In this document: positions 1-64,000 of the stretch, one piece after another
Numbering within the stretch: the stretch's first letter is position 1
How the letters are laid out: each line of letters opens with the position of its first letter
Origin: Thermoanaerobaculia bacterium
GTDB taxonomy: Bacteria > Acidobacteriota > Thermoanaerobaculia > UBA5066
Assembly: GCA_963816185.1 (NCBI GenBank)
Contig: CAWFJJ010000025.1
Location: 512,001 to 576,000, forward strand
Direction: 5' to 3'
DNA length: 64,000 nt
Made by a program: the position numbers and the translations under genes
Notes under the pieces: generated by a model
Databases searched by the model: none
Told to the model about the DNA's origin: nothing
What the model saw: the letters and a program-made list of their open reading frames with translations, nothing else

Positions 1-16
1 CAGAAAGGGAACGCCC

Positions 17-1313
17 ATGGCCAGCCATTTCGAAGACGACTCCCGCACCCTCGAAGCCCGCTGGAAGTCAGACCCGCGCTGGGAGGGCGTGATCCGCGGC
101 TATTCGGCCGCGGATGTCGTGCGGCTCCGCGGTTCCGTGAAGATCGCGTACACGCTCGCCGAGATGGGGGCCGAGCGTCTCTGGCAGCTTCTTCACCAGG
201 AAGGCTTCGTCTCCGCGCTGGGCGCGCTCACGGGCAACCAGGCGCGTCCAGCAGGTCAAGGCGGGTCTGAAGGCGATCTATCTCTCGCGGCTGGCAGGTC
301 GCCGCCGACGCGAACCTCGCGGGGCAGATGTATCCGGACCAGAGCCTGTATCCCGTGAACAGCGTGCCGGCGCGTGGTCAAGCGCATCAACCAGACGCTC
401 CAGCGCGCCGACCAGATCCACAACGCGGAAGGCGAAGAACGGCCATCACTGGTTCGCGCCGATCGTGGCCGACGCCGAGGCGGGCTTCGGCGGGCCGCTG
501 AACGCGTTCGAGCTGATGAAGGCCATGATCGAGGCCGGGAGCCGCCGGCGTCCATTTCGAGGACCAGCTCGCGTCGGAGAAGAAGTGCGGCCACATGGGC
601 GGCAAGGTGCTGGTCCCGACGTCGGCCATTCCATCCGCACGCTCGTGGCCGCGCGGCTGGCCGCCGACGTGATGCGGCGTCCCGACGCTCATCATGGCGC
701 GCACGGACGCCGAACGGCGCGCACCTCATCACGAGCGACGTCGACGAGCGGGACCGCCCCTTCCTGACCGGCGAGCGCACGCCCGAGGGCTTCTTCCGCA
801 TGCGCGGCGGGCTCGACGCGGCGATCGCGCGCGGCATCGCGTACGCGCCGTACGCCGACCTGGTGTGGTGCGAGACCGCCGAGCCGGACCTCGCCGAGGC
901 GCGCGCGGTTCGCCGAGGAGGTCCACGCGCAGCTTCCCGGGAAAGCTGCTGGCATACAACTGCTCGCCGTCCTTCAACTGGAAGAAGAAGCTGGACGACG
1001 CGACGATCGCGAAGTTCCAGCGCGAGCTCGGCGGCGATGGGCTACAGGTTCCAGTTCGTCACGCTGGCGGGCTTCCACGCGCTGAACTACGGCATGTTCG
1101 AGCTGGCACGCGCCTACAAGCGACGAGGGCATGACGGCGTACTCGCGACCTCCAGGAGCGCGAGTTCGCGAGCGAGGCCGCGGGCTACACGGCCGTGAAG
1201 CACCAGCGCGAGGTGGGCACGGGCTACTTCGACGAGGTGGCGAGCGTCATCGCGGCCGGCCACTTTCGACGGCGCGCTCCAGGACTCGACGGAGACGGCG
1301 CAGTTCGAGGGCG
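17..1313 (+). CDS. aceA: Isocitrate lyase, broken by many frameshifts (probably sequencing/assembly errors); 3' end approximate
   Basis: ICL segments across three frames: [53 protein letters not shown], catalytic [11 protein letters not shown] (~580-610), [35 protein letters not shown]. Confidence 0.9.
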
Positions 1314-2711
1314 TCAGGCCGGCGCCCTGGGCCCCAGCTTGTTGTAGGCGTCCAGCGCCGCGACCTTGTAGCACTCCGCGAACGTGGGGTAATTGAAGAC
1401 CGTCTCGACGAGGACGTCGAGCGTCCCGTGGAACGTGAGGAAGGCCTGACCGATGTGGACGAGCTCCGTCGCGGCCGTGCCGAGAATGTGAACGCCGAGG
1501 ATCTGGCGCGTCTCGCGGTGCACGAGGATCTTCAGGACCCCCGTGTCGTCGCCGAGAATCGCCCCGCGCGCGATCTCGCGGTAGTGCGCGACTCCGGTTT
1601 CGTAGGGGACGTCGTTCTTCGTGAGCTCTTCCTCGGTCTTGCCCACCATCGAGAGCTCGGGGATGGAATAGATGCCGATCGGGAAGAGGTGCGGCATCGA
1701 CGTCGTGGTGATGCCGAACGCGTGGCAGGCCGCGAGCCGGCCCTGCTCGAGCGAGGTGGACGCGAGCGCGGGGAAACCGATGATGTCGCCCGCCGCGTAG
1801 ATGTGCGCCTGCTGCGTCTGGTAGTCGGCGTTCACGACGAGACGGCCGCGGTCGTCGGCCGCGAGGCCGGCGGCCGGGAGATCGAGGTCGGCCGTCGCCC
1901 CGATGCGGCCGATCGAGTAGAGGAGGAGATCGCCGACGATTCGCTTGCCGCTCCTGAGCAGGGCGACGGCGCGGTGCGGGGCCTCGACGTGCACGTCGGT
2001 GACCTCCTCGCCGAGGCGCAGCGTGCAGTTCATGTTGCGCATCGCGTAGGAGAGGGCCTCGGCGATCTCGCCGTCCACGAAGTCGAGAAGGCGCGGCCGC
2101 TGGTCGACGAGCGTCACGCCGACGCCGAGGGCCGCGAACATCGACGCGTACTCGACGCCGATGACGCCGCTGCCGACGACGATCATGGTGCGCGGGAGGA
2201 GCTTGAGGCCGAGGATGCCGTCGGAATCCAGGATCGTCTCCCCGTCCACGGCGACCCCCGGCGGGGCCGCGGGCCGCGTGCCCGTCGCGATGACGATCTT
2301 GTCCGCGTCGACCTCGGTCGTCCCCGCCAGACCCGTCACCGCGAGCGTGTGAGGCGACGTGAACTTCGCGGCCCCGGCGATCAGCGTGACGCCGTTCCTC
2401 CTCATCTGCGCGCGGATGACCTCGATCTCGCGCTTGATGACGGCATGGCACCGAAAGAGGAGGTCCTCGGCGGTGATGTTCTCCTTCACGGAGTACGACG
2501 CGCCGTACATCCCGCGCTGCGCGAAGCCCGAGAGGTAGAGCACGGCTTCGCGGAACGTCTTCGAAGGAATCGTGCCCGTGTTGATGCACACGCCGCCCAC
2601 GACCTCGCGCTTCTCGCAGATCCCGACCTTCCTGCCGAGCTTCGCCGCCTGAACGGCCGCACGCTGCCCGGCCGGACCCGTGCCGATGACGAAAAGTTCG
2701 AACTTCTCCAT
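1314..2711 (-). CDS. sthA: Soluble pyridine nucleotide transhydrogenase
   Basis: GTGPAG FAD motif, [13 protein letters not shown] with a single Cys, [12 protein letters not shown]-terminal [14 protein letters not shown]; 465 aa. Confidence 0.92.
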
Positions 2712-2851
2712 GCCGGAGGGATTCTACGAGGCGGTGTCGGGAGCGCGTGCGACAGCCGATTCCCCTTTCGCGATGCGGATAGACTCGTGCCGAGAACCGC
2801 CGCGCCGGGATTTCGTAAGAGAAGACTCGAGAGAAGGCCCGGGAAGAACGC

Positions 2852-3955
2852 ATGCCGACGGACTGGAAGAGCCTGGCGAAGGAAACGATTCACTCCTTCG
2901 ACGCCGACGAAGTGCGCGGCATGTGGGACGTGGACTTTCGGCGGGCGACCAAGGTCTTTCTCGCCGACCACGAAGACGAGATCGCCGCGGAGAGACGCGG
3001 GTGGAAAAAGGCCCTGCGCCAGACGAATGCGGTCGTCTTCGGCCTCGCGAAGCGGCTCGCGCCGCCGCGCCGGCTCGTGTTCGCCGTCGCGCTCCTCCTG
3101 ACGATCCTCGGTGTCCTCGAGACCGTGTTCGGAAACGGCGCCGAAGGCTGGCCGTTCGCGGCCGTTTACGTGTCGGTCCTCGCGCTCGCCTTTCTCCTCG
3201 CGATGGAGCTCGTCGACAAACTGCACTTCAAGGACGAGCTCGTCATGGCGCGCGACCTCCAGGCGCAGCTCATTCCGCGTGTTCTCCCGGAGATCGGGGC
3301 GTTCGAGCTCGGGGCTTTCAACCGGATCGCGAACACGGTCGGCGGCGATCTCTACGCGTTCGAGCCTCTCGAGGACGGGCGCCTCGCGATCCTCTTCGGT
3401 GACGCCTCGGGCCACGGGATGGCGGCGGGCCTCGTCATGGCGGTCACGCACGCGGTCTTTCGCACGCAGCTTCCCGTCGATCCGTCCCCCGCCGCGATGG
3501 TCCACGCGCTGAACCGCGTCTTGTGCGAGACAGGAAACGCCCGCTCGTTCTTCGCCGGCATCTACGCGCTCCTCGAGCCGGGCGGCGACGTGACGGCGAT
3601 CGTCGCGGGCCACCCGCCCGTCCTCAAGGTGGATGTGGACGGGCGCGTCGGGGCGCGCCTCGGCACGGGCTCCTATCCGCTGGGCATCAGAAAGAAAGGC
3701 GGCTACGTGCCCGTGACGACCACCCTCGCGCCCGGTGAGTTGCTCCTTTTCCATTCCGACGGCCTCTCCGAGGCGCGCGGCCCCGGCGGGGAGGAGTTCG
3801 GCGACGCGCGCATCGAGAGCGTTGTCTTCCGCAGGGCGGGGACGCGGCCGTACGAGGTGGTCGCGGCACTCGTTCAGGACCTCGACGTCTTCATGGGCCG
3901 GGTCGCCGCGGATGACGACGTCTCGATCGCGGCGGTCAGACGCAAGAGAGCGTGA
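2852..3955 (+). CDS. Membrane-anchored PP2C/SpoIIE (RsbU-like) Ser/Thr phosphatase
   Basis: Two TM helices, then VGGDLY, GDASGHG, AGHPP, SDGLSEA, DDVS motifs. Confidence 0.9.
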   Translation: MPTDWKSLAKETIHSFDADEVRGMWDVDFRRATKVFLADHEDEIAAERRGWKKALRQTNAVVFGLAKRLAPPRRLVFAVALLLTILGVLETVFGNGAEGWPFAAVYVSVLALAFLLAMELVDKLHFKDELVMARDLQAQLIPRVLPEIGAFELGAFNRIANTVGGDLYAFEPLEDGRLAILFGDASGHGMAAGLVMAVTHAVFRTQLPVDPSPAAMVHALNRVLCETGNARSFFAGIYALLEPGGDVTAIVAGHPPVLKVDVDGRVGARLGTGSYPLGIRKKGGYVPVTTTLAPGELLLFHSDGLSEARGPGGEEFGDARIESVVFRRAGTRPYEVVAALVQDLDVFMGRVAADDDVSIAAVRRKRA

Positions 3956-4827
3956 GCGGAGATCCGGCGCCCCTCTCGCCGATTCGGGGGCGGCTTCTCG
4001 TCGTGGCGGCCGCGCTCCTGTGGTCGACGGGCGGGCTCGCGATCAAGCTCGTGCCGCTGCCGGCGCTCGGCGTCGCCTTCTGGCGGTCGTTCGTGTCGGC
4101 GCTCTTCCTCGTCGCCGTCTTCCGCCCGGCGCGCGCGCGCTGGCGGCACGCTTCGGCCTCGACGTCGCTCATCTACGCGCTCATGATCCTGAGCTTCGTC
4201 TCGGCGACGAAGATGACGACGGCCGCGAACGCGATCTTCCTCCAGTACACAGGCCCGCTCTACGTCCTCGCCTTCGCCCCGTTCCTCCTCAAGGAGCGCT
4301 TCCGGCGCGCCGACGCCGTGGCCGTGGCGATCGCGCTCTCGGGCATGTCGCTCTTCTTCGTCGGCAGGCTCGATCCGGGCGCGCTCGCTGGGAATCTCAT
4401 GGCGGTCGTCGCGGGCTTCTTCTTCGGGCTCGTGATCCTCTTCCTCAGGCGCGACGCCGCGGGAGACGCGATTCCCTCGGTCATCGCGGGGAACTTCCTC
4501 GCGGCGGCGCTCGCGTTTCCATTCGCGCTCGGCCACCTCGCGCTCGACGGGCGCGGGGTCCTCCTCATTCTCTTCCTCGGCATCGTCCAGCTGGGCGTCA
4601 GCTACGTGCTTTTCTTACGCGGACTGGCGGTCGTGCCGGCGGCGGAGGCGTCGCTCCTCGGCATGCTCGAGCCCATGTTCAACCCCCTCTGGGCTTTCCT
4701 GGGACTCGGCGAGAGGCCGTCGGCGTGGGCGCTCCTAGGCGGCGCGATCGTACTCTCGGCCGTCGCGGGCCGTACGGTTTTCGGCTGGAGAGCCGGGGAT
4801 CCCGCGCCTCTGCCATCGCCGGACTGA
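3952..4827 (+). CDS. DMT/EamA family transporter
   Basis: About 10 TM helices; ANAIFLQYTGPLYV and LEPMFNPLW motifs; GTGA overlap with the upstream gene. Confidence 0.88.
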   Translation: MSGDPAPLSPIRGRLLVVAAALLWSTGGLAIKLVPLPALGVAFWRSFVSALFLVAVFRPARARWRHASASTSLIYALMILSFVSATKMTTAANAIFLQYTGPLYVLAFAPFLLKERFRRADAVAVAIALSGMSLFFVGRLDPGALAGNLMAVVAGFFFGLVILFLRRDAAGDAIPSVIAGNFLAAALAFPFALGHLALDGRGVLLILFLGIVQLGVSYVLFLRGLAVVPAAEASLLGMLEPMFNPLWAFLGLGERPSAWALLGGAIVLSAVAGRTVFGWRAGDPAPLPSPD

Positions 4828-4837
4828 AGGAGGAGCC

Positions 4838-5389
4838 ATGCCGCGCTTCATCGCCTTTCTCCGCGCCCTGAACGTCGGCGGCCACGGCGTCGTGAAGATG
4901 GAGGCGTTGAAGAAGCACTTCACGGCGATGGGTTTCTCGGAAGTCGAGAGCTTCATCGCGAGCGGGAACGTGGTGTTTTCTTCGAAGAGTGCGAAGGGCC
5001 TCGACGGGAAGATCGAGGCGGGGCTGGCGGGGGCGCTCGGCATTGAGGTGCCCGTTTTCGTCCGCACGCTCGAGGAGCTTCTCGCGCTCGCGGGTCATCA
5101 CCCGTTCCCCGAGAAGGCAGTGACGGCGGCGCCAACGTACCTTGTGGGATTTCTTTCGAAGGATCTCGACGCCGAAGGCGTCGATCGGCTTTCGGCGCTC
5201 GAGACGAACGCAGACCGCTTCCACGTCCGCGGACGGGACTTCTGGTGGCTCTCGCGGCACGGACAGAACAAGCCCGCGATCTCGGGCCGCGCCCTCGAGA
5301 AAGCCCTCGGCCAGCCGACGACGCTGCGCAACGTGAACACGGTCCGCCGAATGGCGGAGCGGTACGGAGACAGGAAGAAGATTTCTTAG
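4838..5389 (+). CDS. DUF1697 family protein
   Basis: FIAFLRALNVGG, FIASGNVVF, TLRNVNTV; GGAG RBS. Confidence 0.85.
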   Translation: MPRFIAFLRALNVGGHGVVKMEALKKHFTAMGFSEVESFIASGNVVFSSKSAKGLDGKIEAGLAGALGIEVPVFVRTLEELLALAGHHPFPEKAVTAAPTYLVGFLSKDLDAEGVDRLSALETNADRFHVRGRDFWWLSRHGQNKPAISGRALEKALGQPTTLRNVNTVRRMAERYGDRKKIS

Positions 5390-5548
5390 ATGGAGAGAGG
5401 GCGAGTGCTGGACGCATCCGCTCCTCGTCGCGTCGACAGTCTCGCCCGCAGTCTTTACCTTCTGAGAAAATCCTCGAGGTCTGGGCGGCGATCTCGGAGG
5501 AATTCGAAACGGCGGCGTGACCGGCCCTCGAAACCCCTAGAATGACTC

Positions 5549-7750
5549 ATGCCATCCACGGTGCAAAGGGTTTTCCTTAGTCCGGGCCCCCTCCTCGTTC
5601 TCGCGCTCGCCGCCTCGCCTCTGGCTCTTTCTGCGGCGGCCCCTCCCCGCGTCATCGTCCTCGGCTTCGACGGCGCGGACCACGCGCTCGTCGCCAAGAG
5701 CGTCGCCGAGGGCCGCCTTCCGAATCTCGCGGCTCTCGCGGCGAAGGGCGGATTCACGGCGCTGACGCCCACGATTCCGGCGCAGACACCCGTGTCCTGG
5801 TCCACGTTCTCCACCGGCCTCTCGCCCGGCCGCACGCTGATCTTCGATTTCCTGAAGCGGGATCCGAAGACCTACCGCCCCGAGTTCGCGATCGAGGAAG
5901 AGGGAAAGAAGAGTTTTCTGTTCGGAAAAGGAAATCGCGTCGCCGTGCCGGCGGTGCTGGGCGCGCTGGCGTTTCTCCTCGTGTGGGGCCTGCTGAAGAT
6001 TCTTCTTAGAAGGCGCGGGGAGGCGGCAGCACGCCGCGCCGCCCGCACCGCGTCCGTGGCCCCCCTTCTTGCCGCGCTGGGGGCGGCGGCCATCTTCACT
6101 TTCATAGGAATGCGAATCTCTTCTCTTCTTCCCACGGAAATCCCCTGGCCGACCAACAACCGCCGCGGGACTCCGTTCTGGGAGGAGGCGGGGCGGAAGG
6201 GAATCTCGTCCGTGGTCATGCACGTGCCGGTGACGTTTCCCGCCGTGGATTACGACCGCGGGAGGCTGATTTCCGGGCTCGGCGTGACGGACGTGCGCGG
6301 GCGGGTCGGGACGCCGAGCTACTACACGTCGGATCCGTTCTTCGCCCCGAAGAACAAGAACGAGTTCTCGGTGGAGCTCGTGCGGCTCGAGTCGAACAAG
6401 GGCACGATCGAGACGGAGGTCTTCGGGCCGTACAACAAGCTCTTCAAGGAGCCGCCCGTCATCAAGACGCCGATGACGCTCACGGTCGCCGCCGACGGCG
6501 GCAGCCTGACCGTCGCGCCGAAGGGCTCTCGACCGCTGACCCTGAAGGTCGGCGAGTGGTCGCCGTGGGTCGTCTTCAAGTTCCCGTTCAACTCCCTCGT
6601 GAAGATGACGGGCATCGGGCGCTTCCACCTCGCGTCGCTCTCGCCCGAGATCAAGCTCTACCTCTCGCCGATTCACTTCAATCCGGCGGATCTCCCTTCT
6701 TCGGTGAAGATCACGGCGCCCGGGGCCCTCTCGAAGAAGCTCGCGGACCGCTACGGCCTTTTCAAGACGATGGGCTGGCTGATCGACACGTGGTCGATGA
6801 GCGAGGAGACGATCGACGAAAAGACGTTTCTCGAGGACGTGGACCACACGGTCGAGCCGTTCCGGAAGATGATGAACGACTTCCTCGACGACAAGGACGT
6901 GCGGCTTTTCGTCCAGATTTACGAGTTCCCCGACCGCGTCGAGCACTGCTTCTGGCGCTTTCTCGACCCGCAGCATCCCGCGTACGACGCCGCGAAAGCC
7001 GCCGTGTGGGCGCCCGCCGTGGAAAGGACCCTCGAGAAGATGGACGCGATCGTGGGCGACGCGATGAAAAAGCTGGGTCCCGAGGACATCCTGATTGTCC
7101 TGTCCGACCACGGATTCACGACGTGGCGGCGGTCGGTGAACTACAACACGTGGCTCGTCCAGAACGGCTTCATGACGCTCAAGGGCGGCGACGGCTCGCG
7201 GGCGGCCGACCTCGAGATGCTCTTCGGGCAGGGGGAGTTCTGGCCGAACGTGGACTGGACGAAGACGAAGGCCTACGCGATGGGGCTCGGCGACATCTAC
7301 ATCAACCTCAAAGGGCGCGAGGGGCAGGGGTGCGTCTCGCCTGGCGCCGAGTACGAGGCCGTGCGCGACGAGATCAGGAGAAGGCTCGTGACGCTCGTGG
7401 ATCCGAAGACTGGCCAGCGCGCCGTGTCGCGCATCTTCACGCGCGAGGAGGCCTATGGCTCGTTCGACGCCGACGTCATCCCGGACCTCATCGTGACGAA
7501 CACGGCGGGCACGCGCATCGGCTGGCAGGGCAGCCTCGGCGTCGTGTCGAAGGAGATGTTCGAGGACAACAATCAGGTCTGGTCCGGCGACCACTGCTCG
7601 CTCGACCCCGCGGTCGTCCCGGGAATCCTTTTCGCGAATCGCGCGCTTCCAACGGGTAAGCAGCCGGGAATCGCGGACGTTCCGGCCACGATCTATCACG
7701 TACTCGGGATCACGCCGCCCGCGAAGCTCGACGGGGTGCCGCTCTTCTGA
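5549..7750 (+). CDS. Alkaline phosphatase superfamily / nucleotide pyrophosphatase-phosphodiesterase, secreted, with an internal TM hairpin
   Basis: Signal peptide; VLGFDGAD, PAQTPVSWSTFSTG, LSDHGF, WSGDH motifs. Confidence 0.85.
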   Translation: MPSTVQRVFLSPGPLLVLALAASPLALSAAAPPRVIVLGFDGADHALVAKSVAEGRLPNLAALAAKGGFTALTPTIPAQTPVSWSTFSTGLSPGRTLIFDFLKRDPKTYRPEFAIEEEGKKSFLFGKGNRVAVPAVLGALAFLLVWGLLKILLRRRGEAAARRAARTASVAPLLAALGAAAIFTFIGMRISSLLPTEIPWPTNNRRGTPFWEEAGRKGISSVVMHVPVTFPAVDYDRGRLISGLGVTDVRGRVGTPSYYTSDPFFAPKNKNEFSVELVRLESNKGTIETEVFGPYNKLFKEPPVIKTPMTLTVAADGGSLTVAPKGSRPLTLKVGEWSPWVVFKFPFNSLVKMTGIGRFHLASLSPEIKLYLSPIHFNPADLPSSVKITAPGALSKKLADRYGLFKTMGWLIDTWSMSEETIDEKTFLEDVDHTVEPFRKMMNDFLDDKDVRLFVQIYEFPDRVEHCFWRFLDPQHPAYDAAKAAVWAPAVERTLEKMDAIVGDAMKKLGPEDILIVLSDHGFTTWRRSVNYNTWLVQNGFMTLKGGDGSRAADLEMLFGQGEFWPNVDWTKTKAYAMGLGDIYINLKGREGQGCVSPGAEYEAVRDEIRRRLVTLVDPKTGQRAVSRIFTREEAYGSFDADVIPDLIVTNTAGTRIGWQGSLGVVSKEMFEDNNQVWSGDHCSLDPAVVPGILFANRALPTGKQPGIADVPATIYHVLGITPPAKLDGVPLF

Positions 7751-8958
7751 GGCGTCTCGCCGCGCTCGTCGCGCTCCTCGTCCTCGCCGCCGCGACGCGC
7801 GCACAGGAGGAACCTGCTCCCGCGCCGCCCCCCGCCGCAGCCGAGACGCCTCCGCCGGTGGAGAGACCTGCGGCCTCCCTCGGCGTCGCCGAGCGGAAGG
7901 CGGAGCTCGCGGAATTGCGCCGCCGGATCACGGGGCTGAAAGAGCGCCTCGACGTGTCCACGCGCAGAGCGGAGGATCTCAAGGCGCAGATGGAAGCGGC
8001 CGAGCTCGATCTTCAGATCCAGACCGCCGAGCGCCGCGTCCTCGAGCTGAAGAAGGCCGACACGGAGCGGGAAGAGGCGCGCGCCTCCTCGGAGCGCGAC
8101 ACGGCGCAGAAGGAAGTCGGCGGGCTGCGTGACGACCTCGCGGTCCGCCTCGCGGCGCTCTATCGGATGGGCCGGCTCGGATACCTCCGGCCGCTCGCCG
8201 CAGCCGACTCCGGCGAGTCGTTCCTCGCGGGCCTCCGCATCCTGACGCATCTGGCCCGGCGCGATGCCGCCCTCCTCGAGCATTACGAGACAGCGATGAC
8301 GGCGCTTCAGGAGCGCGAGCAGGACCTCTCGGACCGGCAGAAGGAGCTCGCGGCTCTCGCGACCGAGAGCCGGAGGAAGGAGGCGGCTCTTCTGGCGGCG
8401 CGTGCCCGGCGGGCGACTCTCCTTGCGCAGCTCGAAGAGTCCTCGCAGGCGGCCCAGGTGCAGGTGACGAAGCTCGAGGACAAGTCCGAACGCCTCGCGG
8501 CCCTCCTCGAGCTGCTCGAGGGAAAGGGCCGCGCTCTGGCGCCTGGCGCGGCCTCGATTCGCAAGTACCGCGGCGCGCTCGACTGGCCGCTGAAAGGCAG
8601 GGTCGCGGTGCCTTTCGGCCGGATCGCGAATCCGAGGTTCCCGAAGACGTTCCTGCGTTCGTCGGGCTGGACGCTCGACGCGCCGCCCGGAACGTCCGTC
8701 CACGCCATCTTCTCTGGAGAAGTCGTGTACGCGCAGTGGCTGAAGGGTTATGGAAACCTCGTCGTCCTGGATCACGGCGACGGGGTGTTCACGCTCTACG
8801 GCCGGCTCGCGACGGGCACGATCGCGCGCGGCGAGCGCGCCGCGATCGGCGACCGCGTCGGCGTTCTCGGCGAGTCGCCCGAGGACGAGATCGCGGGCCT
8901 TTATTTCGAGATCCGAGACGCGCGGGCGTCGGTCGATCCGGCTTTGTGGCTACGTTAG
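7747..8958 (+). CDS. envC: Murein hydrolase activator EnvC-like (coiled coil + degenerate M23); probable CTG start
   Basis: Long coiled coil, LDWPLKG, WLKGYGNLVVLDHG, LYFEIR; frame open back to CTG 7747, which gives signal peptide LRRLAALVALLVLAAATRA. Confidence 0.8.
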   Translation: MRRLAALVALLVLAAATRAQEEPAPAPPPAAAETPPPVERPAASLGVAERKAELAELRRRITGLKERLDVSTRRAEDLKAQMEAAELDLQIQTAERRVLELKKADTEREEARASSERDTAQKEVGGLRDDLAVRLAALYRMGRLGYLRPLAAADSGESFLAGLRILTHLARRDAALLEHYETAMTALQEREQDLSDRQKELAALATESRRKEAALLAARARRATLLAQLEESSQAAQVQVTKLEDKSERLAALLELLEGKGRALAPGAASIRKYRGALDWPLKGRVAVPFGRIANPRFPKTFLRSSGWTLDAPPGTSVHAIFSGEVVYAQWLKGYGNLVVLDHGDGVFTLYGRLATGTIARGERAAIGDRVGVLGESPEDEIAGLYFEIRDARASVDPALWLR

Positions 8959-8978
8959 GGCCCGCGTATCATTCCCCG

Positions 8979-10295
8979 GTGAGCAAGACCCGCGTTCTCT
9001 CCGTCGCCGCCTCCGCATCCCTCCTCTTGGCGCTCTTCGTGGTTCTCCCCGGCATGGGCGCGGACGAGAAGAACAAGGAGGGCAAGGAATCCCCCTATCG
9101 CTCGCTCGGGCTCTTCACCGAGGTCCTCAAGCTCGTCCAGACGAATTACGTCGAGCCGGTCGAGCTGAAGCCGCTTCTTCAGGGATCCTTCTCCGGGATG
9201 ATGGAAGCGATGGATCCCTTCTCCGAGTACGTTCCGCCGAACAAGATGGCCGCGTTCTCGGCGTTCGAAGAGGCGAAGGACAAGAAGGAGATCCTCGACA
9301 CGGGGATCATCCTCGCGCGGCGCTTCGGCTTCCCGGTCGTCGTGGCGGCCGTCGCGGGCAGCCCGGCCGCCGCGGCCGGAGTCAGAAGTGACGATGTCAT
9401 CGAGAAGATCGACGGCGACCTCACGAGGAGCATGGCGCTGTGGGAGCTCGAGTCCAAGCTCTCGGGCAAGGCGGGCAGCCGCGTTCATCTCGCGGTCGTG
9501 CGTGACGGCAAGCCGCGCCATCGCACGCTCGACATCGTGCGTGCGAGCTGGACTCCGGCCTCGCCCTCGACCGAGCGCATCGACGGCGAAACGGTGATCA
9601 GGATTCCCGCGTTCGTCTCGGGCACGACGGCGGCCGTCAAGGAGATTCTGAAACCGCTGGACCGCACGCGGCCCCTCGTCATCGACCTGCGTAGCAGCGC
9701 GACCGGGTCGTTCGAGGAGGCGGCACGCACGGCGGCCCTCTTCGTGCCGGCCGGCCCCCTCGGCGAGCTCTCGGGCCGCCGGATCGAGACGAAGACGTTT
9801 CGCTCCGAGCCCGGGGAGCGCGTGCACGAGAGCCGGCTCGTCCTCCTCGTCGACAGCGGGACAGCCGGGCCGGCCGAGCTGTTCGCGGCTGCCGTGCGTG
9901 ACGCGGAGAGGCGCGACGGCCGCGCGAAGCTCGCGACCGCGGACGGAAAGAAGGTGAGCGCCGAAGACCAGGACGCGCCAGACTTTTTCGATCCCGGCGC
10001 CGACGCCTCGAAGGACACGGAGAAGGCCAAGCTCGCCGTACGCCTCGTGGGCGAGCCCACTGTCGGCATGGGATTCACGGCTCAGGTCGTGAGGCTCGCA
10101 AGCGGCGGATCCTTGAAGCTGTCGGTTGGGAAGATCCGGACGGTGGCCGGAAAGGCGCTGTGCCCCAAGGGTCTGCAACCTGACGACCGGGTTTTCCACG
10201 GTCCGGACGACCCCACGGGTCGCCTCGATCCGATTCTTCGGCGGGGTCTCAAGGTCCTGTCGGAGTCCGCCGTCCAGGCCAAAGCGGCCGCGTGA
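8979..10295 (+). CDS. S41/CtpA-like PDZ protein, catalytic residues apparently lost
   Basis: GTG start with signal anchor; NYVEPV..DPFSEY, PDZ (GSPAAAAGV..DDVIEKIDG), IDLR, LVDSGTAGPAE, LVGEPTVGMG; lies between envC and yibQ. Confidence 0.8.
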   Translation: MSKTRVLSVAASASLLLALFVVLPGMGADEKNKEGKESPYRSLGLFTEVLKLVQTNYVEPVELKPLLQGSFSGMMEAMDPFSEYVPPNKMAAFSAFEEAKDKKEILDTGIILARRFGFPVVVAAVAGSPAAAAGVRSDDVIEKIDGDLTRSMALWELESKLSGKAGSRVHLAVVRDGKPRHRTLDIVRASWTPASPSTERIDGETVIRIPAFVSGTTAAVKEILKPLDRTRPLVIDLRSSATGSFEEAARTAALFVPAGPLGELSGRRIETKTFRSEPGERVHESRLVLLVDSGTAGPAELFAAAVRDAERRDGRAKLATADGKKVSAEDQDAPDFFDPGADASKDTEKAKLAVRLVGEPTVGMGFTAQVVRLASGGSLKLSVGKIRTVAGKALCPKGLQPDDRVFHGPDDPTGRLDPILRRGLKVLSESAVQAKAAA

Positions 10296-11212
10296 CGCGC
10301 CAGAAGACGCGAACGCGCGGGGGTCTTCGAAGCGTCCTTCTCGTCTTCTTCGGTGTTGCCCTCGGCGTGTCCGCGACCTTCTTCGCTCGGGGCTGTGCGC
10401 GCCGGGAACAGCCGCCCGCTCCCGGCCCGCGGCCCACGCCTTCGAAGAGTCCGTCGCGCCCCACGCCTCCCGGCGCGGCGCGGCGGGCGCCGGCGCTCCC
10501 GTCCGATTTCGAGCCCGCCGATCTCCGGCGGGGAGGCGTTGTGGCGGTCGTCGTCGACGATGTGGGCTACGACGAGCGCGCTCTGGAGACTCTCGCGCGC
10601 TGGGACGCTCCGTTCGCTGTTGCGGTGATTCCGAGCGCGCCCTTCGCGTCCCGCGCCGTAAAGCTGGCGCGGGAGAAGGGCTGGGACCTCCTGGTCCATC
10701 TGCCGATGGAGCCGGAGTCGGGCCCGTCCGAAGCCGAGGCGATCGGCGTTGGAGACGACGACGACGCCATTCGCGGCCGGGTCCTCACGGCTCTCGCGAA
10801 GACGCCCGGTGCGATCGGCATCAACAACCATCAGGGTTCGAAGGCGACGGCCGACGCGCGCGTCGTGCGTGCCGTTCTCGGCGTTGTCAAGGACAGGGGC
10901 CTTTTCTTCCTGGACTCGCGGACGACGAACGCGTCCGTCGCGGGCGCCGAGGCGGCCGAGATGCGTGTCCCGTTCCTCGCCCGGGACGTCTTCCTCGACG
11001 ACGTCGCCGCCGAGACAGCCGCGAAAGGGGGCGTCCCCGAGGCGCTCGAGACGGCATGGGAGAAAGCGCTGGCGCTCGCGGCGAAGAAGGGCCAGGCGAT
11101 CGTGATCGGCCACCCGCGAAGGGAGACTCTCGCGTTCCTTTCGGAGAGACTCGGTTTGCTCGGAAAGAAGGATGGGCCGAGGGCGGTTCGAATTTCCGAG
11201 CTGGTCCCATAG
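10292..11212 (+). CDS. Divergent polysaccharide deacetylase (YibQ-like)
   Basis: VVVDDVGY, VHLPMEP, GINNHQGS, FFLDSRT, RDVFLDD, IGHP. Confidence 0.9.
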   Translation: MTRQKTRTRGGLRSVLLVFFGVALGVSATFFARGCARREQPPAPGPRPTPSKSPSRPTPPGAARRAPALPSDFEPADLRRGGVVAVVVDDVGYDERALETLARWDAPFAVAVIPSAPFASRAVKLAREKGWDLLVHLPMEPESGPSEAEAIGVGDDDDAIRGRVLTALAKTPGAIGINNHQGSKATADARVVRAVLGVVKDRGLFFLDSRTTNASVAGAEAAEMRVPFLARDVFLDDVAAETAAKGGVPEALETAWEKALALAAKKGQAIVIGHPRRETLAFLSERLGLLGKKDGPRAVRISELVP

Positions 11213-11335
11213 AAAATAGGAAGAGAAGATTTTGGTTTTCTGATATGCGGCGGCCGCTGTTGCGGCCGCCCCCGGGATGGGGATTTTTCTGATATTCGGG
11301 GCTGCAGATGCAGCCCCGATAGAAGAAATCTTCTT

Positions 11336-11410
11336 CCCGGATGTCCGGAGTCAAGGGCGCGCTACGCGCGCCGCGCAGCGGTCGAAGACCCTTGACACCG
11401 GACATCCGGG
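11336..11410. repeat. 22-bp inverted repeat (1 mismatch) around a 31-nt loop, between convergent genes
   Basis: CCCGGATGTCCGGAGTCAAGGG ... CCCTTGACACCGGACATCCGGG. Confidence 0.85.
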
Positions 11411-11456
11411 GAGCATCCGAATCCTCCTCGTCCTCGTCTTCCTTCTCTTCGTCTTT

Positions 11457-12263
11457 CTAAGAAGAATCTCTTTGGTGCTCCTCGGACTTCACCTGATCCC
11501 ACAGTGCGTCGAGTTCCGCGAGGGGAGTCGTCTTGACCTCTTTCCCCGCCGCCTTTGCCCGCCGTGCCACCTCCTCGAAGCGCCGCCGGAACTTGTCGTT
11601 CGTGCCCTGAAGCGCGGCCTCGGGATCCACGCCGTGGCGGCGCGCTACGTTCACGACGGTGAAGAGGAGATCGCCGATCTCGGCCGCCACGCGCGGCTTT
11701 CGCTCGCCGCCCGGCGCCAGGAGCTCGGCCTTGAACTCGGCGACCTCCTCGTCCAGCTTGACGAGGACGTCCGCGTCGCGCTCCCAGTCGAAACCGAGGT
11801 CCGCGGCGCGCGAGGTCAGACGCACGGCCTTCAGGAGCGCCGGAAGGGCGCGCGGGACGCCGTCGAACGGCGAGGGGGGGCGGCCCTCCTTCTCTCGCTC
11901 CTTGCGCTTGAGCTCCTCCCATTGCACGCGGACGCCGTCGGCATCGTGCACGGCGGCCTCGCCGAAGACGTGCGGGTGGCGGGCGACCATCTTGTCGTGG
12001 ATGCGCCGCGCGACGCTCTCGAAGTCGAACGCGCCCCGCTCCTGGCCGAGCTTCGCGAGAAAAACGATCTGGAAGAGAAGATCGCCCAGCTCGCCCTCGA
12101 GCTCCCGCCAGTCCTCGCGGGAAAGAGCCTCGAGAACCTCGTAGCACTCCTCGAGAAGATATCCGGCGAGATCGTCGGCGGTTTGCTTCCGGTCCCACGG
12201 GCACTCCCTTCGGAGCCTTTCCATGAGCGCGACGAGAGCCCCCGCCCCGTCCGAATCTTCCAT
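11457..12263 (-). CDS. mazG: Nucleoside triphosphate pyrophosphohydrolase MazG
   Basis: CPWDRKQT, EECYEVLEA, ELGDLLFQI, RHPHVFG, GFDW, EIGDLLF; ATG at 12263. Confidence 0.92.
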   Translation of the reverse strand: MEDSDGAGALVALMERLRRECPWDRKQTADDLAGYLLEECYEVLEALSREDWRELEGELGDLLFQIVFLAKLGQERGAFDFESVARRIHDKMVARHPHVFGEAAVHDADGVRVQWEELKRKEREKEGRPPSPFDGVPRALPALLKAVRLTSRAADLGFDWERDADVLVKLDEEVAEFKAELLAPGGERKPRVAAEIGDLLFTVVNVARRHGVDPEAALQGTNDKFRRRFEEVARRAKAAGKEVKTTPLAELDALWDQVKSEEHQRDSS

Positions 12264-12312
12264 GCGCGCAACCTCCCGGCGTTTACGTAAAATACGCTGA
12301 CCCGAGGGGTTT

Positions 12313-12765
12313 ATGTCCGAAAGCGAGAAACCGATCAAGGTCGTGGATCGCCGCCTTTTCACGGCCGACGGCGAGGTGCGCGCGGAAGCGCAGGCGGAGC
12401 TCGCGGCACCCGATCCGACGCCCGAGCCGGTACCCGCCGCTCCCGAGCCGACTCCCGTCGAACCGGTGCCGGTCACGAGCCCGGCGTTCCTTCGCCTGCT
12501 CGACATGCTTGCGCAGACAGCGGCGCTCTATATGGAAGGTTTTCCCGACCCGGCGACCGGACGCCGCCAGGCGGATCTCGCGGGGGCCCGGCAGATCGTC
12601 GACTCTCTGCTCGCTCTTCGCGAGAAGACGCGCGCGCGGCTCTCCTTCGAGGAGTCCGACGCGCTCGACGGATTGCTCGGCGAGCTCCAGCTCGCGTTCA
12701 CGCGGCTCGCGGGCGCCCCGAAGCCGAAGCCCCCCGGCCCGCCTCCTGCGGCGAGGCGCGGCTGA
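12313..12765 (+). CDS. DUF1844 family protein
   Basis: KVVDRRLFT N-terminus; DLAGARQIVDSLLALREKTR..LS.EES. Confidence 0.75.
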   Translation: MSESEKPIKVVDRRLFTADGEVRAEAQAELAAPDPTPEPVPAAPEPTPVEPVPVTSPAFLRLLDMLAQTAALYMEGFPDPATGRRQADLAGARQIVDSLLALREKTRARLSFEESDALDGLLGELQLAFTRLAGAPKPKPPGPPPAARRG

Positions 12766-14726
12766 GGTCCTCCGGGACCTCTTCGTCGGCGGGGCGCCGC
12801 ACGGCCCTGCACGGGCGTGCCGCTGCGTCTCTTCTCGCCCTGCTCGCGCTCTTCCACGCGGCTCCCGCCCATTGCCAGGTCCTGGTCGCGCCCGGCGAGT
12901 CCAACGAGACCGCCTTCCGGAAGCTGGTTCGCGGACAGTGGTTCGGCTGGCTCGCCGCGCAGGAAGAGGGAGACAGCGCGCTGGCGCGCTCCAAGGTGGA
13001 CGAGATTCTCAAGCATGCGCAGAAGATCGAGATCCGGCGCATGACGGATCTCGCCCTGTCCGCGACGCTTCTCGGGCGCCGCGCCCTCGCGGCAGGCAAG
13101 AAAACGAGCGCGCGTGAGGCGTTCACCAGCGCGATACGCCTCGATCCGGACCTCCCCGAGCCCCGCTGGGCGCGCCTGTCGCTGTCTACTTCGTCTCGGG
13201 CCTGGGGTGATCTCGTCCCGGACTTTCTCGGAGCGGTTCGCGCGACGTTCGCCGACGGTGAGTCCCGGCGCGTCGTCCTCGTGCGCCTCCTCCTGATCTT
13301 CCTGCTGACGGCCTGCGCCGCCGCTCTCGCCGCCATTCTCGTGCTCTTCGTCCGGCACGGGCCGCGCCTCGTCCACGACCTGACGGAGTCGGCGGACGGA
13401 ATTCTTCACGGGAAAGCCACCGGAGTCGCGGTCGCCGCGTTTCTCGCCGCGCCTCTCCTTCTCTCGCTGGACGTTCTATGGCTCGCGCTCTTCTTGTTCG
13501 TCCTGCTCTTCGGCTACGCGAGCCTCGCGCAGAAGATCGCAACCGTTCTCGCGCTCGTCCTCTCGATGCTGTTCTTGCCGATCCTGGATCGGGTCGGATA
13601 CGACCTCGCCATCACCTCGTCGCCGATCCTCCGCGCCGCCGAGGCTCTTCACGAGTCCCGCTACGACCAGCGTGTCCTCGACAATCTCGAGGCGGCCAAG
13701 AACATCATTCCCGACGACGTCGACATCCGGTTCGTTCTCGGGCGTCTCTATCAGGCGCTCGGGCAGAACGACCGCGCGATCTACGAGTACACGGAAGGCT
13801 CGCGCATGGCCCCCGGGGACGTGCGGTGCCTCGTCAATCGCGGCAACATCCGCTTCGTGGACGGCGATCTCGGTTCCGCGCAGGAGGACTACCAGGAGGC
13901 GCTGAAACGCGACGGCCGCAGCATCACGGCGCGATACAACCTCGCACTGCTCTACGCCGAGACGTTCCGGACGATCGAGGCGGCCCAGACGCTGCAGGAG
14001 GCGCGGGCGCTCGATGCGCACGCGGTCCAGGCCTTTCAGGAGACGCCGACGCTCGTGAAGGTCGTCTCGATCGGCTTCACGCGGGACGAGGCGCGCGAAA
14101 AGATCGAGCGCATGGAGCACGACAGCCGCACCCGGCGCCTCCTGGGACACTACCGGAGCTACCAGCTTTGGGACGGACTCGGCCTCCCGCGGCTGACGCT
14201 GAGTCCCTTCTCCGTGGATTTGGGCGTGCCGCATTTCTGGGCCGTTCTTCTCGCGATCGGCTCAGCCGTCTTTCTGGACCGTTCGCGCAAGCTCGGGCGC
14301 GGGTACGCCTCCGGATGCCAGAAGTGCGGCCGGTCCTTCTGCCGGCTGTGCAAGCCGCCGGGGGAGAGCGCCCTCCTTTGTTCACAATGCGTCCACGTGT
14401 ATCTCAAGAAAGACGGCGTCGCGATCGAGACGAAGCTCCAGAAGCTCGAGGATGTCAGGCGGCGCCGGACGCTCGAAGAACGCGTTCAGCTGGTCCTGAA
14501 CACCCTGCTCCCGGGCTCGTCGGCGTTCCTCGATTCGCGCCTCGCTTCGGCCGCGGCCGCGTTCGGCCTGTTCGCGTTCGGCCTTCTCGCGATCCTCCTC
14601 CGGGATGCGCTCGCGACGTTGCCGCGGCCGACGCTCACGGCCGGGACTCCCGGCGTCTTCTTCTGGATGGCCGTCGCTCTGGCCGGTTGGATCGTCGGAT
14701 TCGTCACCTCGACGCGCAGGGCCTGA
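12762..14726 (+). CDS. Membrane TPR protein with Cys-rich (CxxC..CxxC..CxxC) zinc-binding segment; probable CTG start
   Basis: Frame open from CTG 12762, encoding a signal peptide (SLLALLALFHAAPAHC-Q); TM bundle, TPRs, CQKCGRSFCRLC..CSQC. Confidence 0.75.
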   Translation: MRSSGTSSSAGRRTALHGRAAASLLALLALFHAAPAHCQVLVAPGESNETAFRKLVRGQWFGWLAAQEEGDSALARSKVDEILKHAQKIEIRRMTDLALSATLLGRRALAAGKKTSAREAFTSAIRLDPDLPEPRWARLSLSTSSRAWGDLVPDFLGAVRATFADGESRRVVLVRLLLIFLLTACAAALAAILVLFVRHGPRLVHDLTESADGILHGKATGVAVAAFLAAPLLLSLDVLWLALFLFVLLFGYASLAQKIATVLALVLSMLFLPILDRVGYDLAITSSPILRAAEALHESRYDQRVLDNLEAAKNIIPDDVDIRFVLGRLYQALGQNDRAIYEYTEGSRMAPGDVRCLVNRGNIRFVDGDLGSAQEDYQEALKRDGRSITARYNLALLYAETFRTIEAAQTLQEARALDAHAVQAFQETPTLVKVVSIGFTRDEAREKIERMEHDSRTRRLLGHYRSYQLWDGLGLPRLTLSPFSVDLGVPHFWAVLLAIGSAVFLDRSRKLGRGYASGCQKCGRSFCRLCKPPGESALLCSQCVHVYLKKDGVAIETKLQKLEDVRRRRTLEERVQLVLNTLLPGSSAFLDSRLASAAAAFGLFAFGLLAILLRDALATLPRPTLTAGTPGVFFWMAVALAGWIVGFVTSTRRA

Positions 14727-14729
14727 CGG

Positions 14730-16037
14730 ATGGCGCTCGAAGGCACGCTCCGGGACTTCTCGCTGGCGGACATCCTCCAGCTCATCTCGCTTCAGCACAA
14801 GACCGGCCTCCTCACGGTGCGCGGACCCGCCGACACCGTGACGCTCGGGTTTCTCGACGGGATGCTCGTCTCGGCCGAGTCGTCCGCGCAGCGGCTCGAC
14901 ACGCGTCTCGGGACCGTCCTCGTCAAGACCCGGCGACTCACGGCGGAAGCGCTCGCGCGGGCCCTCGAGATGCAGGCCCAGACGCTGCAGCGGCTCGGCT
15001 TCATCCTGCTCAAGAACGGGTTCTGTTCCGTGCAGGACCTGCGAGATGGGCTCGACATCCAGATCAAGCGGATCGCATACGGACTGTTCCGGTGGACGGA
15101 CGGCGACTACGTCTTCGAGCAAACGGAGCAGGTCGACTACGACGCCGAGTCGACGACGCCCATCGCCGTCGAGCGCCTCCTCATGGAGGGCGCCCGGATG
15201 ATCGACGAGTGGCCGATCGTCGAGAAAGTGGTCTGGTCCCTCGACATCGTGTATCAGAGGGTTCCCGTCGCGCAGCCTGTCATCCCGGCGGAGGACGAGG
15301 ACGCGGTCGAGGACGTCGAGGACTCCACGCTCGCGCGGCGCGCCCGCGAGAAAAGGCTCGATCCGATCCGTGTCTCGCGCGCCGAATGGTCCGTCTACGA
15401 GCTCGTGGACGGCACGAGAACCGTCGCCGAGGTCAACGAGCTGGCTTTTTTGTCGGAGTTCGACGGATGCAAAGCGTTCTTCGATCTCGTAAGCCGCGGG
15501 CTCGTCGAGGAGTCGACGCCGCGTCCCGAGGAGCTTCCCCAGGAGGCGCTCATCGCGGACGTCTCCGCGCACCCGCGACGGATCCGCAGGCCGCTCGACA
15601 TCGCCCTTCTCGCCGGCCTCGCTCTGGCGGTGCTCGCGGTCGGCGCCTTCAAGCTTCAGTCGAAGAACCCGCTGAACGTGCTCACGCTGCCGCCGCGCCG
15701 CGTGGCCCTCGTGGACGGGTTCAAGAAGTCTCTTTCGCTCCTCAAGCTCCGGAGGATTGCCGAAGGAGTGGACTCTTACACGCTTCTTTCCGGGCGCCTC
15801 CCGGAGACGATGGAGACGCTCGTGAGCTCGCACATCCTGGCGGCCGGCGATCTCAGGGATCCTTGGGGGGCCACGTATCGCTATATCGTCCGGGACGACA
15901 AGTTCTATCTGGTTGGCTTCGATCCTCTCGGCCATACTGACCCGGACCTCCTGTTCTCCCGCACGGTTGTCCTCCGGGACACCAAGCGAGACGACATTCA
16001 GCCGCCTTCACCAAAGGAAATCACTATTGTAGAATAA
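14730..16037 (+). CDS. DUF4388 (PATAN-like) domain protein with TM and C-terminal GspG-like segment
   Basis: MALEGTLRDFSLADILQLISLQHKTG, LFRWTDGDYVF, LLMEGARMIDEW, DPWGATYRY. Confidence 0.8.
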   Translation: MALEGTLRDFSLADILQLISLQHKTGLLTVRGPADTVTLGFLDGMLVSAESSAQRLDTRLGTVLVKTRRLTAEALARALEMQAQTLQRLGFILLKNGFCSVQDLRDGLDIQIKRIAYGLFRWTDGDYVFEQTEQVDYDAESTTPIAVERLLMEGARMIDEWPIVEKVVWSLDIVYQRVPVAQPVIPAEDEDAVEDVEDSTLARRAREKRLDPIRVSRAEWSVYELVDGTRTVAEVNELAFLSEFDGCKAFFDLVSRGLVEESTPRPEELPQEALIADVSAHPRRIRRPLDIALLAGLALAVLAVGAFKLQSKNPLNVLTLPPRRVALVDGFKKSLSLLKLRRIAEGVDSYTLLSGRLPETMETLVSSHILAAGDLRDPWGATYRYIVRDDKFYLVGFDPLGHTDPDLLFSRTVVLRDTKRDDIQPPSPKEITIVE

Positions 16038-16082
16038 CTTACGGAATCTTCCTCAACACTGTAGGTGCCTCCGCATTAGAAC

Positions 16083-16111
16083 TTGACAACAACACGCTAA
16101 GATTCTAGATT
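16083..16111 (+). promoter_or_regulatory. Sigma70-type promoter of the dnaK operon
   Basis: TTGACA-N17-TAGATT in an AT-rich intergenic region; GGAGG RBS before ATG 16155. Confidence 0.75.
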
Positions 16112-16154
16112 AAGCCTTGGACCTACTTCAAGGAGGGTCCGGAGGACACCTGCA

Positions 16155-18065
16155 ATGAGCAAGATCATCGGTATAGACCTCGGCACCACGAACAGCGTCG
16201 TCGCCGTCCTCGAGGGCGGCACGGCCGAGGTCATCGCGAATTCGGAAGGGGGACGCACGACGCCTTCTGTCGTCGCCTATGCCAAGGGAGGCGAGCGCCT
16301 CGTCGGGCAGGTCGCCAAGCGCCAGGCGGTGACGAACTCCGAGAACACCGTGTACTCGATCAAGCGGTTCATGGGCCGCCGCTTCGACGAGGTGACCGAC
16401 GAAATGAAGATGGTGCCCTACAAGGTCGTTCGCTCCGCGAACGGCGACGCCCGCGTCTCGATCGGCGGCAAGGAGCTGTCTCCGCCCGAGATCTCCGCGA
16501 TGATCCTCACGAAGCTCAAGGAAGCCGCGGAGGCGTACCTCGGCGAGAAGGTGGACCGCGCCGTCATCACGGTGCCCGCCTATTTCAACGACGCGCAGCG
16601 CCAGGCGACGAAGGACGCGGGACAGATCGCGGGCCTCAAGGTCGAGCGCCTCGTCAACGAGCCGACGGCCGCGGCGCTCGCGTACGGACTCGACAAGAAG
16701 AAGAACGAGACGATCGCGGTCTACGACTTCGGAGGCGGCACGTTCGACATCTCGATCCTCGAAGTCGGCGAGGGCGTCGTCGAGGTCAAATCGACGAATG
16801 GGGACACTCACCTCGGCGGCGACAACATGGACCAGAGGATCGTCGAGTGGCTCGAGTCCGAGTTCAGGAAAGACCAGGGGATCGACCTTTCGAGGGACGC
16901 GATGGCGGTGCAGCGCCTCAAGGAAGCCGCCGAGAAGGCCAAGATCGAGCTCTCGACCACGGTCGAGACTGACGTGAACCTCCCGTTCATCACGGCCGAC
17001 GCCTCCGGGCCGAAACACCTCAACATCAAGCTCACGCGCGCGAAGCTGGAATCGCTCGTCGACGACCTCCTCCAGCGCTCGGTCGGTCCGTGCCGGCAGG
17101 CGCTCAAGGATGCTGGGCTCGATTCTTCGAAGATCGACGAAGTCGTTCTCGTCGGCGGCCAGACGCGCATGCCGAAGATTCAGCAGCTCGTGAAGGACTT
17201 CTTCGGCAAGGATCCGAACAAGTCCGTCAACCCCGACGAGGTCGTCGCGATCGGCGCGGCCCTGCAGGGCGGCGTTCTCGCGGGCGACGTGAAGGACCTC
17301 CTTCTCCTCGACGTGACGCCCCTTTCGCTGGGCGTCGAGACGCTCGGCGGCGTCATGACGAAGCTCATCGACCGCAACACGACGATTCCCACGAAGAAGG
17401 CCGAGACCTTCTCCACGGCCTCCGACGGCCAGACGTCCGTGGAGATCAAGGTGCTCCAGGGCGAGCGCGAGATGGCCGGCGACAACAAGCTCCTCGGCGT
17501 CTTCTCTCTCGTGGGGATCCCGCCGGCGCCACGCGGAATGCCGCAGGTCGAGGTCACGTTCGACATCGATGCGAACGGCATCCTGAACGTGTCGGCGAAG
17601 GACCGAGGCACGGGCAAGGAGCAGAAGATCACGATCACGTCGTCCTCCGGCCTCGACAAGAAAGAAGTCGAGAAGCTTGTCAAGGATGCCGAGGCGCACA
17701 GCGCCGGGGACAAGAAACGGCGAGAGGCGATCGAGGCCAAGAACGCGCTCGACGCGCTCATCTACTCGACCGAGAAGCTCGTGGACGAGAGCGGCGAGAA
17801 AGTGCCGGAGTCGGAGAAGGAGTCCGTCAAGGCGGCCGTCGCCGACGCGAAGAAGGTTCTCGAGTCGAGCCCCGGTGACGCCGAGGCGTTGAAGAAAGCG
17901 GCTCACGACCTGCAGAAGGCCAGCTACAAGATCGCCGAGGCTCTTTACAAGTCAGCCCCGGCGGGCGCGCCCGCGGGGGAGGGCGGCGAGGCGTCCCCCG
18001 ATTCGTCCTCATCGAAGCCGGCTGACGACGTCATCGACGCCGAGGTCGTGGATCAGAAGAAGTAA
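16155..18065 (+). CDS. dnaK: Chaperone DnaK (Hsp70)
   Basis: [47 protein letters not shown]. Confidence 0.98.
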
Positions 18066-18075
18066 GGGCCGCAAG

Positions 18076-18507
18076 ATGGTTTCTCGTCGCAAGGGGGCCC
18101 GGGCGAACGCCCCGGCCCCCGAACCGGCCCCGGCCGCGCGGGAGGCTTACGTCTTCATCGGCGTGGTCGCGCGGCGCTTCGGCGTCCACCCGCAAACGCT
18201 GCGCCTCTACGAGCGCGAGGGCCTCATCCGGCCCGCCCGCTCCTCCGGCAACACGCGGCTTTACGATCTCGAGACCGTCGAACGCCTCGAGATCATTCTC
18301 ACGCTCACGCGCGAGCTGGGTGTGAACCTGGCGGGTGTGGAGGTCATCCTGGAGCTGAAGTCGCGGCTGAAGCGCATGGAGGGCGAAGTCGGCCGACTCA
18401 TGGACTCCATCCGCGCGGTCGCGGCTGAACACGCGATCCGGAGCGGAGACGCGTCGCGGGCGCTTGCGATCCGTCCGAGGGGACCCATCGTTCTCACGAC
18501 CCGCTGA
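18076..18507 (+). CDS. hspR: MerR-family heat-shock repressor HspR-like
   Basis: IGVVARRFGVHPQTLRLYEREGLI, TRELGVNLAGVEVIL; directly after dnaK. Confidence 0.8.
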   Translation: MVSRRKGARANAPAPEPAPAAREAYVFIGVVARRFGVHPQTLRLYEREGLIRPARSSGNTRLYDLETVERLEIILTLTRELGVNLAGVEVILELKSRLKRMEGEVGRLMDSIRAVAAEHAIRSGDASRALAIRPRGPIVLTTR

Positions 18508-18548
18508 CGAGACCCCGGCGCGCCCCCCGAAGGGCATAAACTCTTTCG

Positions 18549-19436
18549 GTGACCCAGCGCCTGCGCCCCGAGGACGATTCCAAGGTCCTGAGAAAGTATC
18601 TCGACGACATCGCGCGGTACGCGATCCTCACGCCCGAGCGGGAGCGGGAGCTCGGGCGGATCATCCAGAACCCGGAATCCTCCGAAGACGTCCGGCGCGA
18701 GGCCGTCGACGAGCTCGTTCGCGGAAACCTGAGGTTCGTCGTCTCCTACGCGAAGCGGTTCCATTCCCCCGGCATCTCGTTCCTCGATCTCATCAACGAG
18801 GGCAACATCGGGCTCATCCAGGCAGCCCGGCGCTTCGACCCCGATCGCGGCGTCAAATTCATCACGTATGCGGTCTGGTGGGTCCGCCAGGCGATCTCGA
18901 ACGCGCTGTCCGAGCAATGGGGGGCGATCCGTCTCCCGCACAAGCAGGCGACGCTCCATTCGCGCCTGGGACGCGTGAAAGAGGCTCTTTCTCGGTCGCT
19001 CGGCCGTGAAGCCACGATGGAAGAGATCGCGACGGAGGCCGGCCTTCGCCCGGACGAGGCCGAGAATCTCATGGCCATGTCGCGCAGCTCCGAGTCGCTT
19101 TCGGAGCTTTTCGGCGCCGAGGAGGACCGCACGCTCGGGGACACGCTCGAGCAGACGTCCGTTGCGGCCGCCGACGACCAGCTCCTCCAGAGGTCGTCCG
19201 TGGAGCAGACGCGGAACCTCCTCGAGTCGCTTCCGAAGAAGGAGCGCGCGATCCTCTGCCGCCGGTTCGGAATCCCGGAAGACGGCTCGGAGGGAGAGCG
19301 CGAGCCGATGACGCTGCAGGAGATCGGAGAAGAGCTGCGCCTCTCGCGTGAGCGCGTGCGCCAGATCGAGGCGCAGGCCATCGCGCGCATCAAGCGCACG
19401 ATGAAGAGCCGGGCCCTGAAGGCGTTCCTCAATTAA
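18549..19436 (+). CDS. Sigma-70 family factor (RpoD/RpoS-like, no region 1.1)
   Basis: YLDDIARYAILT, GNLRFVVSYAK, DLINEGNIGL, KFITYAVWWVRQAI, TLQEIG..LSRERVRQIE. Confidence 0.92.
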   Translation: MTQRLRPEDDSKVLRKYLDDIARYAILTPERERELGRIIQNPESSEDVRREAVDELVRGNLRFVVSYAKRFHSPGISFLDLINEGNIGLIQAARRFDPDRGVKFITYAVWWVRQAISNALSEQWGAIRLPHKQATLHSRLGRVKEALSRSLGREATMEEIATEAGLRPDEAENLMAMSRSSESLSELFGAEEDRTLGDTLEQTSVAAADDQLLQRSSVEQTRNLLESLPKKERAILCRRFGIPEDGSEGEREPMTLQEIGEELRLSRERVRQIEAQAIARIKRTMKSRALKAFLN

Positions 19437-19452
19437 GACCTAGAATCACGCC

Positions 19453-20178
19453 GTGGCCGCGAACGCTCCCGCCGGCGAAGTCTGCCCCGCGTGCAAAGGC
19501 TTCGGCGTCGTCGAGACTCCCGAGGGCCGCGTCGTCACCTGCCGTTGCCGGGCGGCCGACCTCGCGGAAGCCCGGCTGAAGGCCGCGGAGATTCCCCAGC
19601 GCTATCTGAACTGCAAGGTCGAGAACTACGACCTGAAGCGCACGGGAACCCCCCCGAGCCATGTGCGCGCGAGCCTGGTCGCGCGCAAGTTCATCGAGGA
19701 ATGGAAGACTCGGGATCGGGGCCTCCTGTTCATCGGACCCGTGGGCGTGGGCAAGACGCACCTTTCGGTCGCGATCCTCAAGGCGCTGATCGAGGACTGG
19801 GGAGTCAGGGGTCTCTTCTGCGACTTCTCGGATCTCCTCGAGAGGATCCAGGCGACCTTCTCCCGGGCGAACCCGGACAGCGCCGACGACGTCCTCGCCC
19901 CATATCGCGACGCCGAGCTGCTCGTCCTGGACGAGCTCGGCGCGCGCCGTCCGACCGACTGGGTGAGGGACGTTCTCTACGGGCTCATCAACACGCGCTA
20001 CAACCGCCAGCGCCTGACGATCGTCACCTCGAATTACTCCGACACGCCTTCCCGCACGGACGAAGAGACGCTCGAGAAGAGGATCGGCACGATGGTGCGG
20101 AGCCGCCTGTACGAGATGTGCGACCTCGTCGTGCTCGACGGGCCCGACTACCGGGCGTGGCGCGCCGTCAAGGTTTGA
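19453..20178 (+). CDS. DnaC/IstB-like AAA+ ATPase with N-terminal Zn motif
   Basis: CPACKG..CRC, Walker A GPVGVGKT, LLVLDELG, TSN, RSRLYEM, GPDYR. Confidence 0.85.
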   Translation: MAANAPAGEVCPACKGFGVVETPEGRVVTCRCRAADLAEARLKAAEIPQRYLNCKVENYDLKRTGTPPSHVRASLVARKFIEEWKTRDRGLLFIGPVGVGKTHLSVAILKALIEDWGVRGLFCDFSDLLERIQATFSRANPDSADDVLAPYRDAELLVLDELGARRPTDWVRDVLYGLINTRYNRQRLTIVTSNYSDTPSRTDEETLEKRIGTMVRSRLYEMCDLVVLDGPDYRAWRAVKV

Positions 20179-20182
20179 GAGG

Positions 20183-21199
20183 ATGACCCTGCCCGCGCGC
20201 AAGGCGCCCGAAGCGTTCCGGCGCGGGCTTTCGGCGGTCGTGGCGAATCCCGGCCTGATCCTCGCGCCGCTCGCGCTCGCCGCGGTGTCGATCGGCTCGG
20301 TCGCAGTCCCCGTCTTTTTTCTCCTGGCGGGTCTCGCGGGTTTTCGCCGCGGGCTCCCGCGGATCTCGGATCTCGCACGAGACGCCGAGTCGCTCCTGCC
20401 GCGGGTCGAGAGCTTCTTCGAAGGCCTGCTGGCCTCGCCGTTCGTGCTCGTCGGCGGCCTCCTCTGCCTCCTCGCCTTCCTGCTCCTTCTCACGCTCTTC
20501 GCGGCCTATCTGAGAGCCGGCATCGTGGGGTCCTTCGTCGCGATCGACGCGCAGGCGGCGGAGGAGGCTCTCCTGCCCGCATTTCACCGTCCGGGCCTCG
20601 GGGCCGTTTTTCGCGCGTCGGCGCACCGGCTCTTCGGCCGTTTCTTCGCGCTCGTGAACCTCTACGCGCTCGCGATCTCGTGCCTGGTGCTCCTGATCGT
20701 CGTGCCCATCGGCCTTGTCGTTTTCGGGGCGGCGAGCGAACGAGGCGGCTTCGTGGTGGTGGCGTTGGTGCTCTTTCTCCTGTTGCTGCCCCTCGTCATC
20801 GCCGGGTCCGTCGCGATACGCGTTCTCTATCTCGTCTCGTGTCGCCTCGCCGCGAGTGACGACGTCGATGCGCTCGAGGCCGTCGCGCGGTCGGTCTCCC
20901 TCATCCGCTCCTCTCTTTCGCAGGTCGTGCTCCTTTATCTGCTGAGCCTCGCGGCCGCGTTCGTCTCGGGATTCGCGTTCCTCGTTCCGCGCTTCGCCGT
21001 TTCTTTCCTGGCGGGGCATTCCCTCGTTCTATTCGTCGCCGGCACGGGGCTTCTCCTCGCGGCCCAGATGCTCGTGACTCTCTCCTACGATCTCGTCGTG
21101 ACGGGCTCGTTCGTCTCGCTCTGGCCGGTGACGAGCGGCGAAAGCGTCCCGCCCGTCGCCTCGGCGCCGGAAGGCGACGCTCCTCCCTTTCTCGTGTAA
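20183..21199 (+). CDS. Multi-pass membrane protein of unknown function
   Basis: 338-aa ORF with several hydrophobic helices; GAGG RBS. Confidence 0.7.
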
Positions 21200-21210
21200 G
21201 ATCTGTTGGA

Positions 21211-21232
21211 AATTTGACGGATTCGTCAAATT
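21211..21232. promoter_or_regulatory. Perfect 9-bp inverted repeat, candidate operator of the acyl-CoA dehydrogenase gene
   Basis: AATTTGACG-GATT-CGTCAAATT. Confidence 0.5.
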
Positions 21233-21312
21233 CTCTTCGTCGCCAGGAGACGCACATGGTTTCTTCCCGGGTCCTCGACGCCCCCTCTCCCTCGACCCGC
21301 GCGTCCGCAGGA

Positions 21313-22461
21313 ATGGCTTTCTCGCTCTCCGATGAGCAGGAGGCAATTCGACGGATGGTGCGTGATTTCGCCCAGAGCGAGATCGCACCCCACGTCAAGG
21401 AGTGGGACGAAGCCCAGACGTTTCCGCGCGAGGCGCTGCGGCAGCTCGGGGACCTCGGGATGCTGGGCGTGCTGGTGCCGGAAGAGTACGGAGGCGCGGG
21501 CCTCACGTACATCGACTACATCCACGTGATCGAGGAGCTGTCCCGCGTGGACGGTTCCGTGGGTCTTTCGGTCGCCGCGCACAACAGCCTCGCGACGAAC
21601 CACCTGTGGCTGTTTGGAAACGAGGGGCAGCGCCGCACGTGGGTGACGCCGCTCGCGCAGGGGAAGCTCCTGGGAGCCTGGGGCCTCACGGAGGCCGAGG
21701 CCGGCAGCGACAGCGGCGGGACGCGGACGACGGCCGTCCTCGACGGTGATGCCTGGGTGCTGAACGGCGCCAAGACGTTCATCACGCACGGCTCGGTCGG
21801 TGACGTGGCGGTCCTCATGGCCGTGACGGACAAGGCGGCGGGCAAGCGCGGCATCTCGGCGTTCGTCGTGGACCTTCACCAGAAGGGCGTCCACTCGGGC
21901 AAGAAGGAGAACAAGCTCGGCATGAGGGCGTCCGACACCGCGACGATCGTGATGGAGGACTGCCGGATTCCGAAAGCCAACCTCCTCGGCGCTGCGGGAG
22001 AAGGGTTCATCCAGGCGATGAAGGTGCTCGACGGCGGGCGCATCTCGATCGCGGCCCTCGCCCTGGGCATGGCGCAGGGCTGCCTCGACTGCTCGCTTCG
22101 CTACGCGAAACAGCGCAAGCAGTTCGGAAAGAGCATTTCCGAGTTCCAGTCCATCCAGAACTACCTCGCCGACATGGCGACCGAGATCGACGCCGCGCGC
22201 CTCCTGACGTACCGCGCCGGCTGGGCGAAGGACCAGGGCCGCGTCACGACGAAAGAGTCCGCGATGGCGAAGCTCTACGCATCGGAGGTCTCCGTGCGCG
22301 CCGCGAATCTCGCCGTGCAGATACACGGCGGGTACGGCTTCACGAAGGACTTCCCGGCCGAGAAGTTCTACCGGGACGTGAAGCTCTGCACGATCGGCGA
22401 AGGCACGTCCGAGATCCAGCGGATGGTCGTGGCCCGCGAGCTCCTGCGCCCGGGCGGTTGA
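21313..22461 (+). CDS. Acyl-CoA dehydrogenase
   Basis: [51 protein letters not shown]; start uncertain (21214/21256/21313). Confidence 0.95.
22195..22228 (+). repeat. 34-bp direct repeat, copy 1 (inside the acyl-CoA dehydrogenase gene)
   Basis: GCGCGCCTCCTGACGTACCGCGCCGGCTGGGCGA, identical to 25177-25210. Confidence 0.9.
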
Positions 22462-22529
22462 GTCGCCGCGCCGCCCGAACTGAATCTCGTTCCGAGGCAT
22501 ATAGTATTCGAGCGTCCGTCCGTCGCCTC

Positions 22530-25163
22530 ATGCGATTCTCTGCCGGAGCCCGTCTCGGCCCATACGAGCTCGTTGGCATGCTCGGAGCCGGCGGCATGGG
22601 CGAGGTCTATCGCGCGCGTGACCCGCGCCTCAATCGCGATGTTGCGTTGAAGGTGCTGCCGCCCGAGGTCGCGAACGACCCCGACCGTCTCCGGCGCTTC
22701 GAGCAGGAGGCCCGCGCGGCAGGAGCGCTGAACCACCCCAATGTCCTCGCGGTTTACGACATCGGGAGCCAAGAAGGCGTCTCTTACATCGTATCGGAGC
22801 TCTTGGAAGGGGAGACGCTCCGCGGCCGCCTGGAAGAAGGAGCGCTCCCTCTCCGCAAGGCGGTCGACTACGCCGTGCAGATCTCCCACGGGCTGGCCGC
22901 GGCCCACGAGAAGGGCATCGTCCACCGGGACCTCAAGCCGGAAAACCTCTTCGTTACGAAAGATGGACGAGTCAAGATCCTGGACTTCGGCCTGGCCAAG
23001 CTCGTCGAACCCGAATCGGTTGGCGCCGAAGCGGTCACGGCGACCGGGAAGAACGAGATCCTCGGTACCGTGGGCTACATGGCCCCGGAGCAGATCAAGG
23101 AGCTCGGCGTGGACCACCGAACCGACATATTTGCTTTCGGAGCGGTCTTCTACGAGATGCTGTCCAAGCGGAAAGCGTTCCAGAAGGAGACTGGGGCCGA
23201 GACGCAGGCTGCGATCCTGACGCTGGACCCACCGGATCTCTCGGCGGGCAACCCGCCGATCTCAGGCTCTCTGAACCGCATCGTGCACCGGTGTCTGGAG
23301 AAGAGACGTGAAGAGCGATTCCAGTCGGCACGAGACCTCGGATTCGCGCTGGAGGCGTACTCGGGCATATCGGACGAGGGGCCGCGTATCGACGTGGTTG
23401 CCCTGACGCGCAACACGCCCGCACGGCGCCCCCGGTGGATTCCGGGAGCGATCGCCGCCGGACTGCTTCTGGCGCTCGGGGTCGCTGGATGGCAGCTTCG
23501 TCAGCGTGACTATTTCTGGCGGAACCCGCTCGCGGGCGCACGATTCAGCCGCTTCACGGACTGGGCAGGCTCGGAGCTCGATGCGAGCATCTCCGCCGAC
23601 GGGAAGTTCGTGGCGTTTCTCTCGGACCGCGACGGACGGTTCGACGCCTGGGTGGGTCAGATCGGCAGCGGCGAGTTCCTCAATCTCACCAAGGGCCCAC
23701 ATCCAGTTGCCCCGGTTTGGCAGGTTCATAACGTCGGCTTCTCCGACGACGGAGCTCATGTTTGGTTTCACTCGACAGACGAGAAGATGCACAGCGTCTC
23801 GCTTGTGCCCACGATCGGTGGAGCGCCGCGGACTTTCCTGCCGAATGCCGTCGAGGCGGCTTGGTCGCCCGACCACACTCGCATCCTCTATTACGCGCCG
23901 GATCCCGGTGACCCGATCTTCATCGCCGATCGGAACGGAGGAAACCCAAGGCAGATCTGCATCGGCAAGCCCGGTATTCACCAGCATTACGTCACATGGT
24001 CGCCGGACGGCCGCTTCATCTATTTCGTCCGAGGCATACCCCCGGACGAGATGGACGTCTGGCGAGTAGCCTCGGCAGGCGGAGTCGCGGAGCGTCTGAC
24101 CCATCACAATTCGTTGGTTGCCTGCCCGAGTCTGCTCGACGACCGGACTCTGATCTACACCGCCATGCGAGAGGACGGCTCCGGTTCCGGGCTCTTCGCG
24201 ATGGACGTCGAGCGGCGCATCTCGCACGCGGTGAGCGCCGGTATCGAGGAGTACGTCTCGGTCGGCACCAGCGCCGACGGCCATCGACTGGTCGCGACGG
24301 TGGCCAATCCCGTCCGTGACCTCTGGACGGTCCCGATCACGGATCACATCGTGGACGAGGCTGCCGTGACGCAACTCAAGCTGCCGACCGTGCGCGCGGC
24401 GGCGCCCCGCTTTGGACGCGACTACCTCCTTTATCTGGGATCGAAGGGTGCCGCAAATGGACTGTGGAAGCTCAAGGATGGCTCCGAAATTGAGTTGTGG
24501 AAAGGGAGTGACGGTGCCGTGCCCTATGCCGCGGCCGTGTCCCCCGACGGAACGCAAGTCTGCTTCGTGGCCCGCAGCGGAGAACACGCGCGCCTTCACT
24601 TGATGGCGGCGGACGGCACCAACGTGCGCCGCCTCGCGGAGTCGCTCGAGGTCCGCGGCGCGCCGACCTGGTCTCCGGACGGGAAATGGCTGGCCGTCGC
24701 CGCCACCGAAGGCAAGGCAAATCCGCTGTTGAAAGTACCGGTGGGTGGCGGACCACCCGTACTCCTGGTCGACGGAGTGAACTCCGTCATTTCCAATCCG
24801 GTCTGGTCGCCCGATGGCCGCTTCATCCTCTACTCGGAGGGTCGGGGCTCCGCGACGTCTCGGCTCCTGGGGGTCACTCCGGATAAACGGCCCTTTTCAC
24901 TGCCAGAGGTCTGGGTGGGGATCTCTGGCGACCGGTACCGTTTTCTGCCCGACGGAAAGAGTGTGGTCGTCATGCAGGGCGCGTTGTGGCTGCAGGATTT
25001 CTTGCTGCTCGATCTGACGACCGGCCATCGGCGTCAGTTGACGAACCTAGGGCGGGAAACTCTCATGCTGAGCTTCGACATCTCGCCCGACGGCAAGACA
25101 ATCATCTTCGACCGTTACCGCCAGAACTCCGACATTGTCTTGATCGATCGCGTCCTGCGTTAG
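22530..25163 (+). CDS. Hanks-type Ser/Thr kinase with TM and TolB-like (PD40) beta-propeller
   Basis: [33 protein letters not shown]; repeated WSPDG; ATG 22530. Confidence 0.93.
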
Positions 25164-25176
25164 AGCGGAGCCAACG

Positions 25177-25210
25177 GCGCGCCTCCTGACGTACCGCGCC
25201 GGCTGGGCGA
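25177..25210 (+). repeat. 34-bp direct repeat, copy 2 (intergenic)
   Basis: Identical to 22195-22228. Confidence 0.9.
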
Positions 25211-25240
25211 GCCGCCCACCCCGGCCATCCGGGTCTCCGT

Positions 25241-27508
25241 TCACAGACCAATCCGCTTCAGGAGATCCGCGAACCGCGGATCCGCGCGCAGCGGGTCCGC
25301 ACGCGGGTCGACCCGCAGCAGCGCCAGGAAGGGGGTCCGTTCGGCCACGGCCTTGTCGAGCCATTTGAAAGCAAGATCCGTCCGGCCGAGCGCCACTTGG
25401 ATATAGGCGATGTCGAGCGACGAAACGTATCGCCGCGGCGCGAGAGCGGCGAGCTCGGCGAGGATCGCCTCCGCCTCGTCCCGCCGGCCCGAGGCAGCCA
25501 GGCAAGCGCCGAACGAGGAAAGTCGGGTTGGGTCGCGGCCCGACAGTTCAGCCGCGCGTGCTCCAAACCGCGTCGCTTCCGTCCACATCCGCTTCGCGAA
25601 GTAATTCAAGCTCAAGAGGTGGTGCGCGACGGCGAAGTTTGAGTCCATCTCGAGGACCTTTTCTAGCTCGGCGATGGCTTCGTCGTATCGGCGGGCGAGA
25701 AAGAAGCACCAGCCAAGGCTGGCACGGGCGGGAAGAGAGAGAGGATCCAATGCCTCCGCGCGGTGCAACTCCACGAGGCCATCCTGAAACCTCTCCCTGC
25801 TCGTGAGGAAGATGCCGTAGAAGTGATGAACGTGGACGAAATCGGGGCTCGCCGCGATCGCTCGATGGAATTCCTCCTCGGCACCCGACCAGTCCCAGTC
25901 GTACCAGAAACGAACGACGGCGAGAACGGTCCGTGCTTCTCCCAACGACGCGTCGAGCTCCAGCGCCCGGGTGGCAGCCGCCTTCGCCCTGGGAAACGCT
26001 TCCTGCGGCTCAAGATACTGGTAGAAGCCGAGCTGGTTGTAAGAGTGCGCGATCCCGGCGTAGGCGAGGGCGTACTCGGGGTCGACTTCGATCGCCTCCT
26101 TGAACAGCTCGATGCCTTTCCGCAGCCCGTCGGCCGTCCGCTTGTTCCAGTAGAAGAGCCCTTTGAGATAGAGGCGATGGGCCTCGGGGCTCTCCGTCGC
26201 GCGATGCGCGAGGAGCTGCTCGTTCTCGCCCGTGACCTTCACGCGGAGCTTCTCCGAGATCTCCCGCGAAATCTCGTCCTCGATCGCGAGGATGTCGGCG
26301 AACTTCCGGTTGTAGTTCTCGCCCCAGATCTGCGATCCGTCTCGCGCATCCACGAGCTCGGTCTTGATCACGAGGTTGTCCCCGCGATGAAAGACCCTGC
26401 CGGTCAAGACGGCACGGACCTTCAGCTCGCTGCCGACCGTCTGCGGATCGATCTCCCGTCCCTTGTAACGGGAAAGCGTGGTGCGCGCCATGACGCGCAG
26501 GTTCGGAAGCCGGGAAAGGCTGTTGATGATGCTTTCCGCGATGCCGTCGGACAGATACTCCGTGTCCGGATCGGGGCTCGCGTTCGCGAAGGGCAGGACG
26601 GCGATCGATTCAATCGCCGGGCCGTGCTTCCCGGAGGACGACGGGGCTCCTATCGAACCGCTCGTCACTTCCTTCAGATGGAATGCCAGATCCCGCGCCG
26701 ACTGAAACCGCTCTTCGCGGTTCTTCTCCAGACAACGACTGACAACTCTCTGGAGAGGCGTCGGCAGCGCAACCCCGAAAGTGGCGATCTCCGGCGGATG
26801 ATCCCGCAGAATTGAGGCCAGCGTCTCCCCGCTGGAGTTTCCTTCGAAGGCCCGCCGGCCCGAGAGCATTTCGAACAGCAGGCAGCCGAAGGAAAAGATG
26901 TCGCTTCGCGCGTCGACTGCTTCGAGCCTTACCTGCTCTGGCGACATGTAGCCGACCGTTCCGAGAACCGTGCCGGCTTCCGTCTGCATCGATCCCGTCG
27001 GCGAGGAAGTCGCTCCGCCCATGGGGCGCTCTTCCAAGCGCGCGAGACCGAAGTCCAGGATCTTGACGAGGCCTGCGGACGTCACGAAGACGTTTTCCGG
27101 CTTCAGGTCCCGATGCACGATCCCCTTCGCGTGCGCGGCGGAGAGTCCGTCGGTGACTGCGATCCCGATCTCGACGGCCTTTCGCCAACCCAGACGCTCT
27201 CGAGCGATTCGTTCACGGAGCGTCTCGCCATCCAGCAGCTCGGTGACCGCGAAACGAATTCCGTGGTCCTCACCGAAGTCGTGGATCGCGAGAATGTTCG
27301 GATGCGACAGCGCGGCGACCGCCTTGGCCTCCCGCTCGAACCGCGACAGCGCGTTCGCGTCCGCCGCCAGCCGCTCCGGCAGCACCTTGATCGCCACCTC
27401 GCGATCGAGCCGCGTATCCCGCGCCCGGTAGACCTCTCCCATCCCGCCCGCACCCAAGGGCGCGAGGATCTCGTAAGGGCCGAGCCGGGTGCCCTCTTTG
27501 AGAGGCAT
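25241..27508 (-). CDS. Hanks-type Ser/Thr kinase with TolB-N-like domain and TPRs
   Basis: [22 protein letters not shown]; SIAVLPFAN..EYLSDGI; C-terminal TPRs ending DPLRADPRF. Confidence 0.93.
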   Translation of the reverse strand: MPLKEGTRLGPYEILAPLGAGGMGEVYRARDTRLDREVAIKVLPERLAADANALSRFEREAKAVAALSHPNILAIHDFGEDHGIRFAVTELLDGETLRERIARERLGWRKAVEIGIAVTDGLSAAHAKGIVHRDLKPENVFVTSAGLVKILDFGLARLEERPMGGATSSPTGSMQTEAGTVLGTVGYMSPEQVRLEAVDARSDIFSFGCLLFEMLSGRRAFEGNSSGETLASILRDHPPEIATFGVALPTPLQRVVSRCLEKNREERFQSARDLAFHLKEVTSGSIGAPSSSGKHGPAIESIAVLPFANASPDPDTEYLSDGIAESIINSLSRLPNLRVMARTTLSRYKGREIDPQTVGSELKVRAVLTGRVFHRGDNLVIKTELVDARDGSQIWGENYNRKFADILAIEDEISREISEKLRVKVTGENEQLLAHRATESPEAHRLYLKGLFYWNKRTADGLRKGIELFKEAIEVDPEYALAYAGIAHSYNQLGFYQYLEPQEAFPRAKAAATRALELDASLGEARTVLAVVRFWYDWDWSGAEEEFHRAIAASPDFVHVHHFYGIFLTSRERFQDGLVELHRAEALDPLSLPARASLGWCFFLARRYDEAIAELEKVLEMDSNFAVAHHLLSLNYFAKRMWTEATRFGARAAELSGRDPTRLSSFGACLAASGRRDEAEAILAELAALAPRRYVSSLDIAYIQVALGRTDLAFKWLDKAVAERTPFLALLRVDPRADPLRADPRFADLLKRIGL

Positions 27509-27562
27509 GAAGCTGGCGGAGATCGTACAACAGGTCTCGAGGCCTCCGCCCGACCGGACTTG

Positions 27563-28627
27563 TCAGAATCGCCGCGCGTAGCTCGCGAGGAGCAGATAGG
27601 GAACGAAGTCCGAACCGATGTGCCTGCCCTTGGATCTATCGAGGAGGCTGTCGAGCTTGTTCTGGTACGCGCGTATCGGGACGCTCACCGAGGCGATGTT
27701 CGCGCCGTTCGTCCAGGTCAGACCAGGCTCGATGTAGATTTCGTATCCGGGCCTCCGCCAGTAGAGATCACCACCGCCGATGAGGTCCCTCACGGTTACC
27801 CCGTTGATCCGGCCTCCTAGCGACACGACGAGGCCCTTGGGCACCGGCAGCGCCTGGGCCAATCCCAATCGTCCCGAGTACGTGTCTGGCACGCCCCTGA
27901 GGGCGTCGGGGAGTCCGGACGGAAGATATTGGTGCACGTTGGTGTGCACGTTGAGACTCAGCCCGTAGTAGGCGGATCCGTAGGCGAACAGGTCGCCGAC
28001 GACTTTGGCCGTGCCCTGCGCCCTGAGCAGGATCTCCCAGCCTCCGTTACCCGGTTGAAACGTCTCATCGATCGGCAGCTCGCCGGTGGGATACGTTCCC
28101 GTCGCGGAGTCGGACCCCGTCGGCATCTTGATCCCGATGTCCACGGAGCCTTGAACTCGCGAAGACTTCGTCGGATCCGACAGCCAGTATTCCATTCCGA
28201 GCGAGATGTCGCCGAGTCCGTTCACGTTGAAGCTGTAGAACCGGCTGGATCCTGCGGGGTCGTGAAAACCGCCCGAGCCCGAGAGAAACGGCACGGTCAG
28301 ATCCAGGCTGAGGCGGTTGCTCAGCGCGTAGATGACGTCGAGGTCGTAGATGCTGACGTTTCGCACGGGCGCCTTTCCCCCAGGCCCGGCGGCGTCATTG
28401 CGCTGATCCCCGACGAAGAGCTGGTTCGTATAGGCGTATTGATACGAAACCTGAACCTGCCAGTGTGCTGCGGGAAGATAGGGCTGGTTCTGCAGGCCCA
28501 AACTGGGCTCTGTGAATCGGATCGGCTGTCAACCCTGGCCGGCGGCCGGCCTCGTAACGGCAAAGACTGCAGCCAGAATCACGAGACGAAGAGCCCACCT
28601 CGAGACCTCGACGCGCATCCCGGCCAT
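27563..28627 (-). CDS. Probable selenoprotein: outer-membrane beta-barrel (MetA-pathway/'transporter'-like) with in-frame UGA at codon 33
   Basis: GAGGAGG RBS and ATG 28627; signal peptide, then QG-TGA(28531-28529)-QPIRF in frame with ORF 27563..28501; GLGDI and GIKMPTG barrel motifs; C-terminal Phe; hairpin 3' of the UGA. Confidence 0.75.
28488..28528 (-). promoter_or_regulatory. Candidate bacterial SECIS element
   Basis: UUC-A-CAG-A-GCCC[AGUUU]GGGC-CUG-CA-GAA; apical loop starts 24 nt after the UGA with G at loop position 2. Confidence 0.65.
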
Positions 28628-28803
28628 GATCAGCCTCCTCGATTCGAATCGTGGCGGGTCAAACGTCGGCGGCCCGCCATTTGGAAACGATCTTGTTCCG
28701 CGCATTGGACACTCAATGGCAATCCCGGTCAACGCCGAATCGAGGCGGTGCGAGCAATGATCCACGAGCCCGCGCCGCCTCTTCCCGATACTCGCCCGAC
28801 AGC

Positions 28804-30090
28804 CTAATGATCCCGTCCGTCATCGTCTCCGTGGATCCGCCGAAGCGCGTGCTCGAGGACGTACTCGGCGACCAGGACGCCCGTACTCTGGCCGTCACGG
28901 CAAGCCGAGCGGTAGTGAATGCCGCCGAAGATGCGGGCATCCGCGACCTCGTCGAGCGCCGACGGGAAATCCCCGAAAGAGCGGACGACGCCCGGCATGA
29001 AGTCGGACTCCAGGCTGAAGTCCGCGTCGGTTCCGAAGAGTGCCGAAAGGACCGCCGCGGCGGCGCCGCTCACGGTGGCGTGGCCGGAGGGGTACTCGGG
29101 AAAGGCCGGAGTCACCAGGAGCGGTGTCCAGGCCGGATCGGGGTCGGTCGCCGGGTTTCCATCCGTGTCCGCCAGTGAAATCGCCGTGACCGGCCGCCAG
29201 AACACGTAGTGATACTTCCCGTCCCAGCAGGCGATTGCGGCGTCCGCCATGGCGAGATTCAGAAGAGCCAGAACGTAGGACTCTTCCGAAAAGGTCAGAT
29301 GAGTCCGGAGGCCGAGCTCCACGGCTGCCCGGTCCCAGAGGTAGGCCGGCGTCGTCGAATTCCAGAATTGGGCGGAGAGAGTCTGGTCCGAGGTCCGGAG
29401 GGGGCTCGAGAGGCTGCCCATGGACTTCGTTTCGTTGAAATCGGCCGCGTACTGCGCGCTCGCGAGGTTTGGGGGGCCCGACGGGCGGAATTGCGAGGCG
29501 GATTCGATCACCCATGTTTCCATCGTGGCGAACTGTGGCGCGGCGCCCGGCAGGAACCCGGGCGGCGTCGGCCGCCACTCTCCGACGGCCAGGCCGCCGA
29601 GAAACGGCGGAGGAGGCGGCGTGAAGCCGTCCGCGCTCCGCCAAGCCCAGATCGCGTCCGCGACTGCCTGCCCCCATTCGACTCCCCGGGCGATGGACTG
29701 GCTGTGCTCCTCGGCCTCTTCATCTGCGATCGCCGCCAGCGACGCCGCAAGCTTCACGTCGAAGGTGCTCTTCTGGGAGGGGTAGAGTCTGACGAGGTTC
29801 GCATAGGCCGCCTGGACTGCCGCCGCGCGCCGCGACGCCCCGCGCGGCGCGGCCGGGGCGACGTGGATCGGGGTGTACCGGCGCTCGATGCCGTTGACGG
29901 CGTCGAAGACGGAAGCCTGGACGATCGCGGCCACGCGGGTCATGACGAGCGGGCTCGTGGGCGGGACCGCGTCGTGCGCAGCCTGCAGCATGATCCCGTT
30001 CCAGTCCGTGACCTCGTCGGCGCGGACGGCCGTCGAGATGGAGCTGGCCATGGCAGCCAGCACGAAGAACGACCTGGCGAATCGTTTCAT
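28804..30090 (-). CDS. Secreted vanadium-dependent haloperoxidase / PAP2 superfamily protein
   Basis: Signal peptide, DEVTDWN; KYHYVFWRP, PEYPSGH, RIFGGIHY; AAAGGAG RBS. Confidence 0.88.
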   Translation of the reverse strand: MKRFARSFFVLAAMASSISTAVRADEVTDWNGIMLQAAHDAVPPTSPLVMTRVAAIVQASVFDAVNGIERRYTPIHVAPAAPRGASRRAAAVQAAYANLVRLYPSQKSTFDVKLAASLAAIADEEAEEHSQSIARGVEWGQAVADAIWAWRSADGFTPPPPPFLGGLAVGEWRPTPPGFLPGAAPQFATMETWVIESASQFRPSGPPNLASAQYAADFNETKSMGSLSSPLRTSDQTLSAQFWNSTTPAYLWDRAAVELGLRTHLTFSEESYVLALLNLAMADAAIACWDGKYHYVFWRPVTAISLADTDGNPATDPDPAWTPLLVTPAFPEYPSGHATVSGAAAAVLSALFGTDADFSLESDFMPGVVRSFGDFPSALDEVADARIFGGIHYRSACRDGQSTGVLVAEYVLEHALRRIHGDDDGRDH

Positions 30091-30166
30091 GATGTCTCCT
30101 TTCCTGGCGTTTCGAACGCGACTCAATTGCATCGCGCTGCTAAGATTGATTTCTCGACGGGAGAAG

Positions 30167-30210
30167 TCTCAGGAGCACGCTAGGGTTTCGCTGGCTTTTC
30201 GCTAAGAGTC
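30167..30210. promoter_or_regulatory. Direct repeats at 11-bp periodicity, candidate wHTH binding array
   Basis: TCTCAGG(30167), CGCTAGG(30178), CGCTGGC(30189), CGCTAAG(30200). Confidence 0.5.
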
Positions 30211-30214
30211 GTGG

Positions 30215-30859
30215 ATGCGGCTGACTTTCGCTGATTGCGTTTTCGACTCGGGAACCAGAGAGATCTCTCTGGGCGGGCGAATGGCGCCGATCTCTCCCAA
30301 GGCTTTTCGGCTCCTCGAGATCCTGATCGAGAGACGCCCGAACGCCGTCCCAAAGGAGCAGCTTCATGAGCTCCTGTGGCCGAGCACGTTCGTGGCCGAT
30401 GCAAACCTGCCCAACCTCGTGGCCGAGCTGCGGGCCGCGCTGGGCGACGATCCACAGAACCCGCGCATCGTCCGGACGGTGCCGAGGTTCGGCTACGCGT
30501 TCTGTGCGGAGGCCGCGCCGACCCCGAGCGGGCAGGGCCGCTCCGTCGTCTTCAAGCTGCTTTGGGGCGGGCGGGAGATCGCGCTCGATCCCGGCGAAAA
30601 CGTCCTGGGCCGGGATCCGCTATGCGTCGCCTGCATCGACGTCGGGAGCGTCTCGCGGCGCCACGCTCGCATCGTCGTGTCGGGAGGCAGCGCGACCGTG
30701 GAGGACTTGGGGAGCAGGAACGGGACGTTTCTCAAGGGGGAGGCGGTTGTGTCCGCCTGCGTGCTTTCCGACGGCGATCGAGTCCGGCTCGGGACCGCGG
30801 AGATGACGGTCCGGCGCTACGTCGGCGGCGTTCCGACGGAGCCGGTGCAAGACGCGTAA
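30215..30859 (+). CDS. Transcriptional regulator, OmpR/CadC-type winged helix + FHA domain
   Basis: LLEILIERRP..ELRAALGDD..RTVPRFGYAF; FHA motifs LGR, VSRRHA, DLGSRNGT. Confidence 0.9.
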   Translation: MRLTFADCVFDSGTREISLGGRMAPISPKAFRLLEILIERRPNAVPKEQLHELLWPSTFVADANLPNLVAELRAALGDDPQNPRIVRTVPRFGYAFCAEAAPTPSGQGRSVVFKLLWGGREIALDPGENVLGRDPLCVACIDVGSVSRRHARIVVSGGSATVEDLGSRNGTFLKGEAVVSACVLSDGDRVRLGTAEMTVRRYVGGVPTEPVQDA

Positions 30860-30941
30860 AGGACCAACGCGCACCGCATCCCGCGGCGATGTTCGGCGCC
30901 TTCTCCTCTTTATCTCCTAAGAAGTCTCCCGGCCACGGGGC

Positions 30942-31361
30942 CTACCGCGCCTTCGTTTCCTTCCGCGCCGCGCGATTGAGTGCCTCGTCGAACGACGAAA
31001 AGCGGATCTGTCGCACGCCGTTTCCATACAGAGAGAGGTAGGACGCGAGGTGAAGGCTGTCGAAGCCGCGGAGATGATGCTTCTCGGCGAGGTCTCCGGC
31101 GTTGCGGTAGACCGCCTCGCTGACTTCGACGGCCAGGTACCTCGGCCAATCCAACTCGAGGTCGTTTTTCGCCTGCCCGAACCCCGCGAACGTCAGCCCG
31201 CCCGCGCGTCGCTGGCGAGCGAGGGCCGCCCGGGCCTCGACATACGTTACGACCGACGTCGCCACGAGCTCGGCGCGCTCCACAAGATCCCGAACCAAGC
31301 GCGATCCCTGCTCCTCGACGTAGAGCTTCACCAGGCTGCTCGTATCGAGATAGGCGATCAA
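30942..31361 (-). CDS. vapC: VapC-type PIN-domain toxin
   Basis: YLDTSSLVKLYVEE, VEARAAL, LRGFDSLHLAS, FDEAL; TTG start overlaps the antitoxin stop. Confidence 0.88.
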   Translation of the reverse strand: MIAYLDTSSLVKLYVEEQGSRLVRDLVERAELVATSVVTYVEARAALARQRRAGGLTFAGFGQAKNDLELDWPRYLAVEVSEAVYRNAGDLAEKHHLRGFDSLHLASYLSLYGNGVRQIRFSSFDEALNRAARKETKAR

Positions 31362-31630
31362 CGACGATCCTCGAGGACCATCTCCGCGGTCGTTTTCCTC
31401 CCTTTCAGCGCCGCAGCCCGTACGCTCCCCCGGGGCTTGCCTCCGCTCCAGCTCGCGATCCTCCCGCGAACGAGGTCCCACCCCCATTTTGCCTCGTCCG
31501 TTTCCTCGATCGGCGTCAGAGCGGCAAGGGGCTCACCCCGATCCGTGACCACGATTCGTTCGCCCTCTCCGGCCCGTCTCAAGTAATCGCTCAAGTGGTC
31601 CTTGAGGACCCTCACCCCGACACGCGTCAT
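31358..31630 (-). CDS. Phd/YefM family antitoxin
   Basis: VGVRVLKDHLSDYLRRAGEGERIVVTDRGEPLAAL; AGGAGG RBS. Confidence 0.9.
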   Translation of the reverse strand: MTRVGVRVLKDHLSDYLRRAGEGERIVVTDRGEPLAALTPIEETDEAKWGWDLVRGRIASWSGGKPRGSVRAAALKGRKTTAEMVLEDRR

Positions 31631-31644
31631 TAGAGACTTCCTCC

Positions 31645-31677
31645 TGTGGCCACTAGCATATTACATTTGCGGCCACA
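31645..31677. promoter_or_regulatory. TA autoregulatory operator (two near-palindromes)
   Basis: TGTGGCCACT and TGCGGCCACA flank a -10-like TAATAT on the minus strand. Confidence 0.55.
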
Positions 31678-31701
31678 TTCGACCCGAGGCGAATCGGCGG
31701 G

Positions 31702-33648
31702 TCAGGTTGCCCGCACGAGCCGCACGCGGCAGTCCAGGTACGCGGCGCCCTCACCCGCATCCGTCGTGCGCGCCCGGACGAGCGCGTTCGCGGAGGTGCC
31801 GCTGTCGTAGTGGCCGCCCTTCGGGACGATGACGACGTCGCGGCGCTGGCCCTCGTCCAGCTTCAGGCGGACGCGCAGGCGCCCGAGGGCGCTCTCGAGG
31901 AAAACGACGTCGCCGTCGGCGAAGCCGTTCGCGGCGCCGGGATGGCAGGTGGCGGTCAGGATGTCGGGCGCCCCGCCCGCCCATTGAGAGCTCTGCGACT
32001 TCTCGGTCGAGTTGGAGAAGAGCCAGAGGGGGAAGCCCGGCTCGTCGGGCGGGACGGGCGGCATCTCGTGGACGAGCTTCATCTTGCCGGACGCGGTGGG
32101 AAACTTGCGATCTTCGAAGAGGACCTTTTCGACGAGAGGGTTGCGGACGGATTCGCGCTCGAGTCTTGCTGCGGTCAGGCCGAGCGGCGCGACTCGTGCG
32201 AGCAGCCGCTCTTTCCAATCCCGGGCCGTCCCTCTTACCTTCTCAGAAATCTTCTCTTCTCTTTCTCCGGTTCTTTCGTCGATGGCCTTCGCGAGCGCCT
32301 GGACGATCTCGAGATCCGACAAAACGCCCTGGGGCGGCGCGAGCGCGGGAGTCGAGGCCCCGAGCCAGTGGTTACCGTAGGCGCCGAGGAGGTCGTCGTC
32401 TTCCACGAGCGTCGTCGTGGGGAGGACGAAGTGCGCGCGGCGGCCCGTGTCCGTCAGGAACGGATCCACGACGACGACCAGCTCTCGCGTCTCGAGAGCG
32501 CGTGCCACCGTTCCCGACTCCGGCAGCATCGCGACGGGGTTCCCTGCGGTGACCCAGACCGCGCGGACGGGCGGGTCCTTCGCCTCGAGAATGCCCGGGC
32601 CGAGAAGCGGCTCGGAGATCGTGCGGGGCGGATTCTTCTTCAGAAACGACGTGTCGAACGCGCCGCGCCTCTTGAAGTAGAACGACACGCCGCCGCCGGA
32701 GATACCGATGTTCCCGCTGACTCCCGAGAGCGCGTCGAGCGCCCGCACGATGCCCGAGCCGTTCATCCGCCGGCCCATCCCCCAACCCACCTGGATCGAG
32801 CAGGGTTTCCCCGCGAGCGCCGAGGCGACGGCCGAGACGTCCTCGATGCTCACGTCGGCGGCACGCGCCCAGGCGCCGGGGGAGCGCGACGAGGCCAGCG
32901 CCCGGAACTTCTCGAAGCCGTCGCAATAAGAGGGCGCGTCCAGGTCCACCTGCCCGCGCTCGAAGAGGAGCGCGGCGGCCCCCATCGCGAGATCGAAGTC
33001 GCCGCCGGGGCGGACGAGGATCGTCCGGTCGGCGATCTTCGCGCCCTTGTGTCGAACGGGGTCGATGAGGAGGATCCGCGTCCCCGCCTTCTTCGCCTTC
33101 TGGAGGAGAGGCAGGATGTGGATGTTCGAGACGTTCGGGTTCTTGCCCCAGAGGAGGATGTTCTTCGAGCTCAGGATGTCGAAGAGATCGTGCGACTCCT
33201 CTTCGCCGAAGTCGGTCGTCTGCGCCGCGTCGCCGCCGCCTGAGCAGATGTCTCCTCGCTTGACCGTGACCGGCCCGAACAGCTCCCAGAAATAATCCAC
33301 CACGGACTTGAGGAGTCCGAGCGATCCGCCCGACCGGTAGTGGAGGATCGCGGCCGGTCCGGATTCCTTCCGGATCGCGAGCAAGAGGTCGGCGATCGTG
33401 CCGAGCGCTTCGTCCCACGTCACCTCGGCGAAATCCTTCCCGCGGCGCATGAGCGGCTTCGTGAGACGCTCCTTCGAGTTCTGCATCTCGGGAAAATTCG
33501 ACGTGCGAGTGCAGATGAAGCCCTGCGTGACCGGATGGTCCGGATCGCCTCCGAGGGAGACGAGCCTTCCGTCCTCGACGGTTGCGATCAGGCCGCACGC
33601 GTCGGGGCAGTCCCGGTTGCAGACAGTCCGGAGAGTCTCGATCGCCAT
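31702..33648 (-). CDS. Molybdopterin (bis-MGD) oxidoreductase
   Basis: CNRDCPDAC..C Fe-S motif, WDEAL, WGKNP, VDPFLTDT, C-terminal molydop-binding domain. Confidence 0.9.
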   Translation of the reverse strand: MAIETLRTVCNRDCPDACGLIATVEDGRLVSLGGDPDHPVTQGFICTRTSNFPEMQNSKERLTKPLMRRGKDFAEVTWDEALGTIADLLLAIRKESGPAAILHYRSGGSLGLLKSVVDYFWELFGPVTVKRGDICSGGGDAAQTTDFGEEESHDLFDILSSKNILLWGKNPNVSNIHILPLLQKAKKAGTRILLIDPVRHKGAKIADRTILVRPGGDFDLAMGAAALLFERGQVDLDAPSYCDGFEKFRALASSRSPGAWARAADVSIEDVSAVASALAGKPCSIQVGWGMGRRMNGSGIVRALDALSGVSGNIGISGGGVSFYFKRRGAFDTSFLKKNPPRTISEPLLGPGILEAKDPPVRAVWVTAGNPVAMLPESGTVARALETRELVVVVDPFLTDTGRRAHFVLPTTTLVEDDDLLGAYGNHWLGASTPALAPPQGVLSDLEIVQALAKAIDERTGEREEKISEKVRGTARDWKERLLARVAPLGLTAARLERESVRNPLVEKVLFEDRKFPTASGKMKLVHEMPPVPPDEPGFPLWLFSNSTEKSQSSQWAGGAPDILTATCHPGAANGFADGDVVFLESALGRLRVRLKLDEGQRRDVVIVPKGGHYDSGTSANALVRARTTDAGEGAAYLDCRVRLVRAT

Positions 33649-33651
33649 CTC

Positions 33652-34329
33652 CTACCCCAAGTGCGTGCGGAAGTGGGCGACGGTCCTCTGCCAGGCGTCC
33701 TTCGCGCACTCCTCCCGGTAGATGCCGGGGCGCGTGTCGTTGAAGAAGGCGTGCGGTGCGCCGCGGAAGATGATCGTCTCCACTTTCTTTCCGAGCGCCT
33801 TGAGCTTGTCCTCGAGCGGCTTCGCATCCGACGCGGGGACGCTCTCGTCCATCTCGCCGTAGATCAGGAGGATCGGGCCGGAGAGGTTCTCCCAGCGGAT
33901 TTGCACTTTTTTGAAGCCGCCGTAGAAGCTGACGGCGGCGCCCACGCTCGGGTTCGAGGTGGCGGCGTATTGCGCGAGCGCGCCGCCCACGCAGAAGCCC
34001 ACGACGCCGAAGGCCTTCGACGCGCACTCCGGCCGGTTCAGGAGATACGCGCCCGCCGCCGCGATCTCGCGGCCCGCGCGCTCGACGTCCATCTCCATCA
34101 GGAGACGCCCGGCCTCGTCCGGCGAGGTCGTCGTTTTGCCGTGATAGAGATCGGGTGCGAACGCGACGAAGCCTTCTTTCGCGAAACGGTCCGTGACATC
34201 CTGGATGTGCGGCACCAGGCCCCACCACTCCTGGATCACGACGACGGCCTGCCCCTTGCCCGACGCGGGCTTCGCGAACCACCCCTCGCCCTTCTGGCCG
34301 TTGACGGTGAAGGAGACCTTCTCGCCCAT
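33652..34329 (-). CDS. Dienelactone hydrolase family protein
   Basis: VIQEWWGL, APDLY, GFCVGG, HAFFND. Confidence 0.92.
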   Translation of the reverse strand: MGEKVSFTVNGQKGEGWFAKPASGKGQAVVVIQEWWGLVPHIQDVTDRFAKEGFVAFAPDLYHGKTTTSPDEAGRLLMEMDVERAGREIAAAGAYLLNRPECASKAFGVVGFCVGGALAQYAATSNPSVGAAVSFYGGFKKVQIRWENLSGPILLIYGEMDESVPASDAKPLEDKLKALGKKVETIIFRGAPHAFFNDTRPGIYREECAKDAWQRTVAHFRTHLG

Positions 34330-34399
34330 GTGTGCGCCCTCCTGATCGACTTGCCCGCCTCATTCTCTCCCAGGTTCCCGCGCCCTATACTCGCCCTTC

Positions 34400-36172
34400 G
34401 TGCGCCGGATTCTCGCCCTCGTGGTCGTCCTCGCCGTGGCGGCCGGCGCCGTGGCGTGCAGCCTTCTCCTGAACGGAGAGAGCTCCCGGAGGAAGGACGT
34501 CACGGGCTCCCTGTTCACGGATGTCACGAAAGAGTCCGGAGTGCGCTTTCGGTTTCACGGCGACCTCATCGACGCCAAGCTGATCCCCACGATGGGCGGC
34601 GGCGCGGCGCTCGCGGACTTCGACGGAGACGGGAACCTCGATCTCGTCCTCGTCCAGCAAGTGAAGAGCGCCACGAAATGGCGGAAGGCGGGACGGACGC
34701 AGCCCCTGGCCGAGTGCACGCGCCTCTTCCGGAACCGCGGAGACGGGACGTTCGAGGACGTGACGGAGAGATCCGGCGTTGTCGCCTGCGGATGGGGCAT
34801 CACGGCGATGTGGGCCGACCTCGACAACGACGGCTTCCCGGACCTCGTCATCGGCAATGCCGGCGAGCAGAACCTCGTCTTCCGCAACAAGGGCGACGGG
34901 ACGTTCGAGAGGATGGAGAAGACGGGCCTCGAAGGCGGCAAGTTCACGGTCGGGCTTGCCGCCCTCGACATCGACGGGGACGGGCTCCCGGACGTCTACA
35001 TCGGGAACTACCTCGAGACGGACCCCGACCGCGAATCCAAAGCCAAGCCCACGTCCTTCATGACGCCCGACGAGTACAAGGGGCAGGACAACCAGATGCT
35101 GAGAAACCTCGGCGGCTGGAAATTCGCCGACGTGACCGACGCGAGCGGCACGAGGGATCCGGGCAGCAAGACGATCGGAGCCGTCGCGCTCGACTACGAC
35201 GGCGACGGAAGAACCGATCTTTACGTCTCGAACGACCAGTGGCGCAACACGCTCTTCCACAACGAGGGCGGCGGCCGGTTCCAGGACGTGTCGGACGAGA
35301 CGGGCACGGGCTATCCCGAGGAAGGCAGCACGACCGCTTTTGGGCGGAGGACGCGCAGCGGCATGGGGCTCGTCGCGGCGGACCTCGACGGCGACGGCCG
35401 GCCCGACCTCTACGTGACGAACTACGCGAACGAGCCGAACACCCTTTATCGAAACGTCGAGGGTGCGACGTTCGCGGAGAGCGAGGTCGAGGCGTTCGGG
35501 GGCGACCGCGATCCGGTCCTCCCGCTCTCGAAGTGGGGCGTCACGGCGCTCGACTTCGACAACGACGGCAGGGACGATCTCGCGGTCTCGAGCGGCCAGA
35601 TCCTCTCCCGCTTCTTCACGGTCCTTGCGGGGTGGTTCAATCCGGCGGGTCGGAACTTCGCCGTGGGCGAGAAGAGCTACGCGCAGCGGCAGTTCCTTTT
35701 CCGCAACGAAAGCGCGCCCGGGGCGATCAAGTTTCGCGACGTCTCGGCCCAGTCCGGCGACCTCGGCCGTCTGTGCGTGGTCGGGCGCGGGCTCTCGGCC
35801 GGCGACCTCGACGGCGACGGGAAAGAAGACCTCGTCTTTAACCCGATCGACGTGGCGGCCGTCGTCCTCCGCAACACGGCGCCGGGCGGGCGCGCACTGG
35901 AGATCCTGCCGGCCGTGGGCGCGGACCGCAGGACGGTCCTCGGGACGAAAATCACGGTCGGGGGGCGCGCGAAGGAGTTCTACGTCGTGCCGTCCTACGC
36001 GAGCGGTTCATGGTTGCCGCTTCACTTTGGGCTGGGAGAGGCGACCTCGGCGCGTGTGGCCGTACGGTGGCCGGACGGAACGGCGCAGGATCTCGGCGAG
36101 CTTCCCGCCGGCGCGTACAAGCTCGTGAAGGGCCTGGCGCCCGCCCCTCTCCGCGCGAAGCCGATGAAGTGA
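34400..36172 (+). CDS. CRTAC1-like lipoprotein (FG-GAP/VCBS repeats + ASPIC/UnbV)
   Basis: Lipobox AVAC; repeated DxDGDGxxDL; LHFGLG, VRWPDG. Confidence 0.88.
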   Translation: MRRILALVVVLAVAAGAVACSLLLNGESSRRKDVTGSLFTDVTKESGVRFRFHGDLIDAKLIPTMGGGAALADFDGDGNLDLVLVQQVKSATKWRKAGRTQPLAECTRLFRNRGDGTFEDVTERSGVVACGWGITAMWADLDNDGFPDLVIGNAGEQNLVFRNKGDGTFERMEKTGLEGGKFTVGLAALDIDGDGLPDVYIGNYLETDPDRESKAKPTSFMTPDEYKGQDNQMLRNLGGWKFADVTDASGTRDPGSKTIGAVALDYDGDGRTDLYVSNDQWRNTLFHNEGGGRFQDVSDETGTGYPEEGSTTAFGRRTRSGMGLVAADLDGDGRPDLYVTNYANEPNTLYRNVEGATFAESEVEAFGGDRDPVLPLSKWGVTALDFDNDGRDDLAVSSGQILSRFFTVLAGWFNPAGRNFAVGEKSYAQRQFLFRNESAPGAIKFRDVSAQSGDLGRLCVVGRGLSAGDLDGDGKEDLVFNPIDVAAVVLRNTAPGGRALEILPAVGADRRTVLGTKITVGGRAKEFYVVPSYASGSWLPLHFGLGEATSARVAVRWPDGTAQDLGELPAGAYKLVKGLAPAPLRAKPMK

Positions 36173-36197
36173 CGTTTCTCGAGCGGTGAAGGGGGCA

Positions 36198-36287
36198 GGG
36201 GGAAACGCGACCGTGTTTCCCCCATCACTCGCAGTCGCTGTAGCCCCCCTTCCTCGGTCAGACCGCGCAGCGGTTGGGGCTACAGCG
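36198..36287. repeat. Two hairpins between convergent genes
   Basis: GGGGGAAAC..GTTTCCCCC (36198-36223) and CGCTGTAGCCCC..GGGGCTACAGCG (36236-36287). Confidence 0.7.
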
Positions 36288-37188
36288 GCGTCACGTTGAC
36301 GTCTTCGCGCCGCGCGGCCGCCTCGGCCGCGGCCACGCTGATCGCATCGACGCCGTCCGCGCTCTTCAGGCTGCCGCGCGACATGCCGAAGGCCGCGAGG
36401 AGGTGACGCGGCGGCGCAAAGTCGAGGTCGGGCTCGTTCACGAAGAGGCGTCCGAGATTCTCGACGTAGGCCGACGTCAGCTCCTTCCAGGAGATCCGGT
36501 CGAACTCCTGCGCCACTTTTCGGCTTCCGAGGGACAGGAGGACGAGCGAGTGGAAGACCATCTGGTAGATGGCCTTCAGGCGCGCGCGGCTTCTCTCGGG
36601 GTGGTGCTTCAGGATCTCGCGGATGAAGTGCACGTTGAGCGGCACGTGGAACGACTCGTCCCGCGTGAGAATCGTGAGCACCTGCCGCGCGAGAGGCTGT
36701 TTCACACGCCGGAGCGACAGCCGGTACGTCGTGGCGCCGATCGTCTCGAACATGAGGTTCGTCAGCATGATCGATTCCATGCGCTCGGCCTTCGCGTAGG
36801 TCCTGTAGAACGAGCTGACCATCCAGCCCATCTCGGTCACGGCGCCGCCGATGTGCGCGAGGAACTCGTCGAGGAGCTCGCGGTGCCAGCCCTCCTCGTT
36901 GCCGTAGAGCACGAGGCACTCGGCGAGGTCGGGATCCCACGCCCGGACTTCCTCGGCGAGCCTGTGCGCGCCGGCCTTCCCCGACTCCTCGGCGCGATAC
37001 GCCGCGTTGAAGAAGCTGATGCAGGCGAGGCGCTCTTCCTCGGACTCGAACGCGACGGGTTTCGACAGGTCGAGGCGCTCGCCGTACATCCTCTCGGCGC
37101 GTTTCTTGAGCGTCTCGAGCCACCAGGCCGTCGGGCGCTGCGTCGGGATGCCGATGAGGGTGGAAACGGAGCCTTTCGCGAGCATCAC
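36280..37188 (-). CDS. Ferritin-like di-iron protein
   Basis: AEE, NEEGWH, FE and DESFH give an E/ExxH..E/ExxH ligand pattern. Confidence 0.75.
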   Translation of the reverse strand: MMLAKGSVSTLIGIPTQRPTAWWLETLKKRAERMYGERLDLSKPVAFESEEERLACISFFNAAYRAEESGKAGAHRLAEEVRAWDPDLAECLVLYGNEEGWHRELLDEFLAHIGGAVTEMGWMVSSFYRTYAKAERMESIMLTNLMFETIGATTYRLSLRRVKQPLARQVLTILTRDESFHVPLNVHFIREILKHHPERSRARLKAIYQMVFHSLVLLSLGSRKVAQEFDRISWKELTSAYVENLGRLFVNEPDLDFAPPRHLLAAFGMSRGSLKSADGVDAISVAAAEAAARREDVNVTPL

Positions 37189-37248
37189 CGCGCGGGATGA
37201 TGCCGAAACCGCAACCGCGTCGTCAAACGGGGGAGGACCGCCCCAGCG

Positions 37249-37659
37249 TCAATGCGGCTCGACCCGGAGGTGGCCGGTGAGAACCTCGCGGCCGGGCACG
37301 AGCCGAATCTCGATGCGGAAGTCCTCGCCGGAAGAAGAGAGCCCGGGCAGGGTGAAGAAGAGGGGGAGGTTGAATCCCCGCCCGGGCTCCAGGCGGGTGG
37401 GATAGGCGAGCATCCGGCACTGGCGTGTCTGCCGGGAGCGCTCGCGGCCCTCCGAGTCGAGGAGGACCATCTCGAGGAGGGGACCCGCTTCCGTGGATCC
37501 CTCCCACGCTTGAAGGGTCTTGTTCCGGATTTCGAGGTGAAGGAGGACCTTGCCGGGCTCCGTCGCGCTCGGCACGACGACCGGCTGCGGCGCATGGAGC
37601 ATCAACGACAGCGTGACGTCGCCAGCCGGCTCTTCCTTCGGCAAGCTACTTCTCAGCAT
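37249..37659 (-). CDS. Hypothetical protein, beta-rich (possibly Ig-like)
   Basis: AAAGGAG RBS; alternating beta-strand pattern (LLHLEIRN, LEPGRGFNL). Confidence 0.6.
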   Translation of the reverse strand: MLRSSLPKEEPAGDVTLSLMLHAPQPVVVPSATEPGKVLLHLEIRNKTLQAWEGSTEAGPLLEMVLLDSEGRERSRQTRQCRMLAYPTRLEPGRGFNLPLFFTLPGLSSSGEDFRIEIRLVPGREVLTGHLRVEPH

Positions 37660-37737
37660 GTCGGTGCTCCTTTCGAGCGAAACATTCCCCAGACGCCCCT
37701 TTGGCGTAGCTGGTTCGACAAACTATCCGTGGGCGTG

Positions 37738-37893
37738 TCAGCCGATGGGTCCGACGCTCGCCCCGATGGGTCCGACGCTTGCTCCGATGGGTCCGACGCT
37801 CGCTCCCGTTCCGCGATCGATATCGCGGGAACGCGCGAATCCGCCGAATTCGAAACCGGAGAAGACGTCAAAAAACGCAAAAAGAAACGCCAT
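37738..37893 (-). CDS. 51-aa peptide with a Phe-rich leader and 3x GASVGPI repeats
   Basis: AGGAGG 4 nt before ATG 37893; all differences between the repeats are synonymous in this frame. Confidence 0.65.
   Translation of the reverse strand: MAFLFAFFDVFSGFEFGGFARSRDIDRGTGASVGPIGASVGPIGASVGPIG
37742..37804. repeat. Three tandem 21-bp repeats
   Basis: CCGATGGGTCCGACGCTYGCY x3. Confidence 0.95.
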
Positions 37894-37913
37894 ACGTCCT
37901 CCTACCCCGATCC

Positions 37914-37956
37914 GGACAGGTGTGTATTTCTCCTGCCCTTCACCTAGTAGGACAGG
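37914..37956. promoter_or_regulatory. Three alternating heptamer sites upstream of the peptide gene
   Basis: GGACAGG-N11-CCTGCCC-N11-GGACAGG. Confidence 0.45.
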
Positions 37957-37987
37957 GGACACGGGCCGTTTTGACCCCCGACGCTCG

Positions 37988-38017
37988 AAAAAACATCGGC
38001 CGCCCGAAGGCGGCCGA
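37988..38017 (-). terminator. Rho-independent terminator after the TPR gene
   Basis: TCGGCCGCC-TTCG-GGCGGCCGA followed by TGTTTTTT on the minus strand. Confidence 0.75.
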
Positions 38018-38046
38018 GTGAATTCGCGACAGATCGGTGGCTGTGT

Positions 38047-39309
38047 CTAGCCGACGAGCCTCAGCGGGCGGTACGCACGTTTAACGCCATTCTCTTCGTT
38101 CTGCAGGTACTCGCGGACGTGCGCGATGAGGTCCGCGTCGATCGTGCCCTGATCGAGGCAGACGAAGAGTTCACCGAGAGCCGGCGACGGGGAGAAGCGA
38201 GAGTCGCGTCGATCGCGACGAATGCCATCGACCTCGGCGGCCATGGCGTTCAAATTGCCGAGATGGCCGAGGCACTCGGCGACATGCAGTCGTGCGAACA
38301 GGACTTCCATCGGCGATCCTGTGATTTCAGCCTCGCGCGCGATTTCTGCGAAAGCGCGCAGCGCCTGCTGGTAGCGCTCGCGACGAAAATCGAGTTCGGC
38401 GAGACCGTTTCGTACGAAGAAAACCGTCGACGTGAAGCCATGCTTTCGAGCGAGATTCAACGCACGTGCGAAACCCGCGCGCGCCTCTTCGAATCTCTCG
38501 AGCCGGGCGAGAGCGTTTGCCCGATTGTTGAGAGTCATGGCCAGCGGCTGTGCATCACACTCGGGATCGAACGCCTTAATCGCACGATCGAGCCGGGAGA
38601 GAGCTCTCAGGTCGTCACCGCGCTGCAGGAAGAGAGTCCCGAGAGCTGCCTCCGCACGGGCCACGAGATGATCCTGCCCGAACTCCGCAAAGGACGAAAG
38701 TGCGCTCTTGAGCTTCTTCTCCGCCGAGCCGTAGTCCTTTGCGAACCCGGCCGCCTGACCTTCATAGTAGTCGCACAGAGCCTGGCCGAACCCGAGGTCT
38801 CCCGACTGCCGGAAGAACTCTCGGGCCGGCTCGATCGCCGCTCGTGCGGAATCGGCCTCGCCGACCTGCAAAAAGGCGTGAGACCTGAGGATCATCGCTT
38901 CGGCTTGGACCGCCTGTCTTGGCGCCGGCGTCGTGAGTCGGGAGTCGCGATTCACATCGAGAAGAGAGGATGCTTCCGCGAGAAGCTCATCTGCGAAATG
39001 AAGTGCGACCCTTGGATTCTCGGAAACGAGCGGCCCCGCCTTCTGTGCCGCGTACAGCAGAGCAAAGCCCCGGTAGGGCTTGCCGTCCAGCGAGCGGAGC
39101 GCGGCCGCGAGTTCGTCGGCGCCGGACCGGGCGGCATTCAGGATCAGCTCGGCGGGCTTCTCGGCGTCCTGTGAAAGCTGGTAAATCTCTTCCACGGAAA
39201 CGCGAGCGTTGGCTCTCACGAAGGGGAGCGTGCGGCCCATGGCCTCGCGCGGCAGCTCGGGCACGAGCTCGCTCTCGAGGATCGCGTCGAAGACGTCATC
39301 CTTCTTCAC
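38047..39309 (-). CDS. TPR-repeat protein (about 420 aa)
   Basis: Helical repeats (ARAEAALGTLFLQRGD, AMTLNNRANALARLERFEEA); GTG 39309 overlaps the upstream stop (GTGA). Confidence 0.75.
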   Translation of the reverse strand: MKKDDVFDAILESELVPELPREAMGRTLPFVRANARVSVEEIYQLSQDAEKPAELILNAARSGADELAAALRSLDGKPYRGFALLYAAQKAGPLVSENPRVALHFADELLAEASSLLDVNRDSRLTTPAPRQAVQAEAMILRSHAFLQVGEADSARAAIEPAREFFRQSGDLGFGQALCDYYEGQAAGFAKDYGSAEKKLKSALSSFAEFGQDHLVARAEAALGTLFLQRGDDLRALSRLDRAIKAFDPECDAQPLAMTLNNRANALARLERFEEARAGFARALNLARKHGFTSTVFFVRNGLAELDFRRERYQQALRAFAEIAREAEITGSPMEVLFARLHVAECLGHLGNLNAMAAEVDGIRRDRRDSRFSPSPALGELFVCLDQGTIDADLIAHVREYLQNEENGVKRAYRPLRLVG

Positions 39310-39794
39310 GGTCTCAGCCTCACGAGTCCGGCACGGAGGCGGTCCCACAGCGTGCGCCGGAAGGCGCGCATCGGCGCGGTCCTGGGAGACGCGGGCGCGG
39401 TCTCGACGCGGACCTCGATCTCGCCCGATTCCGCGAGCCTGAGATCGCGCACGACGAACGCAGGCCCGGAATCCCCGATGCCGCGTCTCTCACGCGCCTG
39501 GAGAAGGTTGTTGCACTGATTCAGGAACGCCGCGCGCAAGTACGCCTTCGGGTCGCGCACGCGCGGGTTCATCGCGAGCACCTTGAGGAAGACGGTCTGC
39601 GCGGCTCCCTCGCATTCGTCCTGCGTGAGGCCGAACCGGATGACGCCGGCCGCGATGAGGCGGGGGCGGAACTTCGCGTTCAGCTCCTCCCAGTTCCAGA
39701 CGGGCCGCGCGGGGGCAGTGACCTCGACCGGCGCGAACCGGGCGCGCTGCCTTTGCACCTCGTCGGGCGGAATCTCTACGAAGTTCCGGGACAT
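39306..39794 (-). CDS. ECF-sigma-like protein with region 2 only
   Basis: WEELNAKFRPRLI..RFGLTQDECEGAAQTVFLKV..AYLRAAFLNQCNNLLQ resembles sigma70 region 2; no region 4 HTH seen. Confidence 0.6.
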   Translation of the reverse strand: MSRNFVEIPPDEVQRQRARFAPVEVTAPARPVWNWEELNAKFRPRLIAAGVIRFGLTQDECEGAAQTVFLKVLAMNPRVRDPKAYLRAAFLNQCNNLLQARERRGIGDSGPAFVVRDLRLAESGEIEVRVETAPASPRTAPMRAFRRTLWDRLRAGLVRLRP

Positions 39795-39821
39795 CTTTCC
39801 CCTTACGAGAAGAGCCCTTAT

Positions 39822-39851
39822 ATGCTACGCCCGCTTTCCGGCAGGGGTCAA
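39822..39851 (-). promoter_or_regulatory. Sigma70-like promoter for the sigma/TPR pair
   Basis: TTGACC-N18-TAGCAT on the minus strand. Confidence 0.4.
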
Positions 39852-39920
39852 CCGGAACCTCGCAGACAACCCTAATTCAACGCTAACGTCAGACATCCGG
39901 AATCAGAGGGGTGGGCTCGC

Positions 39921-42674
39921 ATGGCGACTAAGAAGAAGGCTAAAGCAGCACCGAGGAAGCTCGTTTACTCGTTCGGAGCGGGAGCTGCCGAGGGAAGAGG
40001 CAGGCAGAAGGACCTGCTCGGCGGCAAAGGGGCGAACCTGGCCGAGATGGGGCGGCTTGGCCTGCCGGTGCCCCCCGGCTTCACCATCACGACCGAGGTC
40101 TGCACCTTCTTCTACGACAACAAGAAGAGCTACCCCAAGGGTTTGCGCAAGGAGGTCGCGACCCACCTGAAGGGGATCGAGAAGAAGCTCGGACGCACCT
40201 TCGGGGACCCGAAGAACCCGCTGACGGTGTCCGTTCGATCGGGCGCGCGGGCATCCATGCCGGGCATGATGGACACGATCCTGAACCTCGGCCTGAATGA
40301 CGAGACGGTCGAAGGTTTGGCGCAAGTCTCGAAGACCCCCCGCTTCGCCTGGGACTGCTACCGGCGGTTCGTGGCGATGTACGGAGACGTCGTTCTCGAG
40401 CTGAAACCGCTTGACAGGCACGAGCGGGACCCGTTCGAGGTCATCCTCGAGAAGAAAAAGAGCGCCTACAAGGTAAACCTCGACATGGAGCTCCCGGTGC
40501 AAGCCCTCCGGGAGCTCGTGCGCGAGTTCAAGGCCGAGATCAAGAAGCGTACCGGGAAGACCTTCCCGGACGATCCTCTCGAGCAGCTCTGGGGCGCGAT
40601 TGGCGCCGTGTTCGGCTCCTGGATGAACGACCGCGCGAAGGTCTACCGGCAGCTCAACGGAATTCCGGAGAGCTGGGGCACCGCGGTGACCGTCCAGTCG
40701 ATGGTGTTCGGCAATCTCGGCGGCGACTGCGGAACGGGCGTCGCGTTCACGCGCGACCCCGCGTCGGGGGAGAACGTCTTCTACGGCGAGTACCTGATCA
40801 ACGCGCAGGGCGAGGATGTCGTGGCCGGCGTGCGCACGCCGCAGAAGATCGCGACGCTCGGCAGGAAGATGCCGAAGGTCTACGCGGAACTGCTCGGCAT
40901 CCGGAAGACGCTCGAGGACCACTACGGCGACATGCAGGACATCGAGTTCACGGTGGAGGCCGGGAAGCTCTGGATGCTCCAGACGCGGACCGGCAAGCGC
41001 ACGGGCTTCGCGGAGGTGCGCATCGCCGTCGAGATGGTCGAGGAGAAGCGCATCACGCCCGAGCAGGCCGTCCTGCGCGTGAACCCCGACTCTCTGAACC
41101 AGCTTCTCAGGCCGATCTTCGATCCGGCCGCGAAGGCCGAGGCGATGGGCGCCGGCCAGTTTCTCGCGAAGGGTCTCAACGCCGGGCCGGGCGCCGCCAC
41201 GGGGCGCGCCGTCTTCACGGCGCTCGACGCCTTCGAGTGGGCCGAACGCGGCGAGAAGGTGCTCCTCGTACGCGAGGAGACGAGCCCCGAGGACATCAAA
41301 GGCATGAACGCGGCGGAGGGCGTCCTCACGGCGCGCGGCGGCATGACGTCTCACGCCGCGCTCGTCGCGAGGCAGATGGGCAAGGTGTGCATCGTGGGCT
41401 GCGAGACCCTGCGGATCGACGCGCAGCAGCGCCTCATGACGATCGCCTCGCCCGGCGCGAAAGAGCCGCGCATCGTCCACGAGGGCGACTGGCTCTCCAT
41501 CGACGGCTCGACGGGCGAGGTCATCGAGGGCCGCATCGGGACGAAGCCGTCCGAGGTCCTGCAGGTCATCCTCGACCGCTCCCTCGATCCGAAGAAGAGC
41601 GAGGTCTACCGGCGCTACGCGACGCTCATGAAGTGGGCGGACAAGGCTCGGCGCCTGAAGGTGCGCGCGAACGCCGACCAGCCGGACCAGGCCACGAACG
41701 CCGTCGCGTTCGGGGCCGAAGGCATCGGCCTCTGCCGCACGGAGCACATGTTCTTCGGCGGCGAGCGCATCACGGCGATGCGCGAGATGATCCTCGCGGA
41801 CAAGACCGAGGACCGCGAGCGTGCGCTCGACAAGATCCTCCCCATGCAGCGCGAGGACTTCGTCGGCCTGTTCCGCGCGATGGGGCCGCGCCCGGTGACG
41901 ATCCGGACGCTCGACCCGCCGCTCCACGAGTTCCTTCCGCACGGCGAGAAGGAGCGCGAGAGCGTGGCGCGCCAGGCCGGCGTCGACCCGCGCACCGTGG
42001 CGCGCAAGGTGGCCGAGCTGCACGAGATGAACCCGATGCTCGGGCACCGCGGCTGCCGCTTGGGCATCTCGTTTCCCGAGATCACCCGCATGCAGACGCG
42101 CGCGATCCTCGAGGCCGCGTGCCGCGTCAAGAAGGAAGGCATCGACGTGAGGCCCGAGATCATGATTCCACTCGTCGGCCACGTGAACGAGCTGGCCGAC
42201 CAGGCGAAGATCGTGCGCGACACCGCGAAGAAAGTCTTCGAGGCGGAAGGGATCAAGGTGAGCTTCCTTCTCGGCACGATGATCGAGCTGCCGCGCGCGG
42301 CGGTCACGGCGGACGAGATCGCTCGGGAGGCCGAGTTCTTCAGCTTCGGGACGAACGACCTCACGCAGACGACGTTCGGGCTCTCGCGGGACGACGCGGG
42401 CAAGTTCCTGCCCGAGTACGTGCGGCGCGAGATCCTGCCCGCCGATCCCTTCGAGAGGCTCGACCAGATCGGCGTCGGCAAGCTCATGAAGATGGCCGTC
42501 GAGCTGGGGCGCTCGACGCGCCCGGATATGCACCTCGGGATTTGCGGCGAGCACGGCGGCGACCCGTCCAGCGTGGAGTTCTGTCACCGCATCGGCCTCG
42601 ACTACGTGTCCTGCTCGCCGTTTCGCATCCCGATCGCCCGGCTGGCCGCGGCGCAGGCGGCGCTGAGGAAGTGA
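39921..42674 (+). CDS. ppdK: Pyruvate, phosphate dikinase
   Basis: [25 protein letters not shown] phospho-His motif, [24 protein letters not shown]. Confidence 0.97.
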
Positions 42675-44140
42675 GCCGCAGAGGCCGCCACCACCGCTCC
42701 GATCTCGCCGACATCGCGCGCCGCGCGATGCAGGAGAAAGGGCTCAACCCCGACTTCCCGAAGGATGCGCTCGTCCAGCTCGGGAAGATCGAGGAGCCCG
42801 CGCGTGAGAAGGATCCCGCGATCCGCGACCAGCGCGACCTCCTCTGGGCCTCCATCGACAACGACGACAGCCGCGACCTCGACCAGCTTTCCGTCGCCGA
42901 GGAGCTCGCCGGCGGCGCCGTGAGGGTACTCGTCGCGATCGCGGACGTCGACGCGCTCGTCGGGAAGGGAACTCCGCTGGATGGGCGGGCCGCACAGAAC
43001 ACGACGTCGGTCTACACGGCCGGCGGGGTCTTCCCCATGCTTCCCGAGAAGCTCTCGACGGACCTCACGTCGCTGAACCAGGACGAGGACCGGCTCTCCG
43101 TCGTCATCGAGTACGTCGTGAACGCGGACGGGACGCTCGGCGATTCCAACGTCTATCGCTCCCTCGTACGCAACAAGGCGAAGCTCGCCTACGACTCGGT
43201 GGACGCGTGGCGCGACGGCCGCGGAGAGATGCCGGCCGCGATGGCGAAGGTTCCGGGGGTCGACGCACAGATCCGGCTTCAGGAGGACGTTTCGCAGCGC
43301 CTCCGCCACCTGCGTTACGCGCACGGCGCGCTCGACCTCCAGACGATCGAGGCGCGAGCCGTCTTCGACGGTGAGGAGATTCGCGACCTGACGGTCGACG
43401 AGCAGAACCAGCCGAGGCAGCTCATCGAGGACTTCATGATCGCCGCGAACGGCGTGACGGCCCGCTATCTCGAGGACGCGGGCTTCGCCGCTCTCAGGCG
43501 CGTCGTGAAATCCCCGGAGAGGTGGCAGCGCATCGTCTCCGTCGCCGCCGAGCACGGCTTCTCGCTCCCTCCGGAGCCGGACTCGAAGGCGCTGGAGGCT
43601 TTTCTCGCGGCGCGCCGCAAGGCCGACCCTCTGCGCTTTCCGGATCTCTCACTCGTCATCGTGAAGCTCATGGGCTCCGGCGAGTACGTCGTCGAGCTGC
43701 CCGGGAAGGAGCCGGTCGGCCACTTCGGCCTCGCCGTGCGCGACTACACGCACTCCACGGCGCCGAACCGCCGCTACCCGGACGTGATCACGCAGCGTCT
43801 TCTCAAGGCGGCGCTCGCGCATCGCCCGACGCCCTATTCGGCGTCCGATCTGAACGGCCTCGCCGTTCGCTGCACCGAGCAGGAGGACGCCGCGAACAAA
43901 GTCGAACGCCTCGTGCGCAAATCCGCGGCCGCGCTGCTCCTCGAGACGCGCATCGGCGAGCACTTCGACGGAGTCGTGACGGGTGCGTCGGAGAAGGGCA
44001 CCTGGGTGCGCATCTTCCGGCCGCCCGTCGAAGGCAAGGTCGTCCGCGGCGAAGCGGGCCTCGAGGTCGGGAACAAGGTGCGCGTCAAGCTCGTGTCGAC
44101 GAACGTCGAGCGCGGCTACATCGACTTCGTCAGGGCGTGA
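42671..44140 (+). CDS. RNB-domain ribonuclease (RNase II/R family) with S1 domain
   Basis: [35 protein letters not shown]; GTGA overlap with ppdK. Confidence 0.9.
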
Positions 44141-45017
44141 CGCCCGTCAGGAAACGGATCAGGAGCTCGTTGACCCGCTGGGGCGCGTCGGCCTGCACCC
44201 AGTGACTCGCGTCCGCGATCCGCTCGACCGTCAGGCGCGGCACCCAGCGGTCGAGGCCCTCGAGGAGGCCAGGGCCGAGGTAGCGGTCGCGCTCGCCCCA
44301 GACGAGGAGCGTTCGGAGGTCTTCCGGCCACGTGCGGCCGCGGACCCGCGGCGGAAACCGGAAGGCCGCCCGGTAGTAGTTCACGGCGGCCGTGAGCGCG
44401 CCGGGCCGGGCGAGGGCTTCCTTGTACAGGCGGATGTCCTCGTCCGTAAAGGCTCCCGGCGACACGGGATCGCGCCGGAGCATCCTCTCGAGCACCGCGA
44501 AGTTCCCGGCGCGGATTCGCCGCTCCGGAAGCCAAGGGAGCTGGAAGAAGAAGACGTACGAGGACTTCCTCCGCTGCGCGGGGTTCGTCCGCAGCTCGCG
44601 TCGGAAGGCGAGCGGATGCGGCGCATTGAGCAGGGTCAGCGAGAGCAGTCGCTCGGGATGGAAAAGCGGTGCGAACCACGCGAGGACGCCGCCCCAGTCG
44701 TGCCCGACGACGTGGGCCTTCGCGTTCGCTCCGCCGCCGAGCTGGTCGATCAGGCCCTCCAGGTCCGCGAGGAGGGTCTCGATACGGTACGCGGAGACAC
44801 CTCGCGGCGTGTCCGAGAAGTTGTAGCCGCGGAGGTCGGGCGCCACGGCGCGGAAGCCCGCGGCCGCGAGCGCGGGGACCTGGTGGCGCCACGCGTACCA
44901 GAACTCGGGGAAGCCGTGGAGGAGAATGACGAGCGGCCCTTCGCCCTGCTCGACCCAGTGCAGGCGGATCCCGTTGACCCGGCCCTCGACGTGACGGAGA
45001 GGCGAGGCCGCGTTCAC
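44130..45017 (-). CDS. Alpha/beta hydrolase, epoxide hydrolase-like
   Basis: LLHGFPEFW, APDLRGY, GHDWGG, SHWVQ; GTG 45017. Confidence 0.9.
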   Translation of the reverse strand: MNAASPLRHVEGRVNGIRLHWVEQGEGPLVILLHGFPEFWYAWRHQVPALAAAGFRAVAPDLRGYNFSDTPRGVSAYRIETLLADLEGLIDQLGGGANAKAHVVGHDWGGVLAWFAPLFHPERLLSLTLLNAPHPLAFRRELRTNPAQRRKSSYVFFFQLPWLPERRIRAGNFAVLERMLRRDPVSPGAFTDEDIRLYKEALARPGALTAAVNYYRAAFRFPPRVRGRTWPEDLRTLLVWGERDRYLGPGLLEGLDRWVPRLTVERIADASHWVQADAPQRVNELLIRFLTGVTP

Positions 45018-48000
45018 CGGTTGGAATGGGCGACGAAGCTCCCGTCGTTCGTGGCGCCGCTCTGCGGCGTCGGTCCGTCGTTGACGACGCCGTACGCGTA
45101 GAGCGCGCTCGAGCCTCCCGTGCGGAGGACGTGGACGTAGCCGTTCGCGACCCCATAGGACGTGAGGATGGGCGAGAACTGGAACCACCCGCCGACGGGA
45201 AGGTTCTGGACCTTGGAGCTGCCCGCCAGCTTTCCCGTGTCGCCGTTGTAGACGTCCACGCGGTAGGCGTCCGTCACGTTGACGTTCCCGAAGTTCACGA
45301 CGGCGAGGTTCGAGCGGTTCGTCGCGTTCTGCTGGAGGCCGTACACCCAGGCCTCGCCCGAGGCGGCTTCGGACACCTGCGTCGCGCGGTAGAAGAGACC
45401 GTACTGGCCACCGCCCGCGGCGGGCGCCCCCGTCCGTGCCCCGACGAACAGCCACGCGAGACCGCCGTTGCGCATGGCGCTGATCTGGAGCGCCCCGGCG
45501 TAGGAACCGGCCCCCTTGGCGCCGATCGCGACGCCTTTGCCCCGCAGGTAGTCGAGGGCGTTGGGGATGATCTTCTGCTCGTACGGCTGGAGGCTCTCCA
45601 TGGCGACGCCGCCCGCGCCGCCCGCCGGGCTCAGCGACTCCACGTACGTCATCGTGATGGTGATCGGCTCGGCGTACGGGCTTCCGAGAACGAGCTCGCT
45701 CTGGAACGTCCCCGTCTCCACGAGGACCGACAGGGTCTGGGGATTTCCCGGACTGAGCGGCATCGGGGGAACGAAGGACCCGTCCGACGTGACGTTGTCG
45801 TTGAAGACGGCGTACGTGTAGAACGGTCCGGGCCCATCGACGAGCTCGACCGTCGCCCAGCCGTCGGCATAGCCGGCCGAAGACAGGACGTGACCGATCT
45901 GCGTCCACTGGCCAGGCCCGAGGACGACGTTCGGGAGGACCATGGAGCGTCCGTCGGCGCCCGCGTGGAGAGTCACCCGGAGCGTGATCGGGATCGCCGC
46001 GTTCATGTTCACGAGGGCGAGGTTGCTCCGGTCGGCGGCATTCTCGCGGAGGCCGAAGAGGTACACGGGCGACGTGAAGGCGTCGTCGAGCCTCACACCG
46101 GGATACGCGAGTCCCGCGCGCCCGCCCGCGGAGGGCGCCGTCGTCCGCGCGCCCGCGAAGGCGACGGAATCCGATGACAGACCCTCGAACGTGACGAAGA
46201 GCGCCCCGCCCTGATTCGAGTCTGACGGGATCGTCAGGCCCTTCGTCCTCAAGTACGCGAGCGTATCCGGGATAATGATCTGTCGCCCCGCCGGGAGCGT
46301 CTCGCTCACGGTCCCGCTCCCGGAGGCGCCGAGCGAGGTCGCCGCGACGTACGTCATCTGCAGTGTGGCCGTCGTCGTGCCCCGGTTCGCGAGCGTCAGC
46401 TCCGACGAGAACCGCGCGCGCCGCCCACGCCCGAGACGTCGAGGACGATGGGGACGACCTTCGTGACCGCGCTGCCCGCGATCGCGGGGGCGACCGTGAC
46501 CGACTGCGTCTTCGTGTTCTCTCCGGCGGCGTTCGTCACCGTGAGCGAGACCTGGTATTGGCCCGCGGCGGCGAACGTGTGCGTCGGGTACGGCACCGCC
46601 GACACGCCCCCGTCGCCGAAGGTCCACGACCAGGACGTCGGGTTGCCGGTCGAGAGGTCCGTGAAGCCGAATGGCTGCCCGGCGACCGGAATCCCGGCCC
46701 ACGTGAAGTCCGCCAGCGCGGGCGGCGTCGGGAAGCGGTAGACGCCCCGTGCGCTCGTGCCGACGTAGAGCGTCGCGGATCCCGGCGCGATCGCGAAGGC
46801 GTTCACGAAAGCGTTCCCGAGCCCGGCGTTGAAAGGCGTCCAGCTCGTCCCGTGGTCCGTGCTCCTGAAGAGACCGACGATCGTGCCGGCGTAGAACGTC
46901 GAGGCGGACGCGGGATCGAACTTCAGGGCGGTGATCGTCGTCGACGGCAGGCCGTTCGTGACCGGTGCCCAGCCCACGCCGCCGTCGGCCGATCGAAACA
47001 GGCCCCCGTCCGTACCCGCCCACATGGTCGAAGAGGAGCTCGGGTCCATGGTCAGCGCGTAGACGACCCGGGTCGCCAGGGCGTTGTTCGTGACCCACTC
47101 CAGTCCGCCGTCCTTGTGGACGCGGATCCCGTAGACGCCTGAGTCCGTCCCGGCGACCGCGGTCGCGCCGGGCGCGGGGACGACGATGCTCTCGAAGACG
47201 GGGAGCGGGGCGGGCGAGCCGCCGTAACCCGCCCAAGTGGCGCCGGCGTCGGTGCTCTTCCACGCGAGTCCCTGCGCCGGGGTTGTGGGGGCTTCGGGCG
47301 TGCCGACCCCCCCGGCGGCATAGACGGTCGTCGGCGATCCGGGGTCCGACGCCCACGCGTAGACGATGGCGATGGTGTCGATGTGCGTCCATGTCGCGCC
47401 GCCGTCGGTGCTCCTCCAGCCCCCGTCGCCCATTCCGGCGAGAATCGTCGAAGAGCCCGGGAGGATTGCGAGACAGAAAACGTTGGCGACGTTCGGGCTG
47501 ACCGTGACGGACGTCCACGTCACGCCGGCGTCCACGCTCTTGTATAGGCCGACGTCGGTGCCCGCGTAGACAGTCGCGGGTGCCGTGGGATCGACGGCGA
47601 GCGACAGGATCCTGACCGACGTCAGGCCCCTGTTCGAGGCCTGGGCGTTCACGCCCGCGTTCGTGCTCCTGAAGACGCCGTTCGCCGCCCCGATGTAGAC
47701 ATTCGAGGGCGTCACGGGGTCGACCGCAAGGGCATTGATGACCTGTTGCGGGAAGCCGCCGGTCACCCGGCTCAGGGTCGCGGCCCCGTCGAGACTCTTC
47801 GCGACCTGCACCGCGTTGGCGCAGGCATAGACCGTGGTGGGCGTGACGGGGTCGATGGCCAGAGCGAAGCCGGTCCCCTTGAAAGCGGCGGCATTCCAGG
47901 TCGCCGCGCCGTCGGTGCTCTTGAAGACGCCGCCTCCGTTCGTCCCGGCATAGAGGGTCGAAGGCGTTTTCGGGTCAATCGCGATCGCGAAGACCCTCGT

Positions 48001-48684
48001 CTGGGTCAACCCGTTCGAGGCCGCCGTCCAGGTCGCGGCCCCGTCCGAGGTCCGGAAGACGCCGTTGTCCCTCGTACCCGCATAGAGAGTCGAGGGCGAG
48101 ACCGAATTGATCGCCAGGGCGAAAACCTGCACGGTCCCGAGGCCGGCGCTCGCGGCGGTCCAGCTCGCCGCGCCGTCCGTGCTCTTGAAGACCCCGCTGT
48201 CCGTCCCTGCATAGAGTGTGGATGGCGTCCCGGGGTCGATCGCAAAGACCCAGATCCGGTTCGTCGTCAGGCCGGCCGCCGCCCAGCTCGTCCCGCCGTC
48301 GGTGCTCCTCCAGACGCCGTGATTCCTCGTGCCCGCATACACGGTCGTGCTCGTGATCGGATCGATCGCGAGAGAGAGAACGGCATCCCCCGGCAAGCCG
48401 GTACCGGCAACCGCCCAGCTCGCCCCGCCGTTCGTCGTCTTGAAGACGCCGCCGCCGCCCGCGCTGCTGAACTTGAAGGCCCCGTGGCCGGTGCCCGCGT
48501 AGATCGTCGCCGGCGCGCGCGGATCGATGGCCAGGGCGAACACATTCCCCCCGGTCGGTCCGACGCTGCTCCACACGTCCACGTCGCCGCGGGCAACGCC
48601 CGCGAGAAGAAAGAGGGCCGCAAAAGTGGGGATAGAGACGAACCGGTGGGTGAGAAGGCAACGCAGCCTAACGAGCACGATCAT
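45014..48684 (-). CDS. Large secreted protein: BNR/VPS10-like propeller repeats + PKD + C-terminal beta domains; one frameshift near 46415
   Basis: Repeated GVFKSTDGAASW; PKD (FTDLSTGNPTSWSWTFGDG..HTF); ..SGVGGAR continues as FSSELTLANRG in another frame; start uncertain. Confidence 0.8.
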
Positions 48685-48741
48685 GTCGTCGATCGCTCCG
48701 GGAAACGCGCGATTGCGCGGCATCATATCGTGCGCGGGGGG

Positions 48742-49980
48742 TCACGAGCCCTCCCGCCGCGGCTCCCTGACGCGTGAGAAGAGCGCGGCGGAGAGGAGTC
48801 CGAGCGCGAGCATCGAGAGCCACAGCACGCGCCCGCCCCCGTGTTCGAGGAGCGCGGTTCCGAGCGGCGGCCCGACGACGATCGCGAAGCTGAACGCCAT
48901 CCCGTAGAGCCCCATGTAGACGCCGCGGCTCTCGGGCGGCGCGACGTCGGCTACCCACGACGCCATTCCGGGGAGCAGCATCATCTCGCCGAACGTCCAG
49001 ACGACGATCGTGAGGACGACGACGGGCATCGAGCGCGCGAACGCGAGCGCGCCGAAGCCAGAGGCGACGAGGACGGAGCCGAGCGCGAGCGCGCGCCGGT
49101 GCGACCAGTGCGCGGTCGCGAAGTTGAGCGGCACCTCGAGGAAGACGATCAGGACCGTGTTGACCGTGTGGAGGAGGCCGAACGTCCAGACCGGGAAGCC
49201 GAGGACCACGACGAGGAAGACGGGCAGGGACGACGCGTGTTGGAAGAAGACGATCCCCACCGGCACGAGCGCGACGAGGAAGTAGACGAGCGCCGGATCC
49301 CGCAGGCCCTCGCGCCGCGACGGGCCGACGCCGGCGGGTGCCGCCGCGGGGAACGCGATGTCCTTCGGGAAGAAGAGGGCGAGCGTCGCGGCCGCGAGGA
49401 GGGACGTCGCGCCGTCGACGTAGAACAGAGCGGGCCACGACACGGCCGCGAGGAAGCCGCCGAGCGCGGGCCCGATGCTCATCCCGAGATTCGAAGCGAG
49501 CCGCTGGAGCGCGAACGCCGCCCGCCGCTGTTCGGGCGCGGCGAGGTGCGTGATGACGCTCAGGCTCGCCGGCCGGAACGCCTCGTTCACGACGGCGATG
49601 ACGAGCGTGAGCACGGCGATCGACGGGAGGGTGCGCGCGAGCGGGACGAAGAGGAGGAAGAGGCCCGAGAGGAGGAGCGAGACGAGCATCATCCGCACGG
49701 GGCCGAAGCGGTCCGCGAACCGGCCGACGACCGGTCCCGCCACGAGCGCCCCGAGGCCGAAGAGCGCGAAGACGCCGCCCGCCATGGACGGGGTCACGCC
49801 CAGGTCCTTCGTGAGGTAGAGGATCAGGAACGGCAGGAACATCGTCCCCGACCGGTTCACGAGAGTGGCCCCCGCGAGCACCCAGAGCGCGCGGGGGAGA
49901 TCCGAGAGTCCCCGCCAGGGGTTCAGCGCGAGTCTCCGGAGAGCGGCATCACGCGCGGAGCATACGTGCGCCTGCATCAT
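48742..49980 (-). CDS. MFS transporter
   Basis: About 12 TM helices; GRFADRFGP motif A; start uncertain (ATG 49980/49977 or CTG 49926). Confidence 0.88.
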   Translation of the reverse strand: MMQAHVCSARDAALRRLALNPWRGLSDLPRALWVLAGATLVNRSGTMFLPFLILYLTKDLGVTPSMAGGVFALFGLGALVAGPVVGRFADRFGPVRMMLVSLLLSGLFLLFVPLARTLPSIAVLTLVIAVVNEAFRPASLSVITHLAAPEQRRAAFALQRLASNLGMSIGPALGGFLAAVSWPALFYVDGATSLLAAATLALFFPKDIAFPAAAPAGVGPSRREGLRDPALVYFLVALVPVGIVFFQHASSLPVFLVVVLGFPVWTFGLLHTVNTVLIVFLEVPLNFATAHWSHRRALALGSVLVASGFGALAFARSMPVVVLTIVVWTFGEMMLLPGMASWVADVAPPESRGVYMGLYGMAFSFAIVVGPPLGTALLEHGGGRVLWLSMLALGLLSAALFSRVREPRREGS

Positions 49981-50016
49981 TCCTGCCGGTCCGGCAGATT
50001 CCGAAGATAATCTCTT

Positions 50017-52629
50017 ATGCATGTCGCGTTGACGCTCAACGGCGTCGAGAAGACCTTTGACGTCGCCGCCGACGCGTCGCTCCTCGAGCTGCTCCGCGAC
50101 GGCGCGGGGATCACGTCGCCGAAGGATGGCTGCTCGCCCCAGGGCCAGTGCGGGGCGTGCCTCGTGCTCGTGGACGGGCATCCGAAAACTTCGTGCGCGA
50201 TTCCCGCCCGGAACGCCGCGGGGAAGAGCGTCCTGACGCTCGAGGGAGTGGCCGAGAGCGAGCGGCGAATTTACGGTGAGGCGTTCGCACGGACGGCGGG
50301 CCTCCAGTGCGGCTTCTGCATTCCGGGCATCGCGCTCCGGATGAAGAGCGTCCTCGACGCGAACCCGGATCCGACGGACGAAGAGATCAAGCGGAAGCTC
50401 GATCCGCACCTTTGCCGGTGCACCGGGTACGTCAAGATCGTCGACGCGTTCCATGCCGCGGCGCGGCTGCGCCGCGGCGAAGCGCTCCCGCCGCCGGACG
50501 AATCGGGCCGCGTCGGAACCAGCCTCGACCGCTACGAGGCCGAGGAGCTGACTCTCGGGACGCGGCCGTACGTCGCCGACCTCGTTTTTCCCGGGATGCT
50601 CCACGGCGCCGTGGCGCTCTCGGCGCACGCGCGGGCGCGCGTAAAAAGGATCGACACATCGAGGGCGGCCGGCCACCCCGGCGTGATGGCGGTCGTCACC
50701 GCGCGCGACGTGCCCGGCAAGCGTTTCTACGGCCTGATCGTCCCGGACTGGCCCGGCTTCGTGGCGGAGGGCGAGGAAACGCACTATGTCGGCGACGTCC
50801 TCGCGGCCGTCGCCGCGGTCGACGCGCGGACCGCCCGCGCCGCGGCGGCGAAGGTCGACGTGGAGTACGAAGTTCTCCCGCCCGTGACCGACCCCGAGGA
50901 GGCGCTCCGTCCCGGCGCTCCGCTCGTGGGAGGCGAGGGCAACCTCCTCGAGCGCTCGGTCGTCAAGCGCGGCGACGTCGAGGCGGCGCTCGCGGCGTCG
51001 GCGCACGTCGTCGAGGGCACGTGGCAGACGCAGCGCATCGAGCACCTCTACCTCGAGCCCGAGGCGTGCCTCGCCGCGCCGGGCGATATCGCCGGGCAGA
51101 ACCCTCGAGCGCGCCTGACCCTCTACACGCAGGGACAGGGAGTCTTCGACGACCGGCGGCAGGTGGCCGCGTTCCTCGGCCTCGCCGAGGACGAGGTGCA
51201 CGTCGTCCTCGTCCCGAACGGCGGCGCCTTCGGCGGCAAGGAGGACATGTCGATCCAGGCGCAGACGGCCCTCCTCGCCCGCGTGACGGGGCGGCCCGTT
51301 CGACTCGTCCTCTCGCGTGAGGAGTCCATGCGGCTCCACCCGAAGAGGCATCCCATCCGGATGCATTACCGCGCCGGGTGCGACTCCGAAGGCAGGCTGA
51401 CCGCGGTCCGGGCACGGATGATCGGCGACTCGGGCGCATACGCGTCGGTCGGGGGCAAGGTTCTCGAGCGTGCGGCCGGGCACGCGGCCGGACCGTACAA
51501 GTGCCCGAACATCGATGTCGAGGCGCTGGCCGTCTACACGAACAACCCGCCCTGCGGCGCCATGCGCGGCTTCGGCGCGAACCAGGCCCACTTCGCCATG
51601 GAAGGCGCCCTCGACATGCTGGCCGAGAAAGCCGGACTCGACGGCTGGGAGATCAGGTGGCGCAACGCGCTCGAGGCGGGCGACGAGTGGTCGTGCGGGC
51701 AGAAGCTCACGGCTTCGGTCGGCCTCAAGAAGACTCTCCTCGCCGTCAAGGACGTCTGGGAGAAGAACCGGGGGCGCGCGGGCATCGCCTGCGGCATCAA
51801 GAACTCCGGCATCGGGAACGGGCTGAAGGAATGGGGAAGGGCGCGGCTCGTGGTGGAGGGCGGCGGCAGCATCACGCTTTACAACGGCTACACCGAGATG
51901 GGCCAGGGCCTCCTCACTGTCCTGATCCAGTGCGCGTGCGAGGTGACGGGGCTCCCCGCGTCCGTCTTCCGCGCCCGGGTCGACACGCGCTTTCCGATGG
52001 AGGTGGGCCAGACGACAGGCTCGCGGGCGACGTATCTCGGCGGACGTGCCGTCGTCGACGCGGCGCGGAAGCTGAAAGCGGACCTCGATTCCGGCAGGAC
52101 GCTCGAGGATCTTTCGGGCACCGTCTACGTGGGCGAAGTCCTCGTGGATGACACGACGAAGCTCGGCCACGAACCGCCTCCCGGAGTCCCGATGAAGCTT
52201 CACTCGGCCTTCGGATTTGCCACGCAGGTCGTGATCCTCGACGAGAAAGGCCGCGTGTCGAAGGTCGTGGCAGCTCACGACGTGGGGCGCGCCATCAACC
52301 CGAAGCTCTGCGAGGGGCAGATCGAAGGCTCCGTCCACATGGGTCTCGGCTACGCGCTCACGGAGGAGATGGTCTGCAAGGACGGCATGCCGGTTTCGTT
52401 CCGCATCCGCGACTACGGCGTCCTCAGGGCTCAGGACATGCCCGAAGTCGAGGTGATCCTCGTGGAGGACCCGCAGCCCGACGGCCCGTTCGGCGCCAAG
52501 GGCGTGGGGGAGATCGGCCTCGTGCCGACGGCTCCCGCGGTGGCCGCCGCCCTGCACACTTTCGACGGCGTCCGCCGGTTCACGCTCCCGATGCGCGATT
52601 CTCCTGCTGCCCGGGCGTTGAAACGGTGA
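50017..52629 (+). CDS. Xanthine dehydrogenase-family molybdenum hydroxylase, fused [2Fe-2S] + Moco subunit (selenium-dependent type by context)
   Basis: GCSPQGQCGAC, QCGFC, CRCTGY, GGAFGGK, AMRGFG, AKGVGE; leads the ssnA/ygfK/ygeW/ygeY operon. Confidence 0.88.
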   Translation: MHVALTLNGVEKTFDVAADASLLELLRDGAGITSPKDGCSPQGQCGACLVLVDGHPKTSCAIPARNAAGKSVLTLEGVAESERRIYGEAFARTAGLQCGFCIPGIALRMKSVLDANPDPTDEEIKRKLDPHLCRCTGYVKIVDAFHAAARLRRGEALPPPDESGRVGTSLDRYEAEELTLGTRPYVADLVFPGMLHGAVALSAHARARVKRIDTSRAAGHPGVMAVVTARDVPGKRFYGLIVPDWPGFVAEGEETHYVGDVLAAVAAVDARTARAAAAKVDVEYEVLPPVTDPEEALRPGAPLVGGEGNLLERSVVKRGDVEAALAASAHVVEGTWQTQRIEHLYLEPEACLAAPGDIAGQNPRARLTLYTQGQGVFDDRRQVAAFLGLAEDEVHVVLVPNGGAFGGKEDMSIQAQTALLARVTGRPVRLVLSREESMRLHPKRHPIRMHYRAGCDSEGRLTAVRARMIGDSGAYASVGGKVLERAAGHAAGPYKCPNIDVEALAVYTNNPPCGAMRGFGANQAHFAMEGALDMLAEKAGLDGWEIRWRNALEAGDEWSCGQKLTASVGLKKTLLAVKDVWEKNRGRAGIACGIKNSGIGNGLKEWGRARLVVEGGGSITLYNGYTEMGQGLLTVLIQCACEVTGLPASVFRARVDTRFPMEVGQTTGSRATYLGGRAVVDAARKLKADLDSGRTLEDLSGTVYVGEVLVDDTTKLGHEPPPGVPMKLHSAFGFATQVVILDEKGRVSKVVAAHDVGRAINPKLCEGQIEGSVHMGLGYALTEEMVCKDGMPVSFRIRDYGVLRAQDMPEVEVILVEDPQPDGPFGAKGVGEIGLVPTAPAVAAALHTFDGVRRFTLPMRDSPAARALKR

Positions 52630-52633
52630 AGGC

Positions 52634-53884
52634 GTGAGCCGGCATCTGCCGAAGGTCACGGGCTTGAGATGCGTCCTGTGCGGGACCGTCTACGCGCACG
52701 GCGAGAAGGAATACACCTGCCCGCGGTGCGGGATCGAGGGAATCCTCGACGTCGAATACGACCACGAGCTGATCGCCCGGACCTTCGGCCTCTCGTCCCT
52801 CGCGGCCGACCGCGATCTTTCGCTCTGGCGCTACCGGGCTCTCCTGCCTCTTCCCGACGACATCGTCCCGCCGCGCCTCCAGGTCGGCTGGACACCCGTG
52901 GTCGAGTCGCCCGTGCTCGCCAAGGAGCTCGGCCTCGGCGCCTTCTTCGTCAAGGACGACGGCCGAAATCCCACCGCCTCGTTCAAGGACCGCGCCAGCT
53001 CGGTGGGTGTCACGCGCGCGCGGTGGCTCGGCCGGAACGAAATCACCTGCTCGTCGACCGGCAACGCGGCGTCATCACTCGCGGGCTTCGCGGCCGAGGC
53101 GGGGATGGTAGCGTTCATCTTCGTGCCCGTTTCGGCCCCGGAGGCGAAGGTCGCCCAGCTCCTCGTCTACGGGGCGAAAGTCTTCCTCGTCGAGGGTCCG
53201 TACGAGGATGCCTTCAAGACGTGCCAGTCCTCGGTCGAGGCGTTCGGCTGGTACAACCGCAACTGCGCGATCAACCCTTATCTCGTCGAAGGGAAGAAGA
53301 CGTGCGGCCTGGAGATCGCCGAGCAGATGCGCGGCCGGATGCCCGATGTCGTGACCGTCGCTCTCGGCGACGGCTGTACGACGGCTGGGATCTGGAAGGG
53401 GCTCGCCGAAATGAAGAGGCACGACGTCGTCGATCGGTTGCCGCGCATCCTGGCCGTCCAGGCCGAGGGCGCCGCGCCGCTCGCGACGACCTTCGCCCGT
53501 GGCGACGAGCACATCGAGCCGGTCGAGGCGACGACGCTCGCCGACTCCATCAACGTGGGCGCGCCGCGAAACGGCATCAAGGCCCTCCGCGCCGTCCGCG
53601 CCTCGGGCGGAGCGATCGTGACCGCGCGCGACGAGGCGATCCTGTCGTGGATCCCGCGCCTGGCCCGCGCCACGGGCGTCTTCGCCGAGCCCACGGGCGT
53701 CGCCGCGCTCGCCGGCCTCGAGGTCGCGATCGAGAGGGGCCTCGTCAGGCGTGGGGAGCGCGTCCTCCACGTGGCGACCGGCAACGGCCTGAAAGACACG
53801 CGCGGCGCGATGCGTTCCGTCGGACCCCCGCGAAGAATTCCGCCCTCTCTCGACGCCGTCCGCGGCGCACTGGAGCAAGACTAA
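52634..53884 (+). CDS. Threonine synthase-like PLP enzyme (fold type II)
   Basis: N-terminal CxxC..CxxC, NPTASFKDR, SSTGNAA, EGKKT, TGNGLK. Confidence 0.85.
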   Translation: MSRHLPKVTGLRCVLCGTVYAHGEKEYTCPRCGIEGILDVEYDHELIARTFGLSSLAADRDLSLWRYRALLPLPDDIVPPRLQVGWTPVVESPVLAKELGLGAFFVKDDGRNPTASFKDRASSVGVTRARWLGRNEITCSSTGNAASSLAGFAAEAGMVAFIFVPVSAPEAKVAQLLVYGAKVFLVEGPYEDAFKTCQSSVEAFGWYNRNCAINPYLVEGKKTCGLEIAEQMRGRMPDVVTVALGDGCTTAGIWKGLAEMKRHDVVDRLPRILAVQAEGAAPLATTFARGDEHIEPVEATTLADSINVGAPRNGIKALRAVRASGGAIVTARDEAILSWIPRLARATGVFAEPTGVAALAGLEVAIERGLVRRGERVLHVATGNGLKDTRGAMRSVGPPRRIPPSLDAVRGALEQD

Positions 53885-55239
53885 TGATCCACGGCCCAAC
53901 GTATTCCGAGATGCGCGACCCTTCGAGCCTGCCCGCGGAGCTGCGGCGTCGAGCCGCCGTCGCCGCGCGCGAGGCGCCGCTCGATCCGGTCAACCTCTTC
54001 AACATCACGTGGCACGAAGAGGACGGCCGCGTGCGGGCTCTGCGCCTCCCCGAGGCCCTCACGGGCGTCGAGGCGCCCATCGTCCTCCTCCATGCGGGGG
54101 ATTTTCCGACCGGCGCACACAAGGTGGGGGCGACGTACTCGGTCCTCATGGAACACCAGCTCGCCGGCGACGTCACGCCCGGGACGTCGACGCTCGTCTG
54201 GCCCTCGACCGGCAACTACGGGATCGGCGGCGCGTGGGTCGGCCCGCGCATGGGCTACGAATCGGTCGTGATCCTGCCGGAGGAGATGAGCGCCGAGCGC
54301 TTCGAGAAGATCGCCGCGTACGGTGCGAAGGCCATCAGCACGCCCGGCTGCGAGAGCAACGTCAAGGAGATCTACGACGAGTGCAAGCGCCTCGCGGCGC
54401 AGCCGCGCGTCCGCGTGATGAATCAGTTCGCCGAGATGGCGAACTACCGCTGGCACTACCACGTCACCGGCGCCGCAGCGGCGGAGGCGGTCGAGACGCT
54501 CGGAGCCGGGCGGCCTGCCGCTTTCGTCTCGGCGATGGGCTCGGGAGGCACGATCGCGGCCGGCGACGCCCTCAAGGCGCTCTTCAGGACGCGCATCGTC
54601 GGTCTCGAGCCTGTCCAGTGCCCCACGCTCTCGCGCAACGGCTACGGCGGACACGCGATCGAGGGGATCGGCGACAAGCACGTGACGTGGATCCATCACG
54701 TGACGAATCTGGACGCCATGATGTGCATCGACGACGAGGAGTGCCTGCTGGGTCTCCAGCTCGTGAGCGAGCCGGCGGGCCGCGACTTCCTCGCCGCGGG
54801 AGGCGGGCTGGGAGAAACCGCGCATCGCCTCTCGACACTTCTCGGCATCAGCGGTGTCTGCAACATCCTCGGCGCGATCAAGACCGCGCGGTGGCTCCGG
54901 CTCGGCAAGAACGACGCGATCGTGACGGTGGCGACGGACTCCCTCGACCGGTACCCGTCCGTTCTCAAGCGCCTCGCGGCGCGCACGGGGCCGCTTACGC
55001 TCGAGCGGGCCGAGGCGCGCCTCGCGTCCGTTTTCCGCGGGCAAAAGCTCGACTGGATCTCGGAGGGGACTCGCGAGAGCCGAGAGCGCTGGCACAACCT
55101 GAAATACTTCACGTGGGTCGAGCAGCAGGGAAAGACGATAGAGGAGCTCGACGCGCAGCGTTCCGAGAGCTGGTGGAGCGAACAGGCGGCGCTCGCGGGA
55201 GACGTGGATCGCCGGCTCCGCGAGGCGCGTGGGTGGTGA
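53884..55239 (+). CDS. PLP-dependent enzyme, cysteine synthase-like (fold type II)
   Basis: FPTGAHKVG, STGNYG, MGSGGT, IEGIGDK; TAATG overlap with the upstream gene. Confidence 0.82.
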   Translation: MIHGPTYSEMRDPSSLPAELRRRAAVAAREAPLDPVNLFNITWHEEDGRVRALRLPEALTGVEAPIVLLHAGDFPTGAHKVGATYSVLMEHQLAGDVTPGTSTLVWPSTGNYGIGGAWVGPRMGYESVVILPEEMSAERFEKIAAYGAKAISTPGCESNVKEIYDECKRLAAQPRVRVMNQFAEMANYRWHYHVTGAAAAEAVETLGAGRPAAFVSAMGSGGTIAAGDALKALFRTRIVGLEPVQCPTLSRNGYGGHAIEGIGDKHVTWIHHVTNLDAMMCIDDEECLLGLQLVSEPAGRDFLAAGGGLGETAHRLSTLLGISGVCNILGAIKTARWLRLGKNDAIVTVATDSLDRYPSVLKRLAARTGPLTLERAEARLASVFRGQKLDWISEGTRESRERWHNLKYFTWVEQQGKTIEELDAQRSESWWSEQAALAGDVDRRLREARGW

Positions 55240-56459
55240 AAGAGGGGGGGCGACGCGGATCGGGCGCGAGGGGCCTCGCCATCGAAGGCGGCACCGTCTT
55301 GGCGCTCGCCCCGCCCTCCCTTGAGCGGCGCGACGTGCTGTTGGGAGCCGAGCCACGGCGCCGGCTCGACGCCTCCGGCTGTCTCGTCATGCCCGGGCTC
55401 GTCATCGCGCACACGCATCTCTATTCGGCGCTCGCCCGCGGAATGCCGGGTCCGGCCGCGCCCCCGCGCACCTTCCGGGAGATCCTCGAGCGGATCTGGT
55501 GGCGCCTCGACGCGGCGCTCGACGAAAGCTCGCTTCGGGCGTCGGCCGAGGTCGCTCTCCTCGACGCGGCTCTCTCGGGTGCGACGGTCGTCCTCGACCA
55601 CCACGAGTCCCCGTCCTTCATCGACGGCTCTCTCGATGTCCTCGCAGGTGCGGCGAAGGCGGTCGGCGTGAGCGTCGCGCTCACGTACGGGGCGACGGAC
55701 CGGCACGGACCGAAAGGAGCGGCGGACGGCCTCGCCGAGTGCGAGCGGGCGATCCGGGAAGGTCTCCCCGCAATGGTGGGTCTTCACGCCGGCTTCACGG
55801 TCTCGGACGAGACGCTCGCCGCCGCGTCGGACCTCGCGAGGCGAACGGGGGCCTGGCTCCACGTGCACGCGGCCGAGGACCTCTGCGATGAGGGATCCTT
55901 CGAACGTCTCGACCGCGCCGGAGCCCTCGGGCCGAAGACGCTCCTGGCCCACGGCGTTCACCTCGGGTCGAGAGAGCGCGAGCGGGCGCGCGAGGCAAGC
56001 GCGTGGATCGTTCACAACCCTCGCAGCAATCTCCAGAACGCCGTGGGATACGCCGACGTGGGGACCCTCGGCTCGCGCGTCGCCCTCGGCACGGACGGGA
56101 TGGACGGCGACCTCTTCGCGGAGGCGCGCGTCGCGCACCTGCGCGCCCGGGAAGCGTACGGGCCGGCGGGCGGGATCGATGCGGTCGCTCTTCTTGCCCA
56201 GAGCCAGCGTCTGGCCGACGAGGCCGTCGGGCCGCGCCCTGGGGACTGGATCGTCCTCGAGTACGACCCTCCCACGCCTCTGACGGCGTCGAATCTCGCG
56301 GGACACGTTCTCTTTGGCCTCGGGACGCGCCACGTGCGCGACGTCGTCGTGAACGGCGAGGTCGTCGTCGAAGGGCGGAGGTCCGTGCGCGTGGACGGCG
56401 CTCGCGTCCATGCCCGGGGGCGCGAGGAAGCGGCGCGGCTCTGGGAGCGGATGGCGTGA
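55236..56459 (+). CDS. ssnA: SsnA-like amidohydrolase
   Basis: PGLVIAHTHLYSALARG, IWWRLD, DHH, HVHAAED, LGTDG, YDPPTPL. Confidence 0.82.
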   Translation: MKEGGRRGSGARGLAIEGGTVLALAPPSLERRDVLLGAEPRRRLDASGCLVMPGLVIAHTHLYSALARGMPGPAAPPRTFREILERIWWRLDAALDESSLRASAEVALLDAALSGATVVLDHHESPSFIDGSLDVLAGAAKAVGVSVALTYGATDRHGPKGAADGLAECERAIREGLPAMVGLHAGFTVSDETLAAASDLARRTGAWLHVHAAEDLCDEGSFERLDRAGALGPKTLLAHGVHLGSRERERAREASAWIVHNPRSNLQNAVGYADVGTLGSRVALGTDGMDGDLFAEARVAHLRAREAYGPAGGIDAVALLAQSQRLADEAVGPRPGDWIVLEYDPPTPLTASNLAGHVLFGLGTRHVRDVVVNGEVVVEGRRSVRVDGARVHARGREEAARLWERMA

Positions 56460-58472
56460 GCACGCTCCGCCCGCTCCCGCTCTCCGTACTCGTACGCCGC
56501 GCGGCGGAGGAGCTCCCTACGGGATCGGTCTACGACCTCCCGCTGCGACACGTGTTCAGGGGTTTCCCGGGCCTGGACCTCTCGGTGAGGTTCCACGGTC
56601 ACCGCTGCGCGACGCCGGTCGGACCGGCGGCGGGGCCGCACACGCAGATGGCGCAGAACATCGCGCTCTCCTTCTTGGCCGGAGGCCGCATCCTCGAGCT
56701 CAAGACCGTTCAGGTGAACGATCGGCTCGTGATCCCGCGTCCGTGCATCGACATGCGGACCGTGGGCTTCAACATCGAGTGGTCGCAGGAGCTTCTGGTC
56801 GAAGAGTCCCTCCGCGAGTACGCGAAAGCGCGACTGCTCGTGGCGATCCTGTCCGAGCTCTGCGACATTCCCGACGCAGAGCGCGACTTCGTCCTCGACG
56901 TGTCCGTCGGCTACAGCCTCGACGGCATCAAGTCGCGCAAGATCACCGGATTCTTCGAAGGGGTCCGCGACGCGGGCGCTCTCCTCGACCGCGAGCGACA
57001 GGCTCTGCGCAGAGAGCTCCCTTCCTCTCTGAGGCGGTTCGCCGACGTTCCCTGCGACGCACGCCTCTCCGACTCGGTCACGCTCTCCACGTTCCACGGC
57101 TGCCCGGCCGGCGAGATCGCCGCCATCAGCCGGCATCTCCTCTCGGAGCTGGGACTCCACACCATCGTCAAGCTGAACCCGACTCTCCTCGGATACGAGG
57201 AGACGCGGGAGATCCTTCACGACCGCCTCGGATACGCGCACATCGCGCTCCGCCGCGCCGCTTTCGAGAAGGACCTGCAGTGGAGCGACGGCCTCTCGAT
57301 CGCTCGGGAGCTGTCGGGTGAGGCCGCACGGCTCGGTCTCGACTTCGGCGTGAAGCTCACGAACACACTCGTCGTCGAGAATCCTGCCGACTTCATGCCC
57401 GGCGAGGAGGCGTACCTGTCCGGCGAGCCGCTCCACGTCCTCGCGCTGACGCTCGGGTCGAGGCTTCGGGAAAACCTCGGAGCCGCATTCCCGATCTCCT
57501 TCTCCGCCGGGATCGACTCGGCCAACGTGGCCGGCGCGGTCGCGAGCGGCTTCGTGCCGGTGACGAGCTGCACCGATCTTCTCCGGCCCGGCGGCTACGA
57601 GCGCCTTCACCGGCAGGTCGAGGCTCTCGCGGGCGCGGTGCAGGAATCGGGCGCCGCTGCGATCCCGGACTTCATCCGGGCACGCGCCGGAGCGGCAGCC
57701 GGCGGCGACGTCGCCGCCGCGTCTCTCCTGAATCACAGCCGCTTGGCCGCCGGGGCGCTCGTCAACGAGCGCTACTGCAGCCGCGAAGACCGGCCTCCTG
57801 CCCCGTAAGATCGGCTCACGCCTTCACCTTCTGGACTGCATCAATTGCGACAAGTGCATTCCCGTCTGCCCGAACGATGCCAACTTCTCCTACGAGATGC
57901 CGCCTCGGACGATCACCTTCCGCGACCTCGTCTCCCGCGGCGGCCGTCTCTCACCCGCCGACGAACGGACCCTCGCGTGGGGAGCCGGGAAATCGCCGAC
58001 GCACCAGATCGCGAACTGGGCAGACGCCTGCAACGACTGCGGGAACTGCGACGTCTTCTGCCCCGAGGACGGCGGTCCCTACATCGAGAAGCCGCGCATC
58101 TTCCGGTCCTTGGCATCCTTCCTGTCCGATGACCCGCGCCCCGGTTTCTTCGTCCTCCGCGAGGAGGACGGCTCTCTCACGGCCTACGGCCGCTGGGGAG
58201 GCCGTGAGGTGGAGCTTCTCGTGAGGCCCGGCGGCTCGGCAATTTTCCGCGACGGCGTCGCCGAGCTGCAATTCGCGTCCGCCGAAGCCGTAGCTCCGGA
58301 CGAAGCGCGCATCCTCGCGCCGCCGGCGCCCGAGGGACACGTCGTTCCTGTCGGGCACTACCATGTCCTCCGGGCGGTCCTGACCGGACTTTTCGCGCCG
58401 GGCGCCGTCTCCTGGCTGACCGCCATGTTTCCGGAGGTTTCCGGACCCACAAACGTCTCTTTGGAGAGCTGA
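56456..58472 (+). CDS. ygfK: YgfK-like oxidoreductase (short form), +1 frameshift near 57776
   Basis: GPAAGPHTQMAQNI, ELKTVQ, LSTFHGCP, KLNPTLLG, KLTNTL; after the shift CINCDKCIPVCPND and CNDCGNCDVFCP. Confidence 0.78.
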
Positions 58473-58473
58473 C

Positions 58474-59601
58474 GTGAAGACCACCGCTGCCGCCGATCCC
58501 GCCGTTCCGGCCGCCCTCGTGGGCCGGAGCCTCCTCCTCACGGACGACTACACGACGGCGGAGCTTTCCTCTCTCCTCGCCGTCGCCGAGAGCTTCTGCG
58601 CGCTGGACCGCGAAGGGAAGAAGGCGGAGCTCCTGCCCGACGAGCTCGCCTACGCGCTCTTCTTCGACAACTCCACGCGCACCAAGTCCGCGTGGGCGGG
58701 CGCCGCGGCCCGGCTGGGCATGCACCCGGTCATCGTGGACGGCTCGTCCACACAGGTCTCGCACGGCGAGACCGCGGCCGAGACCGGCGCCATGCTCGGG
58801 ATGAACGCGCACGCTCTCGGCGTGCGGCACGACCTGATCCTCGGCGAGGGCAACGCTTTCATGCGCGACGTGAAGAGAGGGATCGACGCCTATCTCGTGG
58901 CCACGCGCGACGGGCGGAAGGTTCCCGTCGTCAACCTTCAGTGCGACATCGACCATCCCACCCAGACGCTGGCCGACCTCTGCTGGCTCCGCGAGACGTT
59001 TCCCGAAGGTGTCGCGGGCAAGCGCATCGCCGTGTCGTGGGCGTACTCGCCCAGCTACGCCAAGCCGCTCTCGGTGCCGCAGGGGCTCATCATGCTCATG
59101 ACGCGCTTCGGCGCGCACGTGACGCTCGCGCATCCGGAAGGCTATCGCCTCATGGACCGGTGCCTCGCGTCCGCGGCTTCGCATGCCGCCTCGTCGGGCG
59201 GCTCCTTTCGGACGGTTTCTTCCATGGACGATGCGTTCGAGGACGCCGACGTCGTCTATCCGAAGAGCTGGGGGCCGTACGACCTCATGCTCTCCCGTGT
59301 CGAGGCCAACCACGCGCGTGACGCGAAGCGAATGGGCGAGATCGAGAAAGAAGCGCTCGCGCGAAACGCGCAACACAAGGACTGGATCTGTGACGAAAGG
59401 CGGATGAAGACCACGCGGGGAGGCGATGCCCTTTACATGCACTGCCTTCCCGCCGACATCGGGTCGGAGGTCTCGCCCGGCGTCATGGCGAAGCACGCCG
59501 TGAACGTCGCGCGCGAGGCGAACTGGAAGGTCTACGTCGTGATGGCGGCGCTCGCGACGGCCAAGGTGCCCGATCTCGCCCGCCGGATGGAGGCGTTGTG
59601 A
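58474..59601 (+). CDS. ygeW: Knotted carbamoyltransferase YgeW
   Basis: DNSTRT, HGET, NLQCDIDHPTQ, SWAYSPSYAKPLSVPQG, YPKSW, MHCLPADI. Confidence 0.88.
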   Translation: MKTTAAADPAVPAALVGRSLLLTDDYTTAELSSLLAVAESFCALDREGKKAELLPDELAYALFFDNSTRTKSAWAGAAARLGMHPVIVDGSSTQVSHGETAAETGAMLGMNAHALGVRHDLILGEGNAFMRDVKRGIDAYLVATRDGRKVPVVNLQCDIDHPTQTLADLCWLRETFPEGVAGKRIAVSWAYSPSYAKPLSVPQGLIMLMTRFGAHVTLAHPEGYRLMDRCLASAASHAASSGGSFRTVSSMDDAFEDADVVYPKSWGPYDLMLSRVEANHARDAKRMGEIEKEALARNAQHKDWICDERRMKTTRGGDALYMHCLPADIGSEVSPGVMAKHAVNVAREANWKVYVVMAALATAKVPDLARRMEAL

Positions 59602-61160
59602 GTGAAACGAAGACGATGACGAGAAACGAGCTCGACGTGAAGGTCGCGGAGCTGGCGGCACGCTACCGGCCGATCGCGGAGAGAATTCTCAGGGAGGTCG
59701 TTCGCATCCCGGCCGATTACGTCGACCGGCCGAAAGATGCCGGCGGCGACCCGAGCTGCGGCCTTTCGAACCACGAGAAGCCGCGGCTCGAGTACCTGAA
59801 ACGCATGATCGTCGAGATCGGCGCGGTCCGCCGTCCCGAAGACGTCGGCTACGACGGCTACGGCAACCTCGTCTGGACGGTCGACGATCTTTCCGACCGC
59901 ACCCCTGTGACGGACAAGCGCGTCATCTACTTCGACGGCCACACGGACACGGTCAAGGCCATCCGCCCGGCGTGGCGCGAGAAGACGGGAGGCGTCGACG
60001 CCTACGACGGGCTCGTCGACGCGGCGGCCGTCAAGCGCAACTTCCTCAAGACCGAACTCGGATACCTGCCGCCCGAGTCCGAGTGGGAGCATCTCGTCTT
60101 CGGGCGCGGCTCGGCCGACCAGCTTTCGGGCGTCGTGGCGCAGGTCGTCGCGTCGAAGATCCTCCTGGAGCTCTCGCCGCAGGGCTCGCTGCGCGGCGCG
60201 ATCGTCCGTTCCTACGCGACGGTGACCGAAGAGGATAACGACGGCGGAGGACCGCAGTTCCTGATGAAGAAGGTCCTCCCGGGTGCCGGGGCGGAGCTCG
60301 TGCCGGACGTGGTCATCCTCACGGAGGGCACGGGCGACTCCGCGAAAGGAGCGCTCGGGATCTACCGAGGCCAACGCGGCCGCATGCAGATCGAGGTGAG
60401 CGTGACCGGGAAGTCCTGCCACGGCTCGATGCCGTGGGAGGGCCGCAACCCGCTCGAGTGGGGAGCGCCGATCCTCGCCGAGGCCGCGAAACGGTACAAC
60501 GCCCGCGACGGCTTCCTCGACCACCCGTTCCTCGGCCACGGCACACGGACGGCCTCGTGGGCTCGACTCGACACGCCGAGCGACTGCGCCGTCCCCGAAC
60601 GGTTCATCTTCCGATTCGACCGTCGCCTCACGATCGGGGAGACGCCTGAAAAAGCCGTCGCCGACGTCGAGGGGCTCGCGGCAGTAGCCGCCGCGCGGGC
60701 GGCGGGGCTGGCGGTCGACGTCAGCGTGCCGACGTACGACGAGCCGACGTGGAACGGCTTCATCCTCCACAACCCGCAGATCTACATGGGCTGGCTCACG
60801 CCGGAAGAGCACCCGGCCGTTCAGGCGGCCGTCGCGGCGTATCGCGCCGTCGTGTCTCCGCACGTTCCGGCCGGAGGCCAGCGCGGCGCCCTTCGCGCCG
60901 AGCCGCGCGTGGACCGGTGGATCTTTTCGACGGACGGCGTCGGCTTCCCGATTCGCGTCGACGACGCCTCGATCATCGTTCCCCTGCGCAAGGCTTGGGT
61001 CACGTCAGGCGCCGTGAAGCACCCCGCCATGCTCGGAATCGGGCCGGGCATCGAGCAGAACACACACAAGATCGGCGAGTGCGTCGACTTGCGCGAGGTC
61101 GTGAACGCCGTCGCGCTGCTGGCCCGCTTCCCGAGCGTGTTCGTGGCTGTCTCCGGCTAG
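59598..61160 (+). CDS. M20 family metallohydrolase, YgeY-like
   Basis: DGHTDTV, GRGSADQ, EEDNDG, YRGQRGR, HGSMP, FSTDGV; follows ygeW. Confidence 0.8.
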   Translation: MSETKTMTRNELDVKVAELAARYRPIAERILREVVRIPADYVDRPKDAGGDPSCGLSNHEKPRLEYLKRMIVEIGAVRRPEDVGYDGYGNLVWTVDDLSDRTPVTDKRVIYFDGHTDTVKAIRPAWREKTGGVDAYDGLVDAAAVKRNFLKTELGYLPPESEWEHLVFGRGSADQLSGVVAQVVASKILLELSPQGSLRGAIVRSYATVTEEDNDGGGPQFLMKKVLPGAGAELVPDVVILTEGTGDSAKGALGIYRGQRGRMQIEVSVTGKSCHGSMPWEGRNPLEWGAPILAEAAKRYNARDGFLDHPFLGHGTRTASWARLDTPSDCAVPERFIFRFDRRLTIGETPEKAVADVEGLAAVAAARAAGLAVDVSVPTYDEPTWNGFILHNPQIYMGWLTPEEHPAVQAAVAAYRAVVSPHVPAGGQRGALRAEPRVDRWIFSTDGVGFPIRVDDASIIVPLRKAWVTSGAVKHPAMLGIGPGIEQNTHKIGECVDLREVVNAVALLARFPSVFVAVSG

Positions 61161-62171
61161 TCAGCGAACGACGCGCGTCGCGGCGCGCGAGAGCCGGTCC
61201 ATGATCGTCCGGCCGAGTCCGCGCCGGGGAACCGCGAGAACCAGCAGCTCGCTTCCGCGGCGCCGCGTGCGCAGCGCGGCGAACAGCGCGCGCGCAATCT
61301 CCTCGGGAGAAGAGCCGAGGGAAAGAAATCTTTGCTTCGGAAAGAGAAGAGAAAGACGCGCGGGGCCGAGCACGAGCGCGTTGGGATGCGATGACGCATG
61401 GGAAATCAGAGAAGATTTTCTTAGAAAGAGAATGAGGGGACGGCTCGGAGCGTAGTGGACGTACCGCGTGCCGGGACTCTGCGCGGCGCGCCTCTTCACC
61501 TTCGAAGAAAGAGCGCCGCCGCCCATTGCGGGGCGCCCGCTCGAAGCGGCAAACCGAAGCCCGGGAATCATCTTTCTAAGAAGATCCCCAGGTATCGCCC
61601 CTTCCCGCAGGATCCTCGGCGGGTCCAGCGCGACGACGGTGGACTCGACGCCGTGCTTTGTCGATCCGCCATCCAGGACGAAGACGTCCGGGAAGTCATC
61701 TGCAACGTGCCGCGCCGTCGTGGGGCTCGGGCGGCCCGAGACATTCGCGCTCGGCGCGGCGATCGGCACGCCCGCGAGGCGCACGAGATCGCGCGCGACG
61801 CCCTGCGGCATCCGGACGGCAACCGTGTCGAGGCCGGCGGTGACCGAAGAGGGGACCGAAGATTTCTTAGAAAGTATGAGAGTCAGGGGGCCGGGCCAGA
61901 ATCGCGCGAGCAGCGCCTTCGCACGGGGCGGAGGCGCCTCTGCCACCTTTCTGAGCATCCTCATGTCGCTCACGTGAACGATCACCGGGTTGTCTTGGGG
62001 CCGGCCCTTCGCCTCGAAGATCCTCGCGACTGCTTTCGCGTCCAGCGCGTTCGCGCCGAGGCCGTAAACCGTCTCCGTCGGGAACGCGACGAGCTCGCCC
62101 CGGCGCAGCCGTGCGGCCGCCGTGCGCAGAGAGCGGGCGCTGACGGGATGGACGTTCTTCGAGCGCGTCAC
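61161..62171 (-). CDS. sua5: L-threonylcarbamoyladenylate synthase (Sua5 type)
   Basis: FPTETVYGLGA, KGRPQDNP, WPGPLT, APSANVSGRPSPT, PGTRYVHYAP. Confidence 0.92.
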   Translation of the reverse strand: MTRSKNVHPVSARSLRTAAARLRRGELVAFPTETVYGLGANALDAKAVARIFEAKGRPQDNPVIVHVSDMRMLRKVAEAPPPRAKALLARFWPGPLTLILSKKSSVPSSVTAGLDTVAVRMPQGVARDLVRLAGVPIAAPSANVSGRPSPTTARHVADDFPDVFVLDGGSTKHGVESTVVALDPPRILREGAIPGDLLRKMIPGLRFAASSGRPAMGGGALSSKVKRRAAQSPGTRYVHYAPSRPLILFLRKSSLISHASSHPNALVLGPARLSLLFPKQRFLSLGSSPEEIARALFAALRTRRRGSELLVLAVPRRGLGRTIMDRLSRAATRVVR

Positions 62172-62229
62172 GCGCGCATCTTAGCGGCGGCCATCGCGCT
62201 CGCGCGGAGTACACTTCCAAAGCAAGGTC

Positions 62230-63300
62230 GTGCGAGAAAAGAGCAGGTTGGGGTTGCTGTGGCGCCGGGTTCGCGCTCCGCGGTCGAACGGTGACGAGGA
62301 GGAGCGCATCGGCAAACAGAACGCGGAGCTTCTCGGGGCCCTCCAGAAGTGTCCGGACTCCATCATCGCGACCGACGCGAAAGGTCTGGTGACCATGTTC
62401 AACGCCGGGGCCGAGGAGCTGTTCGGCTACCGACCCTCGGAGGTCGTCGGCTTCTCGGCGGCGCGCTTCTATCCGACCCGCGAGGTCGCCAAGGGGATCA
62501 TGATGGCGTTGCGGGAGGCCCCCGGCGGTCGCCTGCGAAACATCGAGGTCACGGTCCGCCGGAAAGACGGCCTGGACATCCCCGCGTTGATCTCGCTGAC
62601 GCTCATCCGAAATGACCGCGGGGAGCAGGCCGGCACGGTCGGCTTCGTCAAGGATCTGATCTCCCAGAAGCAGGCGGAGCGGAAGCAGCAACAGGAGCTG
62701 GAGTACCTCGAGCGGAAGCTGAGCGAGATCATGGAGGTCTCCGAGGCCATGGCGCTCGGAGATTTCACACGCGAGGTCCGGGTCGAGCGCGACGACGTCA
62801 TCGGGAAGCTGGCCGCTTCCTTCAACCAGACGGCGCGGTCCCTCGGAGAGCTCGTGGCCCAGATCCAACGCACGGCCGAACGCATCGTCCGGGCCACCTC
62901 GCTGCAGGCGGAGGGCGCGGGCGGGGAGGAGCGGGTGATGGCGGCGGCCGTCGCCTCGATGAACGGCATCTCCCGGGCGTCGACGCAGATCACCGAGATC
63001 ACGGCGGTCATTGATCGGATCGCGCACCAGACGAATCTGTTGGCCCTCAACGCGGCCATCGAGGCGGCCCGGGCGGGGGAGCAAGGCCGCGGGTTTGCCG
63101 TGGTGGCGCTCGAGGTGCGAAAGCTTGCCGAACGCTCGGCCGAGGCGGCTAAGGAGATCAGGGAGCTCATCCAGGACTCGGTGCAGAAGGTCCACGACGG
63201 CTGCGAACACGTGGATCTGGCCAGCCGGCTGGTGGGCGAGCAGGCCGACGAGCTGGGACGGATCGTGGGGCGCTTCCAGGTGGCGGGAAAGGGAGGTTAG
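62230..63300 (+). CDS. Soluble methyl-accepting chemotaxis protein (PAS-HAMP-MA)
   Basis: PAS ([16 protein letters not shown]), [34 protein letters not shown]. Confidence 0.88.
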
Positions 63301-63348
63301 GGCGGCCCGGACGCCGGCCAAATGTCGTTCAGCTTGCCTGAAACGTAG

Positions 63349-64000
63349 CTACCGCATCGCCTCCATGGGCGAGAGGCGCGAGGCGCGGATCGCGGGATAG
63401 AGGCCGAACGTGAGCGCGAGGCTGAGGGCGACGATCCACGCCGTCATGAGCCCGAAGGGGTTGACGACGAGCCCCCACGGGAACATGGGCGAGAGCGCGC
63501 GGCAGACGATCGATCCGGCGACCGTGCCGACCGAGGCTCCGAGCGCGGCGAGCACGGCGGCCTCCAGGAGGAACTGGACGAAGATCTCGTGATCGGACGC
63601 GCCGAGCGACTTGCGCAACCCGATCTCGTAGCGCCGGTCCGAGAACGAGATCAGCATGACCGAGAGGACGCCCACGCCGCCCACGAGGAGGACGGTCGCG
63701 GCAAGGGAAAGGAGGACGATCCTCCAGCCCCTCATCTCGTCGAGGAAGCGCGCGTACGAGCGGGCGGCCTCGGTATCGAGGTCCTGGATCTCCACGTCCT
63801 CGATCCCGTGGTGGGCCTGGCGAACGCGTCCCAGGAGAGCCGCGGAGATGTCGGCCAGGTCGTCCTTGTCCCGCAGCTTGACGGCGACCTGCGTGAGGGC
63901 GTGCGTCGTGTCGATGCGGTCCATGTAGGTCTCGAGGGGGATCTGGAAGCCGTTTGCGTCGTACCAGATCTCGTCGTTGAAGATCTGCATCGGAGCCTGG
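63349..64000 (-). CDS. ABC transporter permease (FtsX/MacB family), 5' end outside the window
   Basis: LLVGGVGVLSVM..RRYEIGLRKSLGA..FLLEA; GLYPAIRASRLSPMEAMR. Confidence 0.9.
   Translation of the reverse strand, partial: QAPMQIFNDEIWYDANGFQIPLETYMDRIDTTHALTQVAVKLRDKDDLADISAALLGRVRQAHHGIEDVEIQDLDTEAARSYARFLDEMRGWRIVLLSLAATVLLVGGVGVLSVMLISFSDRRYEIGLRKSLGASDHEIFVQFLLEAAVLAALGASVGTVAGSIVCRALSPMFPWGLVVNPFGLMTAWIVALSLALTFGLYPAIRASRLSPMEAMR

What the first reader, a model, noticed from the sequence alone, without database searches (positions are those of the whole stretch)
27563..28627. Hidden selenoprotein: outer-membrane barrel with Sec at the mature N-terminus
Seen: the track's ORFs 28529..28765 and 27563..28501 share one frame and are separated by a single TGA. 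A strong RBS precedes ATG 28627, then a signal peptide ending AAG, then Q-G-U-QPIRF. The downstream piece alone has no signal peptide, although it ends in a barrel-type Phe. A hairpin GCCC[AGUUU]GGGC has its loop 24 nt after the UGA. Established: bSECIS hairpins lie just 3' of the UGA with a G early in the loop. From memory (unchecked), related barrels begin QGCVAIR, which would put Cys at this position. Inference: an exported Sec near residue 3 of a mature outer-membrane protein, perhaps binding metal or acting in redox, next to a haloperoxidase gene.
Basis: partly seen in the sequence, partly recalled or inferred. Interest (0 to 1): 0.85.

Follow-up and report, generated by a model that had tools for sequence, protein, structure and literature searches.

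The report
Selenocysteine outer-membrane barrel, new family
A soil Acidobacteriota gene for an outer-membrane barrel protein reads an in-frame TGA as selenocysteine at the third residue of the mature protein, which appears to define an undescribed selenoprotein family that gene callers routinely cut short.

Summary
On the minus strand one frame runs from ATG 28627, preceded by GAGGAGG, through a signal peptide and TGA 28531-28529 to the stop at 27565-27563.

- **Conservation:** the same codon is TGA in 51 of 54 related loci and TGC (Cys) in the 3 most distant. Full-length distant homologs carry signal peptide + AQGC. In 401 sampled Acidobacteriota genomes, 27 matches have the TGA and 9 read through without a stop.
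- **SECIS:** a hairpin 24 nt after the TGA (GCCC-AGUUU-GGGC) meets the four published bSECIS criteria. It shows compensatory changes, and its loop motif A-GUY-U matches the FdhA and SelD hairpins of the same genome.
- **Machinery:** selA, selB, selD (itself Sec) and tRNA-Sec are present. All 27 genomes with a TGA form have SelA; 4 of 7 Cys-only genomes do not.
- **Fold:** a confident barrel (pLDDT 92) closest to FapF and the COG4313 channel.
- **Novelty:** no Pfam or NCBIfam model fits, and the family is not in the 2026 catalogue of 119 selenoprotein families.

Function is inferred only: a lone selenol on the conserved N-terminal segment QGUxP[IV]R. The conserved neighbours are a Ser/Thr kinase and an FHA regulator, not the haloperoxidase.

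The parts
27563..28627 (-). Whole selenoprotein gene: 354 codons plus the stop. Precursor = signal peptide + QGU + barrel.
   Evidence: Single open frame if TGA 28531-28529 is read through. The frame and the TGA are conserved in 51 of 54 loci.
28634..28640 (-). Shine-Dalgarno-like GAGGAGG, 6 nt before the ATG
   Evidence: Read directly from the sequence.
28538..28627 (-). Signal peptide, codons 1-30, ending AAG. Predicted signal peptidase I cut before Q31.
   Evidence: Basic N-region, hydrophobic core and small residues at -3/-1. The pattern A-x-[AGS] then QG[C/U] holds across the homologs I read. The cut site is inferred and was not run through a predictor.
28529..28531 (-). Sec codon UGA: codon 33, residue 3 of the predicted mature protein
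   Evidence: TGA in 51 and TGC in 3 of 54 loci. TGA at the same site in 9 of 11 loci fetched from the phylum sample, including distant subfamilies. Cys in 23 of 29 distant homologs read; the other 6 start just after the site.
28492..28512 (-). bSECIS hairpin. Core stem GCCC 28508-28505 / GGGC 28499-28496, apical loop AGUUU 28504-28500, weaker lower stem out to 28512/28492.
   Evidence: MFE -11.2 kcal/mol for the 66 nt from the TGA. Pairs 33-45, 34-44, 35-43 and 36-42 are never broken in 45 distinct sequences, and 33-45 is GC 29, GU 12, AU 4. Across subfamilies, 21 compensatory cells against 9.5 +/- 2.0 in shuffles. CCC41 and AGT42 are invariant in 45 of 45. Same A-GUY-U loop as the FdhA and SelD hairpins of this genome.
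27566..28537 (-). Mature protein, 324 residues: conserved N-terminal segment QGUQPIRFTEPSLG, then a beta-barrel ending in ...ARRF
   Evidence: AlphaFold2 on a 54-row alignment: pLDDT 92.4, pTM 0.88, strands from residue 26, residues 1-20 low confidence. Foldseek best matches are FapF and the COG4313 channel. The family profile hits FapF at E 7e-16.
27563..27565 (-). True terminator, also TGA
   Evidence: Family genes end in TAG 32, TGA 17 and TAA 5 of 54, so TGA is not reassigned generally.
25241..27508 (-). Downstream Ser/Thr protein kinase with TPR repeats (755 aa), 54 nt after the barrel gene
   Evidence: Pfam Pkinase 1.5e-45 plus TPR. A same-strand kinase gene starts within 700 nt downstream in 27 of 36 testable loci.
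22458..25163 (+). Second Ser/Thr kinase (901 aa) with a hydrophobic segment and PD40 beta-propeller repeats. This type follows the barrel gene directly in most related loci.
   Evidence: Pfam Pkinase 9.2e-50, PD40 6.5e-29. Long matches at 52-59% identity directly downstream of the barrel gene in loci such as L003, L005, L013, L015, L017 and L060. The membrane segment was read by eye.
30215..30859 (+). FHA + OmpR-type winged-helix regulator (214 aa)
   Evidence: Pfam FHA 4.9e-16, Trans_reg_C 5.1e-15. A homolog lies within 900 nt upstream of the barrel gene in 19 of 35 testable loci, mostly on the same strand.
28804..30132 (-). Vanadium haloperoxidase homolog with an N-terminal signal-peptide-like segment. 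A neighbour, not a conserved partner.
   Evidence: PDB 4cit E 1.8e-39. Pfam PAP2 26.2 bits, just under the 27.2 cut-off. A homolog is present in only 3 related loci, L002, L012 and L040.

Best explanation
The two annotated ORFs are one gene for an exported selenoprotein.

**Decoding.** SelB with Sec-tRNA(Sec) reads UGA codon 33 as selenocysteine. It is directed there by a coding-region bSECIS hairpin (GCCC-AGUUU-GGGC) whose loop starts 24 nt downstream of the UGA.

**Export and fold.** The precursor is exported and probably cut after ...AAG. The mature outer-membrane protein then begins Q-G-U-Q-P-I-R-F. Its body is a beta-barrel homologous to the FapF amyloid-secretion channel and similar in fold to the COG4313 channel.

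**The reactive residue.** The Sec, which is Cys in many relatives, is the only chalcogen-bearing reactive residue in nearly all members. It sits in a short, strongly conserved N-terminal segment.

**Inferred role (not shown).** By analogy with the N-terminal plugs of related channels, this segment lies at the periplasmic mouth or inside the lumen. The lone selenol would then act as a redox-reactive or metal-binding group that gates or senses. In this clade the gene sits in a module with a Ser/Thr kinase and an FHA/winged-helix regulator.

**Shown versus inferred.** Shown: the recoded codon, the Sec/Cys pairing, the SECIS features, the Sec machinery, and the fold. Inferred: the cleavage site, the position of the N-terminus, and the chemical role.
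For: 1. **Conserved TGA.** The codon is TGA in 51 of 54 loci and TGC in the 3 most distant ones (26-37% identity). True terminators are TAG 32, TGA 17 and TAA 5.
2. **Database entries are all cut short.** None of the 120 listed hits in the 5.8-billion-protein search covers more than 90% of the joined query. All 16 sequences that I read start at or after the residue following the TGA.
3. **Wider Sec/Cys pairing.** Of 29 homologs at 28-39% identity, 23 carry a signal peptide followed by Q-[GS]-C. The other 6 start with the Met right after the site.
4. **Phylum sample.** In 401 Acidobacteriota genomes there were 44 matches in 40 genomes. Of these, 27 have one TGA, 9 cover the site without a stop, and 8 do not reach the site. 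In the 11 loci fetched (L073-L083), 9 have the TGA at exactly this codon and 2 have Cys.
5. **Repeated exchange.** A quick tree of 63 rows needs at least 7 Sec/Cys changes, 4 of them forced by well-supported branches. The window's clade of 22 rows is all Sec.
6. **SECIS.** The hairpin meets all four consensus criteria quoted in PMC13188914, Fig. 2 legend:
   - loop of 5 nt;
   - loop matching N1-G-U-N-N2 with A and U able to pair;
   - a 4-bp core stem, extendable to 7;
   - 24 nt spacing and MFE -11.2 kcal/mol.
   Four pairs are never broken in 45 sequences. Across subfamilies 5 of 7 pairs change on both sides, and the covariation score is 0.341 against at most 0.139 for slid partners. Pro41 is always CCC and Ser42 always AGT.
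7. **Internal control.** A genome-wide scan for TGA + AGTYT hairpins in open frames gave 9 hits. These included FdhA (..ARV-U-HGPTV), SelD (..SAG-U-ACKLG) and this gene.
8. **Machinery.** SelA 366 bits. SelB 321 bits with neighbouring pieces. SelD 340 bits with its own in-frame TGA. tRNA-Sec(UCA) twice.
9. **Co-occurrence.** All 27 genomes with a TGA form have SelA, against a background of 309 of 401. SelA was not found in 4 of the 7 genomes that have only a Cys form covering the site (G099, G111, G282, G326).
10. **Fold.** pLDDT 92.4. FapF E 1e-14 with TM 0.74-0.76; COG4313 channel 4rl8 E 7e-12 with TM 0.74. Profile to FapF E 7e-16.
11. **Lone Sec.** 48 of 51 Sec forms have no Cys anywhere in the mature protein.
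Against: - No physical evidence of selenium in the protein, and no RNA data.
- The loop sits 6-8 nt further from the UGA than in the two canonical selenoprotein genes of the same genome. The distance from the T of TGA to the loop G is 28 here, against 22 for FdhA and 20 for SelD.
- The core stem in this clade is only 4 bp, and the lower stem is mismatched in many members. Pair 30-48 is unpaired in 16 of 45 sequences and pair 32-46 in 30 of 45.
- Part of the hairpin potential follows from the conserved peptide (Ala/Glu-Pro ... Gly), and the Cys-form locus L078 can also fold a small hairpin there by eye. The structure alone is therefore not decisive.
- A lone Sec without a UxxC/CxxU partner is unlike most catalogued selenoproteins.
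- The N-terminal 20 residues are modelled at pLDDT about 50, so the location of the Sec is unknown.
- The kinase/FHA context is absent from the 1.5-kb flanks of the distant Sec subfamilies.
- Related genomes are not independent samples, so the co-occurrence counts overstate their weight.
Confidence: 0.85

Rival explanations
1. The TGA is a real stop. A short upstream ORF encodes a separate hydrophobic peptide, and the barrel is made from the TTG at 28501 or another internal start, possibly by re-initiation.
For: This is how every gene caller read it: all 120 listed database hits begin after the TGA. TGA also terminates this gene and 17 of 54 family genes.
Against: - The barrel would have no signal peptide.
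- The nine codons between the TGA and the TTG evolve as coding sequence: third positions vary in 7 of 9, Arg37 is written with 5 codons, and the peptide QPIRF is conserved.
- The first available start differs from homolog to homolog.
- Cys occupies the site in homologs whose frame is continuous from the signal peptide.
- The TTG lies inside the conserved hairpin loop.
Confidence: 0.02
2. The UGA is read through but not as Sec. It could be read by a near-cognate tRNA (Trp or Cys) or by a Sec-type tRNA carrying Cys, which would give a Cys or Trp protein.
For: Nothing here measures which residue is inserted. The genome carries two tRNA genes of the Sec type.
Against: - The two tRNA genes are identical, 99 of 99 bases, so there is no separate variant.
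- The hairpin shares its loop motif with the FdhA and SelD hairpins of the same genome.
- TGA forms were found only in genomes with SelA, 27 of 27.
- If Cys were all that was needed, TGC would do, as it does in relatives. Holding a TGA plus a hairpin across a 22-row clade argues for selection on Sec itself.
Confidence: 0.04
3. Pseudogene or assembly error: the gene is broken in this genome.
For: Some related loci from long-read MAGs do carry frameshifts further inside the gene (L020, L021, L067).
Against: - The same TGA at the same codon appears in 51 loci from many assemblies and studies.
- It also appears in distant subfamilies.
- Contigs of two other runs show no difference at the site.
Confidence: 0.01
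4. The protein is a lipoprotein. The conserved Cys/Sec would be the +1 residue of a lipobox, cut by signal peptidase II and acylated, rather than a free redox or metal group.
For: A signal peptide followed by an invariant Cys is the hallmark of bacterial lipoproteins. Gly at -1 fits a lipobox.
Against: Read by eye:
- Position -2 is almost always Gln.
- Position -3 is Gly, Ala, Ser or Pro rather than Leu, Val or Ile.
- Charged residues (Arg, Glu, Asp) stand between the hydrophobic core and the Cys.
- A classical A-x-A/G signal peptidase I site lies two residues upstream in nearly all members.

The lipobox consensus is recalled, not taken from a tool.
Confidence: 0.05

Closest known systems
FapF, the outer-membrane channel for functional amyloid secretion in Pseudomonas (PDB 5o65/5o67; NCBIfam NF058560)
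   Same: Best structural match (Foldseek E 1e-14, TM 0.74-0.76 on the target). It is also the only solved protein found by the family's sequence profile (E 7e-16 over profile positions 82-267). The barrel is therefore homologous.
   Different: - The NCBIfam FapF model scores 17.5 bits against a cut-off of 700.
- No fap-type neighbours; the neighbours are kinases and an FHA regulator.
- The N-terminal part is a short QG[U/C]xP[IV]R segment.
- FapF is not a selenoprotein: no paper in the library holds both 'FapF' and 'selenocysteine'.
COG4313 / Pfam PF13557 (Phenol_MetA_deg) outer-membrane channels, e.g. Pseudomonas putida 4rl8
   Same: Similar barrel (Foldseek E 7e-12, TM 0.74). Some family members reach the Pfam threshold: P0091 23.1 bits and P0191 26.3 bits against a cut-off of 22. 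Atlas clusters of the Cys forms carry PF13557 on 15-28% of members.
   Different: The window's protein does not match PF13557 at E up to 0.1. Six of 8 distant Cys homologs tested show no hit at E up to 0.01, one only a sub-threshold hit (16.8 bits) and one (P0191) passes. No Sec or N-terminal QGC motif is described for that family, as far as I recall.
Catalogued outer-membrane selenoproteins: the GSU2204 / MtrB-PioB family barrel (NF041027) and the TonB-dependent receptor of FCYXU type (NF049945)
   Same: They are predicted Sec-containing outer-membrane beta-barrel proteins of bacteria, listed among 119 families in Table 1 of PMC13188914.
   Different: They are unrelated families. Neither NCBIfam model matches the window's protein or 8 distant homologs at E up to 0.01. 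Those barrels are much larger, and their Sec is not at the mature N-terminus (motif '-' and CxxU in the table).
Canonical bacterial selenoprotein genes of the same genome (FdhA, SelD)
   Same: In-frame UGA followed by a coding-region hairpin whose apical loop reads A-GUC-U. They would be decoded by the same SelB and tRNA-Sec.
   Different: In those genes the loop lies 20-22 nt from the U of UGA and the stems are 7-9 bp. Here it lies 28 nt away with a 4-bp core stem.

Membership tests
Bacterial selenoprotein gene (UGA decoded as Sec) | In-frame UGA conserved at the same codon in orthologs | tested here: met
   TGA in 51 of 54 loci. TGA in 27 of the 36 site-covering matches in 401 genomes. Position verified in 9 of 11 fetched loci.
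Bacterial selenoprotein gene (UGA decoded as Sec) | Cys aligned to the UGA in homologs (Sec/Cys pair) | tested here: met
   TGC in L068, L069 and L071. Cys in L078 and L081. Q-[GS]-C in 23 of 29 distant homologs read.
Bacterial selenoprotein gene (UGA decoded as Sec) | bSECIS: loop of 3-9 nt, stem of 4-16 bp, G in the first two loop positions, 16-37 nt from the UGA, MFE at or below -7.5 kcal/mol (criteria as quoted in PMC13188914, Fig. 2 legend) | tested here: met
   Loop AGUUU, core stem 4 bp, spacing 24 nt, MFE -11.2 kcal/mol. Covariation. bSECISearch itself was not available, and Rfam has no matching model.
Bacterial selenoprotein gene (UGA decoded as Sec) | Sec machinery (selA, selB, selC, selD) in the genome | tested here: met
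   SelA is also present in all 27 genomes with a TGA form.
Bacterial selenoprotein gene (UGA decoded as Sec) | Selenium physically present in the protein | not testable with these tools
   Needs 75Se labelling or mass spectrometry.
FapF family (NF058560) | Score above the curated model cut-off | tested here: not met
   17.5 bits against a cut-off of 700.
FapF family (NF058560) | Homologous barrel fold | tested here: met
   Foldseek E 1e-14, TM 0.74-0.76. Family profile against the FapF sequence, E 7e-16.
FapF family (NF058560) | fap operon context (amyloid subunits and partner genes) | tested here: not met
   The neighbours are kinases, an FHA regulator and a haloperoxidase homolog. I did not search for the fap genes themselves.
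Pfam PF13557 Phenol_MetA_deg (COG4313) | HMM score above the gathering threshold (22 bits) | tested here: inconclusive
   The window's protein has no hit at E up to 0.1. Relatives P0091 (23.1 bits) and P0191 (26.3 bits) pass; of the other 7 distant homologs, six show no hit at E up to 0.01 and P0138 only 16.8 bits, below threshold.
GSU2204 / MtrB-PioB barrel selenoprotein (NF041027) and TonB-dependent receptor FCYXU type (NF049945) | Match to the NCBIfam model | tested here: not met
   No hit at E up to 0.01 for the window's protein or for 8 distant homologs.
Bacterial lipoprotein | Lipobox [LVI][ASTVI][GAS]C directly after the hydrophobic core (consensus recalled) | tested here: not met
   The motif is [AGSP]-Q-G-[C/U], with charged residues before it and an A-x-A/G site two residues upstream. 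I read this by eye; no predictor was run.

The most novel reading that the evidence does not exclude
The lone N-terminal selenol is the sensing or gating element of an outer-membrane channel. That channel would be wired to a eukaryote-like Ser/Thr kinase with a periplasmic PD40 propeller and to an FHA/winged-helix regulator. Together they would form an outer-membrane redox, metal or hypohalite sensor, and selenium would act in envelope signal perception rather than in metabolism. Because Sec usually replaces catalytic or redox-active Cys, the finding would also mark the whole uncharacterised 'QGC' barrel superfamily as outer-membrane proteins with a reactive N-terminal thiol. That superfamily has 675 representative clusters at E up to 0.001.
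Probability: 0.12. Interest if true: 0.85.

Novelty: new member of a known kind. Interest (0 to 1): 0.7.

Why it matters
**Annotation.** Every database copy of this family that I saw is truncated. It lacks the signal peptide and the Sec, and is labelled hypothetical. A simple rule would repair hundreds of gene models in soil Acidobacteriota: read the TGA after ...GQG as Sec.

**Selenium biology.** This adds an outer-membrane barrel of the FapF/COG4313 type to the selenoproteome. The 2026 catalogue lists only two other outer-membrane families. It also shows Sec in about 7% of the sampled Acidobacteriota genomes (27 of 401), a phylum that has hardly been looked at for selenoproteins.

**Function discovery.** Repeated exchange between Sec and Cys at one residue points to the N-terminal Cys of a large uncharacterised barrel superfamily as its reactive site. 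That gives experimenters a precise residue to mutate.

Tried and rejected
**Searches that gave nothing decisive**
- Pfam and NCBIfam on the joined protein gave only weak hits: Omp_AT 14.2 bits and FapF 17.5 bits.
- Rfam on 28380-28640 gave only a chance narK match at E 5.6. Bacterial SECIS elements are short, so this says little.
- The haloperoxidase link was rejected as a conserved feature. A homolog is seen in 3 related loci only.
- Distant Sec subfamilies (L074-L083) have heterogeneous neighbours and no kinase within 1.5 kb. The neighbours include archease, a TolB_N+TPR protein, DsrE, CoaE, a lysyl-oxidase-like protein, a HisKA kinase and a sigma-54 activator. No common metabolic partner emerged.
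- Expression: no RNA holder was listed among the 8 runs. Run X5 laid nothing, and X3 does not reach the site.

**Limits of the structure model**
- The tool gives no coordinates, and the first 20 residues are low confidence. I could not place the Sec relative to the lumen.

**Literature**
- Searches found no report of this family.
- PMC13188914: I read Table 1 (section 7, parts 1-2) and section 5.
- PMC9312934: one passage.
- PMC12013277: passages only.
- 'Not in print' therefore means: not in those searches, not in that table, and not in Pfam or NCBIfam.

**Rows left out**
- L063, L066 and L070 lack the N-terminal part and were left out of the codon count.
- L038, L041, L055, L056, L059 and L064 look like duplicates of other loci and were left out of alignment A2.
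- A4 holds 16 of the 46 A2 rows plus 8 distant rows.
- The tree used 63 rows of my own choosing and the quick method only.

**Recalled, not from a call:** that FapF and related channels have N-terminal plugs.
Full report
**1. What is in the sequence**

On the minus strand a Shine-Dalgarno-like GAGGAGG (28640-28634) precedes ATG 28627. The frame then encodes MAGMRVEVSRWALRLVILAAVFAVTRPAAG-QG, a TGA at 28531-28529, then QPIRFTEPSLGLQNQ..., and runs open to TGA 27565-27563. The product ends in ...ARRF. The two mechanically listed ORFs, 28529..28765 and 27563..28501, are the two halves of this frame. A hairpin follows the TGA: GCCC (28508-28505), AGUUU (28504-28500), GGGC (28499-28496). Its loop starts 24 nt after the TGA. 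The TTG that gene callers use as a start (28501) lies inside that loop.

**2. The TGA is conserved and pairs with Cys**

- **Protein database.** A search of 5.8 billion proteins with the joined protein found 320 relatives. None of the 120 listed covers more than 90% of the query. The 16 sequences I read begin at or just after the residue that follows the TGA, for example MPIRFTEPSLG and LGLQNQ. That pattern is expected if every copy has a stop there.
- **DNA of relatives.** I fetched 20 loci from species-representative genomes. They come from Thermoanaerobaculia and other Acidobacteriota MAGs, plus one MAG labelled Krumholzibacteriia. I also fetched 37 loci from metagenomes.
- **The codon.** In the 54 loci that include the N-terminal part, the codon is TGA in 51. 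It is TGC in the 3 most distant ones: L068 SAQGCEPIRF, L069 GGQGCEPIRF and L071 KSQGCITIRN. The same genes end in TAG (32), TGA (17) or TAA (5), so TGA is not a general sense codon.
- **Both sides are translated.** Across 45 distinct sequences, the three codons before the TGA vary only at third positions. In the nine codons between the TGA and the TTG, third positions vary in 7 of 9, against 3 of 9 for first and for second positions. Arg37 uses five different codons.

**3. The wider family**

- **Exhaustive search.** A search of 1.84 billion cluster representatives gave 675 proteins at E up to 0.001. The other 6 begin with the Met immediately after the site, as a caller would produce if a TGA preceded it.
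- **Phylum sample.** In 401 Acidobacteriota genomes there were 44 matches in 40 genomes. One TGA lies inside 27 of them, 9 cover the site without a stop, and 8 do not reach it.
- **Position check.** In the 11 loci delivered, 9 have the TGA at exactly this codon. These include forms at 30-37% identity with a different following peptide (AQG-U-[IV]L[AIV]R[QN].APV.G). Two have Cys.
- **Tree.** A quick maximum-likelihood tree of 63 rows puts the window in a 22-row clade that is entirely Sec (SH-aLRT 100). It needs at least 7 Sec/Cys changes overall, 4 of them forced by well-supported branches.

Repeated exchange at one residue is the usual signature of a functional Sec/Cys site.

**4. SECIS and machinery**

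The consensus bSECIS model, as quoted in the Fig. 2 legend of PMC13188914, has four criteria:
- a 3-9 nt loop;
- a 4-16 bp upper stem;
- a G in the first two loop positions, mostly as N1-G-[G/U]-N-N2 with N1 and N2 pairing;
- 16-37 nt between the UGA and the loop, with MFE at or below -7.5 kcal/mol.

The window's hairpin meets all four. Its loop is A-G-U-U-U, its core stem is 4 bp, the spacing is 24 nt, and the MFE is -11.2 kcal/mol for the 66 nt from the TGA.

Within the window's clade, the four core pairs are never broken in 45 distinct sequences. Pair 33-45 is GC 29, GU 12 and AU 4. Pro41 is always CCC and Ser42 always AGT, which is striking at synonymous sites in a G+C-rich genome.

When 8 sequences of distant Sec subfamilies are added, the helix stays in the same place with different letters, for example GCGCGCC...GGCGCGC, ACGCACC...GGTGCGT and GCTCACC...GGTGGGC. 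Five of 7 pairs change on both sides. There are 21 compensatory cells against 9.5 +/- 2.0 in shuffles (0 of 500 reach the observed value). The covariation score is 0.341 against at most 0.139 when partners are slid.

As an internal control I scanned the whole genome for TGA followed by a hairpin with an AGTYT loop inside a long open frame. The scan gave nine hits. They include formate dehydrogenase alpha (..ARV-U-HGPTV), SelD (..SAG-U-ACKLG) and this gene; by eye the other six look like Arg-rich off-frame reads. The candidate hairpin thus has the same apical motif as the two textbook selenoprotein mRNAs of the same organism.

The genome encodes SelA (366 bits), SelB (over the cut-off with neighbouring pieces), SelD (340 bits) and two identical tRNA-Sec(UCA) genes.

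Across the 401 genomes SelA passes its cut-off in 309. All 27 genomes with a TGA form have it. SelA was not found in 4 of the 7 genomes that have only a site-covering Cys form (G099, G111, G282, G326). These genomes are related to one another, so this is supporting evidence rather than a statistical test.

**5. Points against**

- No selenium or RNA measurement exists.
- The loop lies 6-8 nt further from the UGA than in FdhA and SelD of this genome (28 against 22 and 20).
- The core stem is short, and the lower stem is often mismatched.
- Part of the pairing potential follows from the conserved peptide itself, and one Cys-form locus can fold a small hairpin at the same place by eye.
- Rfam holds nothing that matches.

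**6. What the protein is**

AlphaFold2 on a 54-row alignment gives a confident barrel: pLDDT 92.4, pTM 0.88, strands from residue 26. The first 20 residues are at about pLDDT 50.

Foldseek against the PDB puts FapF first (E 1e-14, TM 0.74-0.76), then the COG4313 channel 4rl8 (E 7e-12, TM 0.74). FadL, TodX and OmpG follow well behind. The family's sequence profile finds FapF alone in the PDB, at E 7e-16, so the barrels are homologous.

No curated family fits. PF13557 is reached by only a few relatives, and the FapF NCBIfam model scores far below its cut-off. Atlas clusters of the Cys forms are labelled 'hypothetical protein'.

The predicted signal-peptidase cut is A-x-[AGS] | Q-G-[C/U]. It makes Sec residue 3 of the mature protein. 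This follows from the pattern across the homologs I read and was not run through a predictor.

Of 51 Sec forms, 48 have no Cys in the mature protein. Of 27 Cys forms, 20 have no second Cys, and 6 have one 2-10 residues later. In most members, then, the Sec/Cys cannot form an intramolecular bond. It must act as a free nucleophile, as a metal ligand, or in an intermolecular link.

**7. Context**

The upstream gene is indeed a vanadium haloperoxidase homolog, but a homolog of it appears in only 3 related loci.

The recurrent module in this clade is FHA + winged-helix regulator, then barrel, then Ser/Thr kinase, mostly on one strand:
- A kinase gene starts within 700 nt downstream in 27 of 36 testable loci.
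- The regulator lies within 900 nt upstream in 19 of 35 testable loci.
- The usual kinase type is the one with PD40 propeller repeats. In the window that type lies one gene further on (22458-25163), and a TPR-type kinase (25241-27508) follows the barrel directly.

Distant Sec subfamilies do not share this context within 1.5 kb. I make no claim of binding.

**8. Comparison with what is known, and novelty**

The 2026 review lists 119 prokaryotic selenoprotein families in its Table 1, which I read in full. Two are outer-membrane proteins: a GSU2204/MtrB-PioB barrel and a TonB-dependent receptor of FCYXU type. None is a FapF/COG4313-type barrel, and none has a QGU motif. Their NCBIfam models do not match this protein.

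The deep-Sep paper, of which I read passages, analysed one Acidobacteriota genome and found no new family there. Four literature searches found no report.

I therefore file this as a new member of a known kind. It is an ordinary bacterial Sec-recoding gene in mechanism, but in a protein family and a cellular location that are new or nearly new for selenium.

**9. Verdict**

That this is a genuine Sec-encoding gene for a FapF-like outer-membrane barrel: about 0.85-0.9. That the Sec acts as a lone redox or metal-reactive group on an N-terminal plug or tail: plausible but untested. The boldest reading, a selenium-based outer-membrane sensor feeding a Ser/Thr kinase pathway: about 0.12. Interest 0.7.

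Noticed in passing
Own genome, contigs C14 (29774-29872, minus) and C24 (155246-155344): Two tRNA-Sec(UCA) genes that are identical over all 99 bases. This is either a real duplication or a repeat or redundancy in the assembly (contamination estimate 3.38%).
   Followed up: partly
Own genome, C8:373999-374967 and C1 minus strand (FdhA-like): SelD is itself a selenoprotein here (..SSAG-U-ACKLG), and the formate dehydrogenase alpha subunit has ..ARV-U-HGPTV. Both hairpins have an A-GUC-U apical loop. That motif could serve as a lineage-specific SECIS search pattern.
   Followed up: partly
L014 and L018 (one MAG, two contigs); also L004 and L017 (one contig): Some genomes carry two paralogous Sec-form barrel genes. 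In L014 and L018 the codon after the TGA is ATG, which explains database entries that start MPIRF....
   Followed up: partly
L009 / L059: One Sec-form locus comes from a MAG labelled Candidatus Krumholzibacteriia, outside Acidobacteriota. This could be gene transfer or a binning error.
   Followed up: no
L020, L021, L067: In these loci the barrel gene is interrupted by frameshifts further inside, while the Sec TGA itself is intact. These are likely assembly errors in the two isolates with MFD-type labels, or real decay.
   Followed up: no
Distant Cys homologs P0138, P0144, P0151, P0191, P0201, P0218: A second Cys lies 6-10 residues after the conserved N-terminal Cys, for example QGCVAIRHMSSC. 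It might form a small N-terminal disulfide loop in those subfamilies. It is absent from the Sec forms.
   Followed up: partly
window 30942-31630, minus strand: Two small overlapping ORFs (181 aa and 90 aa) look by eye like a toxin-antitoxin pair. I ran no family search on them.
   Followed up: no
L077:2763-3227: A DsrE-family gene lies directly downstream of a distant Sec-form barrel gene. DsrE-like proteins are themselves a catalogued selenoprotein family. I did not check this copy for Sec.
   Followed up: no

Follow-up and report, generated by a model that had tools for sequence, protein, structure and literature searches.

Peptide signals that are made on ribosomes and sensed by cytoplasmic TPR receptors count as a speciality of the Bacillota and their phages, with Rap/Phr, NprR/NprX, PlcR/PapR and AimR/AimP as the RRNPP systems of the Bacillota, and the accessible text of the RRNPP_Detector survey mentions neither sigma factors nor Acidobacteria (PMC10075063). 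Pairs of ECF sigma and anti-sigma factors are considered to sense stress, and in the accessible part of the ECF reclassification TPRs appear only as a C-terminal extension of ECF42 or on the FecR-like protein of ECF267 (PMC7826278). The same part describes SigO-RsoA of Bacillus subtilis, in which a functional polypeptide has sigma region 2 only. A ribosomal peptide that feeds back via an ECF sigma/anti-sigma pair and thereby raises its own production is described for MibX/MibW (PMC4973701, accessible text). There the peptide, microbisporicin, is a heavily modified lantibiotic from a large gene cluster, the anti-sigma factor is not a TPR protein, and that text reports no diversity of receptor and peptide types. 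Literature searches, supplementary files excepted, yielded no description of an ECF or TPR/peptide triad or of the peptides treated here.

The cassette described below lies in a window of 64,000 nucleotides (the whole stretch of DNA that was analysed) and suggests that both principles are combined in an uncultured soil lineage. It shares with the RRNPP systems a cytoplasmic receptor with a TPR superhelix, a small gene directly behind it, an active part probably located at the C-terminus of the precursor, the joint diversification of receptor and peptide into discrete types and the presence of several modules per genome. It differs in its proposed output, an ECF-type sigma factor rather than DNA binding or a phosphatase, in a precursor whose unit is repeated in tandem, in up to four identical copies, and which lacks a canonical signal peptide, and in its host, a genus of the Acidobacteriota. 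An earlier, sequence-only reading of this DNA had likened the locus to RRNPP and arbitrium systems; the layout and the co-diversification speak for that likeness, the fold matches are generic, neither a sequence-family match nor an N-terminal HTH, which RRNPP receptors other than Rap have, was found, and by none of the sequence tests is the cassette a member of the RRNPP family.

With ECF/ZAS systems, the full-length relatives of the cassette share an ECF-like sigma factor that has both region 2 and region 4, an overlap of the sigma gene with the gene of a partner that starts with an H-x3/4-C-x2-C motif, and an ECF-type promoter that adjoins the pair. The window copy, in contrast, has neither region 4 nor the Cys/His extension, and so lacks the HxxxCxxC motif that defines ZAS proteins; the sensor, moreover, is a long TPR superhelix, with a genetically encoded peptide as its counterpart. 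On balance, we consider it probable, though by no great measure, that in this cassette a peptide and its cognate TPR receptor form a module coupled to an ECF sigma factor, present here in a reduced form.

The cassette and its reduced sigma-like gene

As the sequence-only reading had it, four co-oriented genes follow one another on the minus strand, from the sigma-like gene through the TPR gene and the 51-aa peptide ORF to orf136 (Table 1), in a stretch less GC-rich than its surroundings (0.608-0.626 over 37500-38999 in 500-nt windows, against 0.66-0.70 on either side). The sigma stop overlaps the TPR start in ccGTGAag, which confirms the coupling noticed before, and the promoter placed upstream of the sigma-like gene was recovered as a predicted sigma-70-like match; two promoter-like sites were found in the 4.2 kb between 36000 and 40200, against a mean of 0.2 in shuffles. 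The supposed co-occurrence of the genes was upheld, their order being constant in every sufficiently long related locus. In another family within the order, a related sigma/TPR pair leaves no space downstream for a peptide gene.

Table 1. Features of the cassette, in window coordinates
Feature	Position	Strand	Remarks
orf136, 136 aa, cytoplasmic Ig-like beta-sandwich protein	37249..37659	-	model pLDDT 85
Small GC hairpin in the gap between peptide gene and orf136, possible attenuator	37693..37707	-	read from the sequence
Peptide gene, 51 aa	37738..37893	-	RBS TAGGAGGA at 37904-37897, ATG at 37893
21-nt x 3.1 tandem repeat inside the peptide gene	37742-37808		heptapeptide units at 37803..37741
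5'-UTR hairpin GGGCAGG...CCTGTCC	37914..37938	-	paired changes in relatives keep the stem
ECF-type promoter-like motif GGGGGTCAAAAC-N14-TGTCCTACTAGGTG before the peptide gene	37941..37979	-	putative promoter
Terminator behind the TPR gene	37987..38017	-	9-bp stem (8 GC) at 38017-37996, T run
TPR protein, 420 aa from a GTG start	38047..39309	-	TPR_12 E=7e-12; structure model pLDDT 86
Hypervariable TPR core, residues about 125-370	38200..38934	-	clusters by peptide unit type
Truncated ECF-like sigma, 162 aa	39306..39794	-	region 2 intact; region 4 a remnant
Sigma-70-like promoter TTGACC-N18-TAGCAT, predicted	39822..39851	-	upstream of the sigma-like gene

The assignment of the first gene product to sigma region 2 proved correct, though weak by profile. 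Pfam gave nothing at E<=1 for the 162-aa protein, NCBIfam SigX4 matches its residues 42-104 (E=0.0038), and it was identified through relatives of 189 aa in which Pfam Sigma70_r4 is found and which are 80-90% identical to it over the first ~100 residues. The full-length sigmas themselves score below the Pfam gathering thresholds (22.0 vs 24.1 bits for region 4, 15.7 vs 24 for region 2). All 48 invariant columns in an alignment of 16 sigma sequences fall within the first 101 residues, and the region-4 remnant, TLWDRLRAGL from the last helix of that region, aligns with TVWKRIQECL of the full-length relatives. An ECF (group IV) sigma is recognised by region 2 together with region 4, of which the window protein has region 2 only, and among relatives the shortening is stepwise, through 189, 162, 144 and 104 aa.

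The TPR gene differs with the length of the sigma. At all 17 loci with a sigma of at least 188 aa, the TPR match begins 149-158 nt after the sigma stop, which leaves room for an N-terminal extension, and an extension with the Cys/His motif was seen at nine genome loci with a full-length sigma. Among loci whose sigma has 102-162 aa (the 144-145-aa class excluded), all 23 measurable ones show a 4-nt overlap and no extension, and the window TPR protein likewise lacks the ~55 aa that precede it in full-length relatives. Two paralogous sigma/TPR/peptide triads in the same genome have kept the full region 4, and their TPR proteins begin with HVTAGCPSC or HVAGCRTC. Full-length paralogous sigmas thus occur twice in this genome; of 15 further genomes examined, 13 have them. 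Whether truncated sigmas are confined to genomes with such paralogues gave no contrast, as each class includes genomes with paralogues. Since the Cys/His extension has no match to Pfam zf-HC2 at E<=1, the term anti-sigma is used on account of position, motif and co-loss with region 4. Judged by sequence comparison, the ancestry of the pair is an ECF-like sigma factor with an anti-sigma-like TPR partner, from which the window copy has lost region 4 and the extension.

A split sigma factor, with region 4 hidden in the N-terminus of the TPR protein, was rejected because the same N-terminal region stands beside sigmas that have a region 4 of their own. Full-length and reduced modules agree in the set of domains of their TPR protein, so nothing has replaced region 4, and here the cassette departs from SigO-RsoA, as Pfam matched neither region 4 nor an HTH in the TPR protein, the peptide or orf136.

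The deletion of region 4 and of the Cys/His extension, the stepwise shortening among relatives with a weakly constrained sigma tail (dN/dS 0.45), the existence of full-length paralogues and the interrupted TPR frames in relatives L015, L016, L027, L029 and L036 could all be taken to mean that the sigma/anti-sigma pair is a decaying remnant, nearing loss after duplication, and that only the peptide/orf136 operon is functional. This is very improbable, since dN/dS in the truncated classes is the same as or below that in the full-length ones (region 2, 0.10 in the class of the window copy and 0.10-0.13 across truncated classes; TPR, 0.21 and 0.21-0.24), the start/stop overlap is kept at every measurable truncated locus, and the frames are open across two truncated classes that are ~35% apart in sigma sequence; the interrupted frames come mostly from long-read assemblies and may be errors. 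The joint stepwise loss of region 4 and the anti-sigma extension, with region 2 held under constraint, amounts to a natural experiment on a region-2-only sigma fragment.

The repeat peptide and its promoter-like motif

The terminator that had been read behind the TPR gene is present, and its hairpin is kept in 23 aligned related spacers, apart from two or three among the most distant loci; terminator-like sites in the region as a whole are at chance level (3 found vs 3.1 expected). The operator-like array that had been placed between terminator and peptide gene did not survive a repeat search of the spacer, which found no array. What was found there is a promoter-like motif that relatives conserve, along with a hairpin in the 5'-UTR, the stem of which appears in relatives as GGACAG/CTGTCC, GGGCAGGTG/CACCTGCCC or GGCAGGA/TCCTGCC. 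An Rfam scan of 37100-40000 at E<=1 gave a chance-level match to RsmV only (13.9 bits vs a gathering score of 100).

An AAC...GTC layout is typical of ECF promoters. The promoter-like motif before the peptide gene is present at all 31 loci examined, and the pattern GGGTCAAA-N11-17-TGTC has five matches in the 5.09-Mb genome, of which the three with GGGGG are all at sigma/TPR/peptide loci; the third paralogue type has GAAAAC-N13-CGTCTC. The motif is equally conserved at loci whose local sigma is without region 4, and so either the local sigma is not needed for the motif or the motif has another reader.

The repeat peptide of the sequence-only reading was recovered as a 21-nt tandem repeat inside a small ORF. 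Its precursor begins with an F-rich hydrophobic N-terminus, continues through a charged linker and ends in three identical ASVGPIG units, with the stop directly after the last. The RBS, the ATG and this position of the stop are kept in 21 of 23 aligned related spacers, and all 19 peptide genes with more than one unit repeat at intervals of 7 aa. Codon changes between adjacent units are overwhelmingly synonymous (93 vs 11 nonsynonymous; four and none in the window gene). The conserved start and stop signals, together with the synonymous bias, rule out a repeat of non-coding DNA and indicate that the gene is real, translated and under selection as a peptide.

A profile of the peptide matches 59 small proteins in a 5.8-billion-protein database, with 27 distinct C-terminal heptamers among them, and precursors of the family carry one to four tandem heptapeptide copies that end in Pro-Ile-Gly/Ser/Asn. 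Pfam gave no family at E<=1 for the peptide and two of its relatives. A peptide gene that ends in xPIG(G), TIGG or PIGP also stands behind the TPR gene at both paralogous loci of this genome and at two loci of another genome, and these triads have neither orf136 nor the di-iron gene discussed below. A leader-peptide attenuator for orf136 was ruled out on this ground, as the paralogous peptides have no orf136 behind them.

Co-variation of the TPR core and the peptide types

The TPR protein had been described as free of an obvious HTH, and so it is by Pfam and NCBIfam, which gave generic TPR models only; its homologues are named only 'tetratricopeptide repeat protein'. Residues 1-36 are predicted to be disordered, yet are conserved, and are followed in the structure model by a helical N-domain (39-113) and a TPR superhelix (about 130-406). 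The model has no hydrophobic segment, and the receptor is therefore read as cytoplasmic. Foldseek places Rap, NprR and related structures at ranks 22-46 (E 1e-5 to 2e-4, TM 0.46-0.55), below eukaryotic LGN/Pins, which are the best matches, and below designed TPRs as well; the likeness to Rap/NprR is thus generic. A complex prediction from a 19-row TPR alignment and a 13-row precursor alignment, run without controls, scored 0.02 vs a mark of 0.32 and speaks neither way on binding.

The variation within the TPR protein is concentrated in its core, which has about 60-62% nucleotide identity to every compared relative, beside flanks at 87-94%. Core identity is 81-93% within peptide unit types vs 52-64% between types, all 10 type-specific TPR columns lie in residues 185-328, and the types cut across sigma architectures. 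With the TPR ends held constant, the partial Mantel correlation between core and unit is 0.49 (31 loci, 0/5000 permutations), while the reverse correlation, of ends and unit with the core held, is 0.015; Mantel tests on related sequences overstate significance, and independent type switches are few, with roughly a dozen types. The distance between core and peptide is about 0.5-1.2 kb, and linkage therefore has a share in the correlation. The ~350 nt that separate the core from the peptide's variable part are 75-85% identical in all pairs and do not cluster by type, and with this intervening DNA held the correlation is 0.51 (0/5000 permutations). Such co-variation is the pattern expected of a ligand and its receptor. 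The natural series of receptor and peptide alleles, with at least 27 heptamer variants, provides ready-made specificity controls for binding work.

Alternatively, the peptide could be purely intracellular, an anti-anti-sigma-like partner that titrates the TPR protein, and the types would do no more than insulate each genome's two to four paralogous modules from one another. The cytoplasmic receptor, the lack of a canonical signal peptide (judged by eye), a neighbourhood in which no exporter, peptidase or oligopeptide importer was found near the cassette and the number of paralogous modules that need insulation are all in keeping with this proposal. We nevertheless think it unlikely, because insulation of paralogues leaves unexplained the many discrete alleles of one orthologous locus within a single genus and the divergence of the core beside far better conserved flanks, and because purifying selection on identical tandem units suggests the release of several copies of a small product.

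The favoured reading, a cognate peptide/receptor module wired to an ECF sigma factor, can be put in mechanistic terms. The module family would be lineage-specific and would comprise an ECF-like sigma, a cytoplasmic TPR protein and a peptide gene with an ECF-type promoter of its own. In full-length modules, the heptapeptide part would be the cognate ligand of the TPR core, its binding would alter the hold of the TPR protein on the sigma, and the sigma would drive the peptide promoter in an autoinduction loop. What remains in the window would be a translationally coupled sigma-region-2 protein and TPR receptor, both under purifying selection and, as a pair, unable to read a -35 element alone. 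The -35-like motif of the window's peptide/orf136 promoter would most likely be served by a full-length paralogue of the same genome, which would leave the window pair as a modulator or sink that responds to the peptide. The claim that the sigma-like partner is controlled by peptide binding may be valid for the full-length relatives, but control of the conventional kind is impossible in the window copy.

More tentatively, the cassette could belong to a genetically encoded pheromone system of a diderm phylum (Acidobacteriota), in which multi-copy precursors would release unmodified xxxxPIG peptides to a cytoplasmic anti-sigma-like TPR sensor, with many strain-specific pherotypes under diversifying selection and an ECF-sigma output in place of a DNA-binding receptor; if the peptide is secreted, cell-cell signalling in Acidobacteriota becomes open to direct test. 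It is a comparably doubtful part of the same proposal that a region-2-only sigma still works with its receptor in some lineages, that of the window included, which, if true, would add a novel type of output directed at RNA polymerase.

orf136, its di-iron neighbour and transcription in relatives

The last gene of the cassette has an RBS of its own, as had been noted, of the GGAG type. It is the most conserved of the four, with 78-98% identity among 18 close relatives, 40-49% to the three most distant ones and a dN/dS of 0.13-0.14, and it lies downstream at 22 of 27 genome loci, the contigs of the other five ending first. A ferritin-like, di-iron oxygenase-like gene follows at 14 of the 27 and is absent from some orthologous loci. 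Pfam, BsuPI (PF12690) included, gave no match to orf136 at E<=1, and no enzyme family match was found. Its model matches the BsuPI structure 3isy (Foldseek E=1.6e-4), with a VIA Z of 9.6 that is tied with many Ig-like domains, and its language-model neighbour cluster carries BsuPI with a score of 0.92.

Multi-copy cores are common in RiPP precursors. It is conceivable, if improbable, that the precursor gives rise to a RiPP-like secreted product, with its several cores cut out or modified by orf136 and/or the di-iron protein, the TPR protein as precursor scaffold or chaperone and the sigma as pathway regulator only. The order of precursor and then enzyme, together with the hairpin before orf136, recalls precursor attenuators, and a GC-rich hairpin occurs at the same place in long-spacer relatives. 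The position of the di-iron gene would suit such a pathway, and both the TPR protein (E=5.7e-5) and the di-iron protein (E=0.0022) show weak matches, far below the model cut-off, to NCBIfam HaaA_phane_TPR, a RiPP-biosynthesis TPR protein. MibX/MibW (PMC4973701, in the accessible text) offers the precedent of a lantibiotic cluster under a feed-forward loop of ECF sigma and anti-sigma. On the other side, the paralogous triads do without orf136 and the di-iron gene, as some orthologous loci do without the latter; orf136 is a plain Ig-like sandwich, and no known RiPP enzyme family was found at significance in the cassette or its flanks. The peptide, moreover, co-varies with the TPR core, whereas orf136 hardly changes from one peptide type to the next. 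A sequence search of the PDB with the di-iron protein gave 0 matches at E<=1.

RNA-library contigs give a hint that relatives of the cassette are transcribed, with the proviso that these are contigs for which DNA carry-over is possible and that no run contained half of the words. From four runs in three studies, at 85% likeness, contigs of relatives cover sigma region 2, the 3' end of the TPR gene, terminator and promoter together with the 5' part of the peptide gene, and orf136. One contig of 768 nt spans the interval from the 3' end of the TPR gene to orf136; 214 letters within that interval are unlike.

Layout of the cassette and its peptide gene

The four genes that the sequence-only reading had described as co-oriented all lie on the minus strand, and much of the proposed layout could be verified. 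The sigma-like stop and the TPR start share the bases GTGA, with the G of the codon before the stop completing the GTG, which bears out translational coupling; the terminator is present behind the TPR gene, the 136-aa gene has its own ribosome-binding site (RBS), and the stretch is indeed less GC-rich (0.61-0.63 over 37500-39000) than its flanks (0.66-0.70). The TPR gene is the sole cassette gene that fails a GC3 filter of at least 0.78, its neighbours passing; this agrees with the GC dip and would suit rapid turnover or exchange of the segment. No repeat array was found where an operator-like array had been placed; instead, as seen in 23 aligned spacers, the stretch between terminator and peptide gene holds a promoter-like motif, a hairpin, an RBS and an ATG. 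With the exception of that array, the cassette as observed was confirmed.

Features of the cassette and two nearby genes in the window
Feature	Coordinates	Strand	Remarks
Sigma-like gene, 162 aa	39794..39306	-	ends ...CCG TGA
TPR gene, 420 aa	39309..38047	-	GTG start
Hairpin, 9 bp, GC-rich, then T run	38017-37996	-	3' of TPR gene
Peptide gene, 51 residues	37893..37738	-	preceded by TAGGAGGA; last 21 residues are three identical ASVGPIG units
Tandem repeat, 21 nt x 3.1 (Tandem Repeats Finder)	37742-37808		DNA of the ASVGPIG units
orf136, 136 aa	37659..37249	-	own GGAG-type RBS
Di-iron protein gene, 302 aa	36280-37188	-	ferritin-like; behind orf136
Ser/Thr kinase fused to TPR domains	25241-27508	-	~10 kb from the module

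A reading of the small ORF as a non-coding repeat was rejected by the alignment of the 23 spacers. The terminator is conserved, save in two or three of the remotest loci, the spacer hairpin is maintained by paired changes, and a strong RBS and the ATG are retained. The ORF, intact in 21 of the 23, starts M-D/E/N-F-L-F-A-F-F and ends with one to four 7-aa units, the stop following immediately; of the two exceptions, both in long-read assemblies, one locus (L015) appears frameshifted and the other (L027) reads through. The period is 7 aa in all 19 distinct multi-unit genes, in which adjacent units show 93 synonymous vs 11 nonsynonymous codon differences (4 of 4 synonymous in the window). Because these differences are overwhelmingly synonymous, selection on the amino-acid sequence of each unit is, to judge from the codons, their only possible source, and the suspected peptide gene with repeats, its RBS, ATG and stop conserved, was upheld. 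A profile of 13 peptides retrieved 59 predicted proteins of 40-56 aa from a database of 5.8 billion proteins, those with names being called 'hypothetical protein'; they carry 27 different C-terminal heptamers, the commonest being ISSTPIG (13), MGVGPIS (7) and ASVGPIG (5). One database precursor, P0299, mixes unit types (one TGVGPIS, then three TGYGPIN), which gives it the look of a recombinant or of a form midway between types.

Reduction of the sigma/TPR pair

The sigma-like protein has no Pfam match at E<=1, and from NCBIfam there is only a weak hit, to region 2 (SigX4, E=0.0038, residues 42-104). Among 1074 candidates from a database search, 146 proteins match at E<=0.01, the few with a named taxon belonging to Thermoanaerobaculia or Acidobacteriota. 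They come in four forms, of 159-167 aa (71-98% identity, full length), ~189 aa (80-90% identity over the first ~100 residues, with Pfam Sigma70_r4), 144 aa and ~104 aa, and every one of the 48 invariant alignment columns lies within the first 101 residues. Since alignment with full-length relatives reveals that ~26 region-4 residues are gone and that what is left, TLWDRLRAGL, pairs with TVWKRIQECL, the window protein derives, on this alignment, from a divergent ECF-like sigma by truncation. The full-length relatives themselves fall below the Pfam gathering scores (r4 22.0 bits vs 24.1; r2 15.7 vs 24).

Two more sigma/TPR pairs were found in the window's genome, on contigs C28 and C5, with complete region 4 in both sigmas and ~55 extra N-terminal residues, containing HVTAGCPSC or HVAGCRTC, in both TPR proteins; Pfam zf-HC2 does not match this Cys/His extension. 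Related loci from species-representative genomes, 27 in all, were sorted into four architectures.

Locus classes, with dN/dS of sigma region 2
Class	Sigma	N-terminal extension of TPR protein	Loci	dN/dS
A	188-194 aa	present, H-x4-C-x2-C motif	9	0.19
B	159-162 aa	absent, 4-nt overlap	9 + window	0.10
C	~104 aa	absent, 4-nt overlap	8	0.13
D	144 aa	present	1	

With metagenome loci included, the TPR match starts 149-158 nt past the sigma stop in 17/17 loci whose sigma has at least 188 aa, a gap that leaves room for the extension, itself read directly in 9 genome loci only; in classes B and C the -4 overlap holds in 23/23 measurable loci. Because long-sigma loci keep the gap and short-sigma loci overlap, region 4 and the extension were, as the sequences have it, lost together. 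In ZAS anti-sigma factors the anti-sigma domain holds sigma region 4, and on this basis and that of the joint loss, the extension fits the region-4-holding part of such a domain. The window TPR protein is without an anti-sigma domain, and the pair can no longer act as a conventional sigma/anti-sigma pair; with region 4 and the extension gone, the control of the sigma-like partner that had been envisaged is, in its conventional form, not borne out for this copy. As dN/dS is low (region 2 as tabulated; 0.21-0.24 for the TPR protein in all classes) and the 4-nt overlap persists throughout, selection evidently preserves both the region-2 protein and its TPR partner. The ratio is 0.45 for the class B sigma tail and 0.13-0.14 for orf136. 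Full-length sigma paralogues (40-46% identity, region 4 covered) were seen in 13 of 15 further genomes, from all classes.

The conserved spacer motif reads GGGGGTCAAA(A/G)-N13-15-CTGTC(T/C)TAGT in the 23 aligned spacers; it stands before the peptide gene in the form GGGGGTCAAAAC-N14-TGTC and is present in 31/31 loci. ECF promoters typically have an AAC-type -35 and a GTC-type -10. Five occurrences of GGGTCAAA-N11-17-TGTC exist in the 5.09-Mb genome, and of the three GGGGG copies one precedes the window peptide, one precedes the C28 peptide and one stands 140 nt behind the latter. Class A sigmas and the C28 paralogue have nearly the same region-4 recognition helix (SPKTVWKRIQ and SKKTVWKRIW) and share the promoter motif, and for these reasons family sigmas would drive the peptide genes, and a C28-type sigma may serve the peptide/orf136 promoter of the window in its own genome. 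The third paralogue type has GAAAAC-N13-CGTCTC. The extra copy behind the C28 peptide gene, GGGGGTCAAAG...CTGTCT (L008:6343-6385), has no obvious ORF after it and might be the promoter of a small RNA or antisense transcript; in another genome the counterpart of the C28 locus (L078, G169) has no second copy.

Co-variation of the peptide and the TPR core

Nucleotide identity was followed along the locus between the window and seven relatives. In the nearer relatives it is 84-91% for sigma region 2, 90-94% for orf136 and 81-88% (one relative 70%) for the terminator/promoter spacer, and in two class C relatives these three stand at 67-82%; TPR codons 125-370, the hypervariable core, are about 60-62% identical in all seven regardless of distance, and the peptide gene 26-67%. 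Synonymous divergence is 1.4-1.8 in the core vs 0.25-0.34 for sigma region 2 and orf136. The core groups by peptide type (the unit sequence), not by sigma architecture: identity is 81-93% among ISSTPIG/IASTPIG loci (two each from classes A and B), 87-93% among xGVGPIS loci, the class B locus L041 included, and 52-64% for pairs with differing units, the window ASVGPIG allele reaching no more than 64% with any other. No such grouping by type is seen in the TPR ends (residues 1-125 and 370-420).

In Mantel tests, which are liberal, on 31 loci with complete TPR gene and peptide, whose sequences are related, whose two segments are linked and whose independent switches are few, the partial correlation of core identity with unit similarity, given ends identity, was 0.49 (reached by 0/5000 permutations), and the reverse (ends with unit, given core) 0.015. 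The intervening ~350 nt (last 50 TPR codons, spacer and first 14 peptide codons) are 75-85% identical in all listed pairs, with no grouping by type; given this segment, core and unit correlated at 0.51 (0/5000 permutations), and given the core, segment and unit at 0.075. All ten columns fixed within types and differing between at least 4 types fall in residues 185-328. Matching variable segments across a homogenised spacer form the pattern that selection for a fitting receptor/ligand pair would produce. The interpretation drawn from the sequence has partial support: co-variation speaks for a putative link between receptor and peptide, but RRNPP kinship and conventional sigma control in the window copy are not supported.

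The TPR model (pLDDT 86) is disordered over residues 1-36, yet several positions there are invariant (F7, P17, G25, L28, F30), and continues as a helical N-domain and a long TPR superhelix. The suggested Foldseek comparison with RRNPP proteins did match Rap, NprR and phage Rap, but at ranks 22-46, behind LGN/Pins (E about 1e-6), which bind extended peptides in an inner groove; the predicted fold is compatible with a peptide groove and would not be specifically RRNPP-like. Named database homologues are only 'tetratricopeptide repeat protein'. The orf136 model (pLDDT 85) is an Ig-like sandwich, with 41 chains at a VIA Z of 8 or more, the best being GH2 accessory domains (Z 10.2) and the Bacillus intracellular proteinase inhibitor (Z 9.6).

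Distribution, known systems and surroundings

The neighbourhood proved to be conserved, the order being pyruvate phosphate dikinase (divergent), sigma, TPR, small ORF and orf136, the last present in 22/27 loci, with the other 5 contigs stopping short of it. The ferritin-like di-iron gene comes next in 14/27, and a convergent FG-GAP gene was matched past it in 12. Behind the TPR gene of paralogous modules lie peptide genes ending ...VSTTTIGG x2 and ...SIKPIGG in the window's genome and ...INAGPIG x3 and ...GTKPIGP in another. Because these four modules have the peptide but no orf136, the family's conserved core is sigma, TPR and peptide, to which the dikinase-adjacent module has added orf136. 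Of 301 Acidobacteriota genomes sampled, the sigma family turned up in 6, namely in 4/4 of the window's genus (G000 counted) and in 2/2 of a second family in that order (31-32% identity; one, G039, unpublished), and in none of the rest.

By descent the cassette belongs with ECF sigma/anti-sigma pairs, but the window sigma fails the ECF two-domain test (region 2 plus region 4) and its partner is without the anti-sigma domain. The cassette, known here from sequence, resembles RRNPP systems by analogy, in layout and in receptor/peptide diversification, and differs from them in sequence, HTH and taxon. Feedback of a peptide product via an ECF sigma/anti-sigma pair is known for microbisporicin (PMC4973701), and a region-2-only sigma subunit is known in SigO-RsoA (PMC7826278); literature searches on the triad turned up no account, in the passages covered, that unites an ECF-like sigma with a TPR partner and a co-varying multi-copy peptide.

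Genes in the flanks encode pyruvate phosphate dikinase, RNase II, the FG-GAP/ASPIC protein, a dienelactone hydrolase, a molybdopterin oxidoreductase, a TPR-containing Ser/Thr kinase, a PIN protein, a PAP2-like protein and an FHA/OmpR-type regulator; no transporter, peptidase or oligopeptide permease lies in these flanks. The di-iron protein matches Pfam AurF weakly (E=0.0037), and in the Atlas it has clusters of rubrerythrin, FA_desaturase_2 and AurF as neighbours (top score 0.97). In five loci (L019, L020, L021, L032 and L036) orf136 is directly followed by a second TPR paralogue, convergent and lacking a sigma, and in L036 the start of the di-iron gene is also seen ~2 kb further on. In another family of the window's order (L077, G301), a distant sigma (31% identity) is accompanied by a TPR protein beginning with a canonical H-x3-C-x2-C motif; there the TPR gene is 38 nt from the next gene, with no peptide gene, and the opposite-strand neighbour is a large membrane protein whose EExxxR-like motif recalls, by eye, CPBP proteases. 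At the C5 paralogue (L009), the TPR gene (5277-6708) is in two overlapping frames, the tblastn match breaking near query residues 254-262, owing to a frameshift or else to an error of assembly. Behind the peptide gene of this paralogue comes a small histidine kinase with a membrane anchor, and the locus has Ser/Thr kinases on its flanks, the adjoining one (7618-10197) being fused to TPR domains.

What the first reader, a model, noticed from the sequence alone, without database searches (positions are those of the whole stretch)
37738..37893. Small peptide with three tandem GASVGPI cores, a candidate signal propeptide or RiPP precursor
Seen: AGGAGG-ACGT-ATG begins MAFLFAFFDVFSGFEFGGFARSRDIDRGT-GASVGPI-GASVGPI-GASVGPI-G*. 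Every difference among the 21-bp repeats is at a synonymous third position in this frame (GCG/GCA/GCG; GGA/GGA/GGG/GGC), which supports selection on the peptide, though the sample is small. Established: Phr/AimP-type propeptides are short, have a hydrophobic leader, can carry repeated cores, and sit just downstream of their TPR receptor. Inference: the processed 7-8-mer is a ligand for the adjacent TPR protein.
Basis: partly seen in the sequence, partly recalled or inferred. Interest (0 to 1): 0.8.

Follow-up and report, generated by a model that had tools for sequence, protein, structure and literature searches.

The report
Multi-copy small peptide beside sigma/TPR pair
This is a real, strongly conserved gene for a tiny peptide carrying one to four copies of a seven-residue core, always placed just after a sigma-factor/TPR regulator pair in a group of soil Acidobacteriota, and it looks like an undescribed peptide-signalling module.

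Summary
On the minus strand an AGGAGG site precedes a 51-codon ORF (37893-37738) that ends in three ASVGPIG units. These units differ only at synonymous third positions.

The gene is real. A small ORF sits in the same place in 10 of 10 orthologous loci and in 22 of 26 loci anchored on the downstream gene. In 16 multi-core genes, adjacent units differ by 81 synonymous and 8 non-synonymous codons. None of the 8 falls in the [GT]-P-I-[GSN] end of the unit.

The constant partners are an ECF-type sigma factor and a cytoplasmic TPR protein, not an enzyme. In most relatives the TPR protein bears an HxxxCxxC anti-sigma motif. Three paralogous sigma/TPR/peptide triads occur in this genome, and 30 of 34 paralogous TPR genes in the genus are followed by such a peptide. 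Each peptide gene has an ECF-like promoter motif.

Best reading (about 0.45): a sigma-driven pro-peptide whose C-terminal core(s) act on the TPR anti-sigma, like Rgg/SHP or Rap/Phr logic on a sigma/anti-sigma chassis. Binding, processing and export are not shown. A RiPP precursor role is not excluded.

The parts
37738..37893 (-). Small peptide gene (51 codons plus TGA). It has an N-terminal hydrophobic/aromatic segment MAFLFAFFDVF.., a basic linker, and three ASVGPIG cores.
   Evidence: ORF and sequence. Orthologous ORF in 10 of 10 loci and 22 of 26 p136-anchored loci. 67 database homologues, none with a Pfam domain, those named by a source called 'hypothetical protein'. Variation in the first 11 codons is 59/14/84 at codon positions 1/2/3 in 23 genes.
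37741..37806 (-). Tandem 21-bp core units (a Gly codon plus 3 x ASVGPIG).
   Evidence: TRF. Unit DNA. In 16 multi-core genes there are 81 synonymous against 8 non-synonymous codon differences between adjacent units. At unit positions 4-7 there are 54 synonymous and 0 non-synonymous differences.
37898..37903 (-). Shine-Dalgarno AGGAGG, 4 nt before the ATG.
   Evidence: GGAGGA precedes the start codon in essentially all family members listed.
37914..37938 (-). 5'-UTR hairpin GGGCAGG-loop-CCTGTCC.
   Evidence: Fold of 37894-37950(-): -17.8 kcal/mol, z -2.75. The stem is kept with changed letters in relatives (for example GGCAGGA..TCCTGCC), seen by eye.
37948..37976 (-). ECF-type promoter-like motif GGTCAAAA-N-CTGTCCTA.
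   Evidence: Unique in the 5.09-Mb genome with the pattern used. Conserved in all group A upstream regions listed. Groups B and C have related motifs. Its function as a promoter is inferred.
37988..38017 (-). Intrinsic terminator of the TPR gene.
   Evidence: 9 pairs, 8 G-C, T run. Conserved in relatives.
38047..39348 (-). Cytoplasmic TPR protein (433 aa as listed). The start is more likely GTG 39309, giving 420 aa. It is an anti-sigma-type partner that here lacks the HxxxCxxC motif.
   Evidence: Pfam TPR_12, E 7e-12. AF2 pLDDT 85.4, TPR superhelix over residues 50-420. Foldseek matches to LGN and Rap. Relatives carry HxxxCxxC. GTGA overlap with the sigma stop codon.
39306..39794 (-). ECF-type sigma-like protein (162 aa) lacking about 31 residues of region 4.
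   Evidence: Weak NCBIfam sigma matches over region 2. Alignment with full-length relatives that carry Pfam Sigma70_r2/r4.
37693..37707 (-). Conserved G+C hairpin between the peptide stop codon and the p136 ribosome-binding site.
   Evidence: RNAalifold on 14 loci. The 5-pair stem is mostly kept and covariation is weak.
37249..37659 (-). p136, an Ig-like beta-sandwich protein (BsuPI-like) co-oriented after the peptide gene. Found in group A only.
   Evidence: No Pfam or NCBIfam match. Atlas neighbours include PF12690 BsuPI. AF2 pLDDT 83.6. Foldseek gives generic Ig/MG domains, with 3isy at rank 11.
36280..37188 (-). Ferritin-like diiron oxygenase/desaturase-like protein, an optional member of the operon.
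   Evidence: Pfam AurF, E 0.0037. Atlas neighbours are FA_desaturase_2, AurF and rubrerythrin. It lies directly after p136 in 14 of 26 loci and is not adjacent in 12 of them; in one of those 12 (L041) it lies 3 kb away.

Best explanation
The ORF encodes a genuine small pro-peptide of an undescribed family found in Thermoanaerobaculia (Acidobacteriota). Family members are 18-56 residues long. Each has a hydrophobic, Phe- or Leu-rich N-terminal segment of about 11-16 residues and often a short basic linker. Each ends in a 7-8-residue core finishing in P-[IVL]-G(G) (less often T-I-G-G, P-V-Q-G and the like), present once or as 2-4 tandem copies.

Each peptide gene lies 100-225 nt downstream of a gene pair. 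One gene encodes an ECF-type sigma factor. The other encodes a soluble TPR protein that in most relatives has an N-terminal HxxxCxxC anti-sigma motif. Each peptide gene is preceded by an ECF-like promoter motif, a structured 5' UTR and a strong ribosome-binding site.

Proposed mechanism: the neighbouring sigma factor transcribes the peptide gene. The pro-peptide is cut, releasing the core(s), so multi-core precursors yield several identical copies. The core binds in the groove of the anti-sigma's TPR superhelix and changes how much sigma is free, closing a feedback loop. In group A this loop also drives p136 and, where present, the diiron protein. Whether the peptide leaves the cell and returns (quorum-sensing-like, as for SHP/Rgg and Phr/Rap) or acts from inside is open.

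Shown: the gene is real, there is selection on every core copy, the linkage to sigma/TPR is constant across three paralogous clades, the promoter motifs are conserved, and the TPR fold is of the peptide-binding kind.

Inferred: sigma dependence of the promoter, proteolytic processing, binding to the TPR domain, and any export.
For: (1) Reality and selection. The ORF is present at the same place in 10 of 10 orthologous loci and in 22 of 26 p136-anchored loci. Of the other four, one is frameshifted in an error-prone assembly, one is extended, one is cut by a contig end, and one has no peptide. Between adjacent core units there are 81 synonymous against 8 non-synonymous codon differences, and all 8 lie in unit positions 1-3. 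Leader codons vary 59/14/84 at positions 1/2/3. Copy number changes (1, 2, 3, 4) are always in frame.

(2) Link to sigma/TPR. This genome has three triads: the window, C28 and C5. Of 34 paralogous TPR 3' ends with downstream DNA, 30 are followed by such a peptide, as are 4 of 4 further loci. In the sister genus, 2 of 2 strong TPR homologues have one. Downstream genes differ: A has p136 with or without the diiron protein; B has a terminator; C has a histidine kinase. The TPR tree splits into clades A, B and C (100/100 support), matching the peptide types.

(3) Sigma/anti-sigma nature. Relatives' sigma proteins match Pfam Sigma70_r2/r4. HxxxCxxC is seen at the N-terminus of relatives' TPR proteins.

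(4) Promoter. Conserved motifs resembling the ECF -35 'AAC' and -10 'CGTC' consensus (the consensus itself is recalled) lie upstream of every peptide gene. The group A motif is unique in the genome.

(5) TPR fold. It is a superhelix whose best PDB matches bind extended peptides in the groove (LGN). Matches also include Rap-pheromone complexes (4gyo, 8rsv, 6t46), at TMq about 0.5.

(6) Analogy. SHP3 of Streptococcus pyogenes is a 23-residue hydrophobic pre-peptide. Its active part is the C-terminal 8 residues DIIIIVGG, and the last Gly is needed (PMC3150281, passages read).
Against: No binding, processing or export has been shown.

No exporter, processing protease or oligopeptide importer is linked to the loci examined.

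The N-terminus has an acidic second residue in most relatives and no basic n-region, so it is not a classical Sec signal.

P-I-G-G is conserved across TPR clades that are only 33-38% identical. This fits a shared processing or modification step at least as well as specific receptor recognition.

In the window's own locus, the sigma lacks about 31 residues of region 4 and the TPR protein lacks the HxxxCxxC segment. The local pair may therefore not work as a canonical sigma/anti-sigma pair.

Co-divergence of TPR and peptide is expected from cis linkage alone.

The TPR fold matches are generic for TPR superhelices.

Transcription of the peptide gene itself was not demonstrated.
Confidence: 0.45

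Rival explanations
1. RiPP precursor. The N-terminal segment is a leader recognised by a modifying system. The cores are excised and modified, for example oxidised by the diiron protein, with p136 as a partner or with enzymes encoded elsewhere. The sigma/TPR pair only regulates the cluster, or the TPR protein serves as a scaffold.
For: The architecture has a conserved leader followed by variable, repeated cores. In the window the peptide gene is followed on the same strand by p136 and a ferritin-like diiron protein. A conserved hairpin after the peptide gene could set the precursor-to-enzyme ratio. The C-terminal P-I-G-G, conserved across paralogous groups, would suit a shared enzyme. The TPR protein (E 6e-5) and the diiron protein (E 2e-3) both give weak NCBIfam matches to HaaT, a TPR protein of cyclophane RiPP clusters, far below its cutoff.
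Against: No enzyme is constantly linked. The diiron gene lies directly after p136 in only 14 of 26 loci. p136 is a non-enzymatic Ig-like sandwich. It has no paralogue at the other two triads of this genome. The group B peptide gene in this genome is followed by a terminator-like hairpin. No radical SAM, YcaO, lanthipeptide, MNIO or peptidase/transporter gene was seen in the loci read. The HaaT matches are far under its cutoff.
Confidence: 0.2
2. Output-only micro-protein. The peptide is simply the main regulon member of the sigma factor and does not bind the TPR protein. It could be, for example, a small membrane-associated peptide, or a decoy, substrate or regulator of a protease, with the BsuPI-like p136 acting in the same pathway.
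For: The hydrophobic N-terminus could associate with a membrane. An ECF-like promoter lies directly upstream, and in group B the unit is monocistronic. p136 resembles an intracellular proteinase inhibitor fold.
Against: Selection is strongest on the hydrophilic C-terminal cores and keeps tandem copies identical at protein level. This points to a released short product, not a membrane helix. The shortest members (18 aa) have about 11 hydrophobic residues, too few for a transmembrane span. The strict pairing with a TPR protein of peptide-binding fold would be left unexplained.
Confidence: 0.2
3. Not a gene. The 21-bp array is a non-coding tandem repeat or protein-binding site, and the ORF is accidental.
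For: There are only three variable sites within this one gene. No protein-family match exists for the peptide.
Against: The ORF, ribosome-binding site and frame are conserved across dozens of loci, with in-frame copy-number changes. Codon differences are 81 synonymous against 8 non-synonymous. Single-core members have no DNA repeat at all yet keep the same peptide ends.
Confidence: 0.02

Closest known systems
Rgg/SHP quorum sensing of streptococci (RRNPP family)
   Same: A very short, hydrophobic pre-peptide gene lies next to the gene of a cytoplasmic helical-repeat receptor. The active part is the C-terminal ~8 residues ending in Gly-Gly (SHP3: 23 aa, DIIIIVGG, last Gly needed; PMC3150281, passages). 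Genomes carry several paralogous pairs (abstract start of PMC3679016).
   Different: The receptor here has no HTH domain. It is the partner of an ECF sigma factor and in relatives bears an anti-sigma HxxxCxxC motif. The cores are Gly/Pro-rich and hydrophilic, and many precursors carry 2-4 copies. The organism is a didermic Acidobacteriota member. Neither the PptAB/Eep/Opp roles nor binding has been tested.
Rap/Phr and other RRNPP receptor-propeptide cassettes
   Same: The small ORF lies immediately downstream of a TPR receptor gene. The predicted TPR superhelix matches Rap structures with bound pheromones (4gyo, 8rsv, 6t46; TMq about 0.5).
   Different: There is no Rap N-terminal 3-helix effector domain and no Sec-type signal peptide. 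A terminator and a separate ECF-like promoter lie between the receptor and peptide genes. Sequence-level family membership is not supported: only generic TPR Pfam matches were found.
ECF sigma / zinc-binding (HxxxCxxC) cytoplasmic anti-sigma pairs (RsrA/ChrR type; recalled)
   Same: Adjacent, translationally coupled sigma and anti-sigma genes. Sigma70 regions 2 and 4. HxxxCxxC at the anti-sigma N-terminus in relatives.
   Different: The sensor part is a roughly 370-residue TPR superhelix. The nearest apparent target promoter drives a tiny multi-core peptide gene. In the window's lineage, the region 4 HTH and the HxxxCxxC segment are both deleted.
Multi-copy pheromone and RiPP precursors (yeast alpha-factor, cyanobactin PatE; recalled, not searched here)
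   Same: Tandem identical short cores lie in one precursor, and copy number varies between relatives.
   Different: No Kex2-type dibasic spacers or cyanobactin recognition sequences are present; units abut directly. No linked protease or macrocyclase was found.

Membership tests
RRNPP receptor-propeptide systems (Rap, Rgg, NprR, PlcR, PrgX, AimR) | Cytoplasmic receptor with a TPR-like peptide-binding superhelix | tested here: met
   AF2 model with pLDDT 85.4 and a TPR superhelix over residues 50-420. Foldseek matches include Rap-pheromone complexes, but LGN ranks higher and the similarity is generic.
RRNPP receptor-propeptide systems (Rap, Rgg, NprR, PlcR, PrgX, AimR) | N-terminal HTH DNA-binding domain (or the Rap 3-helix effector domain) on the receptor | tested here: not met
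   No HTH family in Pfam or NCBIfam. Residues 1-49 have low confidence. Relatives have HxxxCxxC there instead.
RRNPP receptor-propeptide systems (Rap, Rgg, NprR, PlcR, PrgX, AimR) | Small propeptide gene adjacent to the receptor gene | tested here: met
RRNPP receptor-propeptide systems (Rap, Rgg, NprR, PlcR, PrgX, AimR) | Secretion, extracellular or membrane processing, re-import by an oligopeptide permease, and binding of the mature peptide to the receptor | not testable with these tools
   No linked transporter or protease was seen. Export, processing and binding need bench work.
RRNPP receptor-propeptide systems (Rap, Rgg, NprR, PlcR, PrgX, AimR) | Sequence homology to a known RRNPP family | tested here: not met
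   Only generic TPR Pfam families were found. The best NCBIfam hits (NsdA_fam_reg, HaaT) are far under their cutoffs.
ECF sigma / anti-sigma pair | Sigma with regions 2 and 4 | tested here: inconclusive
   Relatives L025, L044 and L045 match Pfam Sigma70_r2 and/or r4. The window's 162-aa protein has no Pfam match and only weak NCBIfam region 2 matches. It lacks about 31 residues of region 4.
ECF sigma / anti-sigma pair | Anti-sigma domain next to sigma (class I, HxxxCxxC variant) | tested here: inconclusive
   HxxxCxxC was seen by eye in relatives and paralogues. No Pfam zf-HC2 match was reported. The motif is absent from the window's TPR protein.
ECF sigma / anti-sigma pair | Sigma-dependent target promoter of ECF type | tested here: inconclusive
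   Conserved motifs G[GT]T[CG]AAA-N-(C)GTC lie upstream of the peptide genes. No experiment was done, and the ECF consensus is recalled.
RiPP biosynthetic cluster | Precursor with a leader and core(s) | tested here: met
   Conserved N-terminal segment and variable, repeated cores.
RiPP biosynthetic cluster | Dedicated modifying enzyme co-located and co-inherited with the precursor | tested here: not met
   The diiron gene is adjacent in 14 of 26 loci. p136 is not an enzyme fold. The group B and C triads have neither.

The most novel reading that the evidence does not exclude
These triads are peptide-pheromone channels of a didermic, non-Firmicute phylum in which the pheromone receptor is an anti-sigma factor. 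The ECF sigma drives a multi-copy (alpha-factor-like) pro-pheromone. The released 6-8-mer returns to the cytoplasm and binds the TPR domain of the anti-sigma, freeing sigma. Several orthogonal channels (A, B, C) with species-specific cores would run per genome.
Probability: 0.22. Interest if true: 0.9.

Novelty: new variant of a known kind. Interest (0 to 1): 0.76.

Why it matters
Peptide signalling through cytoplasmic TPR receptors is described for Firmicutes and their phages. A full-text search for RRNPP together with Acidobacteriota found no paper. Searches for six core motifs found nothing relevant.

If the peptide acts on the TPR anti-sigma, three things follow. A new input type for ECF sigma/anti-sigma switches would be established. 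Peptide autoinduction would be extended to an abundant, poorly cultured soil phylum. A set of naturally orthogonal sigma/anti-sigma/peptide parts would become available.

Even without the mechanism, the family is a clean case of a small gene that annotation leaves without a function. 67 database members have no Pfam domain, and those named by a source are called 'hypothetical protein'. It also carries unusually clear evidence of selection.

Tried and rejected
Complex prediction. TPR protein (40-row alignment) with the 51-aa peptide (14-row alignment) gave the verdict 'no answer', score 0.01 against a mark of 0.32. Controls were not run. This counts neither for nor against binding.

Expression. 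One search found only small shares (0.05-0.09 of words) in soil RNA-library runs. Four runs from two studies were laid and gave contigs of relatives (mostly 90-95% alike) over p136, the diiron gene, the terminator/promoter region and the 5' part of the sigma gene. One contig (X4, record 19) joins p136 to the promoter/terminator region with 214 unlike letters in place of the peptide gene. DNA can be present in such libraries, and contigs cannot show starts or levels, so transcription is neither shown nor excluded. Uncovered parts mean nothing.

RNA families. Rfam over 36000-40000 gave only a chance-level RsmV match, E 0.81.

Family and structure searches. Pfam and NCBIfam found nothing for the peptide. 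A PDB sequence search with the diiron protein found nothing.

Ideas considered and dropped:
- Phe-attenuator leader peptide. The leader is Phe-rich, but group C leaders are Leu-rich, the downstream genes are not Phe biosynthesis, and selection is strongest on the cores.
- Prolyl-oligopeptidase-type macrocyclisation of Pro-bounded heptamers. Single-core members have only one Pro.
- Lipoprotein signal. A Cys often precedes single cores, but there is no basic n-region and no canonical lipobox.
- C-terminal Gly as an amide donor. Some cores end in S, N or A.

Receptor/peptide covariation. Peptide types follow the TPR tree. Because the genes are linked in cis, this has no independent weight.

More distant TPR homologues (31% identity or less; the 10 loci screened, L088-L092 and L094-L098, and 5 loci). 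A simple screen found no clear peptide. Two ORFs ending GPIPA and GPVPE (L073, L074) remain uncertain.

Literature. The search for ECF sigma, anti-sigma, TPR and precursor peptide and the one for Acidobacteria peptide pheromones returned nothing relevant in their listings. PepX of Streptomyces, a 19-aa hydrophobic peptide studied with ECF sigma mutants, is unrelated in sequence and context (PMC11256431, passages read).
Full report
OBSERVATION. The feature is on the minus strand. After the stop codon of a TPR gene (38049-38047) comes a strong intrinsic terminator (stem 38017-37996, 9 pairs, 8 G-C, T run). Then come a conserved non-coding stretch, AGGAGG (37903-37898), ACGT and the ATG (37893). 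The ORF gives MAFLFAFFDVFSGFEFGGFARSRDIDRGT followed by GASVGPI three times, then G and TGA. Tandem Repeats Finder reports a 21-bp unit in 3.1 copies at 37742-37808. The three units differ only by GCG/GCA/GCG and by the Gly codons GGA/GGG/GGC, all synonymous in this frame. With three variable sites, though, it proves little alone.

IS IT A GENE? The window is G000:C25:512001-576000 of a 5.09-Mb draft genome. Record titles of near relatives name Thermoanaerobaculia / Acidobacteriota metagenome-assembled genomes. The TPR protein has orthologues of 60-69% identity in the same genus. The tally is 39 of 41 genomes with a match and 24 of 24 in the genus. That tally, like the one, includes the unpublished genomes G025 and G030 (and G155 and G196). 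No locus from these genomes was fetched and no other claim rests on them.

Eleven orthologous loci were read. One (L003) ends before the place. The other 10 of 10 have a small ORF with the same ribosome-binding site at the same position. Anchoring instead on the downstream 136-aa gene gave 27 loci. One has no upstream DNA. Of the other 26, 22 have an intact ORF. One is frameshifted, in an assembly that also splits four neighbouring genes (L038). One runs on past the usual stop (L034). One is cut by the contig end but shows PVHSTTIG three times (L042). One has nothing (L043).

The products share M-[DEN]-F-[LI]-F-[AS]-[LF]-[FI]-x-x-F at the N-terminus and a core x-x-x-[GT]-P-I-[GSNQ] at the C-terminus. 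The core is present once (RIGPIGG, DRTGPIGG, RTTPIVG; shortest product 18 aa), twice, three times or four times (SGIGPIG x4). A profile search of 5.8 billion proteins found 67 members. None has a Pfam domain, and those that a source names are called 'hypothetical protein'. The 60 sequences fetched all show 2-4 cores.

In 16 distinct multi-core genes, codon differences between adjacent units are 81 synonymous and 8 non-synonymous. All 8 lie in unit positions 1-3. The last four positions ([GT]-P-I-[GSN]) hold 54 synonymous and no non-synonymous differences. The DNA of the copies therefore drifts while every copy of the peptide is held constant. This excludes a non-coding repeat and excludes mere DNA homogenisation. 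The first 11 codons of 23 distinct genes vary 59/14/84 times at codon positions 1/2/3, which is the signature of a conserved hydrophobic peptide.

WHAT IS IT LINKED TO? Downstream on the same strand are two genes.
- A 136-aa protein (37659-37249) has no family match. Its model (pLDDT 83.6) is an Ig-like beta-sandwich. Atlas neighbours include BsuPI intracellular proteinase inhibitor clusters. Foldseek gives generic Ig/macroglobulin domains, with BsuPI 3isy at rank 11. It is not an enzyme fold.
- A 302-aa ferritin-like diiron protein follows (Pfam AurF E 0.0037; Atlas neighbours FA_desaturase_2, AurF and rubrerythrin; no PDB sequence match). This diiron gene lies directly after p136 in only 14 of 26 loci. 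In 12 it is not adjacent: its place is taken by an inverted TPR paralogue or by the convergent FG-GAP gene, and in one of these (L041) it lies 3 kb away.

Upstream of the TPR gene is a 162-aa ORF (39794-39306) whose stop codon overlaps an in-frame GTG of the TPR gene (GTGA at 39309-39306). It matches sigma-factor models weakly over region 2. Relatives show what the pair is. In L025 the upstream protein is a 188-aa sigma with Pfam Sigma70_r4. The paralogues in this genome have Sigma70_r2, and one of them (L045) also has region 4. The TPR proteins of these loci begin with HxxxCxxC, the zinc-binding anti-sigma motif, seen by eye. No Pfam zf-HC2 match was returned.

THE TRIAD IS THE CONSERVED UNIT. 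This genome has two more sigma/TPR pairs (contigs C28 and C5, 33-37% TPR identity) and no paralogue of p136 or the diiron protein. Both pairs are followed by a small ORF with the same kind of ribosome-binding site. These are MDFDFGFGSFLYFIDWFGFGSSAES-VSTTTIGG-NK-VSTTTIGG and MDATTLIDLALSLLGLTTTDTTDPTDGTDRSIKPIGG.

I fetched 40 paralogous loci from 24 genomes of the genus and 5 from other families of the order. Thirty-six TPR 3' ends could be anchored, including the 2 from this genome. Two lacked downstream DNA. Of the other 34, 30 are followed within 175-226 nt by an ORF of 19-45 codons ending P-[IVL]-[GQVA]-G, P-I-G, T-[TS]-I-G-G or similar. The four without one are second, longer TPR paralogues in the same loci. 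Four further loci, read by eye, also have one.

Three groups emerge.
- Group A: the window's type, with p136.
- Group B: for example MFETLFALFFDCC-RGTGPIGG, INAGPIG x3, AGVSPIG x3, VTSMPVQG x2.
- Group C: for example MDALTLLLLLLGLGSGATTSAADDPERGTRPVGG.

A maximum-likelihood tree of 40 TPR proteins separates A, B and C with 100/100 support, and peptide types follow the tree. This is expected for linked genes and is not independent evidence of co-evolution.

The downstream genes differ among groups. In group B of this genome a terminator-like hairpin follows the peptide gene 61 nt after its stop. In group C a histidine-kinase gene follows. The one p136 homologue without sigma and TPR genes (L043) has no peptide. 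So the peptide goes with the sigma/TPR pair, not with p136 or the diiron protein.

Outside the genus, strong TPR matches occur in one sister genus (2 of 2 genomes), and both loci have a peptide: STGSGLVPVG x3, and MVSFFALIIILVCAGGTVPLG. In more distant homologues (31% identity or less) a simple screen found none.

PROMOTER AND RNA FEATURES. All group A upstream regions listed carry GGGGGTCAAA(A/G)-N-CTGTC(T/C)(T/A)A about 65-95 nt before the ATG. In the window this is 37976-37948, and with the pattern used it occurs only once in the genome. Group B has GGGGGTCAAAGGTGTGCCC..GTCTGTCCGTATATATAGCCCAC. Group C has GGTTGAAAACC..CCGTCT(A/C)T. These resemble the ECF promoter consensus (a -35 with AAC, a -10 with CGTC; recalled, not tested). 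A hairpin follows in the 5' UTR (-17.8 kcal/mol, z -2.75). A short conserved G+C hairpin lies between the peptide stop codon and the p136 ribosome-binding site, with weak covariation. Rfam has nothing here.

THE TPR PROTEIN. The AF2 model (pLDDT 85.4) is disordered to residue 49 and then forms a continuous TPR superhelix to residue 420. The best PDB matches are the LGN/Pins TPR domain, which holds extended peptides in its groove. Next come Rap proteins, including complexes with their pheromones (4gyo, 8rsv, 8rst, 6t46), at TMq about 0.5. This fits a peptide-binding role but is generic for such superhelices.

THE WINDOW'S OWN PAIR IS A REDUCED VARIANT. Compared with L025, L044 and L045, the window's sigma (and those of L018 and L020) lacks about 31 residues of region 4, keeping only the last helix (..RTLWDRLRAGLVRLRP). 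The TPR protein lacks the roughly 45 residues that hold HxxxCxxC. The reduced sigma is nevertheless 78-83% identical among L017, L018, L020, L023 and L038 (L029 aligns along its whole length at only 58%), more than the TPR protein is among the same loci. The peptide cores of this lineage are still under selection. The database holds five further ASVGPIG x3 precursors and one with a G/A change in its last copy, all with diverged leaders. How this variant works is open. Because groups A and B share the GGGGGTCAAA element, the full-length group B sigma of contig C28 might serve the window's promoter. This is inference.

MECHANISM. I commit to the following, at about 0.45. The peptide is the nearest output of the ECF sigma. 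It is cut to release the core(s). The core binds the TPR domain of the anti-sigma, closing a feedback loop. Whether it travels outside the cell is open.

The closest working analogy is Rgg/SHP. SHP3 is a 23-residue hydrophobic pre-peptide whose active part is the C-terminal DIIIIVGG, needs the last Gly, and is processed by the S2P protease Eep (PMC3150281, passages read).

Against this reading:
- No exporter, protease or importer is linked.
- P-I-G-G is conserved across TPR clades only about 35% identical, which suits a shared processing enzyme as well as it suits receptors.
- Nothing about binding is shown.

The rivals are a RiPP precursor (0.2), an output-only micro-protein (0.2) and a non-coding repeat (0.02, effectively refuted).

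NOVELTY. The parts are known kinds: an ECF sigma/anti-sigma pair, a TPR peptide receptor and a small pro-peptide. I found no description of their combination. The searches behind this statement were made, over PubMed Central open-access papers and bioRxiv. Subscription journals and supplements were not searched. I rate it a new variant of a known kind, of high interest because it is testable with simple reconstitution.

Noticed in passing
window 39306-39794 (-) and 38047-39348 (-): The sigma-like protein lacks about 31 residues of region 4, and the TPR protein lacks the HxxxCxxC N-terminal segment present in most relatives. This doubly reduced form is shared by L017, L018, L020, L023 and L038 (L029 aligns along its whole length at only 58%), and is well conserved among the first five (78-83% for the sigma).
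   Followed up: partly
window 39306-39309: The sigma stop codon TGA overlaps an in-frame GTG of the TPR gene (GTGA). The TPR protein probably starts at 39309 (420 aa), not at 39348 as the ORF list gives.
   Followed up: partly
L044 4842-4885 (G000 contig C28); also L056, L058, L059, L061, L062, L063: A second copy of the group B promoter-like motif (GGGGGTCAAAG..CTGTC..TACTAATAGCCCAC) lies 320-375 nt after the first, behind the peptide gene. No conserved ORF follows it, and it points into the 3' end of a convergent gene. It may drive a non-coding or antisense RNA.
   Followed up: partly
L069 3219-4292 and 4297-4680 (also L045, L070): Group C peptide genes are followed on the same strand by a short histidine kinase with one N-terminal hydrophobic segment, and then by an AraC-like HTH gene.
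   Followed up: partly
L045 5277-6708 (G000 contig C5): The group C TPR/anti-sigma gene of this genome is split over two frames. This is either a frameshift or an assembly error. The kinase behind the peptide also seems shifted at its 5' end.
   Followed up: no
single-core peptides in L006, L031, L032, L037, L052-L059, L087: One or two Cys residues very often stand directly before the single core (..FSC-DRTGPIGG, ..DCC-RGTGPIGG, ..LVC-AGGTVPLG). Multi-core precursors lack them. This is unexplained.
   Followed up: no
L042 (whole locus, 5321 bases): A contig labelled Acidithiobacillales carries a p136 homologue (50% identity), two TPR homologues (49-51%) and a truncated ORF with PVHSTTIG x3. 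This is either a binning error or transfer of the module outside Acidobacteriota.
   Followed up: no
L022 4445-5581, L025 6428-7870, L028 6444-6980: In some group A loci a second, convergent TPR/anti-sigma paralogue (with HxxxCxxC) takes the place of the diiron gene after p136. In the tree it nests inside the multi-core group A clade.
   Followed up: partly
window 37697-37914: In a soil RNA-library contig of a relative (X4, record 19), conserved flanks (p136, promoter/terminator) are joined across 214 unlike letters where the peptide gene lies. The peptide gene is the hypervariable island of the locus.
   Followed up: partly
window 38047-39348 and 36280-37188: The TPR protein (E 6e-5) and the diiron protein (E 2e-3) both match different parts of NCBIfam NF041717 (HaaT, the TPR protein of cyclophane RiPP clusters), far below its cutoff of 1125 bits.
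   Followed up: no
window 34400-36172 (+) and 33652-34329 (-): An FG-GAP/ASPIC repeat protein and a dienelactone hydrolase keep synteny with the locus in most relatives. They are convergent or on the other side, and there is no evident link to the peptide.
   Followed up: no
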